From Flavobacteriaceae bacterium (lineage in GTDB: Bacteria; Bacteroidota; Bacteroidia; Flavobacteriales; Flavobacteriaceae): a stretch of 64,000 nucleotides of DNA. The first letter of the stretch is position 1. Each line of letters begins with the position of its first letter. The DNA lies in assembly GCA_002694465.1 (NCBI GenBank), contig NZMG01000030.1, forward strand, positions 3,488 to 67,487. The letters run 5' to 3'. Of this stretch, positions 1 to 64,000 are shown one piece after another. The notes below the pieces were generated by a model. That model had not been told where the DNA came from and ran no database searches. It saw nothing but the letters and a program-made list of their open reading frames with translations. The position numbers and the translations under genes were made by a program.

Positions 1-581
1 GAAAGCGATGTTATTTCAAGATTTTCAGAAGAAATAAAAAGCGTGTTTGTTGTGGGGTTGGGGTTTAGGGTGATTTCACTAAATTTTAAGTCTTGATTTG
101 ATAGCAATTCGCTACTGTAGAAAGCACTATTCCCTTCGGTATTATTAATCTCTAGACTAAAAGTATCATCTGGGTTTTGAGTAATTGCATAAGTAAGTAA
201 CGAAGTTATTTCGAGATACATTTCGGAATGTCTTCCATAAATTATTCCACAAGGACTATTGAGCGGATCATCTTCACACAATACTTCCGCAAGGCAAATC
301 ATATTGTTTTGGTCTATAAAAAAGCCAGAAGGATTATTTTGAAAATCAATGATATTGCTTCCACAATGGATTTCAGTAGGTGTAGCAAAATCAATAAAAT
401 ATTCATTGGTATCATCTATCAAATCTAATGTTGGAAAATACCCGTAATCTTCAGGAACATAGTCTACATTATCAATAGTTACTTTGGTAAGTTGCCAAGT
501 TCTAAATAAATCAGGGTCTTGAGCATTCCCTTTAGGAATTACCAAAACTAATAAACAGGCAGCTAAAATTAACGTTTTCAT
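1..581 (-). CDS. Secreted protein with T9SS type A C-terminal sorting domain; partial, runs off the window start; absent from the ORF track
   Basis: Manual translation from ATG at 581-579: MKTLILAACLLVLVIPKGNAQDPDLFRTWQLTKVTIDNVDY...ITLNPNPTTNTLFISSENLEITSL, open to position 1. It has a signal peptide and a CTD 'xPNPT' motif. The ATG overlaps the TGA of the upstream gene (ATGA). Confidence 0.9.
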   Translation of the reverse strand, partial: MKTLILAACLLVLVIPKGNAQDPDLFRTWQLTKVTIDNVDYVPEDYGYFPTLDLIDDTNEYFIDFATPTEIHCGSNIIDFQNNPSGFFIDQNNMICLAEVLCEDDPLNSPCGIIYGRHSEMYLEITSLLTYAITQNPDDTFSLEINNTEGNSAFYSSELLSNQDLKFSEITLNPNPTTNTLFISSENLEITSL

Positions 582-1276
582 TTTTTTACAAACTTTTTTA
601 TGATTGTTCCTTCTTCTGAAGTAATTTCTAAAAAGTAGATGCCGCTTTGTAATGTTGAAACATCAATCTCGCTAGTAGCTTCTTTAATTTTTATCACTTT
701 TTGTCCAGAGAAGTTAAAAATGGAAAGCGATGTTATTTCAAGATTTTCAGAAGCGATAAAAAGCGTGTTTAAGGTTGGGTTGGGGTGTAGGGTGATTAAA
801 GGTATGTTATAGGAGTAAATATTTAAATTTCTATTAATATAAATGGCTTGGTCACCAAATTCATTAGTTATTGTTAATTGTTGGTCTCCATCAGAGTTAG
901 CTTCAACTAGATAGCCATATTCTTGGTCACTGTCATCTAAATAGAAATTGAAATGAAGGTTACTGAATACAGTATTTTCTTCAAAAGCACAATCCTCAAA
1001 ACTATATTCTAATTTATTTAGATAAATAGTATCTTCATCAAACCAAAAACCACCATAGGCATTAGACAATCTTCCACAATGATAATTGTCAAAAACATAA
1101 ATATCCCATTCCCAATATATAAATAAAATAAAACTATTAGTCTCTTCATTAATGGGCGCATCATATGTAATTCCATTAATTACTAATTGTTTAATGTGCC
1201 AATTATCTTCTATACTCTGACTATGAGATAAAATACCAAAGAATAGGATAAAAAATTGTAATATAATTTTTCTCAT
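578..1276 (-). CDS. Secreted protein with T9SS type A C-terminal sorting domain
   Basis: Signal peptide; C-terminus LHPNPTLNTLFI...IDVSTLQSGIYFLEITSEEGTIIKKFVKK is a typical type A CTD. Confidence 0.92.
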   Translation of the reverse strand: MRKIILQFFILFFGILSHSQSIEDNWHIKQLVINGITYDAPINEETNSFILFIYWEWDIYVFDNYHCGRLSNAYGGFWFDEDTIYLNKLEYSFEDCAFEENTVFSNLHFNFYLDDSDQEYGYLVEANSDGDQQLTITNEFGDQAIYINRNLNIYSYNIPLITLHPNPTLNTLFIASENLEITSLSIFNFSGQKVIKIKEATSEIDVSTLQSGIYFLEITSEEGTIIKKFVKK

Positions 1277-1342
1277 AACTCCCCAGTTATTGCTTAGGTG
1301 TAACTAAAGATAGTAATTATTTTAAGAAGGAAATATTAAAAT

Positions 1343-1903
1343 TTACCACCCATCATCTTCCTCGTCTTCGCTTGATTTTGCCAACCCTTTTTTAAATGCT
1401 TCGTTGAGTGTATTAAACAAATCGGAGATGTTTTGAGGCGTCTCTGTGTATTCTTTTTTTAAGTCGCCACCTCTGGTATAAAACGCATCGGGTGCTTTGT
1501 CTAATTCAAATGGAAACCATCCTTTTTTACCGGTATCGTTTATAGGGCCGTATTGCTCCAAGCCTACCACTTCAAATTTGTATTTACCTTCCTTAAAAGC
1601 TACTGCTATTTGATAACGTAAGGCGTTACACGACTTTTTGCCCATGACGGTAAAACACATGGCATTTTCTTTTTCTCCTTGAAAAACTACTTTTTCTCCT
1701 TCTTCTTGAGAAATAACGGTTCGGTTTCCAGTTTTAGACCAAGCAAGCGCCTTTTTGTAAAGTAAACTTTGGCTCATGCCTTCCATTTCTACCACTATAT
1801 AGTTGGGGTGTAGCCCCTCTATGTCGTAGGTAAAAGCTTCGGTTTGGGCAAATAATGTATTGCCAATTAATAAAAAAGCGAAAAGGATTTTGGGGATATT
1901 CAT
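1343..1903 (-). CDS. DUF4468-like secreted/periplasmic protein
   Basis: Signal peptide; 'SQSLLYKKALAWSK...VISQE' and 'YQIAVAFKEGKYKFEV' resemble DUF4468 proteins. Confidence 0.65.
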   Translation of the reverse strand: MNIPKILFAFLLIGNTLFAQTEAFTYDIEGLHPNYIVVEMEGMSQSLLYKKALAWSKTGNRTVISQEEGEKVVFQGEKENAMCFTVMGKKSCNALRYQIAVAFKEGKYKFEVVGLEQYGPINDTGKKGWFPFELDKAPDAFYTRGGDLKKEYTETPQNISDLFNTLNEAFKKGLAKSSEDEEDDGW

Positions 1904-1973
1904 AATAATCTGTCAATTTTAATAGGGGTAAGATATAAATTTTCTTTATTTTGACTAATTAAATAATAAAATC

Positions 1974-2552
1974 ATGTCCCAATTTTGGCTATACTTTCAA
2001 TTAGGTCTTGAGCATGTACTCGATTGGCAGGCCTATGATCATGTGCTGTTTATTGTTGCGCTTTGTGCAGCTTATACCTTGTCTTCTTGGAAAAGATTAT
2101 TGTTGCTTGTTTCGTTATTTACGCTAGGACATACACTTTCTCTTTTTCTAACCCATTATGACGTGGTAACAGTCTCTGCCAAGTGGATTGAGTTTTTAAT
2201 ACCCATCACCATCATTTTTACGGGCTTTTATAATCTTATTAACTTGAAAAGAGGGTTTAAAGAAAACAAAGCCATTGTTCTTTTTATAGTCACTTTGTTT
2301 TTTGGACTCATCCATGGTTTTGGATTTGGGCGTTATTTCAATCAAATAAACGACGATAAAGAAGTGATGCCTTTAATTGAATTTGCCTTAGGAATTGAAC
2401 TTTCGCAATTAATCATCGTTGTTTTTGTAATGGTGTTAGGCTATTTTATGCAAACATTTTTTAGATTTAAGCAACGAGATTGGATTATGATTGTTTCTTC
2501 TATTGTCATAGGAATGGCAATCCCTATGCTTATTGAAAATTGGCCATTTTAA
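1974..2552 (+). CDS. HupE/UreJ family membrane protein
   Basis: Motifs GLEHVLD..YDHVLF, FTLGHTLSL, FFGLIHGFGF, FALGIELSQ; multiple TM segments. Confidence 0.85.
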   Translation: MSQFWLYFQLGLEHVLDWQAYDHVLFIVALCAAYTLSSWKRLLLLVSLFTLGHTLSLFLTHYDVVTVSAKWIEFLIPITIIFTGFYNLINLKRGFKENKAIVLFIVTLFFGLIHGFGFGRYFNQINDDKEVMPLIEFALGIELSQLIIVVFVMVLGYFMQTFFRFKQRDWIMIVSSIVIGMAIPMLIENWPF

Positions 2553-2639
2553 GGTATCTTTATTTTTTTCGGAAACATTTAACACCCACTTTTTTTGTAG
2601 CGACGTAACTTCCAAGTAAATTCGCTGTCTATTAGTAGT

Positions 2640-3068
2640 ATGAAGAAAGAAAAACAATTAAAATACGACATTGCGTATTTACGTATGGCGCGCGAATGGA
2701 GTAAACTTTCCTATTGTAAGCGAAGACAGGTTGGGGCACTCATTGTAAAGGATAAAATGATCATTAGTGACGGGTATAATGGTACTCCCACAGGATTCGA
2801 AAATATTTGCGAAGACGACGATGGTTACACAAAATGGTATGTATTACATGCCGAAGCCAATGCCATATCGAAAGTGGCTTCATCCACACAATCTTGTAAA
2901 GGAGGGACATTATATATTACCATGTCGCCGTGCCAGCAATGTAGTAAGTTAATACATCAAACGGGGATATCTCGATTGGTGTATAACGAGGCTTATAAAG
3001 ATGACTCTGGGATAAAATTTTTACAGAAAGCTGGCGTTGAAATAACACATATTCCAGAGTTGGATTAA
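2640..3068 (+). CDS. dCMP deaminase family protein
   Basis: Zn-deaminase motifs HAEANAI and SPCQQC; N-terminal SYCKRRQVGALIV..GYNGTP. Confidence 0.9.
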   Translation: MKKEKQLKYDIAYLRMAREWSKLSYCKRRQVGALIVKDKMIISDGYNGTPTGFENICEDDDGYTKWYVLHAEANAISKVASSTQSCKGGTLYITMSPCQQCSKLIHQTGISRLVYNEAYKDDSGIKFLQKAGVEITHIPELD

Positions 3069-3069
3069 C

Positions 3070-4665
3070 ATGGGACATTCAAAAAAATACATACCTCTTT
3101 ATATAGGAATTGCCGTGGCGGTAGGAGTATTTATTGGGTCAAAGCTTAATTTTCAGGACAACAACGAAAAAATTTTCGCAACCAATTCAAAAAAAGACAA
3201 GCTCAATAGGCTTATTGATTATATTGATTACGAATACGTCGACAACGTAAATACCGATAGCATTGTAGATGTTACGGTCAATGGTATTCTCGAAAATCTC
3301 GATCCACATTCGGTGTATATCCCAGTATCTGCATACGAAGACAATGCCGATGATATGCGTGGTAATTTTGTGGGAATAGGAGTTAGCTTTTATGTGTACA
3401 AGGATTCTATTGCCGTTATTCGTGCCATTGAAGGAGGAAGCGCTGAAAAAGTTGGAATTAAAGGGGGAGATAGAATTTTATATGCCGATAATAGAAAATT
3501 GTTTGGAGAAAGTATCGATAGGGATAGTATTTCAAAATTTTTGAAAGGAGAAATTAATTCGAAAGTAGATTTAAAGGTTTATCGTAAGGGTGAGAAAAAG
3601 CTACTCGATTTTAAACTGAAACGAAGAAGAATTCCCATTATTAGTGTGGATGCTTCCTATATGCTAAATGAAAAGACAGGCTATATTAAAATCAATCGTT
3701 TCTCTGAAAGCACCTATGCCGAATTTAAAAATGCCTTAGACGATTTGCAGGACGAAGGAATGAAAACGTTGGTTCTAGATTTACGCGATAATCCAGGGGG
3801 GTATATTTCTTCAGCCGAAAGAGTTTTGGATGAATTTTTGGAAGATGATAAACTCATGTTAATTACCAAAAATAAAGCGGGTGATGAAGATAAAAGCTAT
3901 GCCACGCGCAAAGGTGATTTCGAAAAAGGAAAGCTGTATGTTTTAATTAATGAAAACTCTGCTTCGGCAAGTGAAATTGTAGCAGGAGCCCTTCAAGATA
4001 ATGACAAAGGAATTATTATTGGGCGTCGGTCTTTTGGAAAAGGACTGGTGCAACGTGAAATGGCATTGGGCGATGGAAGTGCTGTGCGATTGACGATTGC
4101 TCGCTATTATACCCCAACAGGAAGATCCATACAAAGACCCTATGGCGAAGGAAATGGCAATTATTACAGCGATTACGAAAACCGCTATAGAAATGGGGAG
4201 CTCATTCACGCAGATAGTATGAAGGTAGCAGATTCTTTAAAGTATGTAACCCCAAAAGGGAAAGTAGTTTATGGTGGCGGCGGAATTATCCCAGATGTTT
4301 TTATCCCAAAGGATACAAGCATTGAAAATGAAACACTCAATTATGTAAGCCGTAATGGGTTTATGAGTTACTTCATTTTTGAATATTTAGAAAACAACCG
4401 GTCTCAGTTTAACAAATTATCTTACGAAGACTTCAAAAAGAATTATAAAGTGTCTGATAAATTGGCCGAAGATTTTGTAGTGTATTCAAGGCTTCAGGAA
4501 GCACAAATAGATTTAAGTAACTACCAAGAAGAATTAAAAATGGCTTTAAAAGCCAATATTGCGCAGCAATTATACGGACCCAATGCGTATGAGTTTATTC
4601 TAAATGCAGACGATGCTATGCTAAAAAAAGTCTTGGAGCTAGAAAAAAAGGCAGCGGAGAAGTAA
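3070..4665 (+). CDS. S41 family carboxy-terminal processing protease
   Basis: LDPHS, PDZ-like region, DLRDNPGG, SASASEIVAGALQD, GRRSFGKGLVQ. Confidence 0.93.
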   Translation: MGHSKKYIPLYIGIAVAVGVFIGSKLNFQDNNEKIFATNSKKDKLNRLIDYIDYEYVDNVNTDSIVDVTVNGILENLDPHSVYIPVSAYEDNADDMRGNFVGIGVSFYVYKDSIAVIRAIEGGSAEKVGIKGGDRILYADNRKLFGESIDRDSISKFLKGEINSKVDLKVYRKGEKKLLDFKLKRRRIPIISVDASYMLNEKTGYIKINRFSESTYAEFKNALDDLQDEGMKTLVLDLRDNPGGYISSAERVLDEFLEDDKLMLITKNKAGDEDKSYATRKGDFEKGKLYVLINENSASASEIVAGALQDNDKGIIIGRRSFGKGLVQREMALGDGSAVRLTIARYYTPTGRSIQRPYGEGNGNYYSDYENRYRNGELIHADSMKVADSLKYVTPKGKVVYGGGGIIPDVFIPKDTSIENETLNYVSRNGFMSYFIFEYLENNRSQFNKLSYEDFKKNYKVSDKLAEDFVVYSRLQEAQIDLSNYQEELKMALKANIAQQLYGPNAYEFILNADDAMLKKVLELEKKAAEK

Positions 4666-4666
4666 T

Positions 4667-4864
4667 TTACACCTTTCTATTTCCTTTTATTCTATACGAA
4701 ATGTTTAGAATCACCATGAGTAAAATGGCACAAGCAGAGGCTAATATACAAATAACTGCAACTTTGCTGTCTCCTTCAAAAAGACTTTCGAAATTAAGCT
4801 TGGTAGCATTGTAAATTAGTAAGGCTAATGCTACTACAATAATAATATACCTAAAGATTTTCAT
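4667..4864 (-). CDS. Small two-TM hypothetical membrane protein
   Basis: 65 aa with two hydrophobic segments; fills the gap directly downstream of the MarC gene on the same strand. Confidence 0.7.
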   Translation of the reverse strand: MKIFRYIIIVVALALLIYNATKLNFESLFEGDSKVAVICILASACAILLMVILNISYRIKGNRKV

Positions 4865-4870
4865 TTCAAA

Positions 4871-5452
4871 TTAATTAAATAATTCTTGAATGTTTGAGGT
4901 AAATAATTTTACCGCAATGGCTAATAAAATTACTCCAAATATTTTCTGAATAACGGCTATTCCATTTTTACCTAAAACCCGTTGTAATTTTCCTGAGGTT
5001 TTCAAAACAATGTAAATAATAATAACGTTTACAATCACGGCAACAATTACATTTTCCAAGGCATATTCTGCCCTTAAAGAAAGCAGTGTTGTAAGAGTTC
5101 CTGGTCCCGCAAGCATAGGAAATGCTAAAGGAAAAACCGAAGCCATATCGGGGCTACTTCCATCGTCTTTAAAAAGGGTAATGCCGAGAATCATTTCCAA
5201 CGCAATAAAAAAGAGTATAAAGGCCCCAGCCACAGCAAACTCATTTACATTAATACCAATAAGCTTCAATATGCTCTCTCCTAAAAAAAGAAACATCGTC
5301 ATCACAACGGCTGCAATAATAGATGCTTTTTCGCTATGAATATGTCCAACACGCTTTCGTAAGGATATCACAATAGGGATGTTTCCTATGATATCGATAA
5401 CGGCAAACAAAATCATACTTGCGGTGGCAATTTGCTTAAAATTGAGTTCCAT
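4871..5452 (-). CDS. MarC family membrane protein
   Basis: FAVIDIIGNIP, FAVAGAFILF, PLAFPMLAGPGTLTT, IFGVILLAIAV. Start reassigned to MELNFKQ (5452). Confidence 0.9.
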   Translation of the reverse strand: MELNFKQIATASMILFAVIDIIGNIPIVISLRKRVGHIHSEKASIIAAVVMTMFLFLGESILKLIGINVNEFAVAGAFILFFIALEMILGITLFKDDGSSPDMASVFPLAFPMLAGPGTLTTLLSLRAEYALENVIVAVIVNVIIIYIVLKTSGKLQRVLGKNGIAVIQKIFGVILLAIAVKLFTSNIQELFN

Positions 5453-5550
5453 TAATGGTTGTTTAAAGTGCAAAATTAGTGGTTTTAAATGGATAATCTA
5501 TTTAGTATTACAATCTTCTCAATTCTGTTGTAAAGTAATATCTTTGCGAC

Positions 5551-6114
5551 ATGTTTCAACTAGGGAAAACCATAGTATCCGAAGATTTAATCGAAAAAGA
5601 ATTCGTCTGTAATTTGCATGCGTGCAAAGGCGCATGTTGTATCGAAGGCGAGGCGGGAGCACCTGTTACTAAAGAGGAAGTTGAAATTTTAAAGGAAATT
5701 TATCCCAAAGTGAAACCATTCCTTCGCTCCGAAGGAATTTCTGCCATTGAAAACCAAGGAACGCACATTGTAAACGAATTGGATGAGTTGGAAACCCCCT
5801 TGGTAGATGGTAAAGAATGTGCCTATGTAACATTTACCGATAAAGGAATTGCTAGTTGTGGTATTGAAGATGCATATAATGCGGGCGCAGTTGATTTTAG
5901 AAAACCGATTTCGTGTCATTTATACCCCGTGAGAGTACAGCAATACAGTGAGTTTGCGGCTGTAAACTATCATAAATGGCCTATTTGTGATGATGCATGT
6001 ACGCTTGGTAAAGAACTTAAAGTGCCGGTCTACAAATTTGTAAAAGACGCTTTAATAAGAAAGTTTGGGGAAGACTGGTATAAAGAGTTAGAGAAAGTTG
6101 CTTCAGATTATTAG
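5551..6114 (+). CDS. DUF3109 family Cys-rich protein
   Basis: FVCNLHACKGACCIEGEAGAP...KPISCHLYP...WPICDDAC pattern. Confidence 0.8.
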   Translation: MFQLGKTIVSEDLIEKEFVCNLHACKGACCIEGEAGAPVTKEEVEILKEIYPKVKPFLRSEGISAIENQGTHIVNELDELETPLVDGKECAYVTFTDKGIASCGIEDAYNAGAVDFRKPISCHLYPVRVQQYSEFAAVNYHKWPICDDACTLGKELKVPVYKFVKDALIRKFGEDWYKELEKVASDY

Positions 6115-6170
6115 TTGCTATTCACTTCATTTTCATTATTTTAGTAGTCTAACTACTAACTATTCCAATT

Positions 6171-6773
6171 ATGAAAAATTCACTCTTTTTAATTGTAGCC
6201 TTATTGTTTTTTGTTGGCTGTAAAGATAATCCAGTTTCAAAAAAAATTAAAGAGGCTAAACAAAATGTCAGCAATACCAATAGTGCAATTGAAGAACTCA
6301 ACGATATGCAAGAGGATATCGAAGAATTAAAAGAGATAACACCCCTTACTAATGATGAACTGAAAGCTTGGTTGCCAGATGAAATTAACGGTATGAAACG
6401 TACTTCTTTCAAAGCTGGGCAAACTAGCTTTATGAAAATTGCATCTATTGAAGCAAGTTATTCTAACGAAGACAAATCAAAAACATTTAAAATACAAGTC
6501 ATTGATGGTGCAGGCGAAATGGGAGCTGCAGCAACCGCAGGAATGCGCATGCTCTTTTCACAGGATTTTGAGGAAGAAACAGAAACACAAGTAAAAAGAT
6601 CTATAAAAAAGAAGGGTGTAAAAGCGATTGAAGAATATCGTAAAGATGGAAGCAATTGTACTATCCAATTTATGCAAGATGATCGTTTTTATATAAATGC
6701 TAGTGGTCGTAACATGGATTTAGATGAAACATGGAAAGCGATAGATGATTTAGATGTTCAAAATTTGGGATAA
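6171..6773 (+). CDS. Hypothetical lipoprotein
   Basis: Lipobox LLFFVG-C followed by a coiled-coil-like segment; own terminator downstream. Confidence 0.75.
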   Translation: MKNSLFLIVALLFFVGCKDNPVSKKIKEAKQNVSNTNSAIEELNDMQEDIEELKEITPLTNDELKAWLPDEINGMKRTSFKAGQTSFMKIASIEASYSNEDKSKTFKIQVIDGAGEMGAAATAGMRMLFSQDFEEETETQVKRSIKKKGVKAIEEYRKDGSNCTIQFMQDDRFYINASGRNMDLDETWKAIDDLDVQNLG

Positions 6774-6797
6774 TTTTATTCATTTTTAGTACTAATT

Positions 6798-6830
6798 AAA
6801 AGCAGAGTGAGTCTCTGGTTTTCTTTTTTT
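6798..6830 (+). terminator. Rho-independent terminator
   Basis: aaaagcagag-tgagt-ctctggtttt (one mismatch) followed by a T run. Confidence 0.65.
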
Positions 6831-6863
6831 CTTAAAAAAATGAAAAAAATGGTCAATCAAATT

Positions 6864-7075
6864 TGTTAAAAAATAAGCGCGTTAAAACAGTATAAAATTG
6901 TTTCTCACGCTTAGTAGAATGGGCAGCTTTTAGGGTTTTCAACTGCTAATTTTCAGATTGTTTATAAACTCATCAAAAATATTGTAATAAATTGATTTAC
7001 AATTATTTAAAACGATTTTTTAACAAAACAATAATAACAATACATTTACATACGTGTTGAAAACTTTGTTAAAAA
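6864..7075. promoter_or_regulatory. Cluster of six DnaA-box-like 9-mers upstream of nrdB
   Basis: TGTTAAAAA 6864, TTTTCAACT 6936, TGTTTATAA 6959, TTTTTAACA 7017, TGTTGAAAA 7055, TGTTAAAAA 7067. These approximate TT(A/T)TNAACA, one base off the canonical TT(A/T)TNCACA. Confidence 0.35.
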
Positions 7076-7176
7076 CCCAAAGCAACTTTCCCCCATTTCC
7101 GTTTTAATTTTTTTCATATTTGTTAGTCCCTAGTAACAAGAAAATTTCATTAATTTTTAAAAACGGAAAGGACAAC

Positions 7177-8154
7177 ATGAGTGCAGTAGAACCCATTTTA
7201 GCAGAAAACAAAGACAGATTTGTAATTTTCCCTATTCAACACCACGATATTTGGGAATGGTACAAAAAAAGTGAAGCCAGTTTTTGGACCGCAGAGGAGA
7301 TAGATCTTCATCAAGATTTAACCGACTGGACCAATAAATTGAGTGATGACGAGCGCTATTTTGTAAAGCACATTCTTGCTTTTTTTGCTGCTAGTGATGG
7401 CATTGTAAATGAGAATTTGGCAGAGAACTTCGTAAATGAAGTTCAGTACAGTGAAGCTAAATTTTTCTATGGATTTCAAATCATGATGGAGAACATTCAT
7501 AGTGAAACCTATTCGTTACTCATAGATACTTACGTAAAAGACGATAAGGAAAAGGACAAGCTTTTTAATGCTATTGAAAATTTCCCAGCGATAAAGAAAA
7601 AGGCAGATTGGGCGCTTAAATGGATCGATAGCCCAAGTTTTGCAGAACGACTTATAGCTTTTGCTGCTGTAGAAGGCATATTTTTCTCGGGAGCTTTTTG
7701 TTCTATCTTTTGGTTGAAAAAAAGAGGGCTCATGCCTGGACTTACTTTTTCTAATGAATTAATTTCTAGAGACGAAGGAGTACACTGTGATTTTGCCGTG
7801 CATCTTCACAATCACCACTTGGTAAACAAAGTGCCAAAAGAACGCATTCGTGAAATTATTGTTGATGCTCTTAATATTGAAAGAGAATTTATCACCGAAT
7901 CGCTTCCTGTAAGTTTAATAGGGATGAATGCGAAGCTAATGACACAATACTTGGAGTTTGTAACCGATAGATTATTGGTTGAACTTCAATGTGAAAAAGA
8001 ATATAACTCCAGCAATCCGTTTGACTTTATGGATATGATATCGTTACAAGGGAAGACCAACTTCTTCGAAAAGCGAGTTTCAGAATACCAAAAAGCTGGT
8101 GTAACAAACATGGATAAAGAGTCGAATAAAATAAGTTTCGACGCAGACTTTTAA
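7177..8154 (+). CDS. nrdB: Class Ia ribonucleotide reductase beta subunit
   Basis: ENIHSETYS (radical Tyr), [32 protein letters not shown]. Start reassigned to MSAVEPIL (7177). Confidence 0.96.
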
Positions 8155-8160
8155 ATAATT

Positions 8161-8190
8161 TCCGTCTGTTCCCCAAAGGGCGGATTTTTT
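8161..8190 (+). terminator. Possible terminator/attenuator between nrdB and nrdA
   Basis: tccgtc...ggcgga stem (one G-U pair) followed by a T run. Confidence 0.4.
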
Positions 8191-8266
8191 TAAAGCTTTG
8201 ATAATGCGCTTTTTAATGATTGCGTAAGAAATAATTTTTTCAAAAAACTAAAAAACCTCTAGCAAA

Positions 8267-10693
8267 ATGAATGTAGTAAAAAGAGATGGCAGGAAAGAAC
8301 CCGTAATGTTCGATAAGATTACGGCCCGAGTACGAAAACTGTGTTATGGACTCAACGAATTAGTCGATCCCGTAAAGGTAGCTATGCGTGTAATTGAAGG
8401 ATTATACGATGGTGTTACAACAAGTGAATTAGACAATCTTGCCGCAGAAATTGCAGCTACCATGACGGTTTCACACCCAGATTATGCAAAGTTAGCCGCA
8501 AGAATTTCAGTCTCTAACCTTCATAAAAATACCAAAAAGACTTTTTCTGAAGTCATGACAGATTTATATGAATATGTCAACCCAAGAACAGGAAAAAAAG
8601 CCCCTCTTTTAAGTGATGAAGTGTACGAAATCATTAAAAATAATGCAGATGAGCTAGACTCTGCCATTATTTACAATAGAGATTTCAACTACGATTATTT
8701 TGGTTTTAAAACGTTAGAGCGTTCGTATTTATTAAAATTAAACGGAAACATTGCAGAGCGTCCACAACATATGCTCATGCGTGTTTCGGTTGGGATACAT
8801 TTAAACGATTTAGCTGCTGTTAAGGAAACGTATGAGTTGATGTCGAAGAAATTCTTTACTCATGCAACACCAACTTTATTTAATAGTGGAACGCCAAAAC
8901 CACAAATGTCTTCTTGTTTCTTATTAACAATGAAAGAAGATAGTATTGACGGCATTTATGATACCTTAAAACAAACGGCAAAAATTTCACAATCTGCAGG
9001 AGGTATAGGACTGTCTATTCATAACATTAGAGCAACAGGATCTTACATTGGAGGAACCAACGGAACCTCAAACGGAATCGTCCCTATGTTGCGTGTCTAT
9101 AACGATACAGCGCGATACGTGGACCAAGGAGGAGGAAAGAGAAAAGGAAGTTTTGCCATGTATATTGAGCCATGGCATGCCGATATTTTCGACTTTTTAG
9201 ATTTAAAGAAGAACCACGGAAAAGAAGAAATGCGAGCTCGCGACCTTTTCTATGCTATGTGGATTCCAGATTTGTTTATGAAACGAGTGCAGGAAGATGC
9301 AGAGTGGACCTTAATGTGTCCTAATGAGTGTCCGGGATTATTTGATGTGCACAGTGAAGAATTTGAAGCATTGTACCTAAAATATGAAGCTGCAGATAAA
9401 GGAAGAAAAACGATAAAAGCGCGCGAACTTTGGGAGAAAATTCTCGAATCCCAAATTGAAACGGGAACACCGTATATGCTCTATAAAGATGCAGCAAACC
9501 GTAAGAGCAACCAAAAAAACTTAGGAACCATTCGTTCTTCAAATCTTTGTACAGAGATTTTAGAGTACACCTCTCCAGACGAAGTGGCTGTTTGTAACTT
9601 GGCATCTATTGCGCTACCTATGTTTGTAAAGAATGGTGAATTTGACCATAAAGAACTATTTAGAGTTACCAAACGAGTTACAAAGAATTTGAATCGTGTA
9701 ATTGACAGGAATTACTACCCCGTAATTGAAGCACAAAATTCGAATTTCCGTCATCGTCCAGTAGGCTTAGGAGTACAAGGATTGGCAGATACATTTATTA
9801 TGCTACGCATGCCATTTACAAGTGACGAGGCAAAACAATTGAATCAAGAAATATTTGAAACACTTTATTTTGCAGCAGTAACAGCTTCTATGGAAGAAGC
9901 TAAAGTAGATGGCCCTTATGAAAGTTATAAAGGTTCTCCTATTTCTGAAGGATTATTTCAACACAACCTTTGGAATATTAAAGATGAAGAATTAAGTGGT
10001 CGCTGGGATTGGGCAAAATTGAGAAAAGACATTAAAAAGCATGGGGTTCGTAATTCATTGTTAGTAGCTCCAATGCCTACCGCATCTACCTCTCAAATTT
10101 TAGGGAACAACGAAGCTTTTGAGCCTTATACCTCCAATATTTATACCCGTAGAGTACTCTCTGGAGAATTTATTGTAGTGAACAAACACCTGTTAGAAGA
10201 CTTGGTTGGATTAGGCCTATGGAATGATGATTTAAAAGAAGAAATCATGCGTGCCAATGGATCTATCCAGCATATTGAAGGCATCCCTCAAGAGTTAAAA
10301 GAATTATATAAGACGGTTTGGGAGTTGAGTATGAAAGATATTATTGATATGTCTCGTCATAGAGGATATTTTATAGATCAGTCGCAATCTCTAAACTTAT
10401 TTATGGAAAATGCGAATATGGCAAAACTAACATCCATGCATTTTTACGCGTGGAAGAGTGGCTTAAAAACAGGAATGTATTATTTAAGAACGAAGAGTGC
10501 TGTAGATGCTATTAAGTTCACCTTAAATAATGAAACCAAAAAAGAACCTGTGGAAGCGGTAGCCGAAGCAAAAGTTGAGGCTGTTTCTGCTGCTTCAGAA
10601 AAACCATTAACAGCAAAAGAACTAAAGGATTTATTGGCGCAGTCTAAAAACGCAGCCGAAAATGATGAAGATTGTTTAATGTGTGGTTCTTAA
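8267..10693 (+). CDS. nrdA: Class Ia ribonucleotide reductase alpha subunit with ATP-cone
   Basis: N-terminal [16 protein letters not shown]-cone, [22 protein letters not shown]-terminal CLMCGS. Confidence 0.97.
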
Positions 10694-10710
10694 TTTTTAA
10701 GTGTTATAAT

Positions 10711-10742
10711 AAAAAAGTGGCTCTGATTTAGAGCCACTTTTA
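10711..10742 (+). terminator. Bidirectional-type terminator after nrdA
   Basis: aaaagtggctct-gattt-agagccactttt perfect stem. Confidence 0.85.
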
Positions 10743-10790
10743 TTAAAAGATTGTTTAATAGTATAAAATTAATTGCTGAGATATAGAAAA

Positions 10791-10820
10791 TAAAAAAAGG
10801 GACGCCTGAGAACATCCCTT
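10791..10820 (-). terminator. Terminator of the candidate minus-strand sRNA
   Basis: Minus strand: aagggatg-ttctcagg-cgtccctt followed by a T run. The stem is fully paired only on the minus strand (G-U pair). Confidence 0.75.
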
Positions 10821-10897
10821 CTTGTTTTTAATGATTCGGTTTTTTCACGTCCGATTAGTTAACTAAAGTCAATGAGATAATCTCATCTCCTTTTGTT
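10792..10897 (-). ncRNA. Candidate ~105-nt small RNA
   Basis: Consensus promoter TTG-N20-TACATTTG upstream, own terminator, no ORF longer than 5 codons from an ATG, internal hairpin atgaga-tta-tctcat. Confidence 0.6.
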
Positions 10898-10901
10898 GCT
10901 T

Positions 10902-10932
10902 CAAATGTAACAATTCGATTTAAGGCTTGCAA
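10902..10932 (-). promoter_or_regulatory. Bacteroidota housekeeping-type promoter (-33 TTG / -7 TACATTTG)
   Basis: Exact TAnnTTTG at 10909-10902 and TTG at 10932-10930, with a 20-nt spacer. Confidence 0.7.
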
Positions 10933-11019
10933 GGTAAATGTTCTCTCAATTAAAAGTATTTATTAAAACCTGATGTTAATAAATAGATAATAGATGTTAA
11001 CACCACAAAACAGAGAAAC

Positions 11020-11697
11020 ATGAAAGAAATTAAAATTTCAGCTAATCAACTCGCCACATTCCCAGAAGGAACCGAGGCAAAAAAGAAAGCAATAATTCGA
11101 CAACAGAAAAATCCAAGTCCAATTATTGTTGCTCGATATGCAAAGGCAAGGTCGAAAATGAAAAGAACTTATTCAGATAAAGGTGATATAAAGCATATTG
11201 TTGATGGTATTGAAGAATTAAAAAGAATAATACCTGAGACAGATTGGAAGCGAAATGATAAAATGGTATCCATAGAAGCTTTAACTAGATTTTTAAGAAT
11301 GGGTTTGCCTGATTTTTTAGAAAAAGTCCCTTATGAAGTATTGAGCAAGCCTAAAATTAGTTACATAATAGTAAACGGTGTAAAAATTATAGTATCTCCA
11401 GATATTATTGTCAGAATCAATATAGATGGGCAGTTTTACTTGGGTGCAATCAAGATTAGAATAGCTAAAAGCAGTTTATTTACTCCCAAACAATCTAGAA
11501 GAATAGCTACTATGATTCATAAATATTTAGAAGATGTTGTTGCAAATGATGATGATATGGTTTCCAAAAAAATGTGTGTCGCTCTTGACGTATTTCACAA
11601 CTCGACTATTACAGCTCCTTCAAAAATGAAAAAAATTTTCAGCGAAATTGAAAGTAGTTGTAATGAGGTTAAGCTGCTTTGGAGTAGTATTGCGTAG
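11020..11697 (+). CDS. Hypothetical protein, possible degenerate PD-(D/E)XK-fold
   Basis: 225-aa ORF with own terminator; N-terminal ISANQLATF and SPDIIV...GAIKIR resemble RecB/Cas4-like nuclease motifs with the second acidic residue replaced by Ala. Confidence 0.7.
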   Translation: MKEIKISANQLATFPEGTEAKKKAIIRQQKNPSPIIVARYAKARSKMKRTYSDKGDIKHIVDGIEELKRIIPETDWKRNDKMVSIEALTRFLRMGLPDFLEKVPYEVLSKPKISYIIVNGVKIIVSPDIIVRINIDGQFYLGAIKIRIAKSSLFTPKQSRRIATMIHKYLEDVVANDDDMVSKKMCVALDVFHNSTITAPSKMKKIFSEIESSCNEVKLLWSSIA

Positions 11698-11725
11698 TAA
11701 CAATAATAAATATTCTAAATTTATA

Positions 11726-11752
11726 GGGAGCGCCAACGGCGCTCCTTTTTTA
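11726..11752 (+). terminator. Rho-independent terminator
   Basis: ggagcgcc-aac-ggcgctcc followed by a T run. Confidence 0.88.
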
Positions 11753-11866
11753 TTTTAAAAATGTTCAATTTAATCCCTAATTAGATTCACTTTTTTGAAA
11801 TCTGATTTTTATCAGTTCAAGAAAATTCAATTTTGCTATTTTTAAACCTGGCAAGAACAACGATTT

Positions 11867-13612
11867 ATGAATTACGGGTTTACCGACTTTCTACAATTAT
11901 TTGGGTCTCTGGGTCTCTTCCTCTTCGGAATGAAAGTAATGAGCGACGCCCTTCTTAATTTGGCTGGCGATCGCATGCGAAAGATATTGGCAACCATGAC
12001 TTCCAATAAGTACATGGGTATTTTTACGGGGTTTTTAATTACTTCTGTTATACAGTCTTCCTCTGCGACAACCTTGATGGTTGTTAGTTTTTCTAACGCT
12101 TCATTGTTAACGCTTACAGAAGCAATAAGTGTTATTATGGGGGCCAATATTGGTACTACAATTACAGCTTGGTTAATAACAATTTTAGGGTTTAAAGTTA
12201 GTATGAGTGCTATTGCATTACCCTTAGTGGGTTTTGGTTTTGCTTTTACTTTCTCAAAAAAGCCTTCATTAAAAAATTGGGGTGCCTTTATAATTGGGTT
12301 TTCCATTTTATTTATAGGATTACAATTCTTAAAAGATGCTGTACCAGATATTAAAAGCAATCCTGAGATTTTAGCTTTTTTAACGAGCTACACAGATTTA
12401 GGCTTTTGGTCTATATTAATCTTTTTACTTATAGGAACATTATTAACTGTAATAATTCAGTCATCCAGTGCTACTATGGCACTAACGTTAATTATGACTG
12501 CACAAGGATGGATTTCATTCGAGTTGGCTGCTGCTATGGTTTTAGGGGAAAATATAGGAACAACCATTACGGCCAATCTAGCTGCAATAGTAGCAAACTT
12601 CCAAGCAAAGCGAACGGCAAGAGCGCACTTTTTATTTAATATTATTGGGGTAATTTGGGTATTGATTTTATTTTACCCATTCCTAAAATTAGTTACTTGG
12701 GTTTCAGAAAAAGCAGGCTCGGATTCTCCTTATCTTACTGCTGCTGCTATTCCTGTTGCAATTTCTTTGTTTCACACTATTTTCAATATCTGTAATACAT
12801 TTTTATTGATGTGGTTCATCAAGCCTATAGCAAAAATTGTGGAACGATTAGTGCCAGAAAAAGAAATTGTTGAGAAAGAAATGGATGAGCCTAAATTTCT
12901 TATGAATAGCGTTCTGGAATTTCCAGAAACATTAATTCATTCATTAAAAAATGAATCGAAATATTTGTTTGAAAATTCAATTCTTGAAATAGTTTCAAAA
13001 GCAATGAATATTATTTCAACAGATTTAAAATCTGAAACTAAAATTAAAAAGGTAGTAAAGAAGAATAAACAAGACTTAAAAACGGATGTAGATAATTTGT
13101 ATTACACCAAAGTAAAAAATATTTATGGGAAGATTATTGAGTATGCAACAAAGGGGCAGAGTAGTTTAAAACTTACCCAAAAGCAAACCAAAGAAATTTC
13201 GGAAGTTAAATTAGCCAATAGAGTTATGGTAGAGATAGTTAAAAATTGTGTTGGGCTAAATAAGAATGTTACTAAGTACTTTAATTCTGAAAATGAATTT
13301 GTTAAAAAAGAATACTATAAATACCGAAAAAAAATCGCTAAAGTTATAAGAGTAATTTATCTATTCGCTGAGCAAGATGAGAAAGATAAATATTATTTAA
13401 AATTAAGAAAGCTAAAACAAGAAGCAGAACAGGAATACCATCATTCTAATGAATCTATTAATAGTTTAATACGTCAAAATCTCATTAGTGTTTCCATGGC
13501 TTCTTCTTTAATTAATGATAATGATACTGTTAATGATATTATTAAGAAACTCATCATCGTAGCAGAGTTGTTATTTACTACTAAAGATAGTTTATTAGAA
13601 AATGGAACATAA
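11867..13612 (+). CDS. Na/Pi cotransporter family protein (NptA-like) with PhoU-like C-terminal region
   Basis: Two QSSSAT repeats, GANIGTT and GENIGTT motifs, soluble helical C-terminus. Confidence 0.93.
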   Translation: MNYGFTDFLQLFGSLGLFLFGMKVMSDALLNLAGDRMRKILATMTSNKYMGIFTGFLITSVIQSSSATTLMVVSFSNASLLTLTEAISVIMGANIGTTITAWLITILGFKVSMSAIALPLVGFGFAFTFSKKPSLKNWGAFIIGFSILFIGLQFLKDAVPDIKSNPEILAFLTSYTDLGFWSILIFLLIGTLLTVIIQSSSATMALTLIMTAQGWISFELAAAMVLGENIGTTITANLAAIVANFQAKRTARAHFLFNIIGVIWVLILFYPFLKLVTWVSEKAGSDSPYLTAAAIPVAISLFHTIFNICNTFLLMWFIKPIAKIVERLVPEKEIVEKEMDEPKFLMNSVLEFPETLIHSLKNESKYLFENSILEIVSKAMNIISTDLKSETKIKKVVKKNKQDLKTDVDNLYYTKVKNIYGKIIEYATKGQSSLKLTQKQTKEISEVKLANRVMVEIVKNCVGLNKNVTKYFNSENEFVKKEYYKYRKKIAKVIRVIYLFAEQDEKDKYYLKLRKLKQEAEQEYHHSNESINSLIRQNLISVSMASSLINDNDTVNDIIKKLIIVAELLFTTKDSLLENGT

Positions 13613-13642
13613 AAAAACCCTCCAATAAAGGAGGTTTTTTTT
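13611..13642. terminator. Bidirectional terminator between the convergent phosphate transporters
   Basis: aaaaaaac-c-ctcc-aataaa-ggag-gttttttt, with an A run on the left and a T run on the right. Confidence 0.8.
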
Positions 13643-13657
13643 AAGAATTTAAACAAA

Positions 13658-15901
13658 TTAATTCTTTTTATAACTATTGTAATACTCTTCCATTAAGTGG
13701 ATAAGAGCTGTCACAAGATCTTTAGTTTCCATTAATAAATTGAAATAAAGTGTGGTATTCTTTGGACTAGACTCTTCCGTTCTAGTTCTTTGAATTTGCT
13801 TCTCAATTTTTGCTGAGATATCTGCATAAGCCTTTTCTTTTCGGTCTAAAATACCTTCAAGTCTTTCAAAATCCTTGGTATCAAAAATATTTACAATATC
13901 CATTAGTAGGTGCTCGAATGAAGCATTTATTTCTTGAAGATCTTTAATTTGATTAAATTTTAGGGCCTTGTGATTATTGTTAACATGCTTGTAACTCTTT
14001 TTTGTTATGTATTCTAAGGACTGAGCCACATCGGTTAAATATCCAAGTATAATGATATAGAAGTTACTACCTCTTACACTTGTATCATCAAGATTTTTAA
14101 TAAAATAGAATATGTTATTTCTTAAATCTTCAATTTCATTATCGAGTTTTTCAACCCCCTTCTTTGTCTTTTTAAGTTTCTTTTCATCTTGCTTTGCAAG
14201 ACCTTTAATTACCTCTGTATAAATCTTATTTGTTCTGGAAACAACATTTGAAATGTTATTTGCACTTTCAGAAATAATTCCTTGTACCGTTTTACTTTCA
14301 GACTTTTTTAAACCAGTTTTGTCTAGTTTTTCTATTCCTTTTCTTTTATGTGACAAATAATTTCTTATTAATAATGCTAATGCGACTAATAATAGGATAG
14401 CAATAGCAGGTCCTCTTCCTATATAAATGATATAGGTTAAGGTTCCCGCGGCTAAAAAAGCACTGAATGCTGTAAAAAACCAGCCTCCAATGACGTTTAG
14501 TACTCCTGCTACTCGATATACCGCACTTTCACGCCCCCAAGCTCTATCTGCCAATGAGGTACCCATAGCTACCATAAAAGTTACATAGGTAGTGGAAAGA
14601 GGTAACTTCATTGAAGTGGCAATGGCAATAAGAATACCAGCTACCGTTAGGTTTATAGAAGCACGAATCAAATCAAATGCAGGTATTTCGTGAGCTTTAC
14701 CAGCTGGAATTTTTACCTCTGGTTTTTCGAAACTTTTCGCAATTTTATCTTGTGTTGACTGAGGTATAGCACCCCCTAATAATGAAGCTAATTTTGTACT
14801 TCCTTTAACAACAGCACGAGATAAGATGTTAGGATTAAATTTTTCTGCCCCGTCACCTTGTCTAGAGAGTCCTATTTCTGTTTCGGTAACAGTTCTTGCT
14901 TTTTTGGAAAACCAAAGTGTTAATACCATTATAGCACCAGAGACAAATAGTAAAAGAGGTTCTGCAGGGACTTTTTCTTCAAGAACATTCATTGAAAATG
15001 CATTCGCCGCTTCTCCAGAGACAGACCAAGCTTCATAACTATGGTATGCAGCCATAGGAACACCAATAAAGTTAACTAAATCGTTTCCAGAAAACGCTAA
15101 TGCTAACCCAAATGTCCCAATTGCTATTACTACCAATAGGATGCTTTTTTTAAATATTTTAGTAAATAATATTGAAAAGGCAGTCCAAAAAAGAAACCCA
15201 ATTCCTATTACTATCCAAAAATTTGTAGCTAGAATTTCTTTAAAAGCACTATAATTTGGAGCTCCTTTAAGTCCTTTAAAAAAGATAAAATAGCTAATTG
15301 CGGTTAGGGTTAAACCCCCAAAAATGGCCCCAAAATTCTTCATTTTTTGTTCGTAATGAAACGAAAATACAAGCCTAGATAACCATTGAACCAGTGCTCC
15401 TAGGGTAAAAGCAATTACTACTGAAAGTAAAATACCTGTGATAATTTCTATTGCCTTTTCAGAATTTATATAATTTCCTATATCAGCCATCGTTTCCGAA
15501 GAGGACGCGCCAATTTTTATAAGCGCCATTACTACAGTAGCACCTAGTAAAGAAAAAACTATGGATACTGTAGTGGAAGTGGGCATTCCTAGTGTATTGA
15601 AGAAATCTAGTAATAAAATATCCGTAATCATTACGGCTAAAAATATTATCATAATTTCATCAAAATAGAATTCTCCAGGGATAAAAATCCCTTTACGAGC
15701 AACTTCCATCATCCCACTGGAATAAACGGCTCCAATAAAAATTCCTAAACTCGCAACAATCATAATGGTACGGTAAGGAATAGCTTTAGAACCAATTGCA
15801 GAATTTAGAAAGTTTACAGCATCATTACTAACACCAACAACTAAATCAACAATAGCTAAAACCGCTAAAGCTACAAGCATTAAAATGTAAATATTATCCA
15901 T
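13658..15901 (-). CDS. PiT/PHO4 family inorganic phosphate transporter with PhoU-like C-terminal domain
   Basis: GVSNDAVNFLNSAIGS, GMPTSTTVSIV, GNDLVNFIGVP, LPLSTTYV signature motifs. Confidence 0.93.
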   Translation of the reverse strand: MDNIYILMLVALAVLAIVDLVVGVSNDAVNFLNSAIGSKAIPYRTIMIVASLGIFIGAVYSSGMMEVARKGIFIPGEFYFDEIMIIFLAVMITDILLLDFFNTLGMPTSTTVSIVFSLLGATVVMALIKIGASSSETMADIGNYINSEKAIEIITGILLSVVIAFTLGALVQWLSRLVFSFHYEQKMKNFGAIFGGLTLTAISYFIFFKGLKGAPNYSAFKEILATNFWIVIGIGFLFWTAFSILFTKIFKKSILLVVIAIGTFGLALAFSGNDLVNFIGVPMAAYHSYEAWSVSGEAANAFSMNVLEEKVPAEPLLLFVSGAIMVLTLWFSKKARTVTETEIGLSRQGDGAEKFNPNILSRAVVKGSTKLASLLGGAIPQSTQDKIAKSFEKPEVKIPAGKAHEIPAFDLIRASINLTVAGILIAIATSMKLPLSTTYVTFMVAMGTSLADRAWGRESAVYRVAGVLNVIGGWFFTAFSAFLAAGTLTYIIYIGRGPAIAILLLVALALLIRNYLSHKRKGIEKLDKTGLKKSESKTVQGIISESANNISNVVSRTNKIYTEVIKGLAKQDEKKLKKTKKGVEKLDNEIEDLRNNIFYFIKNLDDTSVRGSNFYIIILGYLTDVAQSLEYITKKSYKHVNNNHKALKFNQIKDLQEINASFEHLLMDIVNIFDTKDFERLEGILDRKEKAYADISAKIEKQIQRTRTEESSPKNTTLYFNLLMETKDLVTALIHLMEEYYNSYKKN

Positions 15902-15921
15902 TTTTTAAAAATTATTTTCGG

Positions 15922-15966
15922 GCAAAATTCTTAATTAATTTATGATTACCTGTTATCAAATTGTTA
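15922..15966 (-). promoter_or_regulatory. PiT promoter with Pho-box-like TAACA direct repeats
   Basis: Plus-strand TGTTA at 15951 and 15962 (11-bp spacing), 29 and 40 nt from GCAAA (the -7 TTTGC) at 15922. Confidence 0.6.
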
Positions 15967-15973
15967 CGTTTTA

Positions 15974-17176
15974 TTAAAAATGCAGGTCAAAACCTATTCT
16001 AAATTCAATGCTATCTGCATCACCTTCTAACGTAGTATAACTAACATCAGATTGAACTTTAAGTTTGTGGCCTACAATATACTTAGAAACACCTAAAGTA
16101 TACTGTTCTTCACCTAGTCTACTAGTAATGTTATTATAATCTGTATTAGTAAACCTTCCTGCAATTTCATAATTATTTTTAAATAAATAACCAGCTTGTA
16201 AATTTAATGCATTACCTACTAATACAATATCTCCAGTTTCGGTTCCGTCTGCTTCGATGGCTACAGGGTTTTCGGCATCTCTATTAGCATATTCTCCCAT
16301 AAATGAAAAACCTTTGTATTTAAACATGGTATCAATAAACAAAGTGGTAATATCGGTTTCGTATAAAGAGCCATCTTCCAAAAACATATAGGAACCTAAA
16401 TTACTTCTTGTTTTTACAGCATCTTGATTTAAATCGTAAGTTACTCCTATCATTAATTTTGGTGAAGCCTCTCTAGCTAAATCTGCTTGAAAATAATCTC
16501 CATTGGATTTAAATAATCCAAATGGAAGGAACTCTAATCTACCGGTATATTGTAACCCACCTTCATTTCCTTCGGTGATATTTCTTCCTTCTCCCTGTGA
16601 AATAGCAACTTTTTCACGAATTATAAAATCTCCGCCCAAATTTGCGTGATGACGTAATTGCATTCCTATATCGCGGTCAATATTGAAGCGGCTGTTTAGT
16701 AAGGATCGGTCTATTAATTGCATATTTGCTGAAGAAACAACACGTTCTACGTTTCCTGGCAATTTTGTTTGCCCTACCCATAATTCGAAATTTTCATAAA
16801 AATTCCACATAATTACCGCATCCAATATATATCTAGGCGTATTTCGGTTAAATTCATTTGCTCCTGATATGTCTCTATTAGAAAGACCTAATTCAATTTT
16901 ATATTCAAGTTTAGGTGAGTATGCCCATCCATCAAATTTTAAACGAGCACGTCTTATTAAAAAATTATGCTCTGGGCTATTATAATTATTACCATTATAA
17001 TCCCAGTTCGTTTCAGAACGAAATTGAATCCTTGGAGCAAATTTGATACTAAAAGTACTATCTTTTGCAGTGTAATTAATGATTCCTTTTCCAAATGAAG
17101 TGTCACTAATTTCTTGAGCTTCAATAGTAAGTGTGGAAAATAAAATTGCCAAAATGGCAAACTTTAAAAGTTTCAT
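15974..17176 (-). CDS. Phosphate-selective porin (OprO/OprP family)
   Basis: Signal peptide, FLIRRARLKFDG, VGQTKLPGNVERVVSS, C-terminal DLHF; context among Pi transporters. Start reassigned to MKLLKF (17176). Confidence 0.85.
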   Translation of the reverse strand: MKLLKFAILAILFSTLTIEAQEISDTSFGKGIINYTAKDSTFSIKFAPRIQFRSETNWDYNGNNYNSPEHNFLIRRARLKFDGWAYSPKLEYKIELGLSNRDISGANEFNRNTPRYILDAVIMWNFYENFELWVGQTKLPGNVERVVSSANMQLIDRSLLNSRFNIDRDIGMQLRHHANLGGDFIIREKVAISQGEGRNITEGNEGGLQYTGRLEFLPFGLFKSNGDYFQADLAREASPKLMIGVTYDLNQDAVKTRSNLGSYMFLEDGSLYETDITTLFIDTMFKYKGFSFMGEYANRDAENPVAIEADGTETGDIVLVGNALNLQAGYLFKNNYEIAGRFTNTDYNNITSRLGEEQYTLGVSKYIVGHKLKVQSDVSYTTLEGDADSIEFRIGFDLHF

Positions 17177-17202
17177 GTAAATCGTTTTAAGTTTTTGTCG
17201 GT

Positions 17203-17247
17203 GCAAAGAACTTAAACCAATGTTAACTGAATGTTACCTATAAGTTA
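17203..17247 (-). promoter_or_regulatory. Porin promoter with four phased Pho-box-like half-sites
   Basis: Plus-strand ACTTA 17210, TGTTA 17221, TGTTA 17232, AGTTA 17243 (all 11 bp apart), at offsets 7/18/29/40 from GCAAA at 17203. Confidence 0.65.
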
Positions 17248-17265
17248 TTTTTAAAAATATTATAC

Positions 17266-17291
17266 AAAAAGGGTCGCCCATTGGGCGACCC
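17266..17291 (-). terminator. Terminator of the candidate phosphate-island sRNA
   Basis: Perfect 9-bp GC-rich stem gggtcgccc-att-gggcgaccc, with a T run only on the minus strand. Confidence 0.85.
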
Positions 17292-17355
17292 CACACATTG
17301 ATAAAATCTAGTCGACAAAAACTTAACGATTTATATGTGTATGTGTATTAAACAC
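17266..17355 (-). ncRNA. Candidate ~90-nt antisense sRNA of the phosphate island
   Basis: Own terminator, TTTATTTG -7-like element at 17368-17361, 5' hairpin GUGU-UUAAU-ACAC, and a 25-nt stretch complementary to the porin and Na/Pi symporter 5' UTRs. Confidence 0.7.
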
Positions 17356-17478
17356 AAAAACAAATAAAGGCCATCTGTATAGCTAAATCGTCATCTAAAT
17401 ATTAAATAAATATTAAGTTTTCTCTTTAATGCTGAAAAGGCATATATAGCACTGAAAATCAGTTTAATAATAATTCAA

Positions 17479-17533
17479 TGTTAATTTAATGTTATGCAAA
17501 CCTTTATTAATTGTTACCAATTTTGTAAATTTG
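17479..17533 (+). promoter_or_regulatory. Promoter of the 17.5-kb gene overlapped by TGTTA repeats
   Basis: Exact -7 TAAATTTG at 17526-17533; TGTTA at 17479, 17490 and 17512 (11 and 22 bp spacing). Confidence 0.55.
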
Positions 17534-17552
17534 AGCTATTAACCCTTAAAAT

Positions 17553-17921
17553 ATGTTTATCATGAGAAAATTATTAGTAGTATTTACTATTTCTCTTTTA
17601 GCAGGGTCGGCTTTTTCACAAGAAAAAGTACAAGATGAATTTGTTAAAGAAGGAAAAGTGATTAAAGCTACGCTTTACCATGAAAATGGAATGGTAGCTC
17701 AAACTGGTTTTTACACATTGGATAATAAACTAGAGGGTGAATGGATAAGTTATGATGCAGTAGGAAATAAAACTGCTGTAGCTCACTACAACAAGGGAAA
17801 CAAAGTTGGTACATGGTATTTTTACCAAGGTAATGAGATTAAGGAGGTAAATTACTCCAATTCTAAAGTTGCCAAAGTGACTTCTTTTAAGATTACAGAT
17901 GCTGTTGTGATATCCAACTAA
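17553..17921 (+). CDS. Secreted MORN-variant repeat protein (YwqK-like)
   Basis: Signal peptide (start may be 17562); repeats YHENGMVAQTGFY, LEGEWISYDAVGNK, KVGTWYFY. Confidence 0.75.
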   Translation: MFIMRKLLVVFTISLLAGSAFSQEKVQDEFVKEGKVIKATLYHENGMVAQTGFYTLDNKLEGEWISYDAVGNKTAVAHYNKGNKVGTWYFYQGNEIKEVNYSNSKVAKVTSFKITDAVVISN

Positions 17922-17940
17922 AGACAAAAACTTACAAATC

Positions 17941-17972
17941 AAAAAATGCCTCAATTTTGAGGCATTTTTTGT
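17941..17972 (+). terminator. Rho-independent terminator
   Basis: aaaaaatgcctca-attt-tgaggcatttttt perfect stem. Confidence 0.88.
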
Positions 17973-18044
17973 TTATGGGATATATTTAAAACTTTAACAA
18001 AGTAATAAGATTTGAAAATTTTTAAAATATATATTTTTGGGGTC

Positions 18045-18317
18045 ATGTTAAAATCGGTTGCACATAGCTTTTTTTCGCTTTTTTTCATCATAGCGTTGTT
18101 AGGACCTTCTGTTTTTCAGTTGTGTGCTAAAGATGTTGCTCCAATTGTTATAACTATTCAGGAGGAAGAGGCGAAAGAAAAAATATTTTCAATTACCGAT
18201 TACGTTTCTCATATTCATGTTTATGTTCCCAAAAAGGAATTAAATACTGCCTACGTTGAAAGGCGCTATATACACACTTCAGAAGTTTTTCTACCTCCCC
18301 CAGAACATATTAGTTAG
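18045..18317 (+). CDS. Small uORF ending in ...EVFLPPPEHIS upstream of SulP; probably leaderless
   Basis: 90 aa from ATG 18045 (the track uses TTG 18012); hydrophobic N-terminus, acidic middle, C-terminal PPP. Exact -7 TATTTTTG at 18032-18039 puts the TSS at about the ATG. Confidence 0.7.
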   Translation: MLKSVAHSFFSLFFIIALLGPSVFQLCAKDVAPIVITIQEEEAKEKIFSITDYVSHIHVYVPKKELNTAYVERRYIHTSEVFLPPPEHIS

Positions 18318-18391
18318 TTTTTCGATTTTTTAAAAAATTAATATAAAATCTGTTTGAAAAGTATTTTTTCAAACCACTAATCTATTATAAT

Positions 18392-19984
18392 ATGTTTAAA
18401 TCGTTACGAAATGACATACCAGCGAGTATTGTCGTATTTTTTGTAGCATTGCCGTTATGTTTAGGTATTGCCCTTGCCAGTGGAGCACCTTTATTTTCAG
18501 GTTTAATTGCTGGTATTGTAGGGGGGGTTATTGTTGGATCTTTAAGTGGGTCTAAAATTGGAGTTTCTGGTCCTGCGGCAGGATTAGCAGCCATTGTATT
18601 GACAGCCATAGGAACCTTAGGTGGGTTTCAAAATTTTTTGGTGGCTGTTGTATTGGCAGGTGTAATACAGCTTTTGTTTGGAATTTTAAAAGCTGGAATT
18701 ATTGCATATTACTTTCCTTCTTCTGTGATAAAGGGAATGCTAACAGGAATAGGAATTATTATTATATTAAAACAAATCCCCCATTTTTTTGGATATGATC
18801 CAAATCCAGAAGGAGATTTTGCTTTTTTTGAAGTTTCAGGAGATAATACTTTTTCAAGTCTTATTAAGACCATTAATAACATCATCCCCGGCTCTGCCTT
18901 AATTGGTATAGTTGGCTTAGGAATATTAATCCTGTGGGAAAAAGTGTTGTCTAAAAAAGGAAAGATATTTCAATTAGTTCAAGGACCCTTGGTAGCCGTG
19001 ATTGTGGGGATTGCGTTTTATGCACTTACAAAGTCTCATGATTCACTTTCCATTGCAGGATCACATTTGGTAAGTGTACCTGTTCCAGAGGATGCCGCCT
19101 CTTTTTTAGGACAATTTAGTTTTCCAAATTTTTCAGTCATTACCCAACAAGATATTTGGATTGTGGCATTTACTTTAGCTTTGGTAGCGAGTCTTGAAAC
19201 TCTGCTTTGTGTTGAAGCAACCGATAAACTTGACCCAAATAAAAACGTTACACCTACTAATAGGGAACTTTTCGCACAAGGGGCGGGAAATATTATTTCG
19301 GGATTAATTGGAGGGTTGCCTATTACACAAGTAATTGTGAGGAGTTCTGCTAACATCCAATCTGGAGGAAAGAGTAAAATGTCCACCATTATACATGGGT
19401 TTTTCCTATTAATTTCTATCATATTGATACCAAAATTGCTTAATATGATTCCCCTTTCTGTACTTGCAGCAATTTTACTTGTGGTTGGTTATAAATTGGC
19501 AAAACCGCAATTATTTAAAAAGATGTATGATTTAGGGTGGAAACAATTTGTACCTTTTACGGTAACAGTTTTGGGGATTATTTTTATTGATCTTTTATAT
19601 GGAATAGGATTAGGATTACTAGTAGGGATTGTTGTAATTCTTATTAAAAGTTATCAAAATTCCCATTTCCTGCATAAAGAGGATGTAAGTAATGGAGTCC
19701 AGAAATTGAAAATGACGTTAGCGGAGGAAGTGACCTTTTTTAACAAAGGAGCAATATTAAAGGAATTGGATAGAATCCCTAGTGATTCATATGTTGAGTT
19801 AGACGTAAGAAAAACTCGATATTTGGATAATGATATTATTGAAATATTAGATGATTTTGCGTATAAAGCTAAGGAAAGAAATATTACGATTAAGTTAATT
19901 TCTGAAAGAGGGACGGTTGTTAACCCTCCTAGTTATATTGAATTTTTTAAATTAAGACCAGTAACCGAACAATTTACAAACTAA
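18392..19984 (+). CDS. SulP family inorganic anion (probably bicarbonate) transporter
   Basis: ALPLCLGIALASGAP..SGLIAGIVGG, VSGPAAGL, NRELFAQGAGN, C-terminal STAS-like domain; directly upstream of a carbonic anhydrase. Confidence 0.93.
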   Translation: MFKSLRNDIPASIVVFFVALPLCLGIALASGAPLFSGLIAGIVGGVIVGSLSGSKIGVSGPAAGLAAIVLTAIGTLGGFQNFLVAVVLAGVIQLLFGILKAGIIAYYFPSSVIKGMLTGIGIIIILKQIPHFFGYDPNPEGDFAFFEVSGDNTFSSLIKTINNIIPGSALIGIVGLGILILWEKVLSKKGKIFQLVQGPLVAVIVGIAFYALTKSHDSLSIAGSHLVSVPVPEDAASFLGQFSFPNFSVITQQDIWIVAFTLALVASLETLLCVEATDKLDPNKNVTPTNRELFAQGAGNIISGLIGGLPITQVIVRSSANIQSGGKSKMSTIIHGFFLLISIILIPKLLNMIPLSVLAAILLVVGYKLAKPQLFKKMYDLGWKQFVPFTVTVLGIIFIDLLYGIGLGLLVGIVVILIKSYQNSHFLHKEDVSNGVQKLKMTLAEEVTFFNKGAILKELDRIPSDSYVELDVRKTRYLDNDIIEILDDFAYKAKERNITIKLISERGTVVNPPSYIEFFKLRPVTEQFTN

Positions 19985-19995
19985 AATAAAAGAGT

Positions 19996-20625
19996 ATGAA
20001 AGCACACACTAGAGAAACACAGGCTACAATGACGCCTCAAAAGTCATTACAATATTTAAAAGAAGGAAACGAACGATTTCAAAATAACTTAAAGGCAAAT
20101 AGAAACCTCTTAGAGCAAGTAAACGATACTAGCGATGGGCAATTTCCATTTGCAACCATTTTAAGCTGTATAGATTCTAGAGTTTCTGCAGAGTTAGTTT
20201 TTGACCAAGGATTAGGAGATATATTTAGCGTAAGGATTGCTGGAAATTTTGTGAATGAAGATATCTTAGGAAGCATGGAGTTTGCTTGCAAATTGGCTGG
20301 AACAAAGCTCATAGTTGTTTTAGGACATACCGCATGTGGCGCTGTAAAAGGGGCTTGCGACCATGCCGAAATGGGAAACCTTACAAAACTTATTCAGAAA
20401 ATAACGCCTGCAGTAAATGCTGTTACCGAGCCTAAAGATGAAAGTTTACGTAATTCGGCCAATGCTGAATTTGTGGATGCGGTTTCTGAAAAGAATGTTC
20501 AACTTACTATTGATCGAATACATGCAGAAAGTCCAATACTTTCCGAAATGGAGAAAAATGGTGAAATCATGATTATTGGAGCTATGTATGATATCAATAC
20601 TGGTGCAGTTACATTTTATGAATAA
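19996..20625 (+). CDS. Beta-class carbonic anhydrase
   Basis: GQFPFATILSCIDSRV, VRIAGN, VVLGHTACGAV Zn-ligand motifs. Confidence 0.95.
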   Translation: MKAHTRETQATMTPQKSLQYLKEGNERFQNNLKANRNLLEQVNDTSDGQFPFATILSCIDSRVSAELVFDQGLGDIFSVRIAGNFVNEDILGSMEFACKLAGTKLIVVLGHTACGAVKGACDHAEMGNLTKLIQKITPAVNAVTEPKDESLRNSANAEFVDAVSEKNVQLTIDRIHAESPILSEMEKNGEIMIIGAMYDINTGAVTFYE

Positions 20626-20642
20626 TTCTACCAAACTTGATT

Positions 20643-20673
20643 AAAAAAAAGGCTCCAAAGTGGAGCCTTTTTT
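20643..20673. terminator. Bidirectional terminator
   Basis: aaaaaaggctcca-aag-tggagcctttttt. Confidence 0.88.
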
Positions 20674-20692
20674 GTTGAGAACAAAATATAAA

Positions 20693-21892
20693 TTAGTTAC
20701 GAGTCCAACCCGCTTTCCAATTGTCATAATCTGCACCAGTTCCATTTCCATCACCAGAAATAAAATCTGCTTCAGTAAAGGTAAACTCAGTGTCATTTTT
20801 CATTTTAAGGATAACATCTGTAAAGGTGACGTTGGTAACACTTAAGTTGCCATTTAGAACACCCTGTCCAGTTGGATTATCTGCCATATCACCGTCAAGG
20901 TCAAAACCTTCTTCAAATCCTTGGATGACCATGTTAGTAAAAATACCTTGCGTACCAGCTCTTAGACGTACCGCTTCGTTTTCTGTGGCAGAACCTCTGC
21001 CAACTATTGTTACGTTGTTTACACTTGGTTTTGAAAAAAATAATGGGCTTGAGTTATTTCCGATATCGGTATTAAAACCATCGGCTTCAATTCCTTTGTC
21101 GTGAGAAACGCCGTGCTCAATATAAACATTAGTTAAAGTGCCAGTAAACCCTTCGGTCCAATCTACAGAATCATCTTGACATCCTATTACAGAAATATAA
21201 CTTGCATTTACAGTACCCCCGAAGAATTCTATACCATCATCTTTCCCTTCAAAAGCTTGGATATATTCTACAGTAGTTCCATTTCCAACTCCATAGAAAG
21301 AAAAACCGTTGTTTTCTGAAGACGCGTCAGCAGCACCACCAGAATACTCTACACGAACATATTTTATCACTCCTGAGTTATCACTTGCATCACTTCCTCC
21401 GTAAGGTAAACCTCCAATTTCTGAGGAAGAAGTAGCATCGCCACCTACGACAGAGTTAATGGGTGCTTTTCCCAGGATAATTAATCCTCCCCAATCACCA
21501 GCGTTTGGAGTAGCTTCGTTAGAAGTTAGCACAATGGGTTGAGACGAAGTACCTTCAGCCATAATTTTAGCACCTTGAGCAATAGCGATATATACGCCCG
21601 CTCCATTATTAGCTTTAATAATCGTTCCAGCTGGAATTGTTAGGGTAGTTCCGTTAGTCATGATTAATGCTTCTGTAAGCACATAATCTTTGTCTGCCTC
21701 CAAAGTAAAATCTTCAGTTTTTGTACCACCAATTTCTACTAGGTTACTAGTATCTGTACCACCAGAACCACCTTCGTTGTTTATGGTCGTGCTATTGTCT
21801 GTAATTACAATATCGGCAGTATCATCTGCTTGACAAGAAGCAAAAAGCAATGCGACAGTAGCAAGACTTAAAAAAAAATAATTAGTTTTCAT
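20693..21892 (-). CDS. Surface lipoprotein with predicted beta-helix-like repeats, co-transcribed with the TBDR
   Basis: Lipobox LLFAS-C, Gly/Ser linker, TLTIPAGTIIKA, GDWGGLIILG, YVRVEYSG, DDGIEFFGGT, DDSVDWTEG. Confidence 0.8.
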   Translation of the reverse strand: MKTNYFFLSLATVALLFASCQADDTADIVITDNSTTINNEGGSGGTDTSNLVEIGGTKTEDFTLEADKDYVLTEALIMTNGTTLTIPAGTIIKANNGAGVYIAIAQGAKIMAEGTSSQPIVLTSNEATPNAGDWGGLIILGKAPINSVVGGDATSSSEIGGLPYGGSDASDNSGVIKYVRVEYSGGAADASSENNGFSFYGVGNGTTVEYIQAFEGKDDGIEFFGGTVNASYISVIGCQDDSVDWTEGFTGTLTNVYIEHGVSHDKGIEADGFNTDIGNNSSPLFFSKPSVNNVTIVGRGSATENEAVRLRAGTQGIFTNMVIQGFEEGFDLDGDMADNPTGQGVLNGNLSVTNVTFTDVILKMKNDTEFTFTEADFISGDGNGTGADYDNWKAGWTRN

Positions 21893-21928
21893 TTGTTTAC
21901 GTATTAATTAAATTATTGTTTTCGGTTA

Positions 21929-24736
21929 TTAAAATTTGTATTTAAGTTGTAATGATAGATTTATTCCTTTCTTGTAAGAAGCAATTCCTTTTCCGTTTGG
22001 AGAGGTGACAAAAATGTCTCCTGTAGCGGTTTCTCTTATATATTCAATACTTGGGTCAAGTAAGTTAAATGCACTTGCGTTTACTTCTAAATTATCTCCT
22101 ATTTTGTTTTTGAAAACAAGATTTAGTGTGGGTACGCCTTTTTCAATAATATTTCCTAATTGTCCAGATCCTATTGCATCAATTCTATCACTGAAGTATG
22201 AAAATACTGCATTAAGAGTAGGTTTATAATTACCAAAAGTTGGACTATAGTTAATATCTGCATTTACAATTATGGGTGCTGCACCCTGAAGTTCTTCAGT
22301 TCTACCTTCTTCAAAAGTAGTGGTGAAAACTCCTTCTGAGCTTTTTAAATCTTGCTTGGTATATGTATAGGTAGCATTGAATCCAGCAGAGAGCTGCGCC
22401 TCTTGATTTTCATCTACTAAAATATTTTTTCTCACTTCAAGTTCAGCTCCAACCACCTCTGCCTTATCTCCTGTTCTAAAATAACGTTGTGTTCCAGTTG
22501 CGTCATTTGCAATCACTCGGTTAATAGGGTCATTAATTTGTTTTCCAAAAGCAGCAATTGAAAGCAATTCGCTTCTTCCAAAAAACCATTCGTATTTTAA
22601 ATCTACATTATAGATTTTTGAAAAAGAAGGGTCCGATAATAAGTCTTGGTTCCCTCCAACACGGTTAGAAACATCTTCATACACAAAGGGAGCTACTTCC
22701 TTAAACTCAGGGATAGAAACTGTTTGACTTGCAGAAAAACGTAAGTTTTGTTCATCGTTTAATGCATATCTTAAATTAAGACTTGGTAAGTAGAAATTTT
22801 CATACGATTTTCTAAAACCTGGATCGGTTTCGGTTAAGTTAATAACATCATATTTTATTGATTGGGTTAGAGACTCTGCTCTAAATCCAGGAACGATCAA
22901 AAATTTATCCCCTAAAGCAATTTCTGTATTAATATAGGCAGCGTGTACGTCTAGATTTCCAGTATAAGTGTTTTCGTTTAAACCTGGATAGTTAGTATTG
23001 TCGATTCCTCCTTCTGGGTAAATTGGGTTGAAAACAAAAGTGTTGTAAACAATCCCAAGGTTTTCTAAAGTAAATACATTATTGAAGTTGTTGACATCCA
23101 AAGCTGGAGTATTGGGCTCAATGATTTCGTAACCATAACGAATATTGTCGAAATAGCGCTCCTTGGTTCTTCCGTTGTATCCAAAGTTGAATTTTAGTTT
23201 TTCAGAAGCAGTATATTCTAAGTTAATACGACTATTTAATTCTTCATCTTCGATATTTTGAAAATAACGTTGATTATCGAAATTAATATTATTGAAAAAA
23301 GAAGGGTTTGTTGCTTCATCTGCGTCTAAGGCTAAATCATAGCGCTCAAGGGTAATACGTTTTCTGTCGGGTTGGCGAGCAAATACTTTATTGTAACCAA
23401 CACCCCAATCGACTTTAAATTTTTCATCGATTGAATGCGAACCAATAAGCTGGTTTACAAAAATCATATCTTGCTCAAATTGAACGTTCATTTGATAAAA
23501 CCCTTTATCGGTATCCAAAATAGCATCTCTGTTTCTTCCCCCACCATCAATACCAAAGTATCCAACTTCATCTGTGGCATCATTCACAAAAAGAGAGTTG
23601 AAACTTACCTTATGGTCACTATTGATTTTGTAAACCAAATTCATCATTCCGGTAGTGTTAGTACCATACTCATATTCCTGAGCCTTTGGAAAACTTTTCT
23701 TTTCCACAGTACTAAAATCTGTAGCTTCCCCTTCTCGATATTCAAAATTATTACTGAAAGACCCTGTAAAGAATAAGCTTAATCGAGAATCATTTTTAAA
23801 CTTAAAAGTAGTTCCTCCAGAAATAGCAGCACTTAAAGCAATAGGCTCATAGGCTGCTACTGGATCAACTCCGTGTGATAAAACAACTGCAAATGGGTTG
23901 TTGTCATAGCGGTTATAATATCCAAAAAAGCTTGTTCCTTCACTTTTTACAAAAGCTTTCCCAGAGGCTGTAGTGTTTATTCCTGAGCCTACCTGTACAT
24001 CGATATAAAACTTTCCAGCGTAATCTTTTGAAGTGATGTTTACGTTTCCTGCAGCAAAATCTCCATAAAATTGAGCGTCGTATGCTTTACTTACGGCAAC
24101 ATTTTGAATAATATCTGATGAGAATAGAGAAAGATTGATATTTTTTCTTTCAATATCATTTGATGGGAGAGATAAGTTGTTGTAAGTAGTATTTTGATAG
24201 CGATCTCCAAGACCCCTTACATACACATTTCCACCACCTTCTTGTTTTGAAACTCCAGAGATTTTAGCAACCGCTCCAGCGGCATCATTTACTCCTTTTC
24301 TAGATAATTCTTCTGCTCCAATACTTTGTTTAATGGTTGTAGCATTTTTTTGTTCAAGGAGTAAAGCAACTTCACTTTCTCTTTTGGTAGTTGTTTTAAT
24401 AACTACTTCATCTAATGTTGCAGCACTGGCCCCCATTGGGACATTTATGGTGGTTACCTTATTTGCTTCTATGACTACATTATTTATATCTACTGTTTCA
24501 TACCCTACAAAACTATAGGATACAGTATAAGTACCTACTTTCAAATTTTCCAATCTATATAAACCGTCAATGTCCGAGGTTGTTCCTGTTGTAGTGCCTT
24601 TAATGATTATATTTGCAAAAGGTAGCGGTTCGTTACTATATTCTTTGTCGGTTAATTTTCCAACCAAAGTACCTGTCTCTTGTGCAAAAGTTGAAGCTGT
24701 AAAAACTAAAACTAGAATTGTAAAAAGTTTCTTCAT
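21929..24736 (-). CDS. TonB-dependent receptor (N-terminal carboxypeptidase-regulatory-like domain, plug, barrel)
   Basis: EPLPFANIIIKGT, LDEVVI TonB-box-like segment, YVRGLGDRYQNT plug motif, C-terminal YKF. Start probably MKKLFT (24736). Confidence 0.92.
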   Translation of the reverse strand: MKKLFTILVLVFTASTFAQETGTLVGKLTDKEYSNEPLPFANIIIKGTTTGTTSDIDGLYRLENLKVGTYTVSYSFVGYETVDINNVVIEANKVTTINVPMGASAATLDEVVIKTTTKRESEVALLLEQKNATTIKQSIGAEELSRKGVNDAAGAVAKISGVSKQEGGGNVYVRGLGDRYQNTTYNNLSLPSNDIERKNINLSLFSSDIIQNVAVSKAYDAQFYGDFAAGNVNITSKDYAGKFYIDVQVGSGINTTASGKAFVKSEGTSFFGYYNRYDNNPFAVVLSHGVDPVAAYEPIALSAAISGGTTFKFKNDSRLSLFFTGSFSNNFEYREGEATDFSTVEKKSFPKAQEYEYGTNTTGMMNLVYKINSDHKVSFNSLFVNDATDEVGYFGIDGGGRNRDAILDTDKGFYQMNVQFEQDMIFVNQLIGSHSIDEKFKVDWGVGYNKVFARQPDRKRITLERYDLALDADEATNPSFFNNINFDNQRYFQNIEDEELNSRINLEYTASEKLKFNFGYNGRTKERYFDNIRYGYEIIEPNTPALDVNNFNNVFTLENLGIVYNTFVFNPIYPEGGIDNTNYPGLNENTYTGNLDVHAAYINTEIALGDKFLIVPGFRAESLTQSIKYDVINLTETDPGFRKSYENFYLPSLNLRYALNDEQNLRFSASQTVSIPEFKEVAPFVYEDVSNRVGGNQDLLSDPSFSKIYNVDLKYEWFFGRSELLSIAAFGKQINDPINRVIANDATGTQRYFRTGDKAEVVGAELEVRKNILVDENQEAQLSAGFNATYTYTKQDLKSSEGVFTTTFEEGRTEELQGAAPIIVNADINYSPTFGNYKPTLNAVFSYFSDRIDAIGSGQLGNIIEKGVPTLNLVFKNKIGDNLEVNASAFNLLDPSIEYIRETATGDIFVTSPNGKGIASYKKGINLSLQLKYKF

Positions 24737-24757
24737 TATCTTGATTAATTTCACGTG

Positions 24758-24835
24758 GCAAAGATGACCCTGTTATGTAAAGTTGATGTTAATCTAAAAT
24801 TATGATTAAGTCATTTCAAGGTTATCTAAATGTTA
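24758..24835 (-). promoter_or_regulatory. TBDR promoter with six 11-bp-phased half-sites
   Basis: Plus-strand TGTAA 24776, TGTTA 24787, AATTA 24798, AGTCA 24809, GGTTA 24820, TGTTA 24831, at offsets 18-73 from GCAAA at 24758. Confidence 0.6.
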
Positions 24836-24894
24836 AATAGTTAACCTTAAAAAAATGATTGAATTAAGTATCTTGCATCTTCAATATTTTAAGT

Positions 24895-26226
24895 ATGATG
24901 CAATGGGAAAAACTCCTTTCTTTAAAAAGACAAGGAGATACCAATAAACGATTACGAATAGAACAAGACGAAACTCGATTGGGTTTTGAAGTAGATTATG
25001 ACAGAATTATTTTTTCTTCAGCATTTAGAAGTCTCCAAGATAAAACACAAGTAATTCCCCTATCAAAAACTTCGTTTGTTCATACTCGTTTAACACATAG
25101 TTTAGAGGTTTCTGTAGTTGGGCGTTCTTTGGGAAGAGCTGTTGGAAAAGCGATTTTAGAAAAGCACCCATTTTTGGAAAAAACCCATGGGTATCGTTTT
25201 AATGATTTTGGAGCTATAGTAGCGGCAGCATCCTTGGCGCACGATATAGGAAACCCACCCTTTGGTCATTCTGGGGAAAAAGCAATTGGCAATTATTTTT
25301 TAAACGGAAATGGAAGCAGATTCAAAAAAGAATTAACAGATAAGCAATTTCAAGATTTAGTGGATTTTGAAGGGAATGCAAATGGCTTCAAAATTTTAAC
25401 TGAAACTAAAGATGGAGTTGAAGGTGGGTTACGCCTATCTTATGCAACTCTTGGTGCTTTTATGAAATACCCAAAAGAATCACTCCCCAAAAAACCAACC
25501 ACGCATATAGCCGATAAAAAGTATGGTGTTTTCCAGAGTGAAATTTCCTTTTTTAATGAAGTTGCCGATGAGTTAGGATTAATAAAAAAACTAGACAATA
25601 GATATAGTAGGCATCCCTTAACCTATCTGGTTGAAGCGGCAGATGATATTTGCTACACACTAATTGATTTTGAAGACGGAATAAATTTAGGATTAATTGA
25701 AGAAGAATTCGCTTTAGAATATCTAGTAAATCTTGTAAAAGATACAATTCAGAAAAAGAAATATACTAAGTTAACCCAGGCTTCAGATAGGCTTGCTTAT
25801 TTGCGATCATTAGCAATAAACACTTTAATTGAAGAAGCTGTTTCAGTATTTATTAATAATGAAGAAAAAATTTTAAATGGAGAATTTGGTAATTCTCTTT
25901 TAGACCACTGTAAATACACTCCACAAATAGAGGATATTATTAAAGTGAGCGTTGAAAAAGTTTATAAAAGTCAGGAAGTTATTGAAAAAGAGATTGCAGG
26001 GTATAAAATACTAACAACACTTTTGGATGGGTATACCCAAGCTATTGAAAGAAAACAAAATAACCAGCTTAGACATTACGATAAGCTACTACTCTCTGCT
26101 TCGCAACTAAATATGGACACTAAAGATAGTACTTATAATTATCTCATGACTTGTTGCAATTATATTTCAAAGCTTACAGATGGTAATGCATTATTACTTT
26201 TCCAAAAGATGAATGGAAAAATATAA
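24895..26226 (+). CDS. dgt: dGTP triphosphohydrolase (HD family)
   Basis: FRSLQDKTQV, HTRLTHSLEV, LAHDIGNPPFGHSGE, FEGNAN, EAADDICY. Confidence 0.93.
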   Translation: MMQWEKLLSLKRQGDTNKRLRIEQDETRLGFEVDYDRIIFSSAFRSLQDKTQVIPLSKTSFVHTRLTHSLEVSVVGRSLGRAVGKAILEKHPFLEKTHGYRFNDFGAIVAAASLAHDIGNPPFGHSGEKAIGNYFLNGNGSRFKKELTDKQFQDLVDFEGNANGFKILTETKDGVEGGLRLSYATLGAFMKYPKESLPKKPTTHIADKKYGVFQSEISFFNEVADELGLIKKLDNRYSRHPLTYLVEAADDICYTLIDFEDGINLGLIEEEFALEYLVNLVKDTIQKKKYTKLTQASDRLAYLRSLAINTLIEEAVSVFINNEEKILNGEFGNSLLDHCKYTPQIEDIIKVSVEKVYKSQEVIEKEIAGYKILTTLLDGYTQAIERKQNNQLRHYDKLLLSASQLNMDTKDSTYNYLMTCCNYISKLTDGNALLLFQKMNGKI

Positions 26227-26307
26227 ACTTCTAAAATATAAAGTAGTGAGTTTTCAGAAATTTCTATTATATTTAGCTTCCTTAATTTTTTAACTAAAAA
26301 CTAAACT

Positions 26308-28881
26308 ATGAAAAAATTACTCTACCTGCTTGCATTTCTTACGGTGAGCATTGCAGGAGCTCAGGATTATACACAGGTAATCCAATCGTACTTAAACAAT
26401 AATCGAGCACAGTTAGGCTTGACCGCTGGAGATGTGGAACAGGTAACTGTTTATTCTCAAAGTTTTTCAAAAAGCATGAACGTAAATAATGTTTATGCGG
26501 GTCAAACCATTAATGGAATTGACGTATTCAATTCTGTTTCTAGTTTTGCAATTAAAGCTGGATTAGTTGTAAACGCAAATGTTTCTTTTATTGATGATGC
26601 GTCATCAAAAGTGAACGCTTCAACTCCATCCATTACTGCCGAGGCAGCAATTACAAGAGCCGCGCAGAATTTGGGGATTAACTCTCCTTCACAGCTGGAG
26701 CTTATTGATAATAATGGATTAAATTATTTGTTCAATAACGGAAATATTTCTTTAAATGAAATTCCAGTAAAACTTGTCTATCAACCCATGCCAGACCAAA
26801 CATTGCGTTTATCTTGGGATTTAAGTATTTACCTTTTAGATGCAAGCCACTATTACAGTGTTAGAATTGATGCATTATCTGGTGAACTTATTGATACTAT
26901 AGACTGGGTTGTAAATTGTGACTTTGGTGCTGGTAGTCATGGGCACAAAGTTGAGCACAGCATTTTATTTAAAAATGAAAACGAATTTTCTATTGGTGGG
27001 GCTCAGTATAGAGTTTTCCCAATACCATTTAGTAATCCTTTAGATGGAGCAGATGTAATTGTAACTAGTCCAGAGGATGCTACTGCATCTCCATTTGGAT
27101 GGCACGATACAGATGGTGCTGGAGGAGCAGAATTTACTATTACAAGAGGAAACAACGTTTGGGCTATGGAAGACCAAAACGGGAATAATGGTACTGGAGC
27201 ATCTCCAGATGGAGGAGCAACATTAAATTTTGACTTTCCATTCGGGCTACCTCAACCTCCTGCCAATTATGTGGATGCTTCAACAGTAAATTTATTTTAT
27301 TGGAATAACATTATCCACGATGTTTTGTATCAATATGGTTTTGACGAAGAAAGTGGAAACTTTCAAGAAAATAATTATGGTAATCCAGGAAATGATGGTG
27401 ATGGGGTGTATGCAGATACACAAGATGGTTCTGGAACAAATAACGCAAACTTTTCAACCCCTCCAGATGGTAGTAACCCAAGAATGCAAATGTTTATTTG
27501 GGATGGCGGAGGCGCTGGACCTGTAGATATTCTTACCATAAATAATGGACCTTTAGCTGGAGTATACCAAGGTGTGCCAGCTGGTTTTGGAGGAGAAATT
27601 CCTTTCCCACCTCTCACAGAAGATTTAGTTGTTGTTGAAGATGATGACTCTGGAGTCTCAACAGACCCTAATGATGCTTGTGATCCTATTACTAATGGAG
27701 GAGCATTAAGTGGAAAAATTGCTGTAATTAGAAGAGGTGAATGTGAATTTGGGTTTAAGGGACTTGCTGCTCAAAATGAAGGTGCAGTGGCAGTTATTAT
27801 GGTTAATAATGTAGCTGGCCCTCCAATTGTTATGGGAGCAGGAGCTGTTGGAGCCTCTGTTACCATTCCAATGTTTATGGTTTCAGATGTTGACGGCGAA
27901 GCAATTATAGCTGAAGCACTTTTAAATACTGTAAACGGAACTATCTCAGGAGAAAATATTCCTCCAGACTTAGATAGCTCTCTTGACAATGAAATTGTTG
28001 TTCACGAATATGGTCATGGTGTTTCTAATCGTTTAACAGGTGGGCCTAACAATACCAGTTGTTTAAATAATCAAGAACAAATGGGTGAAGGATGGAGTGA
28101 TTATTTAGGATTAATGTTAACCATGCAAACAGGTGATCAAGCAGAAGATGTTAGAGGTTTAGCAGCATATGCTTCTAGTAATCCAAATGGAATAAGAGAG
28201 GCTCCCTATAGCACAGACTTTGGAGTAAATGATTATACCTATGCCGATGTAAATGGAAATGTATCCGTTCCACATGGTGTAGGATTTGTATGGGCAACAA
28301 TGCTATGGGAAATGACTTGGGATTTAATTGACCAATACGGTTTTGATGCTGATATTTATAATGGCACAGGAGGAAATAATATCGCTCTTCAATTAGTAAT
28401 GGATGGTATGAAATTACAAGCTTGTAACCCTGGATTTATAGATGGTAGAGATGCTATTTTACAAGCAGATGCTTTGGCAAATGCTGGAGCAAATTGCGAA
28501 ATTATCTGGGCAGCATTCGCTCGAAGAGGACTTGGTTTTAGTGCAAGCCAAGGATCATCAGGTTCAACAACAGATGGTGTAGAAGCTTTTGATTTACCAC
28601 CAGCTGGAACTTGTTTACTAGGTATCGCCGATGCTAATTTTGACAGTAACTTTAATGTGTACCCTAATCCATCAAGTGGACAGATAAACATTGCGTCAAA
28701 AATTAGTTTAGGTGAAACTACTGTAACTATTGTGGATATGAACGGTAGAACCGTTTATTCACAAAAAGTAAACTTAGGAACGCTAACAACGTTAGATGCT
28801 TCTAAATTAACTACTGGAATTTATCTAGTTAATATTGAAGGAGATACTTATACTCATACTTCAAAATTAATTATGAAATAA
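26308..28881 (+). CDS. M36 (fungalysin) metallopeptidase with PA domain and T9SS type A CTD
   Basis: HEYGH zincin motif, MGEGWSDY, PHGVGFVWA, PA domain GKIAVIRRGECEFG, C-terminal VYPNPS...KLIMK. Confidence 0.95.
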   Translation: MKKLLYLLAFLTVSIAGAQDYTQVIQSYLNNNRAQLGLTAGDVEQVTVYSQSFSKSMNVNNVYAGQTINGIDVFNSVSSFAIKAGLVVNANVSFIDDASSKVNASTPSITAEAAITRAAQNLGINSPSQLELIDNNGLNYLFNNGNISLNEIPVKLVYQPMPDQTLRLSWDLSIYLLDASHYYSVRIDALSGELIDTIDWVVNCDFGAGSHGHKVEHSILFKNENEFSIGGAQYRVFPIPFSNPLDGADVIVTSPEDATASPFGWHDTDGAGGAEFTITRGNNVWAMEDQNGNNGTGASPDGGATLNFDFPFGLPQPPANYVDASTVNLFYWNNIIHDVLYQYGFDEESGNFQENNYGNPGNDGDGVYADTQDGSGTNNANFSTPPDGSNPRMQMFIWDGGGAGPVDILTINNGPLAGVYQGVPAGFGGEIPFPPLTEDLVVVEDDDSGVSTDPNDACDPITNGGALSGKIAVIRRGECEFGFKGLAAQNEGAVAVIMVNNVAGPPIVMGAGAVGASVTIPMFMVSDVDGEAIIAEALLNTVNGTISGENIPPDLDSSLDNEIVVHEYGHGVSNRLTGGPNNTSCLNNQEQMGEGWSDYLGLMLTMQTGDQAEDVRGLAAYASSNPNGIREAPYSTDFGVNDYTYADVNGNVSVPHGVGFVWATMLWEMTWDLIDQYGFDADIYNGTGGNNIALQLVMDGMKLQACNPGFIDGRDAILQADALANAGANCEIIWAAFARRGLGFSASQGSSGSTTDGVEAFDLPPAGTCLLGIADANFDSNFNVYPNPSSGQINIASKISLGETTVTIVDMNGRTVYSQKVNLGTLTTLDASKLTTGIYLVNIEGDTYTHTSKLIMK

Positions 28882-28900
28882 TAATAGAATACTTATTTTT

Positions 28901-28940
28901 AAATGGGCTTTTCAATTTAATTGAAAAGCCCATTTTTTTT
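28901..28940. terminator. Bidirectional terminator
   Basis: aaatgggcttttcaa-tttaa-ttgaaaagcccattt, 15-bp perfect stem. Confidence 0.9.
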
Positions 28941-30711
28941 AAAGATATTTTTCGAGTGTGTTATTTATTTTTTCTGAAGAAATTCCTGCTAAATCTTGAA
29001 GTTGTTCTACCGTTCCGTGTTCTGGAAAAATATCAGGAATCCCTATAATCTCAATAGTAGATGTATAATTATTCTCTGATGCAAACTCTAAAACAGCACT
29101 TCCAAAACCTCCTTTTTTATTACCATCTTCAACTGTAATAATAGTTGTGTATTTTTTGAAAACACTATGTAATAATCCTTCATCTAATGGTTTTACAAAC
29201 CGCAAATCATAATGTGCAATCAGATTAGGATTGCTTGTATGTAAAATAGCTTCAGTGCAATTATTGGCTATCGTTCCAATAGATAGAACAGCAATTTTTG
29301 AACCCTCCTTTAGACAGACACCTTTGGCTATTTCAATTTTGGAAAAGGGTTTCTTCCAATCTATTATATTTCCTCTCCCACGTGGGTATCTGATGGCTAT
29401 TGGATTGTCTAAACCCAATTGAGCTGTATATAAAATATTTTGAAGTTCTTCTTCATTCCTTGGGGCAAATACAATTAAATTTGGAATACAGCGTAAATAC
29501 GCTAAATCAAAGATACCATGGTGTGTAGCACCATCTTCTCCAACAATCCCAGCTCTGTCTAAGCAAAATATGACTGGAAGCTTCTGCAAACAAACATCAT
29601 GAATTAACTGGTCAAATGCCCGTTGTAAAAAAGTAGAATATATATTGCAAAAGACAATCATTCCTTGAGTAGCAAGTCCTGCTGCTAATGTTACCGCATG
29701 TTGTTCTGCAATGCCTACATCAAATGCTCGTTTGGGATAGGTATCCATCATATATTTTAGGGAGCTTCCAGTTGGCATAGCGGGAGTTATGGCAACGATT
29801 CTTTCATTATCTGATGCCAACTCTACCAAGGTTTTTCCAAATACATCTTGAAATTTTGGAGGTTGCATTTCTTTACTTTTTGGAATCAAATCACCCGTAT
29901 CTGCATTAAATTTTCCTGGTGCATGATAGGTAACTTGATCTTCCTCCGCTTGACGAAGTCCTTTTCCTTTTGTCGTTATCACGTGCAAAATTTTTGGGCC
30001 AGGGACATTTTTTAATCTCTTTAATTCAGGAATTAACTTGTCTAAATCATGACCATCAATAGGACCAGAATAATTAAAATTTAATGCTTCAAAAATATTG
30101 TCACTTTCGGGAATGGTGTCTAAGGTAACCTTTGTTAAATACTCTTTTAATGCACCTACACTTGGATCAATTCCTATGGCATTATCATTTAAAATTACTA
30201 ATAAGTTAGTGTTGGTTACTCCGGCATGATTCAACGCTTCAAAGGCCATTCCGCTAGCAATTGAAGCATCACCAACTACGGCAATATGTTGTTTTTTAGA
30301 ATCTCCTTTCAGCTGAGCGGCGATTGCCATCCCCAATGTCGCTGAAATGGCTGTGCTACTATGACCCACCCCAAAAGGATCGTAAATGCTTTCGGTTCTT
30401 TTAGGAAAACCACTAATGCCGCCTAATTGTCTATTAGTGTGAAAAATATCTTTTCTGCCAGTTAATATCTTATGTCCGTAAGCTTGATGACCTACATCCC
30501 AAACTAAGACATCATTAGGGGTATCAAAAGTATAATGTAGTGCAATTGTTAGTTCTACAACACCCAAACTAGCACCAAGATGTCCTTCTTTGGTGGCTAC
30601 GATATTTATAATAAAATCACGTAATTCCTGTGCAAGATGAGGTAGTTGATCTGCAGAAAGCTTCCGAAGATCTTTAGGAAATTGAATTGTATCTAGTAAT
30701 TTTTTTTGCAC
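28939..30711 (-). CDS. dxs: 1-deoxy-D-xylulose-5-phosphate synthase
   Basis: GHLGASLGVVEL, WDVGHQAYGHK, GDASIASGMAFEALN, DVGIAEQHAV; GTG start. Confidence 0.97.
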   Translation of the reverse strand: MQKKLLDTIQFPKDLRKLSADQLPHLAQELRDFIINIVATKEGHLGASLGVVELTIALHYTFDTPNDVLVWDVGHQAYGHKILTGRKDIFHTNRQLGGISGFPKRTESIYDPFGVGHSSTAISATLGMAIAAQLKGDSKKQHIAVVGDASIASGMAFEALNHAGVTNTNLLVILNDNAIGIDPSVGALKEYLTKVTLDTIPESDNIFEALNFNYSGPIDGHDLDKLIPELKRLKNVPGPKILHVITTKGKGLRQAEEDQVTYHAPGKFNADTGDLIPKSKEMQPPKFQDVFGKTLVELASDNERIVAITPAMPTGSSLKYMMDTYPKRAFDVGIAEQHAVTLAAGLATQGMIVFCNIYSTFLQRAFDQLIHDVCLQKLPVIFCLDRAGIVGEDGATHHGIFDLAYLRCIPNLIVFAPRNEEELQNILYTAQLGLDNPIAIRYPRGRGNIIDWKKPFSKIEIAKGVCLKEGSKIAVLSIGTIANNCTEAILHTSNPNLIAHYDLRFVKPLDEGLLHSVFKKYTTIITVEDGNKKGGFGSAVLEFASENNYTSTIEIIGIPDIFPEHGTVEQLQDLAGISSEKINNTLEKYL

Positions 30712-30790
30712 GAAGCAAAGATACAGTTATTCCCACTTTTTAATCATCAAGACTTTTTGAATTTGTATTTTTGAATATCTATTTTAAATT

Positions 30791-31240
30791 ATGTTACAGC
30801 CATTCGACGATGCCTATTTTATGAAAAAAGCTTTGCATGAAGCTGAAGCTGCTTTTGAAAAGGGTGAAGTTCCCATAGGTGCTGTGGTGGTTTGTAAAAA
30901 TCAGATTATTGCTCGTGCCCATAATCTTACCGAAGCGCTAAACGATGTAACGGCACATGCCGAAATGCAAGCCATTACTGCAGCAGCAAATTTTTTAGGA
31001 GGAAAATATTTAAAAGATTGTACCCTTTACGTAACGCTTGAGCCTTGCCAAATGTGCGCTGGTGCTTTGTTTTGGAGTCAGATAACTAAAGTGGTTTTTG
31101 GTGCTCGTGATACTGAGAGAGGGTGTATTGCATTAAAGACGAAACTTCATCCAAAAACTGAAATGATAGGAGGTGTGATGAAAGAGGAGACCTCGCATTT
31201 ATTGAAACGTTTTTTTATTGAGAAAAGAAATTTAAATTAA
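30791..31240 (+). CDS. tadA: Nucleoside deaminase, tRNA adenosine deaminase-like
   Basis: GEVPIGAVVV, TAHAEMQAI, TLEPCQMCAGAL. Confidence 0.88.
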   Translation: MLQPFDDAYFMKKALHEAEAAFEKGEVPIGAVVVCKNQIIARAHNLTEALNDVTAHAEMQAITAAANFLGGKYLKDCTLYVTLEPCQMCAGALFWSQITKVVFGARDTERGCIALKTKLHPKTEMIGGVMKEETSHLLKRFFIEKRNLN

Positions 31241-31273
31241 AAAAACCCTCCGAAGCTATACTCGGGAGGGTTT
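31239..31273. terminator. Terminator between convergent tadA and csp
   Basis: aaaccctccga-agctatac-tcgggagggttt stem with an A run on the left. Confidence 0.75.
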
Positions 31274-31299
31274 CAAATTCGGTTAGTTACAAATATATC

Positions 31300-31497
31300 T
31301 TAGTCGTGGATAACGCGAACTTTTGCTGCTACCACTCCTTTTCTTCCTTCTTCTTCTTCATATTCTACTTTGTCTCCTTCGTTAAGGGCTTCGCCATTAA
31401 GTCCGGTTACATGTACGAAAATGTCTTTTCCGGTCTCATCGTTGGTGATGAATCCGTAACCTTTTGATTCGTTAAAAAACTTTACTGTTCCTTCCAT
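31300..31497 (-). CDS. Cold-shock protein (CspA family)
   Basis: GTVKFFNESKGYGFI and DIFVHVTGL RNP motifs. Confidence 0.95.
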   Translation of the reverse strand: MEGTVKFFNESKGYGFITNDETGKDIFVHVTGLNGEALNEGDKVEYEEEEGRKGVVAAKVRVIHD

Positions 31498-31594
31498 TGT
31501 AATAAAAAAATAAATTAATAATATCCCAAAGGTAGTATAATTATGGACTCGAAAATGAAGAAATTATCAAATTTTTTTTAAAATAATACCTGAT

Positions 31595-31840
31595 TTATAG
31601 CTTTTTGTCTTTACTATATGCTTGCATTTTCTCAATATTTTCCTTGGTAAGCATGTAGTCTTTTACATTTTTATTCTTCCAACGATGGTAGACAAACAAA
31701 GGCATAAGGACTAAAAATAATCCAGAAACAGAAAGCCCAATGAGTAAATTACCCGTTTTTGGATCATCTGGTTTAACATAGTAACCCGTAATTAAGGCAA
31801 CTACTATGGCAATAAATAATATGATTAAGAAGTATTTCAT
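31595..31840 (-). CDS. Small two-TM hypothetical membrane protein
   Basis: 81 aa with two hydrophobic helices; abuts the ClC stop codon. Confidence 0.75.
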   Translation of the reverse strand: MKYFLIILFIAIVVALITGYYVKPDDPKTGNLLIGLSVSGLFLVLMPLFVYHRWKNKNVKDYMLTKENIEKMQAYSKDKKL

Positions 31841-33634
31841 CTATTTTCCTGAAAAATCTATTAATTTTCTTCGGTAGGCAGTTAGAAGTTTTGATTTTGA
31901 TACAAATCCAAAATAACAATTTTGAGAAACAACTGGCAAATTCCATGCTCCCGAATCTTGAAATTTTTTCATAACATCAGTCATTTTATCCTTTTCTAAA
32001 TCAATAATTGCCAATGGGTTTTGCATAACATCTCTCGCAGTAACTTCAGCATATAAACTTTGATCAAACATAACAGGGCGTAGGTCATCTAGTAGTATTA
32101 TTCCTTCCAGAGTATTGGTTTCGGGATGGACCACAGGGAAAATGTTTCGGTTAGATTTTACTACTGCTTTATGTACAATATCTCCGAGAGTCATTTCTGG
32201 ATTAATAGAAATAAAATTTTGCTCCACGACAGATTGAATATCCATTAATGTGAGTACAGCATGGTCTTTATTGTGTGTAATAAGCTCCCCTTTTCGTCCT
32301 AACTCCATGGTATAAACCGAATGAGGATGGAAGTATTTTGTTATAGAAAAAGAGATGGCCGCCGTAATCATTAACGGAATAAAAAGTTCGTATCCACCGG
32401 TTACTTCGGCAATTAAGAAGATTGCGGTTAGGGGCGCGTGAAGTACTCCAGCCATTACACCTGTCATCCCGACTAGGGTGAAATTACTTTCAGAAATATT
32501 AAAAGATAACCCTAATTGGTTCAAAATTTTGGCAACCGTATAGCCCATAATGCTTCCCATAAATAGGGTAGGGGCAAAAATACCTCCAACACCTCCAGCA
32601 CCGAAGGTTAGGGAAGTTGCAATGACTTTAAAGAATACCAATCCACCCAGCAACCCAATCACCGTCCAACTGTTAGATAAATCTAAATCGAGAAAATTAT
32701 TTTGTAATGCGGCTTCTGGGTTTCCTTGTACCAGATTATTCATTATATCGAATCCTTCCCCATATAAAGGTGGGATAAAATAAATGAGTATTCCAATTCC
32801 TAATCCACCAATAATAAGACGCTTTATGGGAGAGGCAATTTTGTCGAAAAATTTCTGAATACGTTCATACATTTCAGTGAAGTAAATAGAGACAAAACCG
32901 GCAACAATACCTAGAATAATATAAAATGGAATATCCTTCAACTCAAAGGAATCTTCAATTGAAAAAGGAAGAAGAATATCATTTCCGAAGAAAAAATAAG
33001 AGGTAATGATAGCTGAAACAGAAGCTAACAGTAAAGGAATTAATGAGGCCAATGTTAAATCTAAACTAAATACTTCTACAGCAAAAATGATAGCTGCAAT
33101 AGGTGCTTTAAAAATAGAGGCCATAGCTCCGGCAGCAGCGCAACCTATAAGTAATGTGCGTGTTGACTGATTTAAATGAAGAAATCTTGAAAGGTTGGAG
33201 CTGAACGCTGCACCTGTGGCAACAGTGGGTCCTTCTAGTCCAACAGATCCTCCAAACCCTACCGTAATTGGAGCTGCGATAAGGCTTCCAAACATCTGAA
33301 ACCGTTTCATTATTCCTTTTTTCTTGGAAATGGCAAAAAGCGTAGATGGGATGCCGTGGTTTACTTTATTACGAAGAACATATTTAATATAAAGATAGAC
33401 GATAGTAAACCCAATAATTGGAAAAATAAAATAGAAGGCGGCATGATAATCTTTAACCAACTTTCCTTCCAATAAGGATTGAATAAAATGGGTTAAGTTT
33501 TTGATGATTACTGCACCAATCCCAGCCATAAAACCTACCAAAATGCTTACGATAAAAACAAACTGCTTATGGGATATGTGCTTTAAGCGCCATATCAAAA
33601 AACGAGTAAGCAATGTTTTTCTTTGTGTGGGCAT
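31841..33634 (-). CDS. ClC family chloride channel/antiporter with two CBS domains
   Basis: GGSVGLEGPTV (gating Glu), GGVGGIFAPTLF, HAPLTAIFLIAEVTG, C-terminal CBS pair. Confidence 0.93.
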   Translation of the reverse strand: MPTQRKTLLTRFLIWRLKHISHKQFVFIVSILVGFMAGIGAVIIKNLTHFIQSLLEGKLVKDYHAAFYFIFPIIGFTIVYLYIKYVLRNKVNHGIPSTLFAISKKKGIMKRFQMFGSLIAAPITVGFGGSVGLEGPTVATGAAFSSNLSRFLHLNQSTRTLLIGCAAAGAMASIFKAPIAAIIFAVEVFSLDLTLASLIPLLLASVSAIITSYFFFGNDILLPFSIEDSFELKDIPFYIILGIVAGFVSIYFTEMYERIQKFFDKIASPIKRLIIGGLGIGILIYFIPPLYGEGFDIMNNLVQGNPEAALQNNFLDLDLSNSWTVIGLLGGLVFFKVIATSLTFGAGGVGGIFAPTLFMGSIMGYTVAKILNQLGLSFNISESNFTLVGMTGVMAGVLHAPLTAIFLIAEVTGGYELFIPLMITAAISFSITKYFHPHSVYTMELGRKGELITHNKDHAVLTLMDIQSVVEQNFISINPEMTLGDIVHKAVVKSNRNIFPVVHPETNTLEGIILLDDLRPVMFDQSLYAEVTARDVMQNPLAIIDLEKDKMTDVMKKFQDSGAWNLPVVSQNCYFGFVSKSKLLTAYRRKLIDFSGK

Positions 33635-33668
33635 ACAAAAAAATCCTGCCGTAACAGGATTTAAAAAC

Positions 33669-35423
33669 TTAGGGTTTTAATACTACTTTTAAATTTAATT
33701 CATCTAATTGATCTTTATCTATAACCGCAGGTGCATCTATCATGACATCTCGACCTGCATTGTTTTTAGGAAATGCAATAAAATCGCGAATAGTTTCCTG
33801 TCCGCCTAAAATGGCAACCAATCTATCCAATCCAAACGCGATTCCACCGTGAGGAGGGGCACCATATTGAAAGGCATCCATTAAAAAACCAAATTGTGAT
33901 TTTGCTTCTTCAGGAGTAAAGCCTAAATAGTCAAACATTTTTGATTGGATTCCTTTATCGTGAATACGAATAGATCCTCCTCCAATTTCATTTCCGTTTA
34001 AAACTAAATCGTACGCATTTGCCTTTACATCCCCCGGATTGGTTTTTAATAACTCCATTTGCCCTGGCTTTGGAGAAGTAAAGGGATGGTGCATGGCATG
34101 GTAACGCTTTGTGTCTTCATCCCACTCTAACAATGGAAAGTCGACAACCCAAAGGGGAGCAAATTCTGTGTTTTTACGAAGCCCTAGTCGTTCTGCAAGG
34201 TGCATTCGTAAAGCACTTAGCTGAGTTCTTACTTTGTTTGTTTCACCGGAAAGGACACAAATGAGATCGCCAGGTTTTGCTCCTGTTGTTTCGGCCCATT
34301 TTGCTAAATCTTCTTCGGTATAAAATTTATCTACGGAAGATTTAAAAGTACCGTCATCATTATAACGACAATAGACCATTCCCATAGCGCCAATTTGTGG
34401 CCGTTTTATCCAGTCTATTAGGTTATCTATTTCTTTTCGAGTAAAAGAATTACCGCCCGGAACTGAGATTCCCACCACTAATTCGGCAGTATTAAAGACA
34501 TTAAAGTCTTTATGTTGAGTAACTGCATTTAATTCTCCAAACTCCATTCCAAAACGAATGTCTGGTTTGTCATTTCCATAGCGTTTCATGGCTTCATCAT
34601 ATGTCATTCTTGGAAAATCCCCAATGTTAACACCATTAATTTCTTTTAGTAAATGTCGTGTTAACCCTTCAAATGTATTCAGGATATCTTCTTGTTCCAC
34701 AAATGCCATTTCACAGTCTATTTGGGTAAATTCTGGCTGTCTATCGGCACGTAAATCTTCATCGCGGAAGCATTTAACAATTTGAAAATATTTATCCATT
34801 CCTCCCACCATTAATAATTGTTTAAAGGTTTGGGGAGATTGAGGTAGCGCATAAAATTGACCGGCGTTCATTCGGCTTGGAACGACAAAATCACGAGCCC
34901 CTTCAGGGGTTGATTTTATAAGGTAAGGAGTTTCAACTTCTACAAAATTCTTAGCAGAAAGATAATTTCTAACTGCCATAGTCACTTTATGACGAAAAAT
35001 TAAATTCTCGCGAACAGGTTTACGACGAATATCAAGATAGCGATATTTCATGCGTAAGTCTTCTCCACCATCGGTTTCATCTTCAATAGTAAAAGGAGGT
35101 GTTAGTGAATTATTTAAAATAGTAAGTTTGGAAACTAATATTTCAATATCTCCTGTAGGTATATTTGGATTTTTAGATTCGCGTTCTATCACCTTTCCAG
35201 TGACTTGAATTACAAATTCACGCCCAAGTTTGGAAGCAACTTCCATAACTTCTTTAGGAGTTCTTTCTTCATCAAAAATTAATTGGGTAATCCCATAACG
35301 ATCACGAAGATCGACCCAGATCATAAATCCTTTATTACGTAATTTTTGCACCCACCCAGATAGGGTAACGGTTTCGTTAATATTAATTTTTGTTATCTCC
35401 CCGTTGCTATGTGTTCTATACAT
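33669..35423 (-). CDS. aspS: Aspartate--tRNA ligase
   Basis: [59 protein letters not shown]. Start reassigned to MYRTH (35423). Confidence 0.97.
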
Positions 35424-35583
35424 GATTTTAAAAATAAAGTGCAAAGGTAATAAGAAGTTAAGATAGAGATTGCAATTTTTTAAGGTATCTCAATTGTTTG
35501 CATTTTATAAATATCGTATCGTAATCGATGAGGATTGATAAATCTTTAGTAACTTAGTTGGATAAAACTCAAAACCAAAAACT

Positions 35584-38559
35584 ATGAAACAAAACGACTT
35601 TAAATTCAGGATACTCCTGTTTTTATTAATTTCCCCTTTTTTGATGGTGGCACAGGTGTCACTCTCGGGGAAAGTAAACAGCGATAAAGGGGATACTGTT
35701 CCCTTTGTAAACGTTATTGAGAAAGGAACATCCAATGGTACAACTACTGATATGGATGGTAATTATCGCATTGAGGTTTCTAGTCTTCCAGCGACATTAG
35801 TGTTTTCTTCTCTTGGATATGAAACATTCGAACAGTCTGTATCAGCAGCTGGGGTAGTGAATGTGACCATAAAGGAATCTGCAGAATCTTTAGAAGAGGT
35901 TGTTATTACAGGATTGGCTACATCTGTTAAACGGAGTAATTCTGCTAATGCAGTAGCTTCCCTTTCTGCCGAAGACATAACAGGGATAACACCTCCACCT
36001 ACTTTAGATGGGGCGTTATATGGTAAATTTCCTGGTGCTATTGTTAGTGCCAATTCGGGAGCTCCTGGAGGAGGTTTATCTGTTAAACTTCGTGGAGCAA
36101 CGTCACTTCAAGGAAACATACAACCATTATATATTATTGATGGAGTGTATGTAGATAACTCTTCATTTGCAGCAGGGTTAAATGCAGTTTCTGCAGCGGC
36201 GGCCGGTGGGAGTGCTTCAAATCAAGATAACCCAACAAATCGTATAGCAGATATTAATCCAGACGATATTGCCAATATCGAAATTTTAAAAGGAGCATCT
36301 GCAGCTGCTATTTATGGATCTAGAGCGGCAGCTGGGGTGGTTATCATTACAACCAAAAGAGGAAAATCTGGAGAAACAAAATTTAGATTTTCTCAATCTG
36401 TTGGATGGACAGAAGCCATAAACTTATTAGGTGTAAGAGACTATACCTATGATAGAGTTTTAGACACTTTTGGTGAGAGTGCTGCTAACGATTTTCAAGC
36501 TGCTCAAAATAGTAATTCACTAGTGGATTATGAAAAAGAGATTTTTGGGAATAGTGGTCTTTTGTTAAGCACTAATTTTAATATGAGTGGAGGTAATGAA
36601 AAGTCTAAATTTTATGCAGGTGTTAGTCATAATAATGACAAAGGCATTGTGAAAAATTCTGGATATGAGAAAATTTCATTCCGTCTTAATTTAGATCATA
36701 AAGCCACAGATTGGTTAAAATTTGGGCTTAGTTCCAATTATATTTACTCGTCTTCAAATAGAGGATTCTTCAATAATGATAATTCTGGAACAACTATAGG
36801 GATTGCTTTAACAGCAACGAGACCTTGGGATAAATTATTTCCAAACGAAGATGGAGTTTTCCCAGACCATCCAAACAACTCTTCAAATCCACTACAGACT
36901 ATTGAGCGAGTGACTAATAATGAGAAAGTAAATCGTATCATAATGGGAGGTTCCATGAATATGGATATTTATAAGGCTGAAAGTTCGAACCTTGAATTAA
37001 TTTTAAGAGGGGGTCTTGACTTTTACGGTCAACAATCTAGAGCAATTTTTCCAAAAGATTTACAATTTATGAAGCCTAGCAATGGTGGATTAAATGGTGT
37101 TTCGGTTCAGGGAGATACACAAAACAAAAACTACAACTTATCTGCATTTTTAGTTCATAATTTTTTCACTAATAATGATATTAATTTTAGAACCCAAGCA
37201 GGTATTACCAATGAATTTTTTGATACAAACACACAATTAATTACTGCTAGTGGGTTAGTTGCTTCTGAAACAAATGTGGATCAAGCGGCAAACACAGGAG
37301 TTGTGCAGACTAGGTTGCAACAGGAGGATTCAGGATTCTTTGTTCAAGAGGAAATTAACTTTCAAGATATGTTTATTGTTACAGCAGGTCTTAGAGGAGA
37401 TAAATCTTCAAATAATGGAGATGCTAATAAATTATATTACTATCCAAAAGGATCATTGGCAATTAATTTAAATGAATTTGGTTTCTGGAGTGAATCTTCA
37501 AAATGGAATCAGTTTAAGTTAAGAGCGGCCTATGGAGAAGCTGGTAATTTCCCTCCGTTTGGGGCATTATTTACATCCTATACATCATTTACAACCGAAG
37601 GCTTACTTGGTATTAGTTTACGCGGGGTAAGAGGAGATGCTGCCATTAATCCAGAAAGACAAAAGGAACTAGAATTTGGTACAGATTTAGGCTTTTTTAA
37701 CGGAAGACTTTCATTATCTGGAACCTATTATATTAAAACAATCGATGACTTAATTTTAAATTCTTCTTTACCTCCATCTTCTGGATTTACAACAGAATTT
37801 GTTAACGCTGGAGAATTACAAAATAAAGGGATTGAATTAGGTTTAAATGCCACTCCTTTTGAAAGTGATAACTTTTCTTGGGATATAGGGGTTAACTGGT
37901 TTAAGAATAAATCTGAAATCACAAGATTGGATGTAGAGCCATTTAATGTAGGTGCTTTTGGGGCAACCTTAGGGACGTACAGAATTGAAGAAGGATTTAG
38001 CGCCACTCAAATTGTTGGAATTGGACCAAATCCAGGTCCCAACGGATTCCAAGTTTGGGGAGATTCTGAACCTGATTTCCAAATGGGTGTCAATAACTCA
38101 TTGCGATATAAAAATGTTGACTTATCGTTCTTGTTTCAGTGGAAAAAAGGAGGTGATAATATTAACTTAAGCGCCTTGTTAACAGATCTTAACGGAACCA
38201 GTCATGATTATGATACTATAGACCTAGATCCTAATGGGGAACTTGGTAATGGTCCATATAGAGTAAGCCAATTGGGGTCTTCTGCAGGAGTATTTGTAGA
38301 AGATGCTTCGTATTTGCGTTTGCGTGAATTGGGGATTTATTATACTGTACCAGGGAAGATGTTAGCAAATGTACTTAATGGAAGTATTGATTCTGTGAAA
38401 TTTGGATTCTCAGGAACTAATATAATTAACATATTTGATTATAATAGTTACGATCCAGAAGTTTCAAACTTTGGAGGAGGAACCATATTTACTGGAGTAG
38501 AGGTGACTCCTTTTCCTTCATCCAAAAGATTTTTGTTCCACATAGCGGTTAACTTTTAA
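35584..38559 (+). CDS. SusC/RagA family TonB-dependent transporter
   Basis: PLYIIDGV, IEILKGASAAAIYGSRAAAGVVIITTKRG, C-terminal VNF. Confidence 0.96.
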   Translation: MKQNDFKFRILLFLLISPFLMVAQVSLSGKVNSDKGDTVPFVNVIEKGTSNGTTTDMDGNYRIEVSSLPATLVFSSLGYETFEQSVSAAGVVNVTIKESAESLEEVVITGLATSVKRSNSANAVASLSAEDITGITPPPTLDGALYGKFPGAIVSANSGAPGGGLSVKLRGATSLQGNIQPLYIIDGVYVDNSSFAAGLNAVSAAAAGGSASNQDNPTNRIADINPDDIANIEILKGASAAAIYGSRAAAGVVIITTKRGKSGETKFRFSQSVGWTEAINLLGVRDYTYDRVLDTFGESAANDFQAAQNSNSLVDYEKEIFGNSGLLLSTNFNMSGGNEKSKFYAGVSHNNDKGIVKNSGYEKISFRLNLDHKATDWLKFGLSSNYIYSSSNRGFFNNDNSGTTIGIALTATRPWDKLFPNEDGVFPDHPNNSSNPLQTIERVTNNEKVNRIIMGGSMNMDIYKAESSNLELILRGGLDFYGQQSRAIFPKDLQFMKPSNGGLNGVSVQGDTQNKNYNLSAFLVHNFFTNNDINFRTQAGITNEFFDTNTQLITASGLVASETNVDQAANTGVVQTRLQQEDSGFFVQEEINFQDMFIVTAGLRGDKSSNNGDANKLYYYPKGSLAINLNEFGFWSESSKWNQFKLRAAYGEAGNFPPFGALFTSYTSFTTEGLLGISLRGVRGDAAINPERQKELEFGTDLGFFNGRLSLSGTYYIKTIDDLILNSSLPPSSGFTTEFVNAGELQNKGIELGLNATPFESDNFSWDIGVNWFKNKSEITRLDVEPFNVGAFGATLGTYRIEEGFSATQIVGIGPNPGPNGFQVWGDSEPDFQMGVNNSLRYKNVDLSFLFQWKKGGDNINLSALLTDLNGTSHDYDTIDLDPNGELGNGPYRVSQLGSSAGVFVEDASYLRLRELGIYYTVPGKMLANVLNGSIDSVKFGFSGTNIINIFDYNSYDPEVSNFGGGTIFTGVEVTPFPSSKRFLFHIAVNF

Positions 38560-38565
38560 AATAAA

Positions 38566-39912
38566 ATGATTATGAAAAAACATATATATAAATTTTTATT
38601 CTTACTCGCGATTACAGGAACGTTTTTCTCTTGTAACGTAGAAGAATTTTCAGACTTAAATAATCCTGAAGTAGATGCTTTTAGTGAAAGTCTTACTCGA
38701 GGGGATTTGCAAGATTTAGTATCTGGAGTATTATATAGCTCTAGAGTTGGTCTTGGTACTTATTTTGACGATTGTGGCGTTATAGGAAGAGAGTATTGGA
38801 GGTTTTCAAGTTCCGATCCTAGATTTACATCAGACCTATTAGGAGGAAGTAACGCCGTGTTAGATAACAACACATTTTACTTGACCATTCCTTGGGCAGC
38901 TCGATATAGAACAGTTAAAAATGCTAACTTGATTTTAGGCTTTTTAGATAGTCAAGATTTATCGGGTCAATTTACAACTCAGGAAATAAATGCAACAAGA
39001 GGTTTCTTGAAAACATTTATTGCTCACGAATTGTTGTTAAACCTTAACTTAACAGATGAAAACGGAATACGAATAGATGTTTCTGATGCCAACAATCTTG
39101 GAGCATTTGTTTCTAAAAGCGAAGCACTTTCTGCTATTAGAACTATGTTAACAGATGCCGCCTCAGACCTAAACAATGGGGGAGGGAGTTTTCCATTTTC
39201 CTTAACCTCTGGCTTTGGTGCTTTTAACACTCCATCGAGTTTTGCTCAAGTATCTCATGCGCTAGCAGCACGGGTTGCCGCGTATCAAGGAGACGCCTCT
39301 GCAGTATTATCACACCTAGGAAGTTCATTCTTTAATTTGGATGGATCCGATCTTTCCACAGGGCTGTATTATAATTTTTCAACAGACCAAACAGGATTAT
39401 TGAATCCAATGTTTTTCCCTGTTGAAGCTACCACAGCAGGTGCTAGGATTATGCATCCTTCCTTCTTAGCAGATGCTGAGGAAGGGGATAGTAGACTTAG
39501 TAAAGTAGCGCAACGTAGCGAAGCATTAACATTGGATAATTTAACAGGTGACTACTCTGTGTTTTTATATTCATCAAATTCTGATGCAATACCAATGATA
39601 CGTAATGAAGAGCTAATCCTTTTATATGCTGAAGCTAATATTACTGTAAATCCTGGTGAAGCAGTAAACGCGCTTAATGTAATAAGAGCAAGTGCTGGTT
39701 TAGACCCTTATACTGGAGCAACAGATACCGAATCTTTAATAGAAGAAATGCTTACTCAAAGAAGGTATTCTTTGTATGCAGAAGGACATCGTTGGATTGA
39801 TGTGAGACGATATAATCGATTGGATACCTTGCCTATTGATAGAGTAGATAGCGAAGGTAACCCCGACGATGTTTGGAGTTCATTCCCTATTCCATTAACA
39901 GAAAATCAATAA
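38566..39912 (+). CDS. SusD/RagB family nutrient-binding lipoprotein
   Basis: Lipobox FFS-C, IRNEELILLYAEA, RRYSLYAEGHRWIDVRR. Confidence 0.95.
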   Translation: MIMKKHIYKFLFLLAITGTFFSCNVEEFSDLNNPEVDAFSESLTRGDLQDLVSGVLYSSRVGLGTYFDDCGVIGREYWRFSSSDPRFTSDLLGGSNAVLDNNTFYLTIPWAARYRTVKNANLILGFLDSQDLSGQFTTQEINATRGFLKTFIAHELLLNLNLTDENGIRIDVSDANNLGAFVSKSEALSAIRTMLTDAASDLNNGGGSFPFSLTSGFGAFNTPSSFAQVSHALAARVAAYQGDASAVLSHLGSSFFNLDGSDLSTGLYYNFSTDQTGLLNPMFFPVEATTAGARIMHPSFLADAEEGDSRLSKVAQRSEALTLDNLTGDYSVFLYSSNSDAIPMIRNEELILLYAEANITVNPGEAVNALNVIRASAGLDPYTGATDTESLIEEMLTQRRYSLYAEGHRWIDVRRYNRLDTLPIDRVDSEGNPDDVWSSFPIPLTENQ

Positions 39913-39933
39913 GTATATTTAATTTTTAAAATG

Positions 39934-39967
39934 AAAAAAGCCCTTCAGAATTTTGAAGGGCTTTTTT
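39934..39967. terminator. Bidirectional terminator
   Basis: aaaaaagcccttca-gaattt-tgaagggctttttt. Confidence 0.9.
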
Positions 39968-39980
39968 ATAAAATTGGGAT

Positions 39981-42900
39981 TTAAGCTTCAGTTGTTATTT
40001 CATCAATTTCTTTGATCACTGGTCGTGTCTTTCTTCGTAACCATATTTTAAATTTAGTAATTAAAAAGAAAAGTACTGGGACAATAATCAGTGTCAAAAA
40101 TGTTGCAATAAATAATCCATAAATTACTGTCCAAGCCAAAGGCCCCCAGAACACAACATTATCCCCTCCCATATAAATGTTAGGGTCAAAATCTTTAAAT
40201 AATGTAAAAAAGTTAATATTAAATCCAATGGCAAGTGGTATTAAACCAAAGATGGTTGTAATGGCTGTTAAAAGCACTGGGCGTAAACGGGCCCTACCTG
40301 CTTGAACAATTGTGTTTAATAAATCATCTATGTCTAAATATTCATCCTCGTCCATGTCAAGCGCTACTTTTTTTCTGTCAATTAATAACTGAGCGTAATC
40401 CAGTAAAACAACTCCGTTGTTAACAACTACTCCAGCGAGCGAGATAATACCCACCATAGTCATCATAATTACGAAGGCACTACCCGTAATTACAATCCCG
40501 CCGAAAACGCCAATTAAGCTTAAGAAAATAGCCAACATTATAATAGTTGGTTTTGAAATGGAGTTAAATTGAAATATTAATATAAAGAAGATTAAACCTA
40601 ATCCAGTAAAAAAGGCACCCATTAAAAAGGCCATTTGTTTATTCTGTTCTTCAATTTGCCCCGTATAATCTACTTTTACACTATTCGGCATATTTTCAAA
40701 ACTTCGCATCTCATTTTGAATTTGTGTTACCACCGCGCCTGCATCTGTATATCCTGGTGCCAATGCCGAATATACTGTTACCACACGCTTTGTATCTTTA
40801 TGCTTAATAGCGCTAAACCCAGAAGAATTTTCATAATCGGCTACCGCAGAGACTGGGATTTCTTTAATTTGTCCCGAAGCCATGTCTCTAAATGTAATTT
40901 TTTGATTAAATAAAGCGCTTTTATCGTATCTATTCTCTTCATTGAAACGAACGTAAATGTCAAAGTCATCACCATCCTCTTTATAAATTCCTGCTTTACT
41001 ACCAAAAATAGAGTTTCGTAATTGTTGGCCAATTTGTGAAGCACTCACACCAAGCTCTCCAGCTTTTTCACGATCTACCACAACCCTAGTAATAGGTTTG
41101 TCTTTGTTTACATCAATTTTGAGTTCATCTATACCGGCAATATTTTTGGTATTTATATACTCACGCATTTGTTCTGCGATATTAATTAATTGGTCATAAT
41201 CATCGCCTTCAATTTCTATATTAATGGGTGCTCCTGCAGGAGGTCCAGCGGCATCTTTTTCAACAGAGATTAAAACCCCAGGATATATTCCTACCAATGC
41301 TTCTTGAACTTTTTGACGCAAAAGCTCACTGTTTTCTCCTCTTCGGTATTTAAACTCCCTCATGGAAGCAGTAATTTTTGCTTTATGAGGCATTTCGGCG
41401 GCGGAACCTCCGTCTGTTTGTGGGTTTCCAGCTCCTTCACCTACTTGAGATACTGCGTTTTCTACCAAGAAATTATACGAACCATCCTTGTACTGTTCAT
41501 TGTCTAAAACTTGATAGACTCGTTCTTCAATTTGTTTCGTAATGGCATTGGTTTTTTCAATGGCAGTACCTTCTGGGTATTCTATATATACAATAATTTG
41601 GTTAGGAATATTATCTGGGAAAAATTCTACTTTAGTGCGTTGGGTTCCTAAGGAAACTCCAAATGTGACAAAAGCAATAATTAATAATAAGAAGGTACCT
41701 ATACTCATTGCATAAGGGCGCCAACTTGTTAATGCCCAGCGAAGGGTTTTTTCATAAAAACGCTCAAGCTTTACGAGAGTAACCGTTTGGAAGCGATTGG
41801 CCAACTTACGTAAAAACAATCGATATATCCAAAGCATAATGGCTGTAAAAACCATTAAGGTTCCCAAGGCTCTGTACTCACCAGCAACAAAATATACAAT
41901 GAGCCCGAGTAAGGCCATGATACTGGTTAAAATAATAATTCTTTTAAGTGGCATGTCCTTATCTTCAATGCTCATGAATTGAGAGACTAACACCGAATTA
42001 AAGAAAATAGCTACAAAGAGTGATGATCCTAGAACAATAGATAGGGTTTGTGGTAAAATCATCATAAATTCTCCCATAATACCTGGCCATAATCCTAAAG
42101 GAATAAAAGCCGCTACCGTTGTGGCTGTTGAAATAATGATAGGAAAAGCAATTTCTCCAATACCCTTTTTGGCAGCCTGAATGCGAGACATGCCTTCTTC
42201 ATCCATTAAGCGATACACATTTTCAACCACTACAATACCATTATCCACAAGCATTCCTAGACCCATAATAAGTCCAAATAATACCATAGTGTTTAGGGTG
42301 ATGCCAAACATGTTTAAAATCATTAACGACATAAACATGGACATAGGGATAGCAAACCCCACAAATATGGCGTTTTTGAAACCAAGGAAAAACATCAATA
42401 CGGTTACAACTAGGATTACCCCAAAAATGATGTTATTTACTAGGTCGTCAACCTGGCCAATGGTGACCGAAGATTGATCGTTTGCAATGGTTACTTTTAA
42501 ATCTGGTGGAAATACATTTTCAATTGCATTTTTTACAATAATTTGAATCTGCTCGGCCGCCGCCACCATGTTTTTCCCAGCACGTTTTTTAACGTCTAGC
42601 ATAACAACTGGAGCGCCAAACTCCCTTGCAAAAGTCGTTTTATCTTCTTCTTTAAAAGTTACGGTAGCAACATCCTTTAAATAAATAGGGTTGTCATTCT
42701 CAGATTTAACTACAAAATTTTCTAATTGCGAGGGGGATTCAATCTCACCAAGAATGCGGATGGTTCTTCTTTGTCCACTGGCGATCATATTTCCAGCAGA
42801 CATAGTAACATTACCCGAGTTAATAGCACCAATAATGTCACTAAACGTTACTTGTGAAGCCATCATTTTATAGATATCCACAGCAACTTCTACTTCTTTT

Positions 42901-43487
42901 TCTTGGGCACCTCTAATGGCAACTTCCTTTATTTCAAGTAAGTCTTCAATTTCATCCTGAAGATACTCCCCATATTCTTTAAGTTTTTCAACTGGGTAAT
43001 CTCCCGAAATATTAATATTTAGAATTGGAATTTCTTCTGAAAGACTCAGCTCAAAAACATCTGGTTCTACCTTAGCTTCATTAAACGTAGGCCAATCTTC
43101 ACCTGCTGTTATAGATTCTACTTCATCCTTTACTTTTAATTTGGCTTCTTCTACGGTAATGTTTTCGTCGAATTCCACTATAATTATGGAATAATCTTCT
43201 GAAGAAGTGGAAGTAATTTCAACCACATTGCTTACCGTTTTTAACTCATCTTCTAACGGATCGGTGATGAGTTTTTCAATATCTTCTGCAGTGTTCCCTG
43301 GATATACTGTACTAACATAAATTTTAGTTTCATTTACCTCTGGGAAGTTTTCTCGAGGCATATCAAAAAAGGCACTTAACCCTAAGTAAAAGAAAACCAA
43401 AATAAGCACATATATTGTAGTCTTATTGTTAATAGCCCATGAGGAGAGTTTAAACTCTTTATCGACTTTTTTCTGTCTTTCGGTCAT
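39981..43487 (-). CDS. RND efflux permease (AcrB/AcrD/AcrF family)
   Basis: GMLVDNGIVVVENVYR, VVVNNGVVLLD, RARLRPVLLTAITT. Confidence 0.95.
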   Translation of the reverse strand: MTERQKKVDKEFKLSSWAINNKTTIYVLILVFFYLGLSAFFDMPRENFPEVNETKIYVSTVYPGNTAEDIEKLITDPLEDELKTVSNVVEITSTSSEDYSIIIVEFDENITVEEAKLKVKDEVESITAGEDWPTFNEAKVEPDVFELSLSEEIPILNINISGDYPVEKLKEYGEYLQDEIEDLLEIKEVAIRGAQEKEVEVAVDIYKMMASQVTFSDIIGAINSGNVTMSAGNMIASGQRRTIRILGEIESPSQLENFVVKSENDNPIYLKDVATVTFKEEDKTTFAREFGAPVVMLDVKKRAGKNMVAAAEQIQIIVKNAIENVFPPDLKVTIANDQSSVTIGQVDDLVNNIIFGVILVVTVLMFFLGFKNAIFVGFAIPMSMFMSLMILNMFGITLNTMVLFGLIMGLGMLVDNGIVVVENVYRLMDEEGMSRIQAAKKGIGEIAFPIIISTATTVAAFIPLGLWPGIMGEFMMILPQTLSIVLGSSLFVAIFFNSVLVSQFMSIEDKDMPLKRIIILTSIMALLGLIVYFVAGEYRALGTLMVFTAIMLWIYRLFLRKLANRFQTVTLVKLERFYEKTLRWALTSWRPYAMSIGTFLLLIIAFVTFGVSLGTQRTKVEFFPDNIPNQIIVYIEYPEGTAIEKTNAITKQIEERVYQVLDNEQYKDGSYNFLVENAVSQVGEGAGNPQTDGGSAAEMPHKAKITASMREFKYRRGENSELLRQKVQEALVGIYPGVLISVEKDAAGPPAGAPINIEIEGDDYDQLINIAEQMREYINTKNIAGIDELKIDVNKDKPITRVVVDREKAGELGVSASQIGQQLRNSIFGSKAGIYKEDGDDFDIYVRFNEENRYDKSALFNQKITFRDMASGQIKEIPVSAVADYENSSGFSAIKHKDTKRVVTVYSALAPGYTDAGAVVTQIQNEMRSFENMPNSVKVDYTGQIEEQNKQMAFLMGAFFTGLGLIFFILIFQFNSISKPTIIMLAIFLSLIGVFGGIVITGSAFVIMMTMVGIISLAGVVVNNGVVLLDYAQLLIDRKKVALDMDEDEYLDIDDLLNTIVQAGRARLRPVLLTAITTIFGLIPLAIGFNINFFTLFKDFDPNIYMGGDNVVFWGPLAWTVIYGLFIATFLTLIIVPVLFFLITKFKIWLRRKTRPVIKEIDEITTEA

Positions 43488-43509
43488 GTTTTAGTTTTTT
43501 GTTGGGTTG

Positions 43510-44697
43510 TTAGTTTTTTGAAGTTGACTCTTCGTATTCTATTACCTTAACAGGCTGGTTGTCTTTTACACTCCGTGCGCCTTCTTTAATAATTTCGGTG
43601 CCAGATTTTATGCCAGAAAGCACTTCAATAACATCTCCTTGTGTTTTTCCTGTGGTAATAATCACTTTTTTGGCAATTCCTTCATTTTCAGAATTCTTGT
43701 TGTCGACAACATATACATATTGTTCCCCTTGTGCATTTTCAGAAATAATACTTTGCGGAATTAAGATGGCTTTTTCATTGGTGTAATCATTAATCTTAAG
43801 TTTGGCTGTAAGATTTGGTTTTACCAAATGATCTTTGTTGGGAATACTCACTTCCACCTTAAATGTTCTATTGGCTGGATTAATAAAATCACCTGCTTGT
43901 CGCACTTGCGTTTCAAAGGTTTTTCCTAAAACTGGAAATTCTGCCATAACAGTTTTTCCTTTGGTTACATCACTTATATAACTTTCTGGAACTTCGGTTT
44001 CAATGTACATATTGTTTAAATTTACAATACGTAATAGTGGTGTTTGGCCAGCTGCTACAACGCTACCTTGCTCTGTAATTACATCGTCAATAGTTCCAGA
44101 AAACGGTGCTCTAACAATTGTTTTAGCTACTTGCTGTTGCAATTGACTAACAGCTCTAGATTGGGCTTCGTAATTAGATTTGGCTTGTAGGTATTGAATT
44201 TCACTTCCTATTTTTTGATCCCATAATCTTTTTTGACGCTCAAAAGTAGTTTTTGCTAATTCTGCTTGTATTTCTAGTTGTGCTAACTGCTGCCCTAAGC
44301 CGCCGTCATCAATTTTTGCTAAGGCTTGTCCGCGACTCACTTTTTGCCCTTCTTTTACATAGACATTAGTAAGAATACCATTATATTCTGGTGTTACCAC
44401 CAAAAGGTCTTTTGTAGTAACACTTCCTTGTACTTCAAAAAAGTGGTTAAATAATTCTTCTTTTGCTGTTATACTTGTAATTAAAGGTACGTGCTTTACA
44501 GTATCCAATTTACTAATGGCTTCATCTATCGTTTTTAGTTCTTCTTGAATTTCCGTTTGCTTAGTTACAATTTCTGCTCTTTTTGCTCGTATGGCTTCTA
44601 GATTTCCAGATTCAATAATAGCTTCAGTTGATTTTTTATCCCCTCCACAGGAAACCAATACTAAGGCTGTAAGAAATAGGATGGATATTTTTTTCAT
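43510..44697 (-). CDS. RND periplasmic adaptor (membrane fusion lipoprotein)
   Basis: Lipobox VLVS-C, VKEGQKVSRGQAL, VRAPFSGTI, ANRTFKVEV. Confidence 0.93.
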   Translation of the reverse strand: MKKISILFLTALVLVSCGGDKKSTEAIIESGNLEAIRAKRAEIVTKQTEIQEELKTIDEAISKLDTVKHVPLITSITAKEELFNHFFEVQGSVTTKDLLVVTPEYNGILTNVYVKEGQKVSRGQALAKIDDGGLGQQLAQLEIQAELAKTTFERQKRLWDQKIGSEIQYLQAKSNYEAQSRAVSQLQQQVAKTIVRAPFSGTIDDVITEQGSVVAAGQTPLLRIVNLNNMYIETEVPESYISDVTKGKTVMAEFPVLGKTFETQVRQAGDFINPANRTFKVEVSIPNKDHLVKPNLTAKLKINDYTNEKAILIPQSIISENAQGEQYVYVVDNKNSENEGIAKKVIITTGKTQGDVIEVLSGIKSGTEIIKEGARSVKDNQPVKVIEYEESTSKN

Positions 44698-44723
44698 GAG
44701 TGTGTTTTTATGTGGCTAATTTT

Positions 44724-46073
44724 TTAGTTGTTGAATTGTACAGTATTTAATACTGTTTCTAGTTGTGTTTTGGCATTGATTACATCAAGCATGGACTGAA
44801 AATACTGTTGCTGGGCAGAATAAAGTTGTATTTGCGCTTGACGTAAATCGAAACTTGTTGAAAGTCCTTCGGTAAATTTTATCTGATTTTTATTTTCGAT
44901 ACGTTCTGCTAGTGCTAGGTTTTTCTTGGCATTTTCGTACTTATCGATGCTAAATTGGTAATCACTTTTTGCGGAGTCAAACTGAAGCTTTACATTTTGA
45001 ATGGTCTCTTCCAATTGTGTTTTTGATTGGTCCAAAGCAATTCTGGCTTGCTGAGTTCTTGCGCCGCGCATGCCACTACTAAAAATGGGAATGTTCATAC
45101 TTACCCCAAGAATGGAGGATTGATACCAAATTTGATCATTGTCTAAAAAGGTAAAACTATCACTATTTGCCTGAGTGCCATAATTAACAAAGGCCGAAAG
45201 GCGAGGTAAGGCACGACTTTTTTCCAATTTCATTTCTAACGAACGTTGTTCGGTAAGGTTGTATGCAATTTTATAGTCGACATTATTCTCTATAGAAAGA
45301 TCTTCTGTTAAGGTAGTTAACTGAATATTTTCTTTAGTAAGCTCATCGAGATTTTGGGTTAAAATAACTTTGGCGTTAATATCAATCCCAAGTGATGCGT
45401 TAAACATTTGCTTGGCAATACCTTCCATTCGCTCTGCATTGTTGAGGTTGGTTTCAATATCCAAAAGCGTAACTTCTAGTTGTTCTACGTTTTCTTCTTC
45501 GGTGAGTCCGTTTTCATAAATTTTCTGAGTTTCGAAGAGATTTTTTTCAAGATTCTCTTTATTCTTTCTGAAAATGGCTACAAGTTCTTCGGCAAGTAAA
45601 ACACTTCCGTAGGCATTAATAACACCTTTTCGAACTTCCAACTGTGTTTTTTCGTTTGCATTTTCAGAATAATCTAGAAAAGCTTTTGCTGCTTGTAGCC
45701 CTACAAGATAGCTTCCGTCAAAAATAAGTTGTTCTAGTGTTGCTACTGCATTTGCACTTTGCTTAGTGCCAAAAACGACAGGTGAAAAAGTGCCAGGCTC
45801 GCCTCCAAAAAATTCTGAAGGAATTAAAGAAACAGGCTGTTTTAAATTGTTATTGTACGAGACGTTTCCGTTGATTTGCGGAAGTCCCGTGGCAGTTGTT
45901 TCCCATTTCTTTTTGATGGCCTTTGCAATGTCTCTTTTGGCGTTCAGAGCAGTGTAATTACTGTCTAGCGCAAAAGTAACTGCTTCTTCCAAAGAAAAAG
46001 AATAGGTTTTTTCTTGGGAAAAGGCAATGACTGAATAGAAAACAAAAATGATTAAGGTGAGTTTTTTAGTCAT
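44724..46073 (-). CDS. TolC family outer membrane efflux protein
   Basis: SLEEAVTFAL, LPQING, ALPRLSA, KFTEGLSTSFDL. Confidence 0.92.
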   Translation of the reverse strand: MTKKLTLIIFVFYSVIAFSQEKTYSFSLEEAVTFALDSNYTALNAKRDIAKAIKKKWETTATGLPQINGNVSYNNNLKQPVSLIPSEFFGGEPGTFSPVVFGTKQSANAVATLEQLIFDGSYLVGLQAAKAFLDYSENANEKTQLEVRKGVINAYGSVLLAEELVAIFRKNKENLEKNLFETQKIYENGLTEEENVEQLEVTLLDIETNLNNAERMEGIAKQMFNASLGIDINAKVILTQNLDELTKENIQLTTLTEDLSIENNVDYKIAYNLTEQRSLEMKLEKSRALPRLSAFVNYGTQANSDSFTFLDNDQIWYQSSILGVSMNIPIFSSGMRGARTQQARIALDQSKTQLEETIQNVKLQFDSAKSDYQFSIDKYENAKKNLALAERIENKNQIKFTEGLSTSFDLRQAQIQLYSAQQQYFQSMLDVINAKTQLETVLNTVQFNN

Positions 46074-46674
46074 TGGTTTTTGTATTGATGAATTGGTTTA
46101 GTATTTCTTTTCCTTTGTCTGTTACGATTCCTCTAAGGTGATATTCCAGATAATCTTCCATTATCATAATTTTAGGGAATTGGTGGGTAGGGAAAATAGT
46201 TTCATTGTTAATTTCGCTGAGTGCCAAAAAGTATATTCTTGAAATAAAGTCGATGTTAATGTTTTTACGGTAATAGCCACCTTCTACACCTCTCTTAAGG
46301 TTGTCCACCGTGCATTGGTTCATGTTTTCAAACTTCATCTCTCTTATCATAGCATATATCTCAGGATAATACTTTTGAAGTTGGTATTGCGGTGATGCTT
46401 TTTCGTTTTTAAGCTGTAGCATCGCAAATTTTTTAATCTCATATAACTCCTCAATTGGGTTTTTCTCTTGCGATATTATATGATCAATCCCGCACGTAAT
46501 AGTATGAAAAACAGAGAGCACAGTTTCTTTTATTAATTGCGTTTTATTTTCAAAATGAGAATAAATAGTTTTCTTTGAGATCCCCATTTCATTAGCAATA
46601 TCATCCATGGTCACACTTTTAAAACCAAGGTTTATAAACATCTCTGCTGCTTTTTGTATAATTTTTTCTTTCAT
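46066..46674 (-). CDS. TetR/AcrR family transcriptional regulator
   Basis: GFKSVTMDDIANEMGISKKTIYSHF helix-turn-helix. Start reassigned to MKEKII (46674). Confidence 0.93.
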   Translation of the reverse strand: MKEKIIQKAAEMFINLGFKSVTMDDIANEMGISKKTIYSHFENKTQLIKETVLSVFHTITCGIDHIISQEKNPIEELYEIKKFAMLQLKNEKASPQYQLQKYYPEIYAMIREMKFENMNQCTVDNLKRGVEGGYYRKNINIDFISRIYFLALSEINNETIFPTHQFPKIMIMEDYLEYHLRGIVTDKGKEILNQFINTKTND

Positions 46675-46697
46675 AATAGGGGGTAAAAGTAACATAA

Positions 46698-46725
46698 GGA
46701 AACTTTAAAAACAACAAAAGTTTCC
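46698..46725. promoter_or_regulatory. Putative TetR operator (9-10-9 inverted repeat)
   Basis: GGAAACTTT-aaaaacaaca-AAAGTTTCC just upstream of the tetR start and its TACTTTTA -7-like element. Confidence 0.6.
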
Positions 46726-46817
46726 AAAGTTTTACAATTATTTAACATTTGCTTATTTTCAGAACTATTTGTGAAGTCATTTAATTTCCAAACCTTATTT
46801 TAGCGACAAAATTTGTT

Positions 46818-47792
46818 ATGAAAGAACTGGACTTCTTTAAAGATGCATTGGAAAAATCACTTGGCTCTCGAAATGTAAATGTAGAACCAGAACAACTTTA
46901 TTCTCCCATTAATTACATTCTTTCTTTAGGTGGCAAGCGACTTAGACCTGTGCTAACATTAATGACTTGTGATTTTTTTGGAGGGGATTATAAGGAGGCA
47001 ATGCCAGCTGCTATGGCAGTCGAGTTGTTTCACAATTTTAGTTTGATTCATGATGATATTATGGATGAAGCTCCTTTGAGAAGAGGTAAAGAAACGGTTC
47101 ATAAAAAGTGGGATATTAATACAGGAATTTTATCGGGAGATGCTATGCTTATATTGGCATATCAGTATTTTGAATCTTATGAACCTGCTCTTTTTCAAGA
47201 ATTGGCAAAATTATTTAGTAAAACAGCTATTGAGGTTTGTGAAGGACAGCAATACGATGTGGATTTTGAAACTCGAAACGATGTTTCCATTCCAGAGTAT
47301 TTAAAAATGATAGAATATAAAACAGCTGTTTTAGTAGGTGCTGCGATGAAAATGGGAGCAATTGTTGCAAAAACATCTCAAAAAAACAAGAAGGATATTT
47401 ATGAATTCGGAAGAAATTTAGGAATCGCTTTCCAGTTGCAGGATGATTATCTCGATGCTTTTGGAGACCCAAAATCCTTTGGCAAACAAGTGGGGGGTGA
47501 TATTTTATCGAATAAAAAAACCTTTCTTTTCTTAACAGCCTTGCAAAGTGGGACAGAAAATGATGTGGCCGAATTAAGAACTTTTTTTAAAAGTAAATCT
47601 GAAAATAACGCTCAAAAAATAGAAAAAGTAAAAAGTATTTTTGAGACTTCTGGGGCAAGCAAAGCCACGCAATTAGAGATTGAAAAATATACAGATAAAG
47701 CTTTTGAAACACTTGAAAACCTTGATCTTTCAGAAGATAAAAAGGAAAAACTAAGAGTTTTTGCCAAAAACTTAATGAATAGACAGGTTTAA
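46818..47792 (+). CDS. Polyprenyl synthetase (FPP/GGPP synthase family)
   Basis: GGKRLRP, IHDDIMD..RRG, EGQQYD, FQLQDDYLD motifs. Confidence 0.94.
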   Translation: MKELDFFKDALEKSLGSRNVNVEPEQLYSPINYILSLGGKRLRPVLTLMTCDFFGGDYKEAMPAAMAVELFHNFSLIHDDIMDEAPLRRGKETVHKKWDINTGILSGDAMLILAYQYFESYEPALFQELAKLFSKTAIEVCEGQQYDVDFETRNDVSIPEYLKMIEYKTAVLVGAAMKMGAIVAKTSQKNKKDIYEFGRNLGIAFQLQDDYLDAFGDPKSFGKQVGGDILSNKKTFLFLTALQSGTENDVAELRTFFKSKSENNAQKIEKVKSIFETSGASKATQLEIEKYTDKAFETLENLDLSEDKKEKLRVFAKNLMNRQV

Positions 47793-48307
47793 AAATATAT
47801 TCTCACAAAGGGCATCCAGGCATTTGCATAAATACTTCTGTTAGAATCATAAAGAACATCATAGCGTATTCCCATTGTAAAATTTTGGTTTCGATACCCA
47901 GCTCCTAAAAATAAAGCTGGATACCAATAATTTTCATCTTCGATAGCAAAGGCAGTATCATATTTTCGGGAAACATTTAATTCTTCAAATTCTGCAGAAA
48001 ATTGTAGTTCTGGAATAACATTAAAAAGAGAAAGTATACTCCCACCAACGATAGTAGATTTATAAGTATTCTTTAAACTGTTATAGGTTCCATTAAGTCC
48101 AACACCCAAAGCAAATTGGTCGTTAAATTCGTAAATAGCACTTGGGGCAATAGTTCCACTAAAAAAACCATCTCCAAAACTTAATCCAAGCCCACCACCA
48201 AACCTTACATGATCCCAAAATTTAAACGATTCATCCTGGGCTTTAAGACCCCAAAATGACGATGTTAGAAAACAAAAAAGGACGATAAAAAGTATTCGAA
48301 ACTTCAT
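47789..48307 (-). CDS. Small outer-membrane beta-barrel-like protein
   Basis: Signal peptide, alternating beta-strand pattern, C-terminal VRIYF. Confidence 0.7.
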   Translation of the reverse strand: MKFRILFIVLFCFLTSSFWGLKAQDESFKFWDHVRFGGGLGLSFGDGFFSGTIAPSAIYEFNDQFALGVGLNGTYNSLKNTYKSTIVGGSILSLFNVIPELQFSAEFEELNVSRKYDTAFAIEDENYWYPALFLGAGYRNQNFTMGIRYDVLYDSNRSIYANAWMPFVRIYF

Positions 48308-48423
48308 AATACGTAACTAAAAGTTAATGCATTTATAAATATATAAAATCGCTCATAGTAATTATTGGATTTATTGTATTTTTGTACTCGCTTTATTCAA
48401 AAATTAGAGCCCGACATTTTACT

Positions 48424-51162
48424 ATGGATCGATTTTCTTTTCTAAATGCTGTGCATCCCGCTTATATTGCAGAGCTTTATGATAAATACCTTCAATTTCC
48501 AGACACTATTGAGCCAAGTTGGCGTGCTTTTTTTCAAGGATTTGATTTCGGAATTGAAAATGGGTCTTTAGAAGCACTAGGCATTGAAAGTGGCTCTGTT
48601 GTTCCTGAGGGAGTTTTAAAAGAATTTCAAGTCATAAAACTTATCGATGCCTATCGTAATAGGGGGCATCTTTTTACCAAAACAAATCCCGTACGTGAAC
48701 GAAGAAAGTATACACCCACTTTAGCATTAGGAAATTTTGGACTGGGTGAAGAAGATTTAGACCTTCAGTTCGAAGCAGGATCTATTATTGGCTTAGGTAA
48801 AACAACACTTCGAGATATAGTTAACCATTTAGAAGCTATTTACTGCGACTCGATTGGGATTGAGTATATGTATATTCGTAATCCTAATGAAATTCAGTGG
48901 ATTCAGGATTGGTTAAATGTAAATGATAATCATCCTAAATTTTCAGCCCAAGAAAAAAAGCATTTACTGAAAAAATTAAATGAAGCTATTTCATTTGAAT
49001 CGTTCCTTCATTCAAAATATGTTGGTCAAAAGCGTTTCTCAATTGAAGGTGTAGATTCTGTTATTCCAGGCTTGGATACTTTAATTGAAAAGGGTTCAGA
49101 AAAAGGCATTGAACATTTTGTGGTTGGGATGGCACATAGAGGCCGATTGAATGTATTGGCAAATATTTTCGGAAAATCGCCAGAAGCCATTTTTAGTGAA
49201 TTCGATAGTAAAGAATACGATGAGGAGGAATTGTTCGACGGCGATGTAAAATACCATATGGGATGGACTAGTTTCCGATCTACCGACAAAGGGAAAAAAG
49301 TTCGAATGGATTTAGCTCCCAATCCTTCTCACTTAGAGACCGTAAATGCGGTTGTTGAAGGTATTGCACGTGCCAAATTGGATAACCAATGGGGAGGTGA
49401 TGAGAAAAAAATATTACCTATTTTAATTCATGGAGATGCCGCTATTGCGGGTCAAGGTGTGGTCTACGAAGTGGTGCAAATGGCACAATTAGATGGCTAT
49501 AGAACAGGGGGAACCATTCATATAGTAGCAAATAACCAAGTTGGGTTTACTACAAATTATTTAGATGCACGTTCCTCAACCTATTGTACCGATGTTGGTA
49601 AAGTAACACTTTCGCCAGTACTGCACGTAAATGCAGATGATGTGGAAGCTGTTTGTCATGCGTTTTCGTTTGCATTAGATTTTAGAATGAAATTTGGAAG
49701 AGATGTCTTCCTAGATATTTTGGGATACAGAAAATATGGGCATAACGAAGGGGATGAACCTCGATTTACACAGCCAAAATTATACAAGGCAATTGCCAAA
49801 CATAAAAATCCTAGGGATATTTATGCCCAAAGATTGGCGAAGGAAGGGATTATTGATGCCCAATTTGTTTCACAATTAGAGGACACATATAAATTAGATT
49901 TAGAGGAAAATTTAGAAGCTTCTCGTAAGAAAGATAAAACCGTAATTACTGAAATTTTAGCAGATGACTGGAAATCTTACAAGCTTGGTAATCTTCAGGA
50001 TATTTTAACTAAAACAGATACCAAGTTCAGTTTAGAAACACTTGATAAGCTTGCTGAAGGTATTACCAAACTTCCTGAAAAAAAATCATTTATAAAAAAG
50101 ATTCAACGTATTGTTGATGATAGAAAACTACGTTATTTTGAAACCAACGAATTGGATTGGGCCATGGGAGAATTACTCTCCTACGCTACCCTTATGGAAG
50201 AAGGTTTTAACGTTCGTATTTCGGGTCAAGATGTAGAGCGAGGTACGTTTTCACACAGGCATGCCATTATTAAAACGGAAGACGATTCTGAAGAAATAAA
50301 CCTTCATAATAATTTAGGTGTAGAGGGCAAAATGTATATTTATAATTCACTGCTTTCAGAATACGGAGTTGTTGGATTTGATTATGGATATGCGATGGCC
50401 GCCCCAAAAACATTAACCATTTGGGAAGCACAATTTGGAGATTTTTCCAATGGTGCTCAAATTATGCTGGATCAATACATTTCAGCAGCAGAGTCTAAAT
50501 GGAAAGTACAAAACGGATTGGTCATGCTATTGCCTCATGGATATGAAGGACAAGGTTCTGAGCATTCTAGTGCACGTATGGAGCGATATCTTCAATTGTG
50601 CTCAAGGCATAATATGGTATTGGCAGATGTAACAACTCCAGCTAACTTTTTTCATTTATTGAGAAGGCATATGAAGTGGAATTTCAGAAAACCACTTATT
50701 GTATTTACACCAAAGAGTTTGTTGCGTCACCCAAAAGTTGTTTCGACTAAAGAAGAATTAGCACAGGGCGAATTTCAAGAAGTAATAGATGATACTACAG
50801 TAGATAAAAAGAAAGTTACTTCGTTGGTTTTCTGTACAGGGAAATTTTATTATGATTTATTAGAACGAAGAGAAGAGAATGGAAGAGATGATGTGGCACT
50901 TGTACGATTAGAGCAATTGTTCCCATTAGCCTTGGATAAAATTGAAGCTATTATTAAATCATATCCTAATGCAACAGATTATGTTTGGGCGCAAGAGGAG
51001 CCACGTAATATGGGTGCTTGGGGGTATTTACTAATGAATTTTAACCTCGTAAAACTACGTGTAGCTTCGCGAAACGTTTATAGTTCGCCAGCTGCCGGAA
51101 GTAGTACGCGATCTAAAGCCAGACATAAAAAAGTGATTGATAGTGTTTTTGAAACACTTTAA
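48424..51162 (+). CDS. sucA: 2-oxoglutarate dehydrogenase E1
   Basis: GMAHRGRLNVL, NPSHLE, HGDAAIAGQG, GHNEGDEP, PHGYEGQGSEHSSAR. Start reassigned to MDRFSF (48424). Confidence 0.97.
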   Translation: MDRFSFLNAVHPAYIAELYDKYLQFPDTIEPSWRAFFQGFDFGIENGSLEALGIESGSVVPEGVLKEFQVIKLIDAYRNRGHLFTKTNPVRERRKYTPTLALGNFGLGEEDLDLQFEAGSIIGLGKTTLRDIVNHLEAIYCDSIGIEYMYIRNPNEIQWIQDWLNVNDNHPKFSAQEKKHLLKKLNEAISFESFLHSKYVGQKRFSIEGVDSVIPGLDTLIEKGSEKGIEHFVVGMAHRGRLNVLANIFGKSPEAIFSEFDSKEYDEEELFDGDVKYHMGWTSFRSTDKGKKVRMDLAPNPSHLETVNAVVEGIARAKLDNQWGGDEKKILPILIHGDAAIAGQGVVYEVVQMAQLDGYRTGGTIHIVANNQVGFTTNYLDARSSTYCTDVGKVTLSPVLHVNADDVEAVCHAFSFALDFRMKFGRDVFLDILGYRKYGHNEGDEPRFTQPKLYKAIAKHKNPRDIYAQRLAKEGIIDAQFVSQLEDTYKLDLEENLEASRKKDKTVITEILADDWKSYKLGNLQDILTKTDTKFSLETLDKLAEGITKLPEKKSFIKKIQRIVDDRKLRYFETNELDWAMGELLSYATLMEEGFNVRISGQDVERGTFSHRHAIIKTEDDSEEINLHNNLGVEGKMYIYNSLLSEYGVVGFDYGYAMAAPKTLTIWEAQFGDFSNGAQIMLDQYISAAESKWKVQNGLVMLLPHGYEGQGSEHSSARMERYLQLCSRHNMVLADVTTPANFFHLLRRHMKWNFRKPLIVFTPKSLLRHPKVVSTKEELAQGEFQEVIDDTTVDKKKVTSLVFCTGKFYYDLLERREENGRDDVALVRLEQLFPLALDKIEAIIKSYPNATDYVWAQEEPRNMGAWGYLLMNFNLVKLRVASRNVYSSPAAGSSTRSKARHKKVIDSVFETL

Positions 51163-51193
51163 ATAAATTCCGATTAGGAAAAAATAATATACT

Positions 51194-52399
51194 ATGCTAG
51201 AGATGAAAGTTCCCTCGCCGGGAGAATCCATTACCGAAGTTGAAATAGCCCAATGGCTAGTAGAAGATGGTGATTACGTAGAAAAAGATCAAGCCATTGC
51301 AGAAGTAGATAGCGATAAAGCTACCTTAGAACTTCCTGCAGAAGCCAGTGGAATTATTACCCTTAAAGCCGAAGAAGGTGAAGCGGTAGCCGTTGGTCAA
51401 GTCGTTTGTTTAATCGATACTGATGCAGCAAAACCTGAAGGAAAATCGTCTGCAAAAGAGGAAACTAAAAAAGTAGAAGAGAAAAAGATTGTTGAGGATA
51501 GGGTTTCAACAAAAGAATCTTATGCAACGGGAACCCCATCACCCGCGGCAAAAAAGATACTCGATGAAAAGGGAATTTCAGAAAAGCAAGTATCTGGAAC
51601 TGGGCGAGATGGTAGAATTACCAAAGAAGATGCTGTAAATGCCGTGCCTTCTATGGGTTCACCAGGGGATGGCGATAGAGGTTCAGAAAGACAAAAACTT
51701 TCTATGCTTCGAAGAAAAGTAGCGGAGCGATTAGTATCGGCAAAGAATGAAACGGCCATGCTAACTACTTTTAATGAAGTAGATATGGGACCTATCTTCG
51801 AAATAAGAAAGCAATATAAAGAAGCATTTAAAGAAAAGCACGGAGTAGGATTGGGCTTTATGTCGTTCTTTACTTTGGCTGTTGTACGTGCTTTAGAGTT
51901 ATACCCAGATGTAAACTCGATGATTGATGGAGATTACAAAGTAACCTACAAGTATAAAGATATTTCAATTGCTGTTTCAGGACCCAAAGGACTTATGGTG
52001 CCTGTAATTCGTAATGCCGAAAATTTATCTTTTAGAGGAGTAGAAGATGAGGTAAAACGATTAGCTATTAGAGCAAGAGATGGTCAAATTACGGTAGATG
52101 AAATGACGGGCGGAACGTTTACAATTTCTAATGGAGGAGTTTTTGGAAGCATGCTTTCGACCCCTATAATTAACCCACCACAATCTGGTATTTTAGGAAT
52201 GCATAACATTGTAGAGCGTCCAGTGGTTAAAAATGGCGAAATTGTTGTTGCACCTGTGATGTTTGTGGCTTTGAGTTACGACCATAGAATCATTGATGGA
52301 AGAGAATCTGTAGGGTTTTTAGTAGCTGTGAAAGAGGCGTTAGAAAACCCAGAAGAATTATTAATGAATAATAATGTTAAAAAGGCATTAGAATTATAA
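51194..52399 (+). CDS. sucB: 2-oxoglutarate dehydrogenase E2 (dihydrolipoyl succinyltransferase)
   Basis: Lipoyl domain EVDSDKAT, GTGRDGRITKED, LSYDHRIIDGRE. Confidence 0.97.
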   Translation: MLEMKVPSPGESITEVEIAQWLVEDGDYVEKDQAIAEVDSDKATLELPAEASGIITLKAEEGEAVAVGQVVCLIDTDAAKPEGKSSAKEETKKVEEKKIVEDRVSTKESYATGTPSPAAKKILDEKGISEKQVSGTGRDGRITKEDAVNAVPSMGSPGDGDRGSERQKLSMLRRKVAERLVSAKNETAMLTTFNEVDMGPIFEIRKQYKEAFKEKHGVGLGFMSFFTLAVVRALELYPDVNSMIDGDYKVTYKYKDISIAVSGPKGLMVPVIRNAENLSFRGVEDEVKRLAIRARDGQITVDEMTGGTFTISNGGVFGSMLSTPIINPPQSGILGMHNIVERPVVKNGEIVVAPVMFVALSYDHRIIDGRESVGFLVAVKEALENPEELLMNNNVKKALEL

Positions 52400-52420
52400 C
52401 CAAACAATGCCTTAGATAGT

Positions 52421-52451
52421 AAAAAAGCCCAACATTTAGTTGGGCTTTTTT
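52421..52451. terminator. Bidirectional terminator
   Basis: aaaaaagcccaac-attta-gttgggctttttt. Confidence 0.9.
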
Positions 52452-52481
52452 GGTTAGTTAGTTGAAAATATATAAACCTAT

Positions 52482-52598
52482 CTATGATACTATGTAATTC
52501 ACGATATTCATTAATATGATCGCGACAATAAGAACGGAGATGATAAAAATGGCTAGCCTTTTTTTCCCTTCTTTCTTAACTTTTAAATCCAAATCCAT
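52482..52598 (-). CDS. Unannotated 38-aa single-pass membrane protein
   Basis: Manual translation MDLDLKVKKEGKKRLAIFIISVLIVAIILMNIVNYIVS*: basic patch followed by a TM helix; ends just before the bidirectional terminator. Confidence 0.65.
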   Translation of the reverse strand: MDLDLKVKKEGKKRLAIFIISVLIVAIILMNIVNYIVS

Positions 52599-52648
52599 AC
52601 GTTTAATTTGTACACTGTAAAATTGAAGATTTAAAGTCTAAAAGTAAA

Positions 52649-52664
52649 TACGTGGAAACACGTA
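52649..52664. promoter_or_regulatory. Inverted repeat TACGTG-GAAA-CACGTA, putative NarL-family operator
   Basis: Palindrome with 7-2-7-like geometry between the response-regulator stop codon and the small ORF. Confidence 0.5.
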
Positions 52665-52669
52665 ATTTT

Positions 52670-53302
52670 CTACTGAAGATTCTCTTGATGTTCTTTTGCC
52701 CATATAAGAAGGCTGTTTGTTTTATGCTCTAAATTGAGTTTGGAAATAATATTACTGCGATGTTTTTCTACCGTTCGGTAAGAGATAAAAAGTAACGATG
52801 CAATGTCCTTGTTGGTTTTGTCCATTGCAATGAGCTTTAGTATTTTCTTTTCTGAAGGAGTTAAAACATCCAAAACATTATTTTTTTTAGAGTTGCTCCC
52901 AAGGACATCGCTTATTTTTGGACTGAAAAATGGGTTGCCTTCAGCAACCGATTTTAAACAATTTTCAATTTCTTCTAGTGCAAATTCTTTTAAAATGTAG
53001 CCATAAATATTGAGGTCATTTGCCTCATTGTAGAGTTGTTTTTCCTTGTGAAACGTGATAAGGATAATTTTAGTTTCTATTCCATTATTATTACATTTTC
53101 TGGCAATTTCAAGACCCGACATAAAAGGCATTTGAATATCCAAAATGGCGATATCTGGTTTCAATTTATTGATAAGGTTAAAAGCTTCTCTGCCATTAGT
53201 TCCGCTACCAACAACATTATAGCCTTTTTCAAGCAAAAAATCACTTAATCCCTTTAATAAAAGCGGATGATCATCTGCTATTATAATAGATTCGTTTTTC
53301 AT
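52670..53302 (-). CDS. NarL/FixJ family response regulator (REC + LuxR HTH)
   Basis: IADDHPLL, AILDIQMP, LTPSEKKILKLIA..TNKDIASLLFISYRTVEKHRSNI. Confidence 0.95.
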   Translation of the reverse strand: MKNESIIIADDHPLLLKGLSDFLLEKGYNVVGSGTNGREAFNLINKLKPDIAILDIQMPFMSGLEIARKCNNNGIETKIILITFHKEKQLYNEANDLNIYGYILKEFALEEIENCLKSVAEGNPFFSPKISDVLGSNSKKNNVLDVLTPSEKKILKLIAMDKTNKDIASLLFISYRTVEKHRSNIISKLNLEHKTNSLLIWAKEHQENLQ

Positions 53303-55326
53303 GTTGTGGGGAAAATAAATTCTATGGTAGTTCCTTGATTTTTTTTAGATGTTACCTTCATTTGTCCATTAAGGAACTTGGTTCTTTCTAAAAGGGTTTT
53401 TAGTCCCATAGATTTAATGTTTTGATATTTTTCTGAAAAATCAAAACCAATGCCATTGTCTTTAATTTCCAAAAAAATAGAATTTAAATTTCGCTTTAAA
53501 GTTACTTTGCTGGCTTCTGCATTGGCATGCTTAATAATATTGCTCAGGGACTCTTGAACAATCCTGAAAATATTAATTTCTTGTCTTTTGTCGAAAATGT
53601 TATCTATGTTATCAATTTCAGAAGATATAAAGAGTGTTGTGTTCTCATCAATTTGACTAAGAGTCATCTCAATGGCTTTAGTGATGCCTAATTCCTGAAG
53701 TTGAAAGGGATGGAGGTCTCTAGAGATTCCTCGTACTTCTTCAATGGCAGTTTCAACAAGGTTTTTTGCTTCATCATCATTACTTCTAACAACTTTATTT
53801 TTAATTAATAATAATTGCTGGCCAAGACCATCATGTAGGTCTTTCGAAATTCTTTTACGCTCTTCTTCTTGAGATACAAGTAATTCTTGACTAAACTTTT
53901 CTTGAAGGATTTTTTTGTTTTTTAATTGCATTCTATTTCTATATAGAAATACAAGTCCAAAAAATAAAATAAGTGAAAATGTAATAAATATAAGTCGGCG
54001 TTGCGAGGCTTCATTGTCTTTTTCTAAAAGCTGTATACTTGCATTTTTTGCAATGAGTTCACTCTCTTTTTTTTCAGTTTCATAAAGTGTTTGGTAGTAG
54101 GCTAAAGAATTTGCTGTTGAATTGTTATATAAGGAATCTTTAAGTGTTTGGGAAGAATTTTTAAAGTTTAGAGCTTTTTTGTAATCACCCATACTTGCAT
54201 ATATCTCTGAAAGTAACTCCTCTGCATACATAATATCCTCCTCATAGCGCATCGTTTTTGCAGCCTCTAATTTTGTTTCGCCAAATTGTAAAGCGCTGTC
54301 ATTGTCACCAAGTGCCAAATTATATCTTGCCATGATTTCACTATAATGACTTTTGTAAAGCAAGTCTTTAATATTTGGGTCGTGATTTTTTTGGACTAAA
54401 TCAAAGTATTTTTTCGCTTCGGTTAGGTTTCCTTCTTCAATATAATATCCAATGAGTTTTGAGTATACATAGGTTCTATCTGCAAGAATAATATGGTTGT
54501 TAACGTCATTTTTTATATAATCATAGGCTTTTAGTAAAAACTCAATATGAAGATTTTTTTTGCCCATTTTTTTATAATCTAGTGCCTGATTATAATACAT
54601 AATGGGAATATTTTTTTCCAGCCCAAGTTCTTTGAGTTTTCGAATATTTTTCTCTCTTTCTTCTTTAGCTTTATCATAAAACCCATTCATACTATACATA
54701 GTGGTTATCCCTTGCTGGGCAAAAACCATGTATTCGTAGTCCTTAAGTGCTTCAAAATACTCAAAGGCTTTTCTATAATTTTCTCCGGCAGGGACAAACT
54801 TTCCTAAATTTGAGTAAGCTTGACCACTAAATAAATAGGCATCGGCTTTATAGAGGGAATCCTTTTCTGTGAAGGTTTCAATCGCTTTTTTGTAATCTTC
54901 AGTAGCTTCTTCGAGGTCAAGCCTATAGTTTGCCCCACCTCGTTTAAGGTAAAGACTTCCCAATAGGAAAGAATCATTTATTTTATATTTCCTAGCCAAC
55001 AACTCATCTATCATTCTTCTAGCTTTTTCTGGCTGATTTAAAATAGATGTAAGCGTATAACTAAGGCCAATCATTTTCTTGGTAGCGGCTTCAACACTAT
55101 CCAATTCTTTAGCGAACTCAATATATGCTTCACAGTTTTTAACAAACTGATCAATATCTTTCCTTCCTTCAATTGAAATGATAGAATCTAAGGCAAAGAG
55201 TTTTTCAGTTTTATTGGAAGTTGTTTCTACTATATTTTTGTAATACTCAATGTTTTGAGCAAATGAGGATGTGCCAAAAAAAATGACAACAGATAGAATA
55301 ATAAGAGAGCATGCGTTCGTTCTCAA
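53299..55326 (-). CDS. TPR-containing sensor histidine kinase (HisKA_3 type)
   Basis: Signal peptide, TPR-like helices, one TM, ERKRISKDLHDGLGQ, NIIKHA, DNGIGF, GLKTL. Confidence 0.94.
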   Translation of the reverse strand: MRTNACSLIILSVVIFFGTSSFAQNIEYYKNIVETTSNKTEKLFALDSIISIEGRKDIDQFVKNCEAYIEFAKELDSVEAATKKMIGLSYTLTSILNQPEKARRMIDELLARKYKINDSFLLGSLYLKRGGANYRLDLEEATEDYKKAIETFTEKDSLYKADAYLFSGQAYSNLGKFVPAGENYRKAFEYFEALKDYEYMVFAQQGITTMYSMNGFYDKAKEEREKNIRKLKELGLEKNIPIMYYNQALDYKKMGKKNLHIEFLLKAYDYIKNDVNNHIILADRTYVYSKLIGYYIEEGNLTEAKKYFDLVQKNHDPNIKDLLYKSHYSEIMARYNLALGDNDSALQFGETKLEAAKTMRYEEDIMYAEELLSEIYASMGDYKKALNFKNSSQTLKDSLYNNSTANSLAYYQTLYETEKKESELIAKNASIQLLEKDNEASQRRLIFITFSLILFFGLVFLYRNRMQLKNKKILQEKFSQELLVSQEEERKRISKDLHDGLGQQLLLIKNKVVRSNDDEAKNLVETAIEEVRGISRDLHPFQLQELGITKAIEMTLSQIDENTTLFISSEIDNIDNIFDKRQEINIFRIVQESLSNIIKHANAEASKVTLKRNLNSIFLEIKDNGIGFDFSEKYQNIKSMGLKTLLERTKFLNGQMKVTSKKNQGTTIEFIFPTT

Positions 55327-55376
55327 GCTTCATTTTTTTTGGGGAGTATATAAATTTAATAAAAAAAAAGGAGTTA

Positions 55377-55817
55377 TTATTTTTTTAAATACACGCAATT
55401 TCTTCCGTAATCTATTACTGCGTGAAGTTTTTTCAGAATATCCGCTCCTAAGATTCCGTGCACTGGAGTTTCCCCAACTTGCTCCAGTGCTTGGTTTACG
55501 TGAATTAAGTCGAAAAGGACAAATTCATAATTACTAAGACAAATGTTTCCAATTTCCAAGCTATTGCTTTTAGTGGCCAGCGTTTCCATATCAATGGCAC
55601 CAGCTCCAGCTGCCTTTATTTCGCTTTTCTCAGAAATTAAATTGAAATAAGTCGCTTCAAGAATCCCTATACAACTTGTTGAAGCACCTGTGTCCAAAAT
55701 AAAATAACCTAAAACAGAATTTACTCTTACGTTAAGTTTATAATGTCCTGTTTTCAATTTTTTTAATGGAATTCTCTCAAATCCGTTTTGCTCAAGAAGC
55801 TTTCTTAGTGTCGCCAA
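55377..55817 (-). CDS. Retropepsin-like aspartic protease
   Basis: FILDTGAS and GILGADIL motifs. The track start (55931) overlaps tatD; a TTG start at 55817 (MATLRKLL) is more plausible. Confidence 0.85.
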   Translation of the reverse strand: MATLRKLLEQNGFERIPLKKLKTGHYKLNVRVNSVLGYFILDTGASTSCIGILEATYFNLISEKSEIKAAGAGAIDMETLATKSNSLEIGNICLSNYEFVLFDLIHVNQALEQVGETPVHGILGADILKKLHAVIDYGRNCVYLKK

Positions 55818-55856
55818 AGGTTTTTTGGTAAATATAGACAACAAAATAGTAGTTTT

Positions 55857-56627
55857 GTGTATATGTTGACCGATACCCATACCCATTTGTATAGTGAAGC
55901 CTTTGATGACGATCGAAGTGAAATGATGCAACGTGCTTTTAATAAGGGAATTACGAGATTTTTTATTCCTGCAATCGATTCTGGCTATACAGAGGCGATG
56001 TACAAATTGGAAAGGGAATATCCTGAGAATATTTTTTTAATGATGGGACTGCACCCAACTTCGGTAAAAGAAAATTATGAAGAGGAATTAAAACTTGTTG
56101 AAGACGAGTTTAAAAAAAGAAGCTTTTGTGCTGTGGGGGAGATTGGGATAGATTTGTATTGGGATAATAGTACGTTGGAAATTCAGAAAATAGCTTTTAG
56201 GAGGCAAATTCAATTGGCCAAAAAGTACAAATTACCTATAGTGATACATTGCAGAGAGTCCTTCGATGAAATTTTTGAAGTGTTGGAAACTGAAAGAGAT
56301 GAAAAGCTCTTCGGAATTTTTCATTGTTTTACCGGAACCTATGAGCAGGCAAAACGAGCGATAGAGTTTAATATGAAATTAGGAATAGGAGGAGTGGTAA
56401 CTTTTAAAAATGGCAAGATAGATCAGTTTTTAAATCAAATTGACTTAAAGCATATTGTATTAGAAACCGACTCACCATACCTTTCCCCTGTTCCGTATCG
56501 CGGAAAAAGAAATGAAAGTAGTTATCTTAGCTTAGTTTGTAAAAAGGTGGCGGGGGTATACGGTATTGCTGAAGACGAAGTAGCCAAAATTACCACTCAA
56601 AATTCAAAAGAAATATTCGGCATATAA
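55857..56627 (+). CDS. TatD family hydrolase
   Basis: DTHTHL, GLHP, VGEIGID, IVIHCR, HCFTG, LETDSPYL. Confidence 0.94.
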   Translation: MYMLTDTHTHLYSEAFDDDRSEMMQRAFNKGITRFFIPAIDSGYTEAMYKLEREYPENIFLMMGLHPTSVKENYEEELKLVEDEFKKRSFCAVGEIGIDLYWDNSTLEIQKIAFRRQIQLAKKYKLPIVIHCRESFDEIFEVLETERDEKLFGIFHCFTGTYEQAKRAIEFNMKLGIGGVVTFKNGKIDQFLNQIDLKHIVLETDSPYLSPVPYRGKRNESSYLSLVCKKVAGVYGIAEDEVAKITTQNSKEIFGI

Positions 56628-57652
56628 TGAGCAAACCTAACATATTACTTATTTATACAGGGGGAACCATAGGGATGATTAAGGACTTTAAAACAGGTGC
56701 CTTAAAGAATTTCAATTTTGACGAATTATTAAAACACATCCCAGAACTTCACCTTTTGGATTGTCATATTAAAACAAAAAGTTTTGATAATCCTATAGAT
56801 AGTTCAAATATGAAACCTGAATATTGGGTTCGTTTAGCTGAAATGATTGAGGATAATTATTCAAAATTTGATGGCTTTGTTGTTTTACATGGAAGTGATA
56901 CCATGTCTTATACTGCTTCAGCATTAAGTTTTATGTTGGAGAATCTTTCAAAACCTGTAATTTTTACTGGATCGCAATTGCCTATTGGAGATTTACGAAC
57001 CGATGCCAAAGAAAATTTAATTACGTCCATTCAGATAGCTGCGGTACAGGAAAAGGGTAAACCTAAAATTCAGGAAGTCTGCCTTTATTTTGAATACAAG
57101 TTATATAGAGCCAATAGGACAACAAAAATAAATGCCGAACATTTTGAAGCTTTCGCTTCTTTAAATTATCCGCCTTTAGCCGAAAGTGGAGTGCATCTTG
57201 TTTTTAACGACCACGCTTTGTTGAAGTTAAAAAGTAATAAGGAGTTGAAAGTTCACAAAAAAATGGAAACACAGATTTTATTAATAAAAATGTTTCCAGG
57301 GTTAAATGAAGACACCTTAACTCACTTACTTTCATGGAAGGAGCTGAAAGGAGTAATATTAGAATCCTTTGGAAGTGGAAACGTAACCAATGAATCTTGG
57401 TTAACCAATGCATTGTCAAAAATTATTTTAAAAGGTATTCCTGTTGTAAATGTAACACAATGCTCCGGAGGAAGTGTGGCAATGGGGCTTTATGAAACAA
57501 GCACACATTTAAAAAAGATTGGGGTTATCTCTGGTAAGGACATCACAACCGAGGCGGCATTAGGGAAAATGATGTTGCTATTAGGAGAAAGTGTAAATCC
57601 TTCAGAATTTAAAAACTTATTTGAAAAGTCACTCTGTGGAGAAATGGATTAA
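56627..57652 (+). CDS. ansA: Type I (cytoplasmic) L-asparaginase
   Basis: YTGGTIGM, IDSSNM, LHGSDTMSYTASAL, TGSQLP. Confidence 0.93.
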   Translation: MSKPNILLIYTGGTIGMIKDFKTGALKNFNFDELLKHIPELHLLDCHIKTKSFDNPIDSSNMKPEYWVRLAEMIEDNYSKFDGFVVLHGSDTMSYTASALSFMLENLSKPVIFTGSQLPIGDLRTDAKENLITSIQIAAVQEKGKPKIQEVCLYFEYKLYRANRTTKINAEHFEAFASLNYPPLAESGVHLVFNDHALLKLKSNKELKVHKKMETQILLIKMFPGLNEDTLTHLLSWKELKGVILESFGSGNVTNESWLTNALSKIILKGIPVVNVTQCSGGSVAMGLYETSTHLKKIGVISGKDITTEAALGKMMLLLGESVNPSEFKNLFEKSLCGEMD

Positions 57653-57723
57653 ATAACCCATTAAAAAATTTCACTAAGTATTATTTTTTTTGTTATTTGC
57701 CCTCCCTTATAAAAGAGGAAATT

Positions 57724-57811
57724 AGAGAGGTGGCCGAGTGGTCGAAGGCGCACGCCTGGAAAGTGTGTATACGCCAAAAGCGTATCGAGGGTTCGAATCC
57801 CTTCCTCTCTG
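57724..57811 (+). tRNA. tRNA-Ser (anticodon GGA); CCA not encoded
   Basis: Acceptor stem AGAGAGG/CCTCTCT, anticodon arm CACGC-CTGGAAA-GTGTG, long variable arm, GGTTCGAATCC T-loop. Confidence 0.97.
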
Positions 57812-57966
57812 CAAAATTGTAATCTTGGGAATAAAAGTAAAAAATAGAGCAACCATTTTATAAAACAAGACTATAATTAAGACTGCGCAAATTAATTGTT
57901 GCAGATTAACTAAATAATTTTATATCTTTAAACCTTTAACTAAAAACAAACTTTAAGTCGATAGCA

Positions 57967-58770
57967 ATGAAAAAATTATTTTCTATTCTAGCAATTGCCG
58001 CAATGGTTTTTGCAGGCACTAGCAACGTAAACGCAACCGCTGTACAATCTTTACCAACAAGTGTACAATCTTTGTCTTCAGCGGCTACCGTAACTATTAT
58101 TCAAGAGGAAGAAGCCTCAACGGCAACAGAATCCAAAGGGTTTCATCAAGAGCTCAAGCAACGTTTCATTGAAGGAGGTCCTGGATTTATGGGGATTGTA
58201 CTTCTTTGTTTAATTCTTGGATTAGCTATTGCTATCGAAAGAATTATTTATTTAAATCTTTCTACAACGAACACTTCAAAACTTGCAAGCAGCGTTGAAG
58301 ACGCCCTTAATAGTGGTGGTGTTGAAGCAGCTAAGGAAGTTTGTAGAAATACAAAAGGCCCAGTAGCTTCCATCTACTATCAAGGTCTTGATCGTGCAGA
58401 TGAGAGTATCGATGCAGCCGAAAAAGCTGTGGTATCTTATGGAGGAGTACAAATGGGACAATTAGAAAAGAATGTATCTTGGATTTCATTATTTATTGCA
58501 TTAGCACCTATGCTTGGTTTCATGGGAACTGTAATTGGGATGATTCAAGCATTTGATAAAATTCAAGCAGCTGGAGATATGAACCCATCTTTAGTAGCTG
58601 GAGGTATTAAAGTAGCACTTTTAACTACAGTATTTGGTTTGATCGTGGCGATTATTCTTCAAATTTTCTACAACTATATTGTAGCCAAAATTGATAGTAT
58701 TGTAAATAACATGGAAGACGCATCTATTACTCTAATAGATATGCTTGTAGATTACAAAAACAAAAAATAA
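57967..58770 (+). CDS. exbB: MotA/TolQ/ExbB proton channel protein
   Basis: APMLGFMGTVIGMIQAF, GGIKVALLTTVFGL. Confidence 0.93.
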   Translation: MKKLFSILAIAAMVFAGTSNVNATAVQSLPTSVQSLSSAATVTIIQEEEASTATESKGFHQELKQRFIEGGPGFMGIVLLCLILGLAIAIERIIYLNLSTTNTSKLASSVEDALNSGGVEAAKEVCRNTKGPVASIYYQGLDRADESIDAAEKAVVSYGGVQMGQLEKNVSWISLFIALAPMLGFMGTVIGMIQAFDKIQAAGDMNPSLVAGGIKVALLTTVFGLIVAIILQIFYNYIVAKIDSIVNNMEDASITLIDMLVDYKNKK

Positions 58771-58788
58771 TTAAAATCGTACCATACC

Positions 58789-59232
58789 ATGGGATTACAT
58801 AAAATAATTAAAATTTTAGCACTTATCTTAAGCGTTGTTGGAATCATATTTTTCGTTATGATTCTTAGCGCTGGAGATGCAGCTATTGAAGCTGGAGAGA
58901 GTGCTGGATCTGTAAATGGAGCCTTATATACATCCTATATTATCTTAGGTTTAGTTCTAGCATTTGTGCTTGTATTTGTTCTTAAGGGGGTTTTTGCTGG
59001 AGATATCAAGAAAACACTTATCACAGTAGGTGCTTTTTTGGCCATAGCAATCATAGGATATGTTATGTCTAGTGGAAGTTTAGAAGGCTTACCGGAAGAT
59101 TTAATAATAACCGAAAATGTAACTGAAACAACCTCAAAATGGGTTGGAGCAGGATTAAATACGTTTTACATTTTAGGTGTTTTGGCTATTGGAGCCATGA
59201 TTTTAAGCGGACTTAAAAGAGTAACTAAATAA
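58789..59232 (+). CDS. Four-TM membrane protein within the ExbB/ExbD operon
   Basis: 147 aa with four hydrophobic helices; its stop overlaps the exbD start. Confidence 0.8.
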   Translation: MGLHKIIKILALILSVVGIIFFVMILSAGDAAIEAGESAGSVNGALYTSYIILGLVLAFVLVFVLKGVFAGDIKKTLITVGAFLAIAIIGYVMSSGSLEGLPEDLIITENVTETTSKWVGAGLNTFYILGVLAIGAMILSGLKRVTK

Positions 59233-59858
59233 TGGCAAGAAGAGCATCACCCGAAGTTAATGCAGGATCTATGGCAGACATAGCATTCCTACTACTTATT
59301 TTTTTCTTGGTTACTACAACCATTGAAAAAGATAAAGGGATTGCTAGACAATTGCCTCCAAAAATAGAGGATACTCCAGATGTAATTATAAAGCAGAAGA
59401 ATCTCTTTATAGTTAATGTGAATAAGCATGATCAACTTCTTGTAGAAGAAGAATTAATGGATTTAAAAGATTTGCGTCAAGCCGCGATCGAATTTATCGA
59501 TAATGGGGGCGCGCCCTCTGGATCACCAGAGTTTTGTAATTTTTGCAAAGGAAAGAGATCTCCAGAATCTTCAGATAATCCAGATAAAGCTGTTATATCT
59601 GTTCAGAATGATAGATTAACCTCCTATAAAATGTATATAGCAGTTCAAAATGAATTAGTGGCTGCCTATAATTTTTTAAGAGATAGAGAATCTGAGCGTT
59701 TATATGGTTGGAAGTATACTCAAATGAAAAAGGCGATTGATGAAGGGGATATTACAGATGAAAAGCGAGTGGAGTCGATTCAAGAAAAGCTTCAAACGGT
59801 TCAAGATTTAATTCCTCTAAAACTTTCAGAAGCAGAACCCAAAAAATCTGGATCTTAA
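59232..59858 (+). CDS. exbD: ExbD/TolR family protein (first copy)
   Basis: NAGSMADIAFLLLIFFLVTT with the conserved TM Asp. Confidence 0.9.
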   Translation: MARRASPEVNAGSMADIAFLLLIFFLVTTTIEKDKGIARQLPPKIEDTPDVIIKQKNLFIVNVNKHDQLLVEEELMDLKDLRQAAIEFIDNGGAPSGSPEFCNFCKGKRSPESSDNPDKAVISVQNDRLTSYKMYIAVQNELVAAYNFLRDRESERLYGWKYTQMKKAIDEGDITDEKRVESIQEKLQTVQDLIPLKLSEAEPKKSGS

Positions 59859-59869
59859 AATTGTAAGAA

Positions 59870-60340
59870 ATGTCAAAATTTAAAAAGAAAAAAAGCGGCG
59901 AAATCCCTGCAGTAAATACTGCATCATTGCCAGATATTGTGTTTATGTTACTGTTTTTCTTTATGGTTGTTACCGTATTAAGGGATAGCCAACTTTTGGT
60001 GCAACAAAAGCTTCCAAAGGGAGATCAAGTAGAAAAACTAAAGAAGGACAGATCTGTATTTATTTATGCAGGTAAACCTGGTGCTGGATATGAAAAGTTC
60101 GGGAAAGAGGCTAAAATTCAAATTGGAGATAAATTTACCGATGTTTCAAACATTAAATTTGCTTTAGAAGAATTAAGAAGAAAACTACGCCCAGAACTTC
60201 AAGATAAGGTAATGGTTGCGCTTAAAGTTGATGAAGAAACCAATACCGGTTTGGTTACGGACATTAAACAAGAACTTAGAGATTTAAATTTGTTAAAGTT
60301 AATTTACATAACTACTCCAGGAAATCAATTGGAAAATTAA
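59870..60340 (+). CDS. exbD: ExbD/TolR family protein (second copy)
   Basis: NTASLPDIVFMLLFFFMVVT with the conserved TM Asp. Confidence 0.9.
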   Translation: MSKFKKKKSGEIPAVNTASLPDIVFMLLFFFMVVTVLRDSQLLVQQKLPKGDQVEKLKKDRSVFIYAGKPGAGYEKFGKEAKIQIGDKFTDVSNIKFALEELRRKLRPELQDKVMVALKVDEETNTGLVTDIKQELRDLNLLKLIYITTPGNQLEN

Positions 60341-60358
60341 TAAATTAAATAATTTATT

Positions 60359-60397
60359 AAAACGCCTTACACTTTAATATAGAGTAAGGCGTTTTTT
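60359..60397 (+). terminator. Rho-independent terminator
   Basis: aaaacgccttac...gtaaggcgtttt followed by a T run. Confidence 0.85.
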
Positions 60398-60436
60398 TAT
60401 GACATTATTTGGAACGTAATTAATTATATTTACAAT

Positions 60437-61144
60437 ATGCAGGATAGTAAAACGATACTTCTTTATTTTCTCTTTGGGGTCCTTTCCTTCAGTTTATATT
60501 CACAGGATATTATAAAGGATAGTATCGTGGATTCTAAATACAGAGAAGATCAGTTTTATGCGGGTGTGACCTACAATATGGTTACAAAAACACCAAGTGG
60601 ATTTAATTTTAAGGGTGTCTCTGGTGGAATTCACTTTGGATTTTTAAGAGATATGCCTATTAACGAACAACGTAATGTTGCTATTGCAATAGGGATTGGT
60701 CTTAGTTTTGACCAATATGGGCAAAATCTTTTTATAGGAGAAGATTCATCCGAAAATACCCTTTTTAGTATTTTGGATGACTCTGTAGATTATACTTCAA
60801 ATGTTTTTAGGACGGCTTCCATAGAATTGCCTTTTGAAATTAGATGGAGAACCTCAACACCAACTGTTTATAAATTTTGGAGAGTATATGCAGGTGTAAA
60901 GCCGGGTTATACCTATTGGTATCGATCGCAGTTTAAACAAACTGATAATACGGTTTCGCAAACTAAGATTCCTGAATTTCAAAAATTAAGTTTGGGAGCG
61001 ACATTGGCTTTTGGTTATGGGACATTTAACTTCTATGCTAATTATAGTATTCTTCCTTTCTTTAAGAATGCTACTATAGAGGATACTAACGAAAGTATTT
61101 CTTTTAATCCACTTAAAATAGGAATCATCTTCTATATCCTATAA
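60437..61144 (+). CDS. Outer membrane beta-barrel (porin family) protein
   Basis: Signal peptide, KYREDQFYAGVTYN, ELPFEIRWR, aromatic C-terminus IFYIL. Confidence 0.8.
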   Translation: MQDSKTILLYFLFGVLSFSLYSQDIIKDSIVDSKYREDQFYAGVTYNMVTKTPSGFNFKGVSGGIHFGFLRDMPINEQRNVAIAIGIGLSFDQYGQNLFIGEDSSENTLFSILDDSVDYTSNVFRTASIELPFEIRWRTSTPTVYKFWRVYAGVKPGYTYWYRSQFKQTDNTVSQTKIPEFQKLSLGATLAFGYGTFNFYANYSILPFFKNATIEDTNESISFNPLKIGIIFYIL

Positions 61145-61744
61145 CCAAAAATTTAGCATAAGTAGTTGAGGTATTACACCTAAAAAAAAACCTAAAATAA
61201 GCTCTATTTTGGTATGTGAATTGGTGTGTAGTCTCGAGGATGCTACCCACCCATTGGCAAAGATTAATGCACCAATCCAAAATAGCATATTTATTTTAAA
61301 ATGAATACTCAATGCTATGACAAAAAAGGTGAGTCCAGCAATCCCCATTTGGTGTAAACTTGCTTTAATTTTAAAAACGACTAAGAATAATGCAGCAAAT
61401 GTTGAAAACAATACGCCTACAAAAAAGAAATAAAGTTCTGGTGTAATATAAGCGTCAAACACCATTTTTATTATTAAAAATATGAGGACGCATTGAAGCA
61501 TTAACGGGATTTTTCGTTCTCCAACTTCTTCGAGTTTTATCGACTTAACAAGTTTTAAGTTCCGAAGTAAAAAGTAGGTAACTATAGGTACAAATACGGT
61601 AATGATAGCAATAGCTAATAGTTTATTGCCTATAGTTTCTGTTTCTACGTACCTAGGTGTAATTATATAATAAATTGCTGCGCCTAAAAAAGGCATTAGC
61701 AATGGATGCAGCACATACGCTCCTAATCTAAGAAAATGGTTCAT
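61139..61744 (-). CDS. PAP2-like integral membrane protein
   Basis: Several TM helices; KASLHQMG and SRLHTNSHT motifs reminiscent of PAP2 phosphatases. Confidence 0.6.
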   Translation of the reverse strand: MNHFLRLGAYVLHPLLMPFLGAAIYYIITPRYVETETIGNKLLAIAIITVFVPIVTYFLLRNLKLVKSIKLEEVGERKIPLMLQCVLIFLIIKMVFDAYITPELYFFFVGVLFSTFAALFLVVFKIKASLHQMGIAGLTFFVIALSIHFKINMLFWIGALIFANGWVASSRLHTNSHTKIELILGFFLGVIPQLLMLNFWL

Positions 61745-63207
61745 TAAATTTCTTTTCGAAGTCTGGCCACTGGTAAATCCAGTTGTTCTCTATATTTTGC
61801 TATGGTTCTTCTTGCGATAGGATAGCCCTTCTCTTTTAGAATTTTTGCCAATTTATCGTCTGTTAGAGGCTTTCTCTTGTTTTCTTCGGCTATGGTCATT
61901 TCAAGAATTTTCTTGATTTCTTTTGTAGAAACATCTTCGCCTTGATCATTCTTCATCGATTCACTAAAAAAGTCTTTTATGAGCTTTGTTCCATAGGGAG
62001 TATCAACATATTTACTATTTGCCACACGAGAAACCGTAGAAACATCCATATTAATTTTATCGGCAATATCTTTTAAAATCATAGGTTTTAACCTGCGTTC
62101 ATCGCCTGATAAAAAATACTCCTTTTGATAATGCATAATGGCATTCATAGTAACGTAGAGTGTCTGTTGCCGTTGTTTTATTGCATCAATAAACCACTTT
62201 GCAGCGTCGAGTTTTTGCTTAATAAACATGACCGCATCCTTTTGAGATTTTGATTTCTCTTTGGATTCTTTATAGCCTTTTAACATGTCACTATAATCTC
62301 TAGAGACATGTAGTTCTGGCGCATTTCTACCATTTAAAGTAAGATCGAGTTCACCTTCAATTATTTTAATAGCAAAATCTGGAACAATATGTTCAATAAT
62401 TCTAGTGTTTCCCGAATAGGCACCCCCCGGTTTTGGATTGAGCCCTTCAATTTCATGGATGGCTTCGCGAAGTTGGTCTTCGGAAATGTCGAATTTTGAA
62501 ATTAATTTTTTGTAATGCTTTTTTGTGAATTGATCAAAAGCAGTTTCAATGATTTTTGTGGCAAGTTGAACCGAAGGTTCTTCTTCTTTCCTTTTTAACT
62601 GAATTAATAAACATTCTTGAAGATTTCTTGCGCCCACTCCTGCGGGATCCAATTCTTGGACAATACCTAACACTTTTTCAATGCGTTCTTTGGAGGTGTA
62701 AATATTTTGAGTAAAAGCTAAGTCATCTACAATATCTTCGATATCTCTTCTTATATAACCACTCTCATCAACGCTTCCAATTAAAAACTGCGCTATTTCA
62801 AATGCTTCGTCATCAAGCCTGTAGGTGTTTAATTGTTGTAAAAGATATTGATTAAATGAGGTACCCGAAGCAAACGGAGTTTCTTTTTCTTCATCATCTG
62901 CACTGTAGTTATTAGCTGAGAGTTTATAACTTGGAGTTTCGTCATCACTCAAATAATCATCTACATTTATGTCGGTTTCAATAACTTCGTTACCATCATC
63001 ATAATCGTCAAACTCATCATTGTCAAACTCGTCATTTTCTAAGGTATCTTTCTCATCTTTTCCTCCTTCTAAGGCAGGGTTTTCCTCCAATTCCTGTGAG
63101 ATGCGTTGTTCAAAGGCTTGTGTTGGCAATTGAATTAACTTCATCAACTGGATTTGTTGAGGAGATAACTTTTGTGATAACTTAAAATTAAGTTGTTGTT
63201 TTAACAT
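61744..63207 (-). CDS. rpoN: RNA polymerase sigma-54 factor
   Basis: Gln-rich region I LSQKLSPQQIQLMKL, DPAGVGARNL, RpoN box ARRTIAKYRE. Start reassigned to MLKQQL (63207). Confidence 0.96.
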   Translation of the reverse strand: MLKQQLNFKLSQKLSPQQIQLMKLIQLPTQAFEQRISQELEENPALEGGKDEKDTLENDEFDNDEFDDYDDGNEVIETDINVDDYLSDDETPSYKLSANNYSADDEEKETPFASGTSFNQYLLQQLNTYRLDDEAFEIAQFLIGSVDESGYIRRDIEDIVDDLAFTQNIYTSKERIEKVLGIVQELDPAGVGARNLQECLLIQLKRKEEEPSVQLATKIIETAFDQFTKKHYKKLISKFDISEDQLREAIHEIEGLNPKPGGAYSGNTRIIEHIVPDFAIKIIEGELDLTLNGRNAPELHVSRDYSDMLKGYKESKEKSKSQKDAVMFIKQKLDAAKWFIDAIKQRQQTLYVTMNAIMHYQKEYFLSGDERRLKPMILKDIADKINMDVSTVSRVANSKYVDTPYGTKLIKDFFSESMKNDQGEDVSTKEIKKILEMTIAEENKRKPLTDDKLAKILKEKGYPIARRTIAKYREQLDLPVARLRKEI

Positions 63208-63234
63208 AAAATAATTGACCTTTCTATAAAAATA

Positions 63235-63270
63235 AAAAAAATCCAGCAACGAAACTACGGAACTGGATTT
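63235..63270 (-). terminator. Terminator after asnS
   Basis: aaatccag...ctggattt stem with a T run on the minus strand. Confidence 0.65.
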
Positions 63271-63291
63271 AATATCTCTGGTTTTGTATAA

Positions 63292-64000
63292 TTAAAAGGA
63301 AGCATTACCTGGGGTTCTTGGATAAGGTATAACATCTCTAATATTTCCCATTCCCGTAACAAATAATACCAGCCTCTCAAATCCTAGTCCAAATCCACTG
63401 TGGACGCAGGTTCCAAATTTTCGTAAATCTAAATACCAATACAATTCTTCTTCTGGAATGCCCATCACTTCCATCTTCTTTTTCAACACGTCATACCGTT
63501 CTTCTCTCTGTGAACCCCCAACAATTTCACCGATTCCTGGAAACAAAACATCCATGGCTCTAACGGTTTCTCTCCCCTTTTCATCCGCATCATTTAAACG
63601 CATATAAAAGGCCTTTATTTTGGCAGGATAATCGAATAATATAACGGGGCATTTAAAGTGCTTTTCTACTAAAAAGCGTTCATGTTCACTTTGCAAATCA
63701 GCGCCCCATTCTTCAATAAGGTATTTGAATTTCTTCTTTTTGTTTTCTTTACTGTTTTTAAGAATATCAATAGCCTCAGTATATGTAATTCGAACAAAAT
63801 TATTCTCTAACACAAACCGAAGCTTATCGGTTAATTTCATTTCGCTTCTTTCGGCCTGAGGCTTATTTTTTTCTTCAGTAAGTAGTCGCTCTTCTAGAAA
63901 CTCCAAATCTTCTTGACAGTGATCCAATGCATATTGAATGACATACTTAATAAAATCTTCAGCAAGGTCCATATTGGCATCCAAATCGTTAAAAGCAACC
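63292..64000 (-). CDS. asnS: Asparagine--tRNA ligase; partial, 5' end lies beyond the window
   Basis: [41 protein letters not shown]-like [19 protein letters not shown]. Confidence 0.96.

What the first reader, a model, noticed from the sequence alone, without database searches (positions are those of the whole stretch)
18032..18391. Leaderless uORF with a C-terminal PPP motif ahead of SulP-carbonic anhydrase: candidate arrest peptide
Seen: a perfect -7 (TATTTTTG, 18032-18039) places the TSS at about ATG 18045. The 90-aa product has a hydrophobic N-terminal segment, an acidic patch and the ending EVFLPPPEHIS*. There is no terminator before sulP, but a 9-bp hairpin (GTTTGAAAA-gtatt-TTTTCAAAC, 18352-18374) sits 17 nt before the sulP ATG. 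Established: polyproline stretches stall ribosomes (relieved by EF-P), and secretion-signal-plus-RAPP uORFs (ApdA/ApdP; CruR of the DUF2946 family) control downstream genes by stalling. Inference: a Bacteroidota 'xxPP' arrest peptide regulating bicarbonate uptake and CA expression.
Basis: partly seen in the sequence, partly recalled or inferred. Interest (0 to 1): 0.62.

Follow-up and report, generated by a model that had tools for sequence, protein, structure and literature searches.

The report
Conserved polyproline leader peptide before SulP
A small unnamed gene ending in three prolines sits in front of a bicarbonate-transporter and carbonic-anhydrase operon in most Flavobacteriaceae; its last codons base-pair with the transporter's start codon, which is the layout of a ribosome-pausing switch that would control inorganic-carbon uptake.

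Summary
The 90-aa ORF (18045-18317) belongs to a large unannotated family. A profile search found 690 proteins, none with a Pfam or NCBIfam match. The family is present in 207 of 301 sampled Flavobacteriaceae genomes, almost always as a single copy, with a few members elsewhere in Bacteroidota.

Across about 100 genera only four things are conserved:
- an N-terminal transmembrane helix ending in an invariant Pro
- an EEE patch
- PPP (98-100%) placed 3-5 codons before the stop
- all spacings (EEE to PPP is 54-55 residues)

In 119 of 120 loci the ORF comes first and is followed 53-180 nt later by SulP, or by beta-CA then SulP.

The new result is an RNA structure. The codons right after PPP, plus the stop codon, pair with the downstream start codon region: -8.6 kcal/mol against -4.7 shuffled and -5.7 non-cognate (p about 1e-12). 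A 9-bp hairpin ends 17 nt before the AUG.

This is the architecture of a SecM/CruR-type arrest or pausing leader peptide, but PPP-based and controlling SulP/CA. Ribosome stalling itself and the signal it senses remain untested. The leaderless start is specific to this genus.

The parts
17941..17970 (+). Terminator-like hairpin (ATGCCTCA..TGAGGCAT followed by a T run) that closes the upstream gene (17553-17921). It implies the leader ORF has its own promoter.
   Evidence: Read from the sequence. Sub-threshold Rfam matches to sRNA 3' ends lie here. It is not listed by the consensus scan.
17992..17999 (+). CTTTAACA motif about 51 nt upstream of the leader ATG. It is conserved at that distance in many genera. 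It could be a -33-region promoter element or a regulator site; its function is unknown.
   Evidence: Upstream sequences of 101 loci.
18032..18039 (+). Bacteroidota -7 promoter box TATTTTTG (TAnnTTTG).
   Evidence: A TAnnTTTG box is found upstream of the ORF in 82 of 101 loci. It lies 5 nt from the ATG in this genus and 15-23 nt elsewhere.
18045..18317 (+). Leader ORF of 90 aa: MLKSVAHSFFSLFFIIALLGPSVFQLC...IQEEEAKEK...EVFLPPPEHIS*.
18048..18125 (+). Codons for the N-terminal transmembrane helix (residues 2-27), which contains the invariant Pro21. Charges predict an N-in/C-out orientation.
   Evidence: AF2 gives a helix at 2-27 with pLDDT 87-93 and the rest below 66. Conservation is shown.
18162..18170 (+). 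EEE codons (residues 40-42), 90-97% conserved. They lie 20 residues after Pro21. They lie 54-55 residues before the last Pro of PPP in most genera, and 46 in this genus.
18294..18302 (+). PPP codons (residues 84-86), the proposed pause or arrest site.
   Evidence: 98-100% conserved across 101 genera. All four Pro codons are used at each position, so selection acts on the amino acid.
18303..18312 (+). 5' arm of the outer helix P1 (GAACAUAUUA, from the E-H-I-S codons). It acts as an anti-start-codon element.
18313..18342 (+). Local helix formed by the stop-codon region (GUUAGUUUUU : AAAAAUUAAU). In other genera the equivalent pairing is GGUUAGUC : GACUAACC.
18352..18374 (+). Conserved 9-bp hairpin that ends 17 nt before the sulP AUG.
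18388..18397 (+). 3' arm of P1 (UAAUAUGUUU), which contains the sulP AUG at 18392-18394.
18392..19984 (+). SulP-family anion (probably bicarbonate) transporter with a C-terminal STAS region. This is the controlled gene.
   Evidence: PF00916, E 1e-64. It scores below the curated cut-offs for BicA, DauA and sulP.
19996..20625 (+). Beta-class carbonic anhydrase, the second gene of the operon.
   Evidence: PF00484, E 9e-42; NF011765 at 269 bits, above its cut-off of 221.

Best explanation
The ORF is a cis-acting regulatory leader peptide at the head of the SulP/carbonic-anhydrase operon.

Shown here:
- In the free mRNA, the last codons of the leader (those directly after PPP, plus the stop codon) pair with the region from about -20 to +5 of the sulP start codon.
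- A conserved hairpin sits inside this long-range helix.
- Bacteroidota do not use Shine-Dalgarno sequences, and translation initiation there depends on an unstructured start region (PMC6847099).

Inferred:
- The helix keeps sulP translation low.
- A ribosome translating the leader slows or arrests at the invariant Pro-Pro-Pro. While it sits there it covers about 15 nt downstream, which is the 5' arm of the helix. The sulP AUG is then free and SulP (with CA behind it) is made.
- Pause length is set by the nascent chain. The N-terminal N-in/C-out membrane anchor and the invariant EEE patch sit at a fixed distance from PPP. They are engaged by the membrane-insertion or translocation machinery when the ribosome reaches PPP. 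Pulling on the chain, or binding to it, would shorten the pause.
- Operon expression would therefore report some state of the membrane or envelope, as in SecM, VemP, MifM and CruR. EF-P activity would also modulate the pause.

The identity of the signal is not known.
For: 1. The family is real and translated. A profile search found 690 proteins. It is present in 207 of 301 genomes of the family, with no internal stops and one copy per genome. dN/dS is 0.10-0.31.

2. The conservation pattern is that of an arrest peptide. Only Pro21, EEE and PPP (plus E/K/D after PPP) are conserved, and 3-6 variable residues lie between PPP and the stop in 222 of 228 sequences. All four Pro codons are used. No fold is predicted beyond the TM helix.

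3. Spacings are fixed although the linker sequence is free. Pro21 to EEE is 20 residues (IQR 19-20), EEE to the last Pro is 54 (IQR 54-55), and total length is 99 (IQR 98-100). In CruR the spacing between the sensor and arrest motifs is critical (bioRxiv 10.1101/2022.03.18.484875).

4. The ORF is always the first gene and always directly upstream on the same strand of SulP or CA. This holds in 119 of 120 loci and also where CA precedes SulP. It also holds in other Flavobacteriales families, another order and another class. In one genus the ORF persists ahead of CA although SulP is reduced to a 57-aa remnant.

5. The RNA switch is supported statistically.
   - Duplex of [last Pro codon to stop+6] with the cognate start region [-20 to +12]: -8.6 kcal/mol. 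Controls give -4.7 shuffled, -5.7 non-cognate and -4.2 to -4.6 for other ORF windows, with p between 1e-12 and 1e-15 (n=107).
   - The cognate duplex is still better than non-cognate partners from the same clade (p 7e-6, 2e-3 and 1e-4).
   - Pairing maps to nt +9 to +25 from the first nt of PPP and to -20 to +5 of the AUG.
   - The same architecture appears in single-sequence folds across genera.
   - On 15 hand-picked sequences, 88.7% of cells pair against 24-51% when the partner is slid, and the covariation score is reached by 2 of 500 shuffles.
   - Synonymous divergence drops at the 3' end of the ORF.

6. In a thermodynamic model, a ribosome placed at PP|P raises the unpaired probability of the start region from 0.39 to 0.49 (p 2e-8). 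In this window it rises from 0.29 to 0.62. A ribosome placed 9 codons upstream has no effect.

7. The same genome has a second leader with the same layout but a validated-type motif. It has a TM segment, a His/Cys-rich stretch and RGPP three residues before the stop, and it lies ahead of a TonB-dependent receptor.
Against: - No direct evidence of pausing exists.
- PPP pauses are normally relieved by EF-P, which the genome encodes. PPP is not avoided in this genome's long ORFs (75 observed against 41 expected). PPP by itself need not be a strong arrest.
- The motif lacks the Arg-Ala/Gly of RAPP/RGPP/RAGP arrest cores.
- dN/dS of about 0.1-0.3 also holds in the variable middle part within the genus, as expected for a functional protein.
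- The predicted gain in start-site accessibility is moderate, and the sequences are AU-rich.
- In fixed register, only the first 4-7 pairs (GAACAU:AUGUUY) are clearly paired, and these are coding positions on both sides.
- The seven CA-first loci do not show the pairing; only 1 of 7 does.
- The controlled genes have no known link to protein export, unlike those of the classical monitoring substrates.
Confidence: 0.6

Rival explanations
1. The ORF encodes a functional single-pass micro-protein that works in trans with SulP and/or CA, for example as an accessory subunit, an assembly factor or a periplasmic tether. The pairing with the sulP start would only provide translational coupling for stoichiometric synthesis. 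PPPE would be a binding motif.
For: Purifying selection acts over the whole ORF (dN/dS 0.10-0.31). The TM helix, EEE patch and length are conserved. There is a precedent for a small protein as a component of a bicarbonate transporter: SbtC in cyanobacteria (bioRxiv 10.1101/2025.11.25.690420, listed; abstract only read).
Against: The ORF is always the first gene and never sits elsewhere in the operon or genome. Positions 55-78 are unconstrained across genera, and no fold is predicted. The invariant PPP sits exactly one footprint upstream of the anti-start element and is followed by a few variable residues. The ORF is retained ahead of CA where SulP is only a remnant. This reading does not exclude the leader function.
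Confidence: 0.2
2. Leader translation unmasks the sulP start constitutively, as simple translational coupling. PPP merely lengthens the open time or reflects EF-P capacity. The TM segment only brings the mRNA to the membrane so that SulP is inserted co-translationally, comparable to XBP1u pausing and mRNA targeting in eukaryotes. No environmental signal is sensed.
For: The same RNA evidence applies. A terminating ribosome opens the start region as well as a ribosome paused at PPP does (0.51 against 0.49). EF-P is present and PPP is not avoided in the genome.
Against: This does not explain the invariance of the EEE patch or of the exact EEE-PPP spacing. It also does not explain why SulP, which has its own TM segments, would need a targeting leader.
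Confidence: 0.15
3. The paused ribosome controls transcription rather than translation. It would block Rho, as with CruR and TnaC, or prevent an intrinsic attenuator from forming in the 74-nt spacer.
For: This is the architecture of CruR, where a RAPP stall shields a rut site. In one clade a short GC hairpin directly follows the stop codon.
Against: Terminator-like hairpins with a T tract occur in only 9 of 109 spacers, and none occurs in this window. The conserved pairing partner of the leader's end is the start codon itself. Rho dependence cannot be assessed in silico. This mechanism could act in addition to the translational one.
Confidence: 0.05

Closest known systems
CruR (Bp2923, DUF2946) of Bordetella pertussis
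   Same: It is a small first gene of an operon for an envelope transporter. It has an N-terminal export signal or N-in/C-out TM segment. It has a short invariant sensor motif at a critical fixed distance from a xxPP motif that lies three residues before the stop. The rest of the protein is poorly structured.
   Different: The sensor is CXXC (copper) rather than EEE. The arrest core is RAPP rather than (L/S)PPP. The output is Rho-dependent termination rather than start-codon masking. The target is a TonB-dependent transporter rather than SulP/CA. There is no Pfam DUF2946 match. A separate RGPP leader of CruR type exists elsewhere in this genome and shows no profile relation to this family.
Sec/YidC monitoring substrates: SecM, VemP, MifM, ApdA/ApdP/ApcA and the Bacteroidota uORF clusters of Fujiwara et al. 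2024 (PMC10987492)
   Same: These have an N-terminal signal or TM segment and an arrest motif a few codons before the stop. The stalled ribosome melts an mRNA helix that hides the downstream initiation site, and the arrest is released by pulling force.
   Different: They regulate SecA, SecDF or YidC, and that survey looked only upstream of such genes. Their cores are RAGP, RAPP, RGPP or other motifs; the Bacteroidota clusters described there end in NSP, NAP or DGMK at the stop. Here the core is PPP, the target is an anion transporter with carbonic anhydrase, and what is masked is the AUG itself in an SD-less system.
EF-P-dependent polyproline pausing used for tuning expression (e.g. CadC; PPP context rules, PMC4176338)
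   Same: Three consecutive prolines are present, and the residues flanking them are conserved. EF-P is present in the genome.
   Different: In those cases PPP lies inside the regulated protein and tunes its own copy number. Here it lies in a separate leader ORF, immediately 5' of an RNA element that masks the next gene.
Leader-peptide translational attenuation of the ermC/ermB type
   Same: A ribosome stalled in a short leader ORF opens a helix that sequesters the start region of the downstream gene.
   Different: Those leaders are 10-40 codons long and cytoplasmic, and they stall only with a bound antibiotic. This one is about 99 codons long with a membrane anchor and a conserved ruler.

Membership tests
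Regulatory arrest peptides (monitoring-substrate type) | A small ORF directly upstream of the controlled gene, on the same strand and in the same transcription unit | tested here: met
   This holds in 119 of 120 loci with a median gap of 83 nt. There is no terminator in the spacer.
Regulatory arrest peptides (monitoring-substrate type) | An N-terminal signal sequence or TM segment that engages the export or insertion machinery | tested here: met
   A hydrophobic helix at residues 2-27 is confidently predicted and conserved. Orientation is inferred from flanking charges only.
Regulatory arrest peptides (monitoring-substrate type) | A conserved arrest motif a few codons before the stop, with the rest of the chain variable | tested here: met
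   PPP is 98-100% conserved and is followed by 3-6 residues before the stop in 222 of 228 sequences.
Regulatory arrest peptides (monitoring-substrate type) | An mRNA structure that hides the downstream initiation region and overlaps the footprint of the stalled ribosome | tested here: met
   The feature is not seen in the seven CA-first loci.
Regulatory arrest peptides (monitoring-substrate type) | Demonstrated elongation arrest (peptidyl-tRNA accumulation, toeprint or Ribo-seq peak) that is relieved by the monitored activity | not testable with these tools
RAPP-like arrest peptides (ApdA/ApdP/ApcA, SecM RAGP) | An R-A/G-P-P/G core with an essential Arg | tested here: not met
   The residues before PPP are L/S preceded by L/I/F. 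There is no conserved Arg.
RAPP-like arrest peptides (ApdA/ApdP/ApcA, SecM RAGP) | The controlled gene encodes a Sec or YidC component | tested here: not met
   The downstream genes are SulP and beta-CA.
CruR / DUF2946 | A match to Pfam DUF2946, a CXXC motif and a RAPP motif | tested here: not met
   No Pfam or NCBIfam match for the window protein or for 46 family members. There is no conserved Cys pair.
EF-P-dependent polyproline pause sites | Three or more consecutive prolines, with EF-P encoded in the genome | tested here: met
   PPP is at residues 84-86. efp scores 229.8 bits, above its cut-off. Pause strength was not measured.
Small accessory membrane subunits of transporters (rival) | A stable mature protein that interacts with the transporter and acts in trans | not testable with these tools
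   Only indirect evidence is available: no predicted fold beyond the TM helix, and purifying selection over the whole ORF.

The most novel reading that the evidence does not exclude
The leader is a nascent-chain sensor of membrane energisation or of a periplasmic ion.

When the ribosome reaches PPP, the invariant EEE cluster lies 52-55 residues from the peptidyl-transferase centre. That would place it in or just beyond the SecYEG channel, with the N-in/C-out anchor already inserted. The membrane potential would pull electrophoretically on the three carboxylates and shorten the pause. Alternatively, protonation or cation binding at EEE could do so.

SulP/CA synthesis would then be switched by proton-motive force, pH or a cation, linking inorganic-carbon uptake and pH homeostasis to the energetic state of the cell in marine Flavobacteriaceae.

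In other systems, charged residues in a translocating chain feel such a force (PMC13307174; Ismail et al. 2015 NSMB, recalled from memory, paper not held).
Probability: 0.2. Interest if true: 0.9.

Novelty: new variant of a known kind. Interest (0 to 1): 0.72.

Why it matters
If the reading is right, this is a widespread regulatory nascent peptide that has not been described. It occurs in at least 70% of Flavobacteriaceae genera and sporadically elsewhere in Bacteroidota.

- **Wider scope for arrest or pausing peptides.** It would extend them beyond protein-export genes and beyond RAPP-type cores. Here a plain PPP is embedded in a conserved context, with a membrane anchor and an acidic sensor at a fixed ruler distance.
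- **A new form of translational control in Bacteroidota.** It would show how a phylum without Shine-Dalgarno sequences builds a translational switch, by masking the AUG itself.
- **A handle on inorganic-carbon uptake.** It would be the first regulatory handle on the SulP/carbonic-anhydrase pair. That pair is the presumed bicarbonate-uptake module of abundant marine heterotrophs, and its control is unknown.

The family also gives annotators a name for several hundred hypothetical proteins. It gives experimenters a compact, testable cis element.

Tried and rejected
- **Known families.** No Pfam or NCBIfam match for the window protein or for 46 members; only scattered weak hits to TM or charged low-complexity families. 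No Rfam family in the leader.
- **Single-sequence searches.** They found only 4-6 close relatives. The family became visible only after weak full-length hits in other genera were aligned.
- **RNAalifold on MAFFT alignments of the spacers.** It gave an empty consensus because arm lengths and registers differ. I therefore tested pairing per locus with flexible register and matched controls.
- **Fixed-register pair count on 45 loci.** Beyond the first about 7 pairs it did not beat shuffled partners.
- **Intrinsic-terminator attenuation.** Rejected as the conserved mechanism; found in only 9 of 109 spacers.
- **Homology between this family and the RGPP leader of the same genome.** Not supported; hhalign probability 3%.
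- **Spurious ORF.** Rejected.
- **TTG 18012 as the start codon.** Rejected because it lies upstream of the -7 box and homologues begin at the ATG.
- **C-terminal sorting signals (T9SS CTD, PEP-CTERM-like).** Considered and rejected because only 3-5 residues follow PPP.
- **Ismail et al. 2015.** The paper is not held.
Full report
**1. Observation**

- TATTTTTG lies at 18032-18039 and the ATG at 18045.
- The ORF runs to 18317 and encodes MLKSVAHSFFSLFFIIALLGPSVFQLCAKDVAPIVITIQEEEAKEKIFSITDYVSHIHVYVPKKELNTAYVERRYIHTSEVFLPPPEHIS*.
- The hairpin GTTTGAAAA-gtatt-TTTTCAAAC occupies 18352-18374 and ends 17 nt before the ATG at 18392.

The downstream genes are a SulP-family permease (18392-19984; PF00916, E 1e-64) and a beta-carbonic anhydrase (19996-20625; PF00484, E 9e-42; NF011765 above its cut-off). 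The consensus scan finds no terminator-like site in the 74-nt spacer. A terminator-like hairpin with a T run (about 17941-17970) closes the upstream gene, so the leader should have its own promoter.

**2. The ORF is a member of a large unnamed family**

Single-sequence searches found only close relatives (6, 4). A six-frame search of relatives then showed weak but full-length matches in other genera. All had an N-terminal hydrophobic segment, an acidic patch and ...PPPE.. at the end, and all lay in front of SulP or CA.

A profile built from these sequences (A1) retrieved 690 proteins at E<=0.01. All were annotated as hypothetical, none had a Pfam domain, and lengths were 90-115 aa. Named sources included Zobellia, Arenibacter, Maribacter, Sediminicola, Aurantibacter and others.

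In one genome per genus of the family, 207 of 301 genomes had a match. It was nearly always a single copy and never had internal stops. This is an underestimate. Of 20 genomes without a match, 14 lack the orthologous SulP. Of the 6 that have it, 3 do carry a divergent copy ending ..VSPPPEA*..IPIPPPESC* or ..ITSPPPDIS*.

Members also occur in:
- other Flavobacteriales families (..IFSPPPEA*)
- a large genus of the same family (..IFAPPPNLA*)
- another order of the class (..LEIFLPPPERNIA*)
- another class of the phylum (..EVHTPPPELSHIA*)

In each case SulP lies downstream. The nearest named genome to the window is Halomarinibacterium sedimenti (92% identity for this protein). No Pfam, NCBIfam or Rfam entry covers the protein or the leader RNA. 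Literature searches found no description of it.

**3. What is conserved**

In an HMM alignment of 101 genus-level sequences, the high-information positions are:
- the start Met and Lys3
- the hydrophobic helix, with an invariant Pro21 (A-P-S/T)
- E40-E42 (90-97%)
- P93-P95 (98-100%)
- the following residue (E 67%; otherwise K, D, N or R)

Positions 55-78 carry almost no information.

PPP is a run of exactly three prolines in 219 of 228 sequences. The stop follows 3-6 residues later in 222 of 228. All four proline codons are used at each of the three positions, so the constraint is on the amino acids and not on the RNA.

Lengths are unusually rigid for such a variable sequence: Pro21 to EEE is 20 residues (IQR 19-20), EEE to the last Pro is 54 (IQR 54-55; 46 in the window's genus), and the total is 99 (IQR 98-100).

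AlphaFold2 with a 46-sequence alignment predicts only the helix at residues 2-27 with confidence. Residues 28-90 have pLDDT 44-66 and no secondary structure. Within the genus dN/dS is 0.10-0.31 over the whole ORF, so it is translated and its sequence matters. Synonymous divergence is lower at the 3' end (0.11 and 0.33, against 0.43 and 1.24 in the middle part for the two closest pairs), as expected if the RNA there is also constrained.

**4. Genomic position**

I examined 123 loci, mostly one per genus. In 119 of the 120 with downstream sequence, the ORF is followed on the same strand by SulP (most cases) or by beta-CA and then SulP. It is always the first gene. The spacer to the next start codon has a median of 83 nt (10th-90th percentile 68-119). 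In the Zobellia-type locus the ORF is kept although only a 57-residue SulP remnant precedes CA.

**5. A conserved RNA structure links the end of the ORF to the next start codon**

The MFE fold of the window pairs GAACAUAUUA (18303-18312, the E-H-I-S codons just after PPP) with UAAUAUGUUU (18388-18397, containing the sulP AUG). This helix encloses the 9-bp hairpin.

I tested the pairing across 107 loci. The duplex between [last Pro codon to stop+6] and the cognate start region [-20 to +12] averages -8.6 kcal/mol. The controls were:

| Control | Mean kcal/mol |
|---|---|
| Shuffled 5' segment | -4.7 |
| Non-cognate 5' segment | -5.7 |
| Equal-length windows elsewhere in the ORF | -4.2 to -4.6 |

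Wilcoxon p values lie between 1e-12 and 1e-15.

The cognate duplex remains better than non-cognate partners within the same clade. This also holds when only the -22 to +3 window is used, which is non-coding apart from the AUG (p from 7e-6 to 6e-4). That is covariation in a flexible register.

Pairing maps to nt +9 to +25 counted from the first nt of PPP, and to -20 to +5 around the AUG. Typical pairs are GAACAUAUC:GAUAUGUUC, ACAUAGU:ACUAUGU and ACAUAUUAUAAU:AUUAUAAUAUGU.

Single-sequence folds in many genera give the same three elements:
- an outer helix (anti-start with start region)
- a helix of the stop-codon region (e.g. GGUUAGUC:GACUAACC)
- a hairpin

On 15 sequences that I hand-picked, so with selection bias, the outer helix has 88.7% of cells paired against 24-51% when the partner is slid. 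Four pairs show double-sided changes. The covariation score is 0.230 against 0.137, reached by 2 of 500 shuffles.

In 97 loci the segment folds to -8.3 against -3.4 kcal/mol for shuffles (p 2e-17), with about 9 bp and a 3' end a median 17 nt before the AUG.

There are caveats:
- RNAalifold on MAFFT alignments failed.
- In fixed register only GAAC(AU):(AU)GUUY is clearly paired, and those positions are coding on both sides.
- The seven CA-first loci do not show the pairing.

**6. Mechanism**

Established background:
- Bacteroidota mRNAs lack Shine-Dalgarno sequences. Initiation is tuned by secondary structure of the start region and by upstream adenines (PMC6847099).
- Consecutive prolines slow peptide-bond formation, and EF-P relieves this (PMC4176338).
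- Arrest peptides with an N-terminal export signal and a motif a few codons before the stop control the next gene, because the stalled ribosome remodels the mRNA (PMC7897499, PMC10987492). In CruR the spacing between sensor and arrest motif is critical.

Shown here: the anatomy described above.

Modelled here: a ribosome with the second Pro codon in the P site (footprint -12 to +14) raises the unpaired probability of the start region (-8 to +5) from 0.39 to 0.49 (p 2e-8). In this window the rise is from 0.29 to 0.62. A ribosome placed 9 codons upstream does nothing (0.40). A terminating ribosome opens the region to the same degree (0.51).

Inferred: the time a ribosome spends at PPP sets how long the sulP AUG is exposed. 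The nascent chain (membrane anchor, EEE, ruler) sets that time.

The signal is unknown. Candidates are translocation or insertion force, membrane potential acting on EEE, pH or cations at EEE, and EF-P capacity. Intrinsic-terminator attenuation is not conserved (9 of 109 spacers). A Rho component cannot be judged in silico.

**7. Points against a strong arrest**

EF-P is encoded in the genome. PPP is not avoided in its long ORFs (75 observed against 41 expected). The motif lacks the Arg of RAPP-type cores. A trans-acting function of the mature micro-protein is not excluded and may coexist with the leader function.

**8. The leaderless claim**

A TAnnTTTG box is found upstream in 82 of 101 loci. 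Its G lies 5 nt from the ATG in the window's genus (5 of 5 loci) but 15-23 nt away in most genera. In F. johnsoniae most transcripts are leadered. Leaderless initiation is therefore plausible for this genus only, and it is untested. It is not part of the conserved design.

**9. Comparison and novelty**

In function and layout the element is closest to CruR and to the SecM/VemP/ApdA class. It fails their membership tests: no DUF2946 match, no CXXC, no RAPP/RGPP/RAGP core, and no Sec/YidC or TonB-receptor target.

I file it as a new variant of a known kind. It is a PPP-based leader with a membrane anchor and an acidic patch that masks the AUG of an anion-transporter/carbonic-anhydrase operon in an SD-less phylum.

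The same genome carries a separate RGPP leader of CruR architecture ahead of a TonB-dependent receptor. The last codons of that leader also pair with the next AUG. This suggests the design is used repeatedly in this lineage.

**10. Verdict**

- Confidence is 0.6 for a PPP-pause leader that controls access to the sulP start codon.
- Confidence is about 0.2 for the specific membrane-potential or ion-sensing version.
- Interest is 0.72.

Noticed in passing
Own genome, contig C56, reverse strand (6192-6524 counted on the reverse complement); outside the window: A 110-aa ORF with an N-terminal TM segment, a His/Cys-rich stretch and ...YRLRGPPHIS* (RGPP three residues before the stop). It lies 49 nt upstream of a TonB-dependent receptor (CarbopepD_reg_2 + Plug + barrel). 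This is the architecture of the copper-sensing uORF CruR, but there is no Pfam or NCBIfam match and no profile relation to the PPP family. Its last codons (CAUAUAU) pair with the downstream UAUAUG in the MFE fold.
   Followed up: partly
window 17992-17999: A CTTTAACA motif lies about 51 nt upstream of the leader ATG and is conserved at that distance in many genera. In most genera it lies about 21-26 nt upstream of the -7 box (the -33 region). In the window's genus the -7 box has moved 12 nt closer to the ATG while the motif kept its distance to the ATG.
   Followed up: partly
L011/L016 (G007:C16, a Zobellia genome): The leader ORF is intact, but only about 57 codons resembling the SulP N-terminus follow it before the carbonic anhydrase gene. 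The genome's best other SulP match is distant (E 2e-21). So this is a leader-CA unit without a full SulP.
   Followed up: partly
protein P0006: A database entry listed with '-' for sources, as for the window's own proteins, starts at TTG 18012 and lacks QLCAKDVAPIV (11 aa). It is again 90 aa long. I cannot derive it from the window sequence and its origin is unclear.
   Followed up: no
CA-first loci L007, L012, L027, L042, L089, L092, L104: Where beta-CA rather than SulP follows the leader, the spacer is longer (92-265 nt) and contains strong local hairpins. The pairing between the leader's end and the start codon is absent in 6 of 7 loci. Either the CA start codons are mis-assigned or these loci use another read-out.
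   Followed up: partly
window 17941-17970: A hairpin ATGCCTCA-att-TGAGGCAT flanked by an A run and a T run looks like a bidirectional terminator after gene 17553-17921. The consensus terminator scan did not list it. Sub-threshold Rfam hits to sRNA 3' ends fall on it.
   Followed up: no
whole genome G000: PPP occurs 75 times in 2399 long ORFs, against about 41 expected from the proline frequency. Polyproline is therefore not counter-selected in this organism.
   Followed up: no
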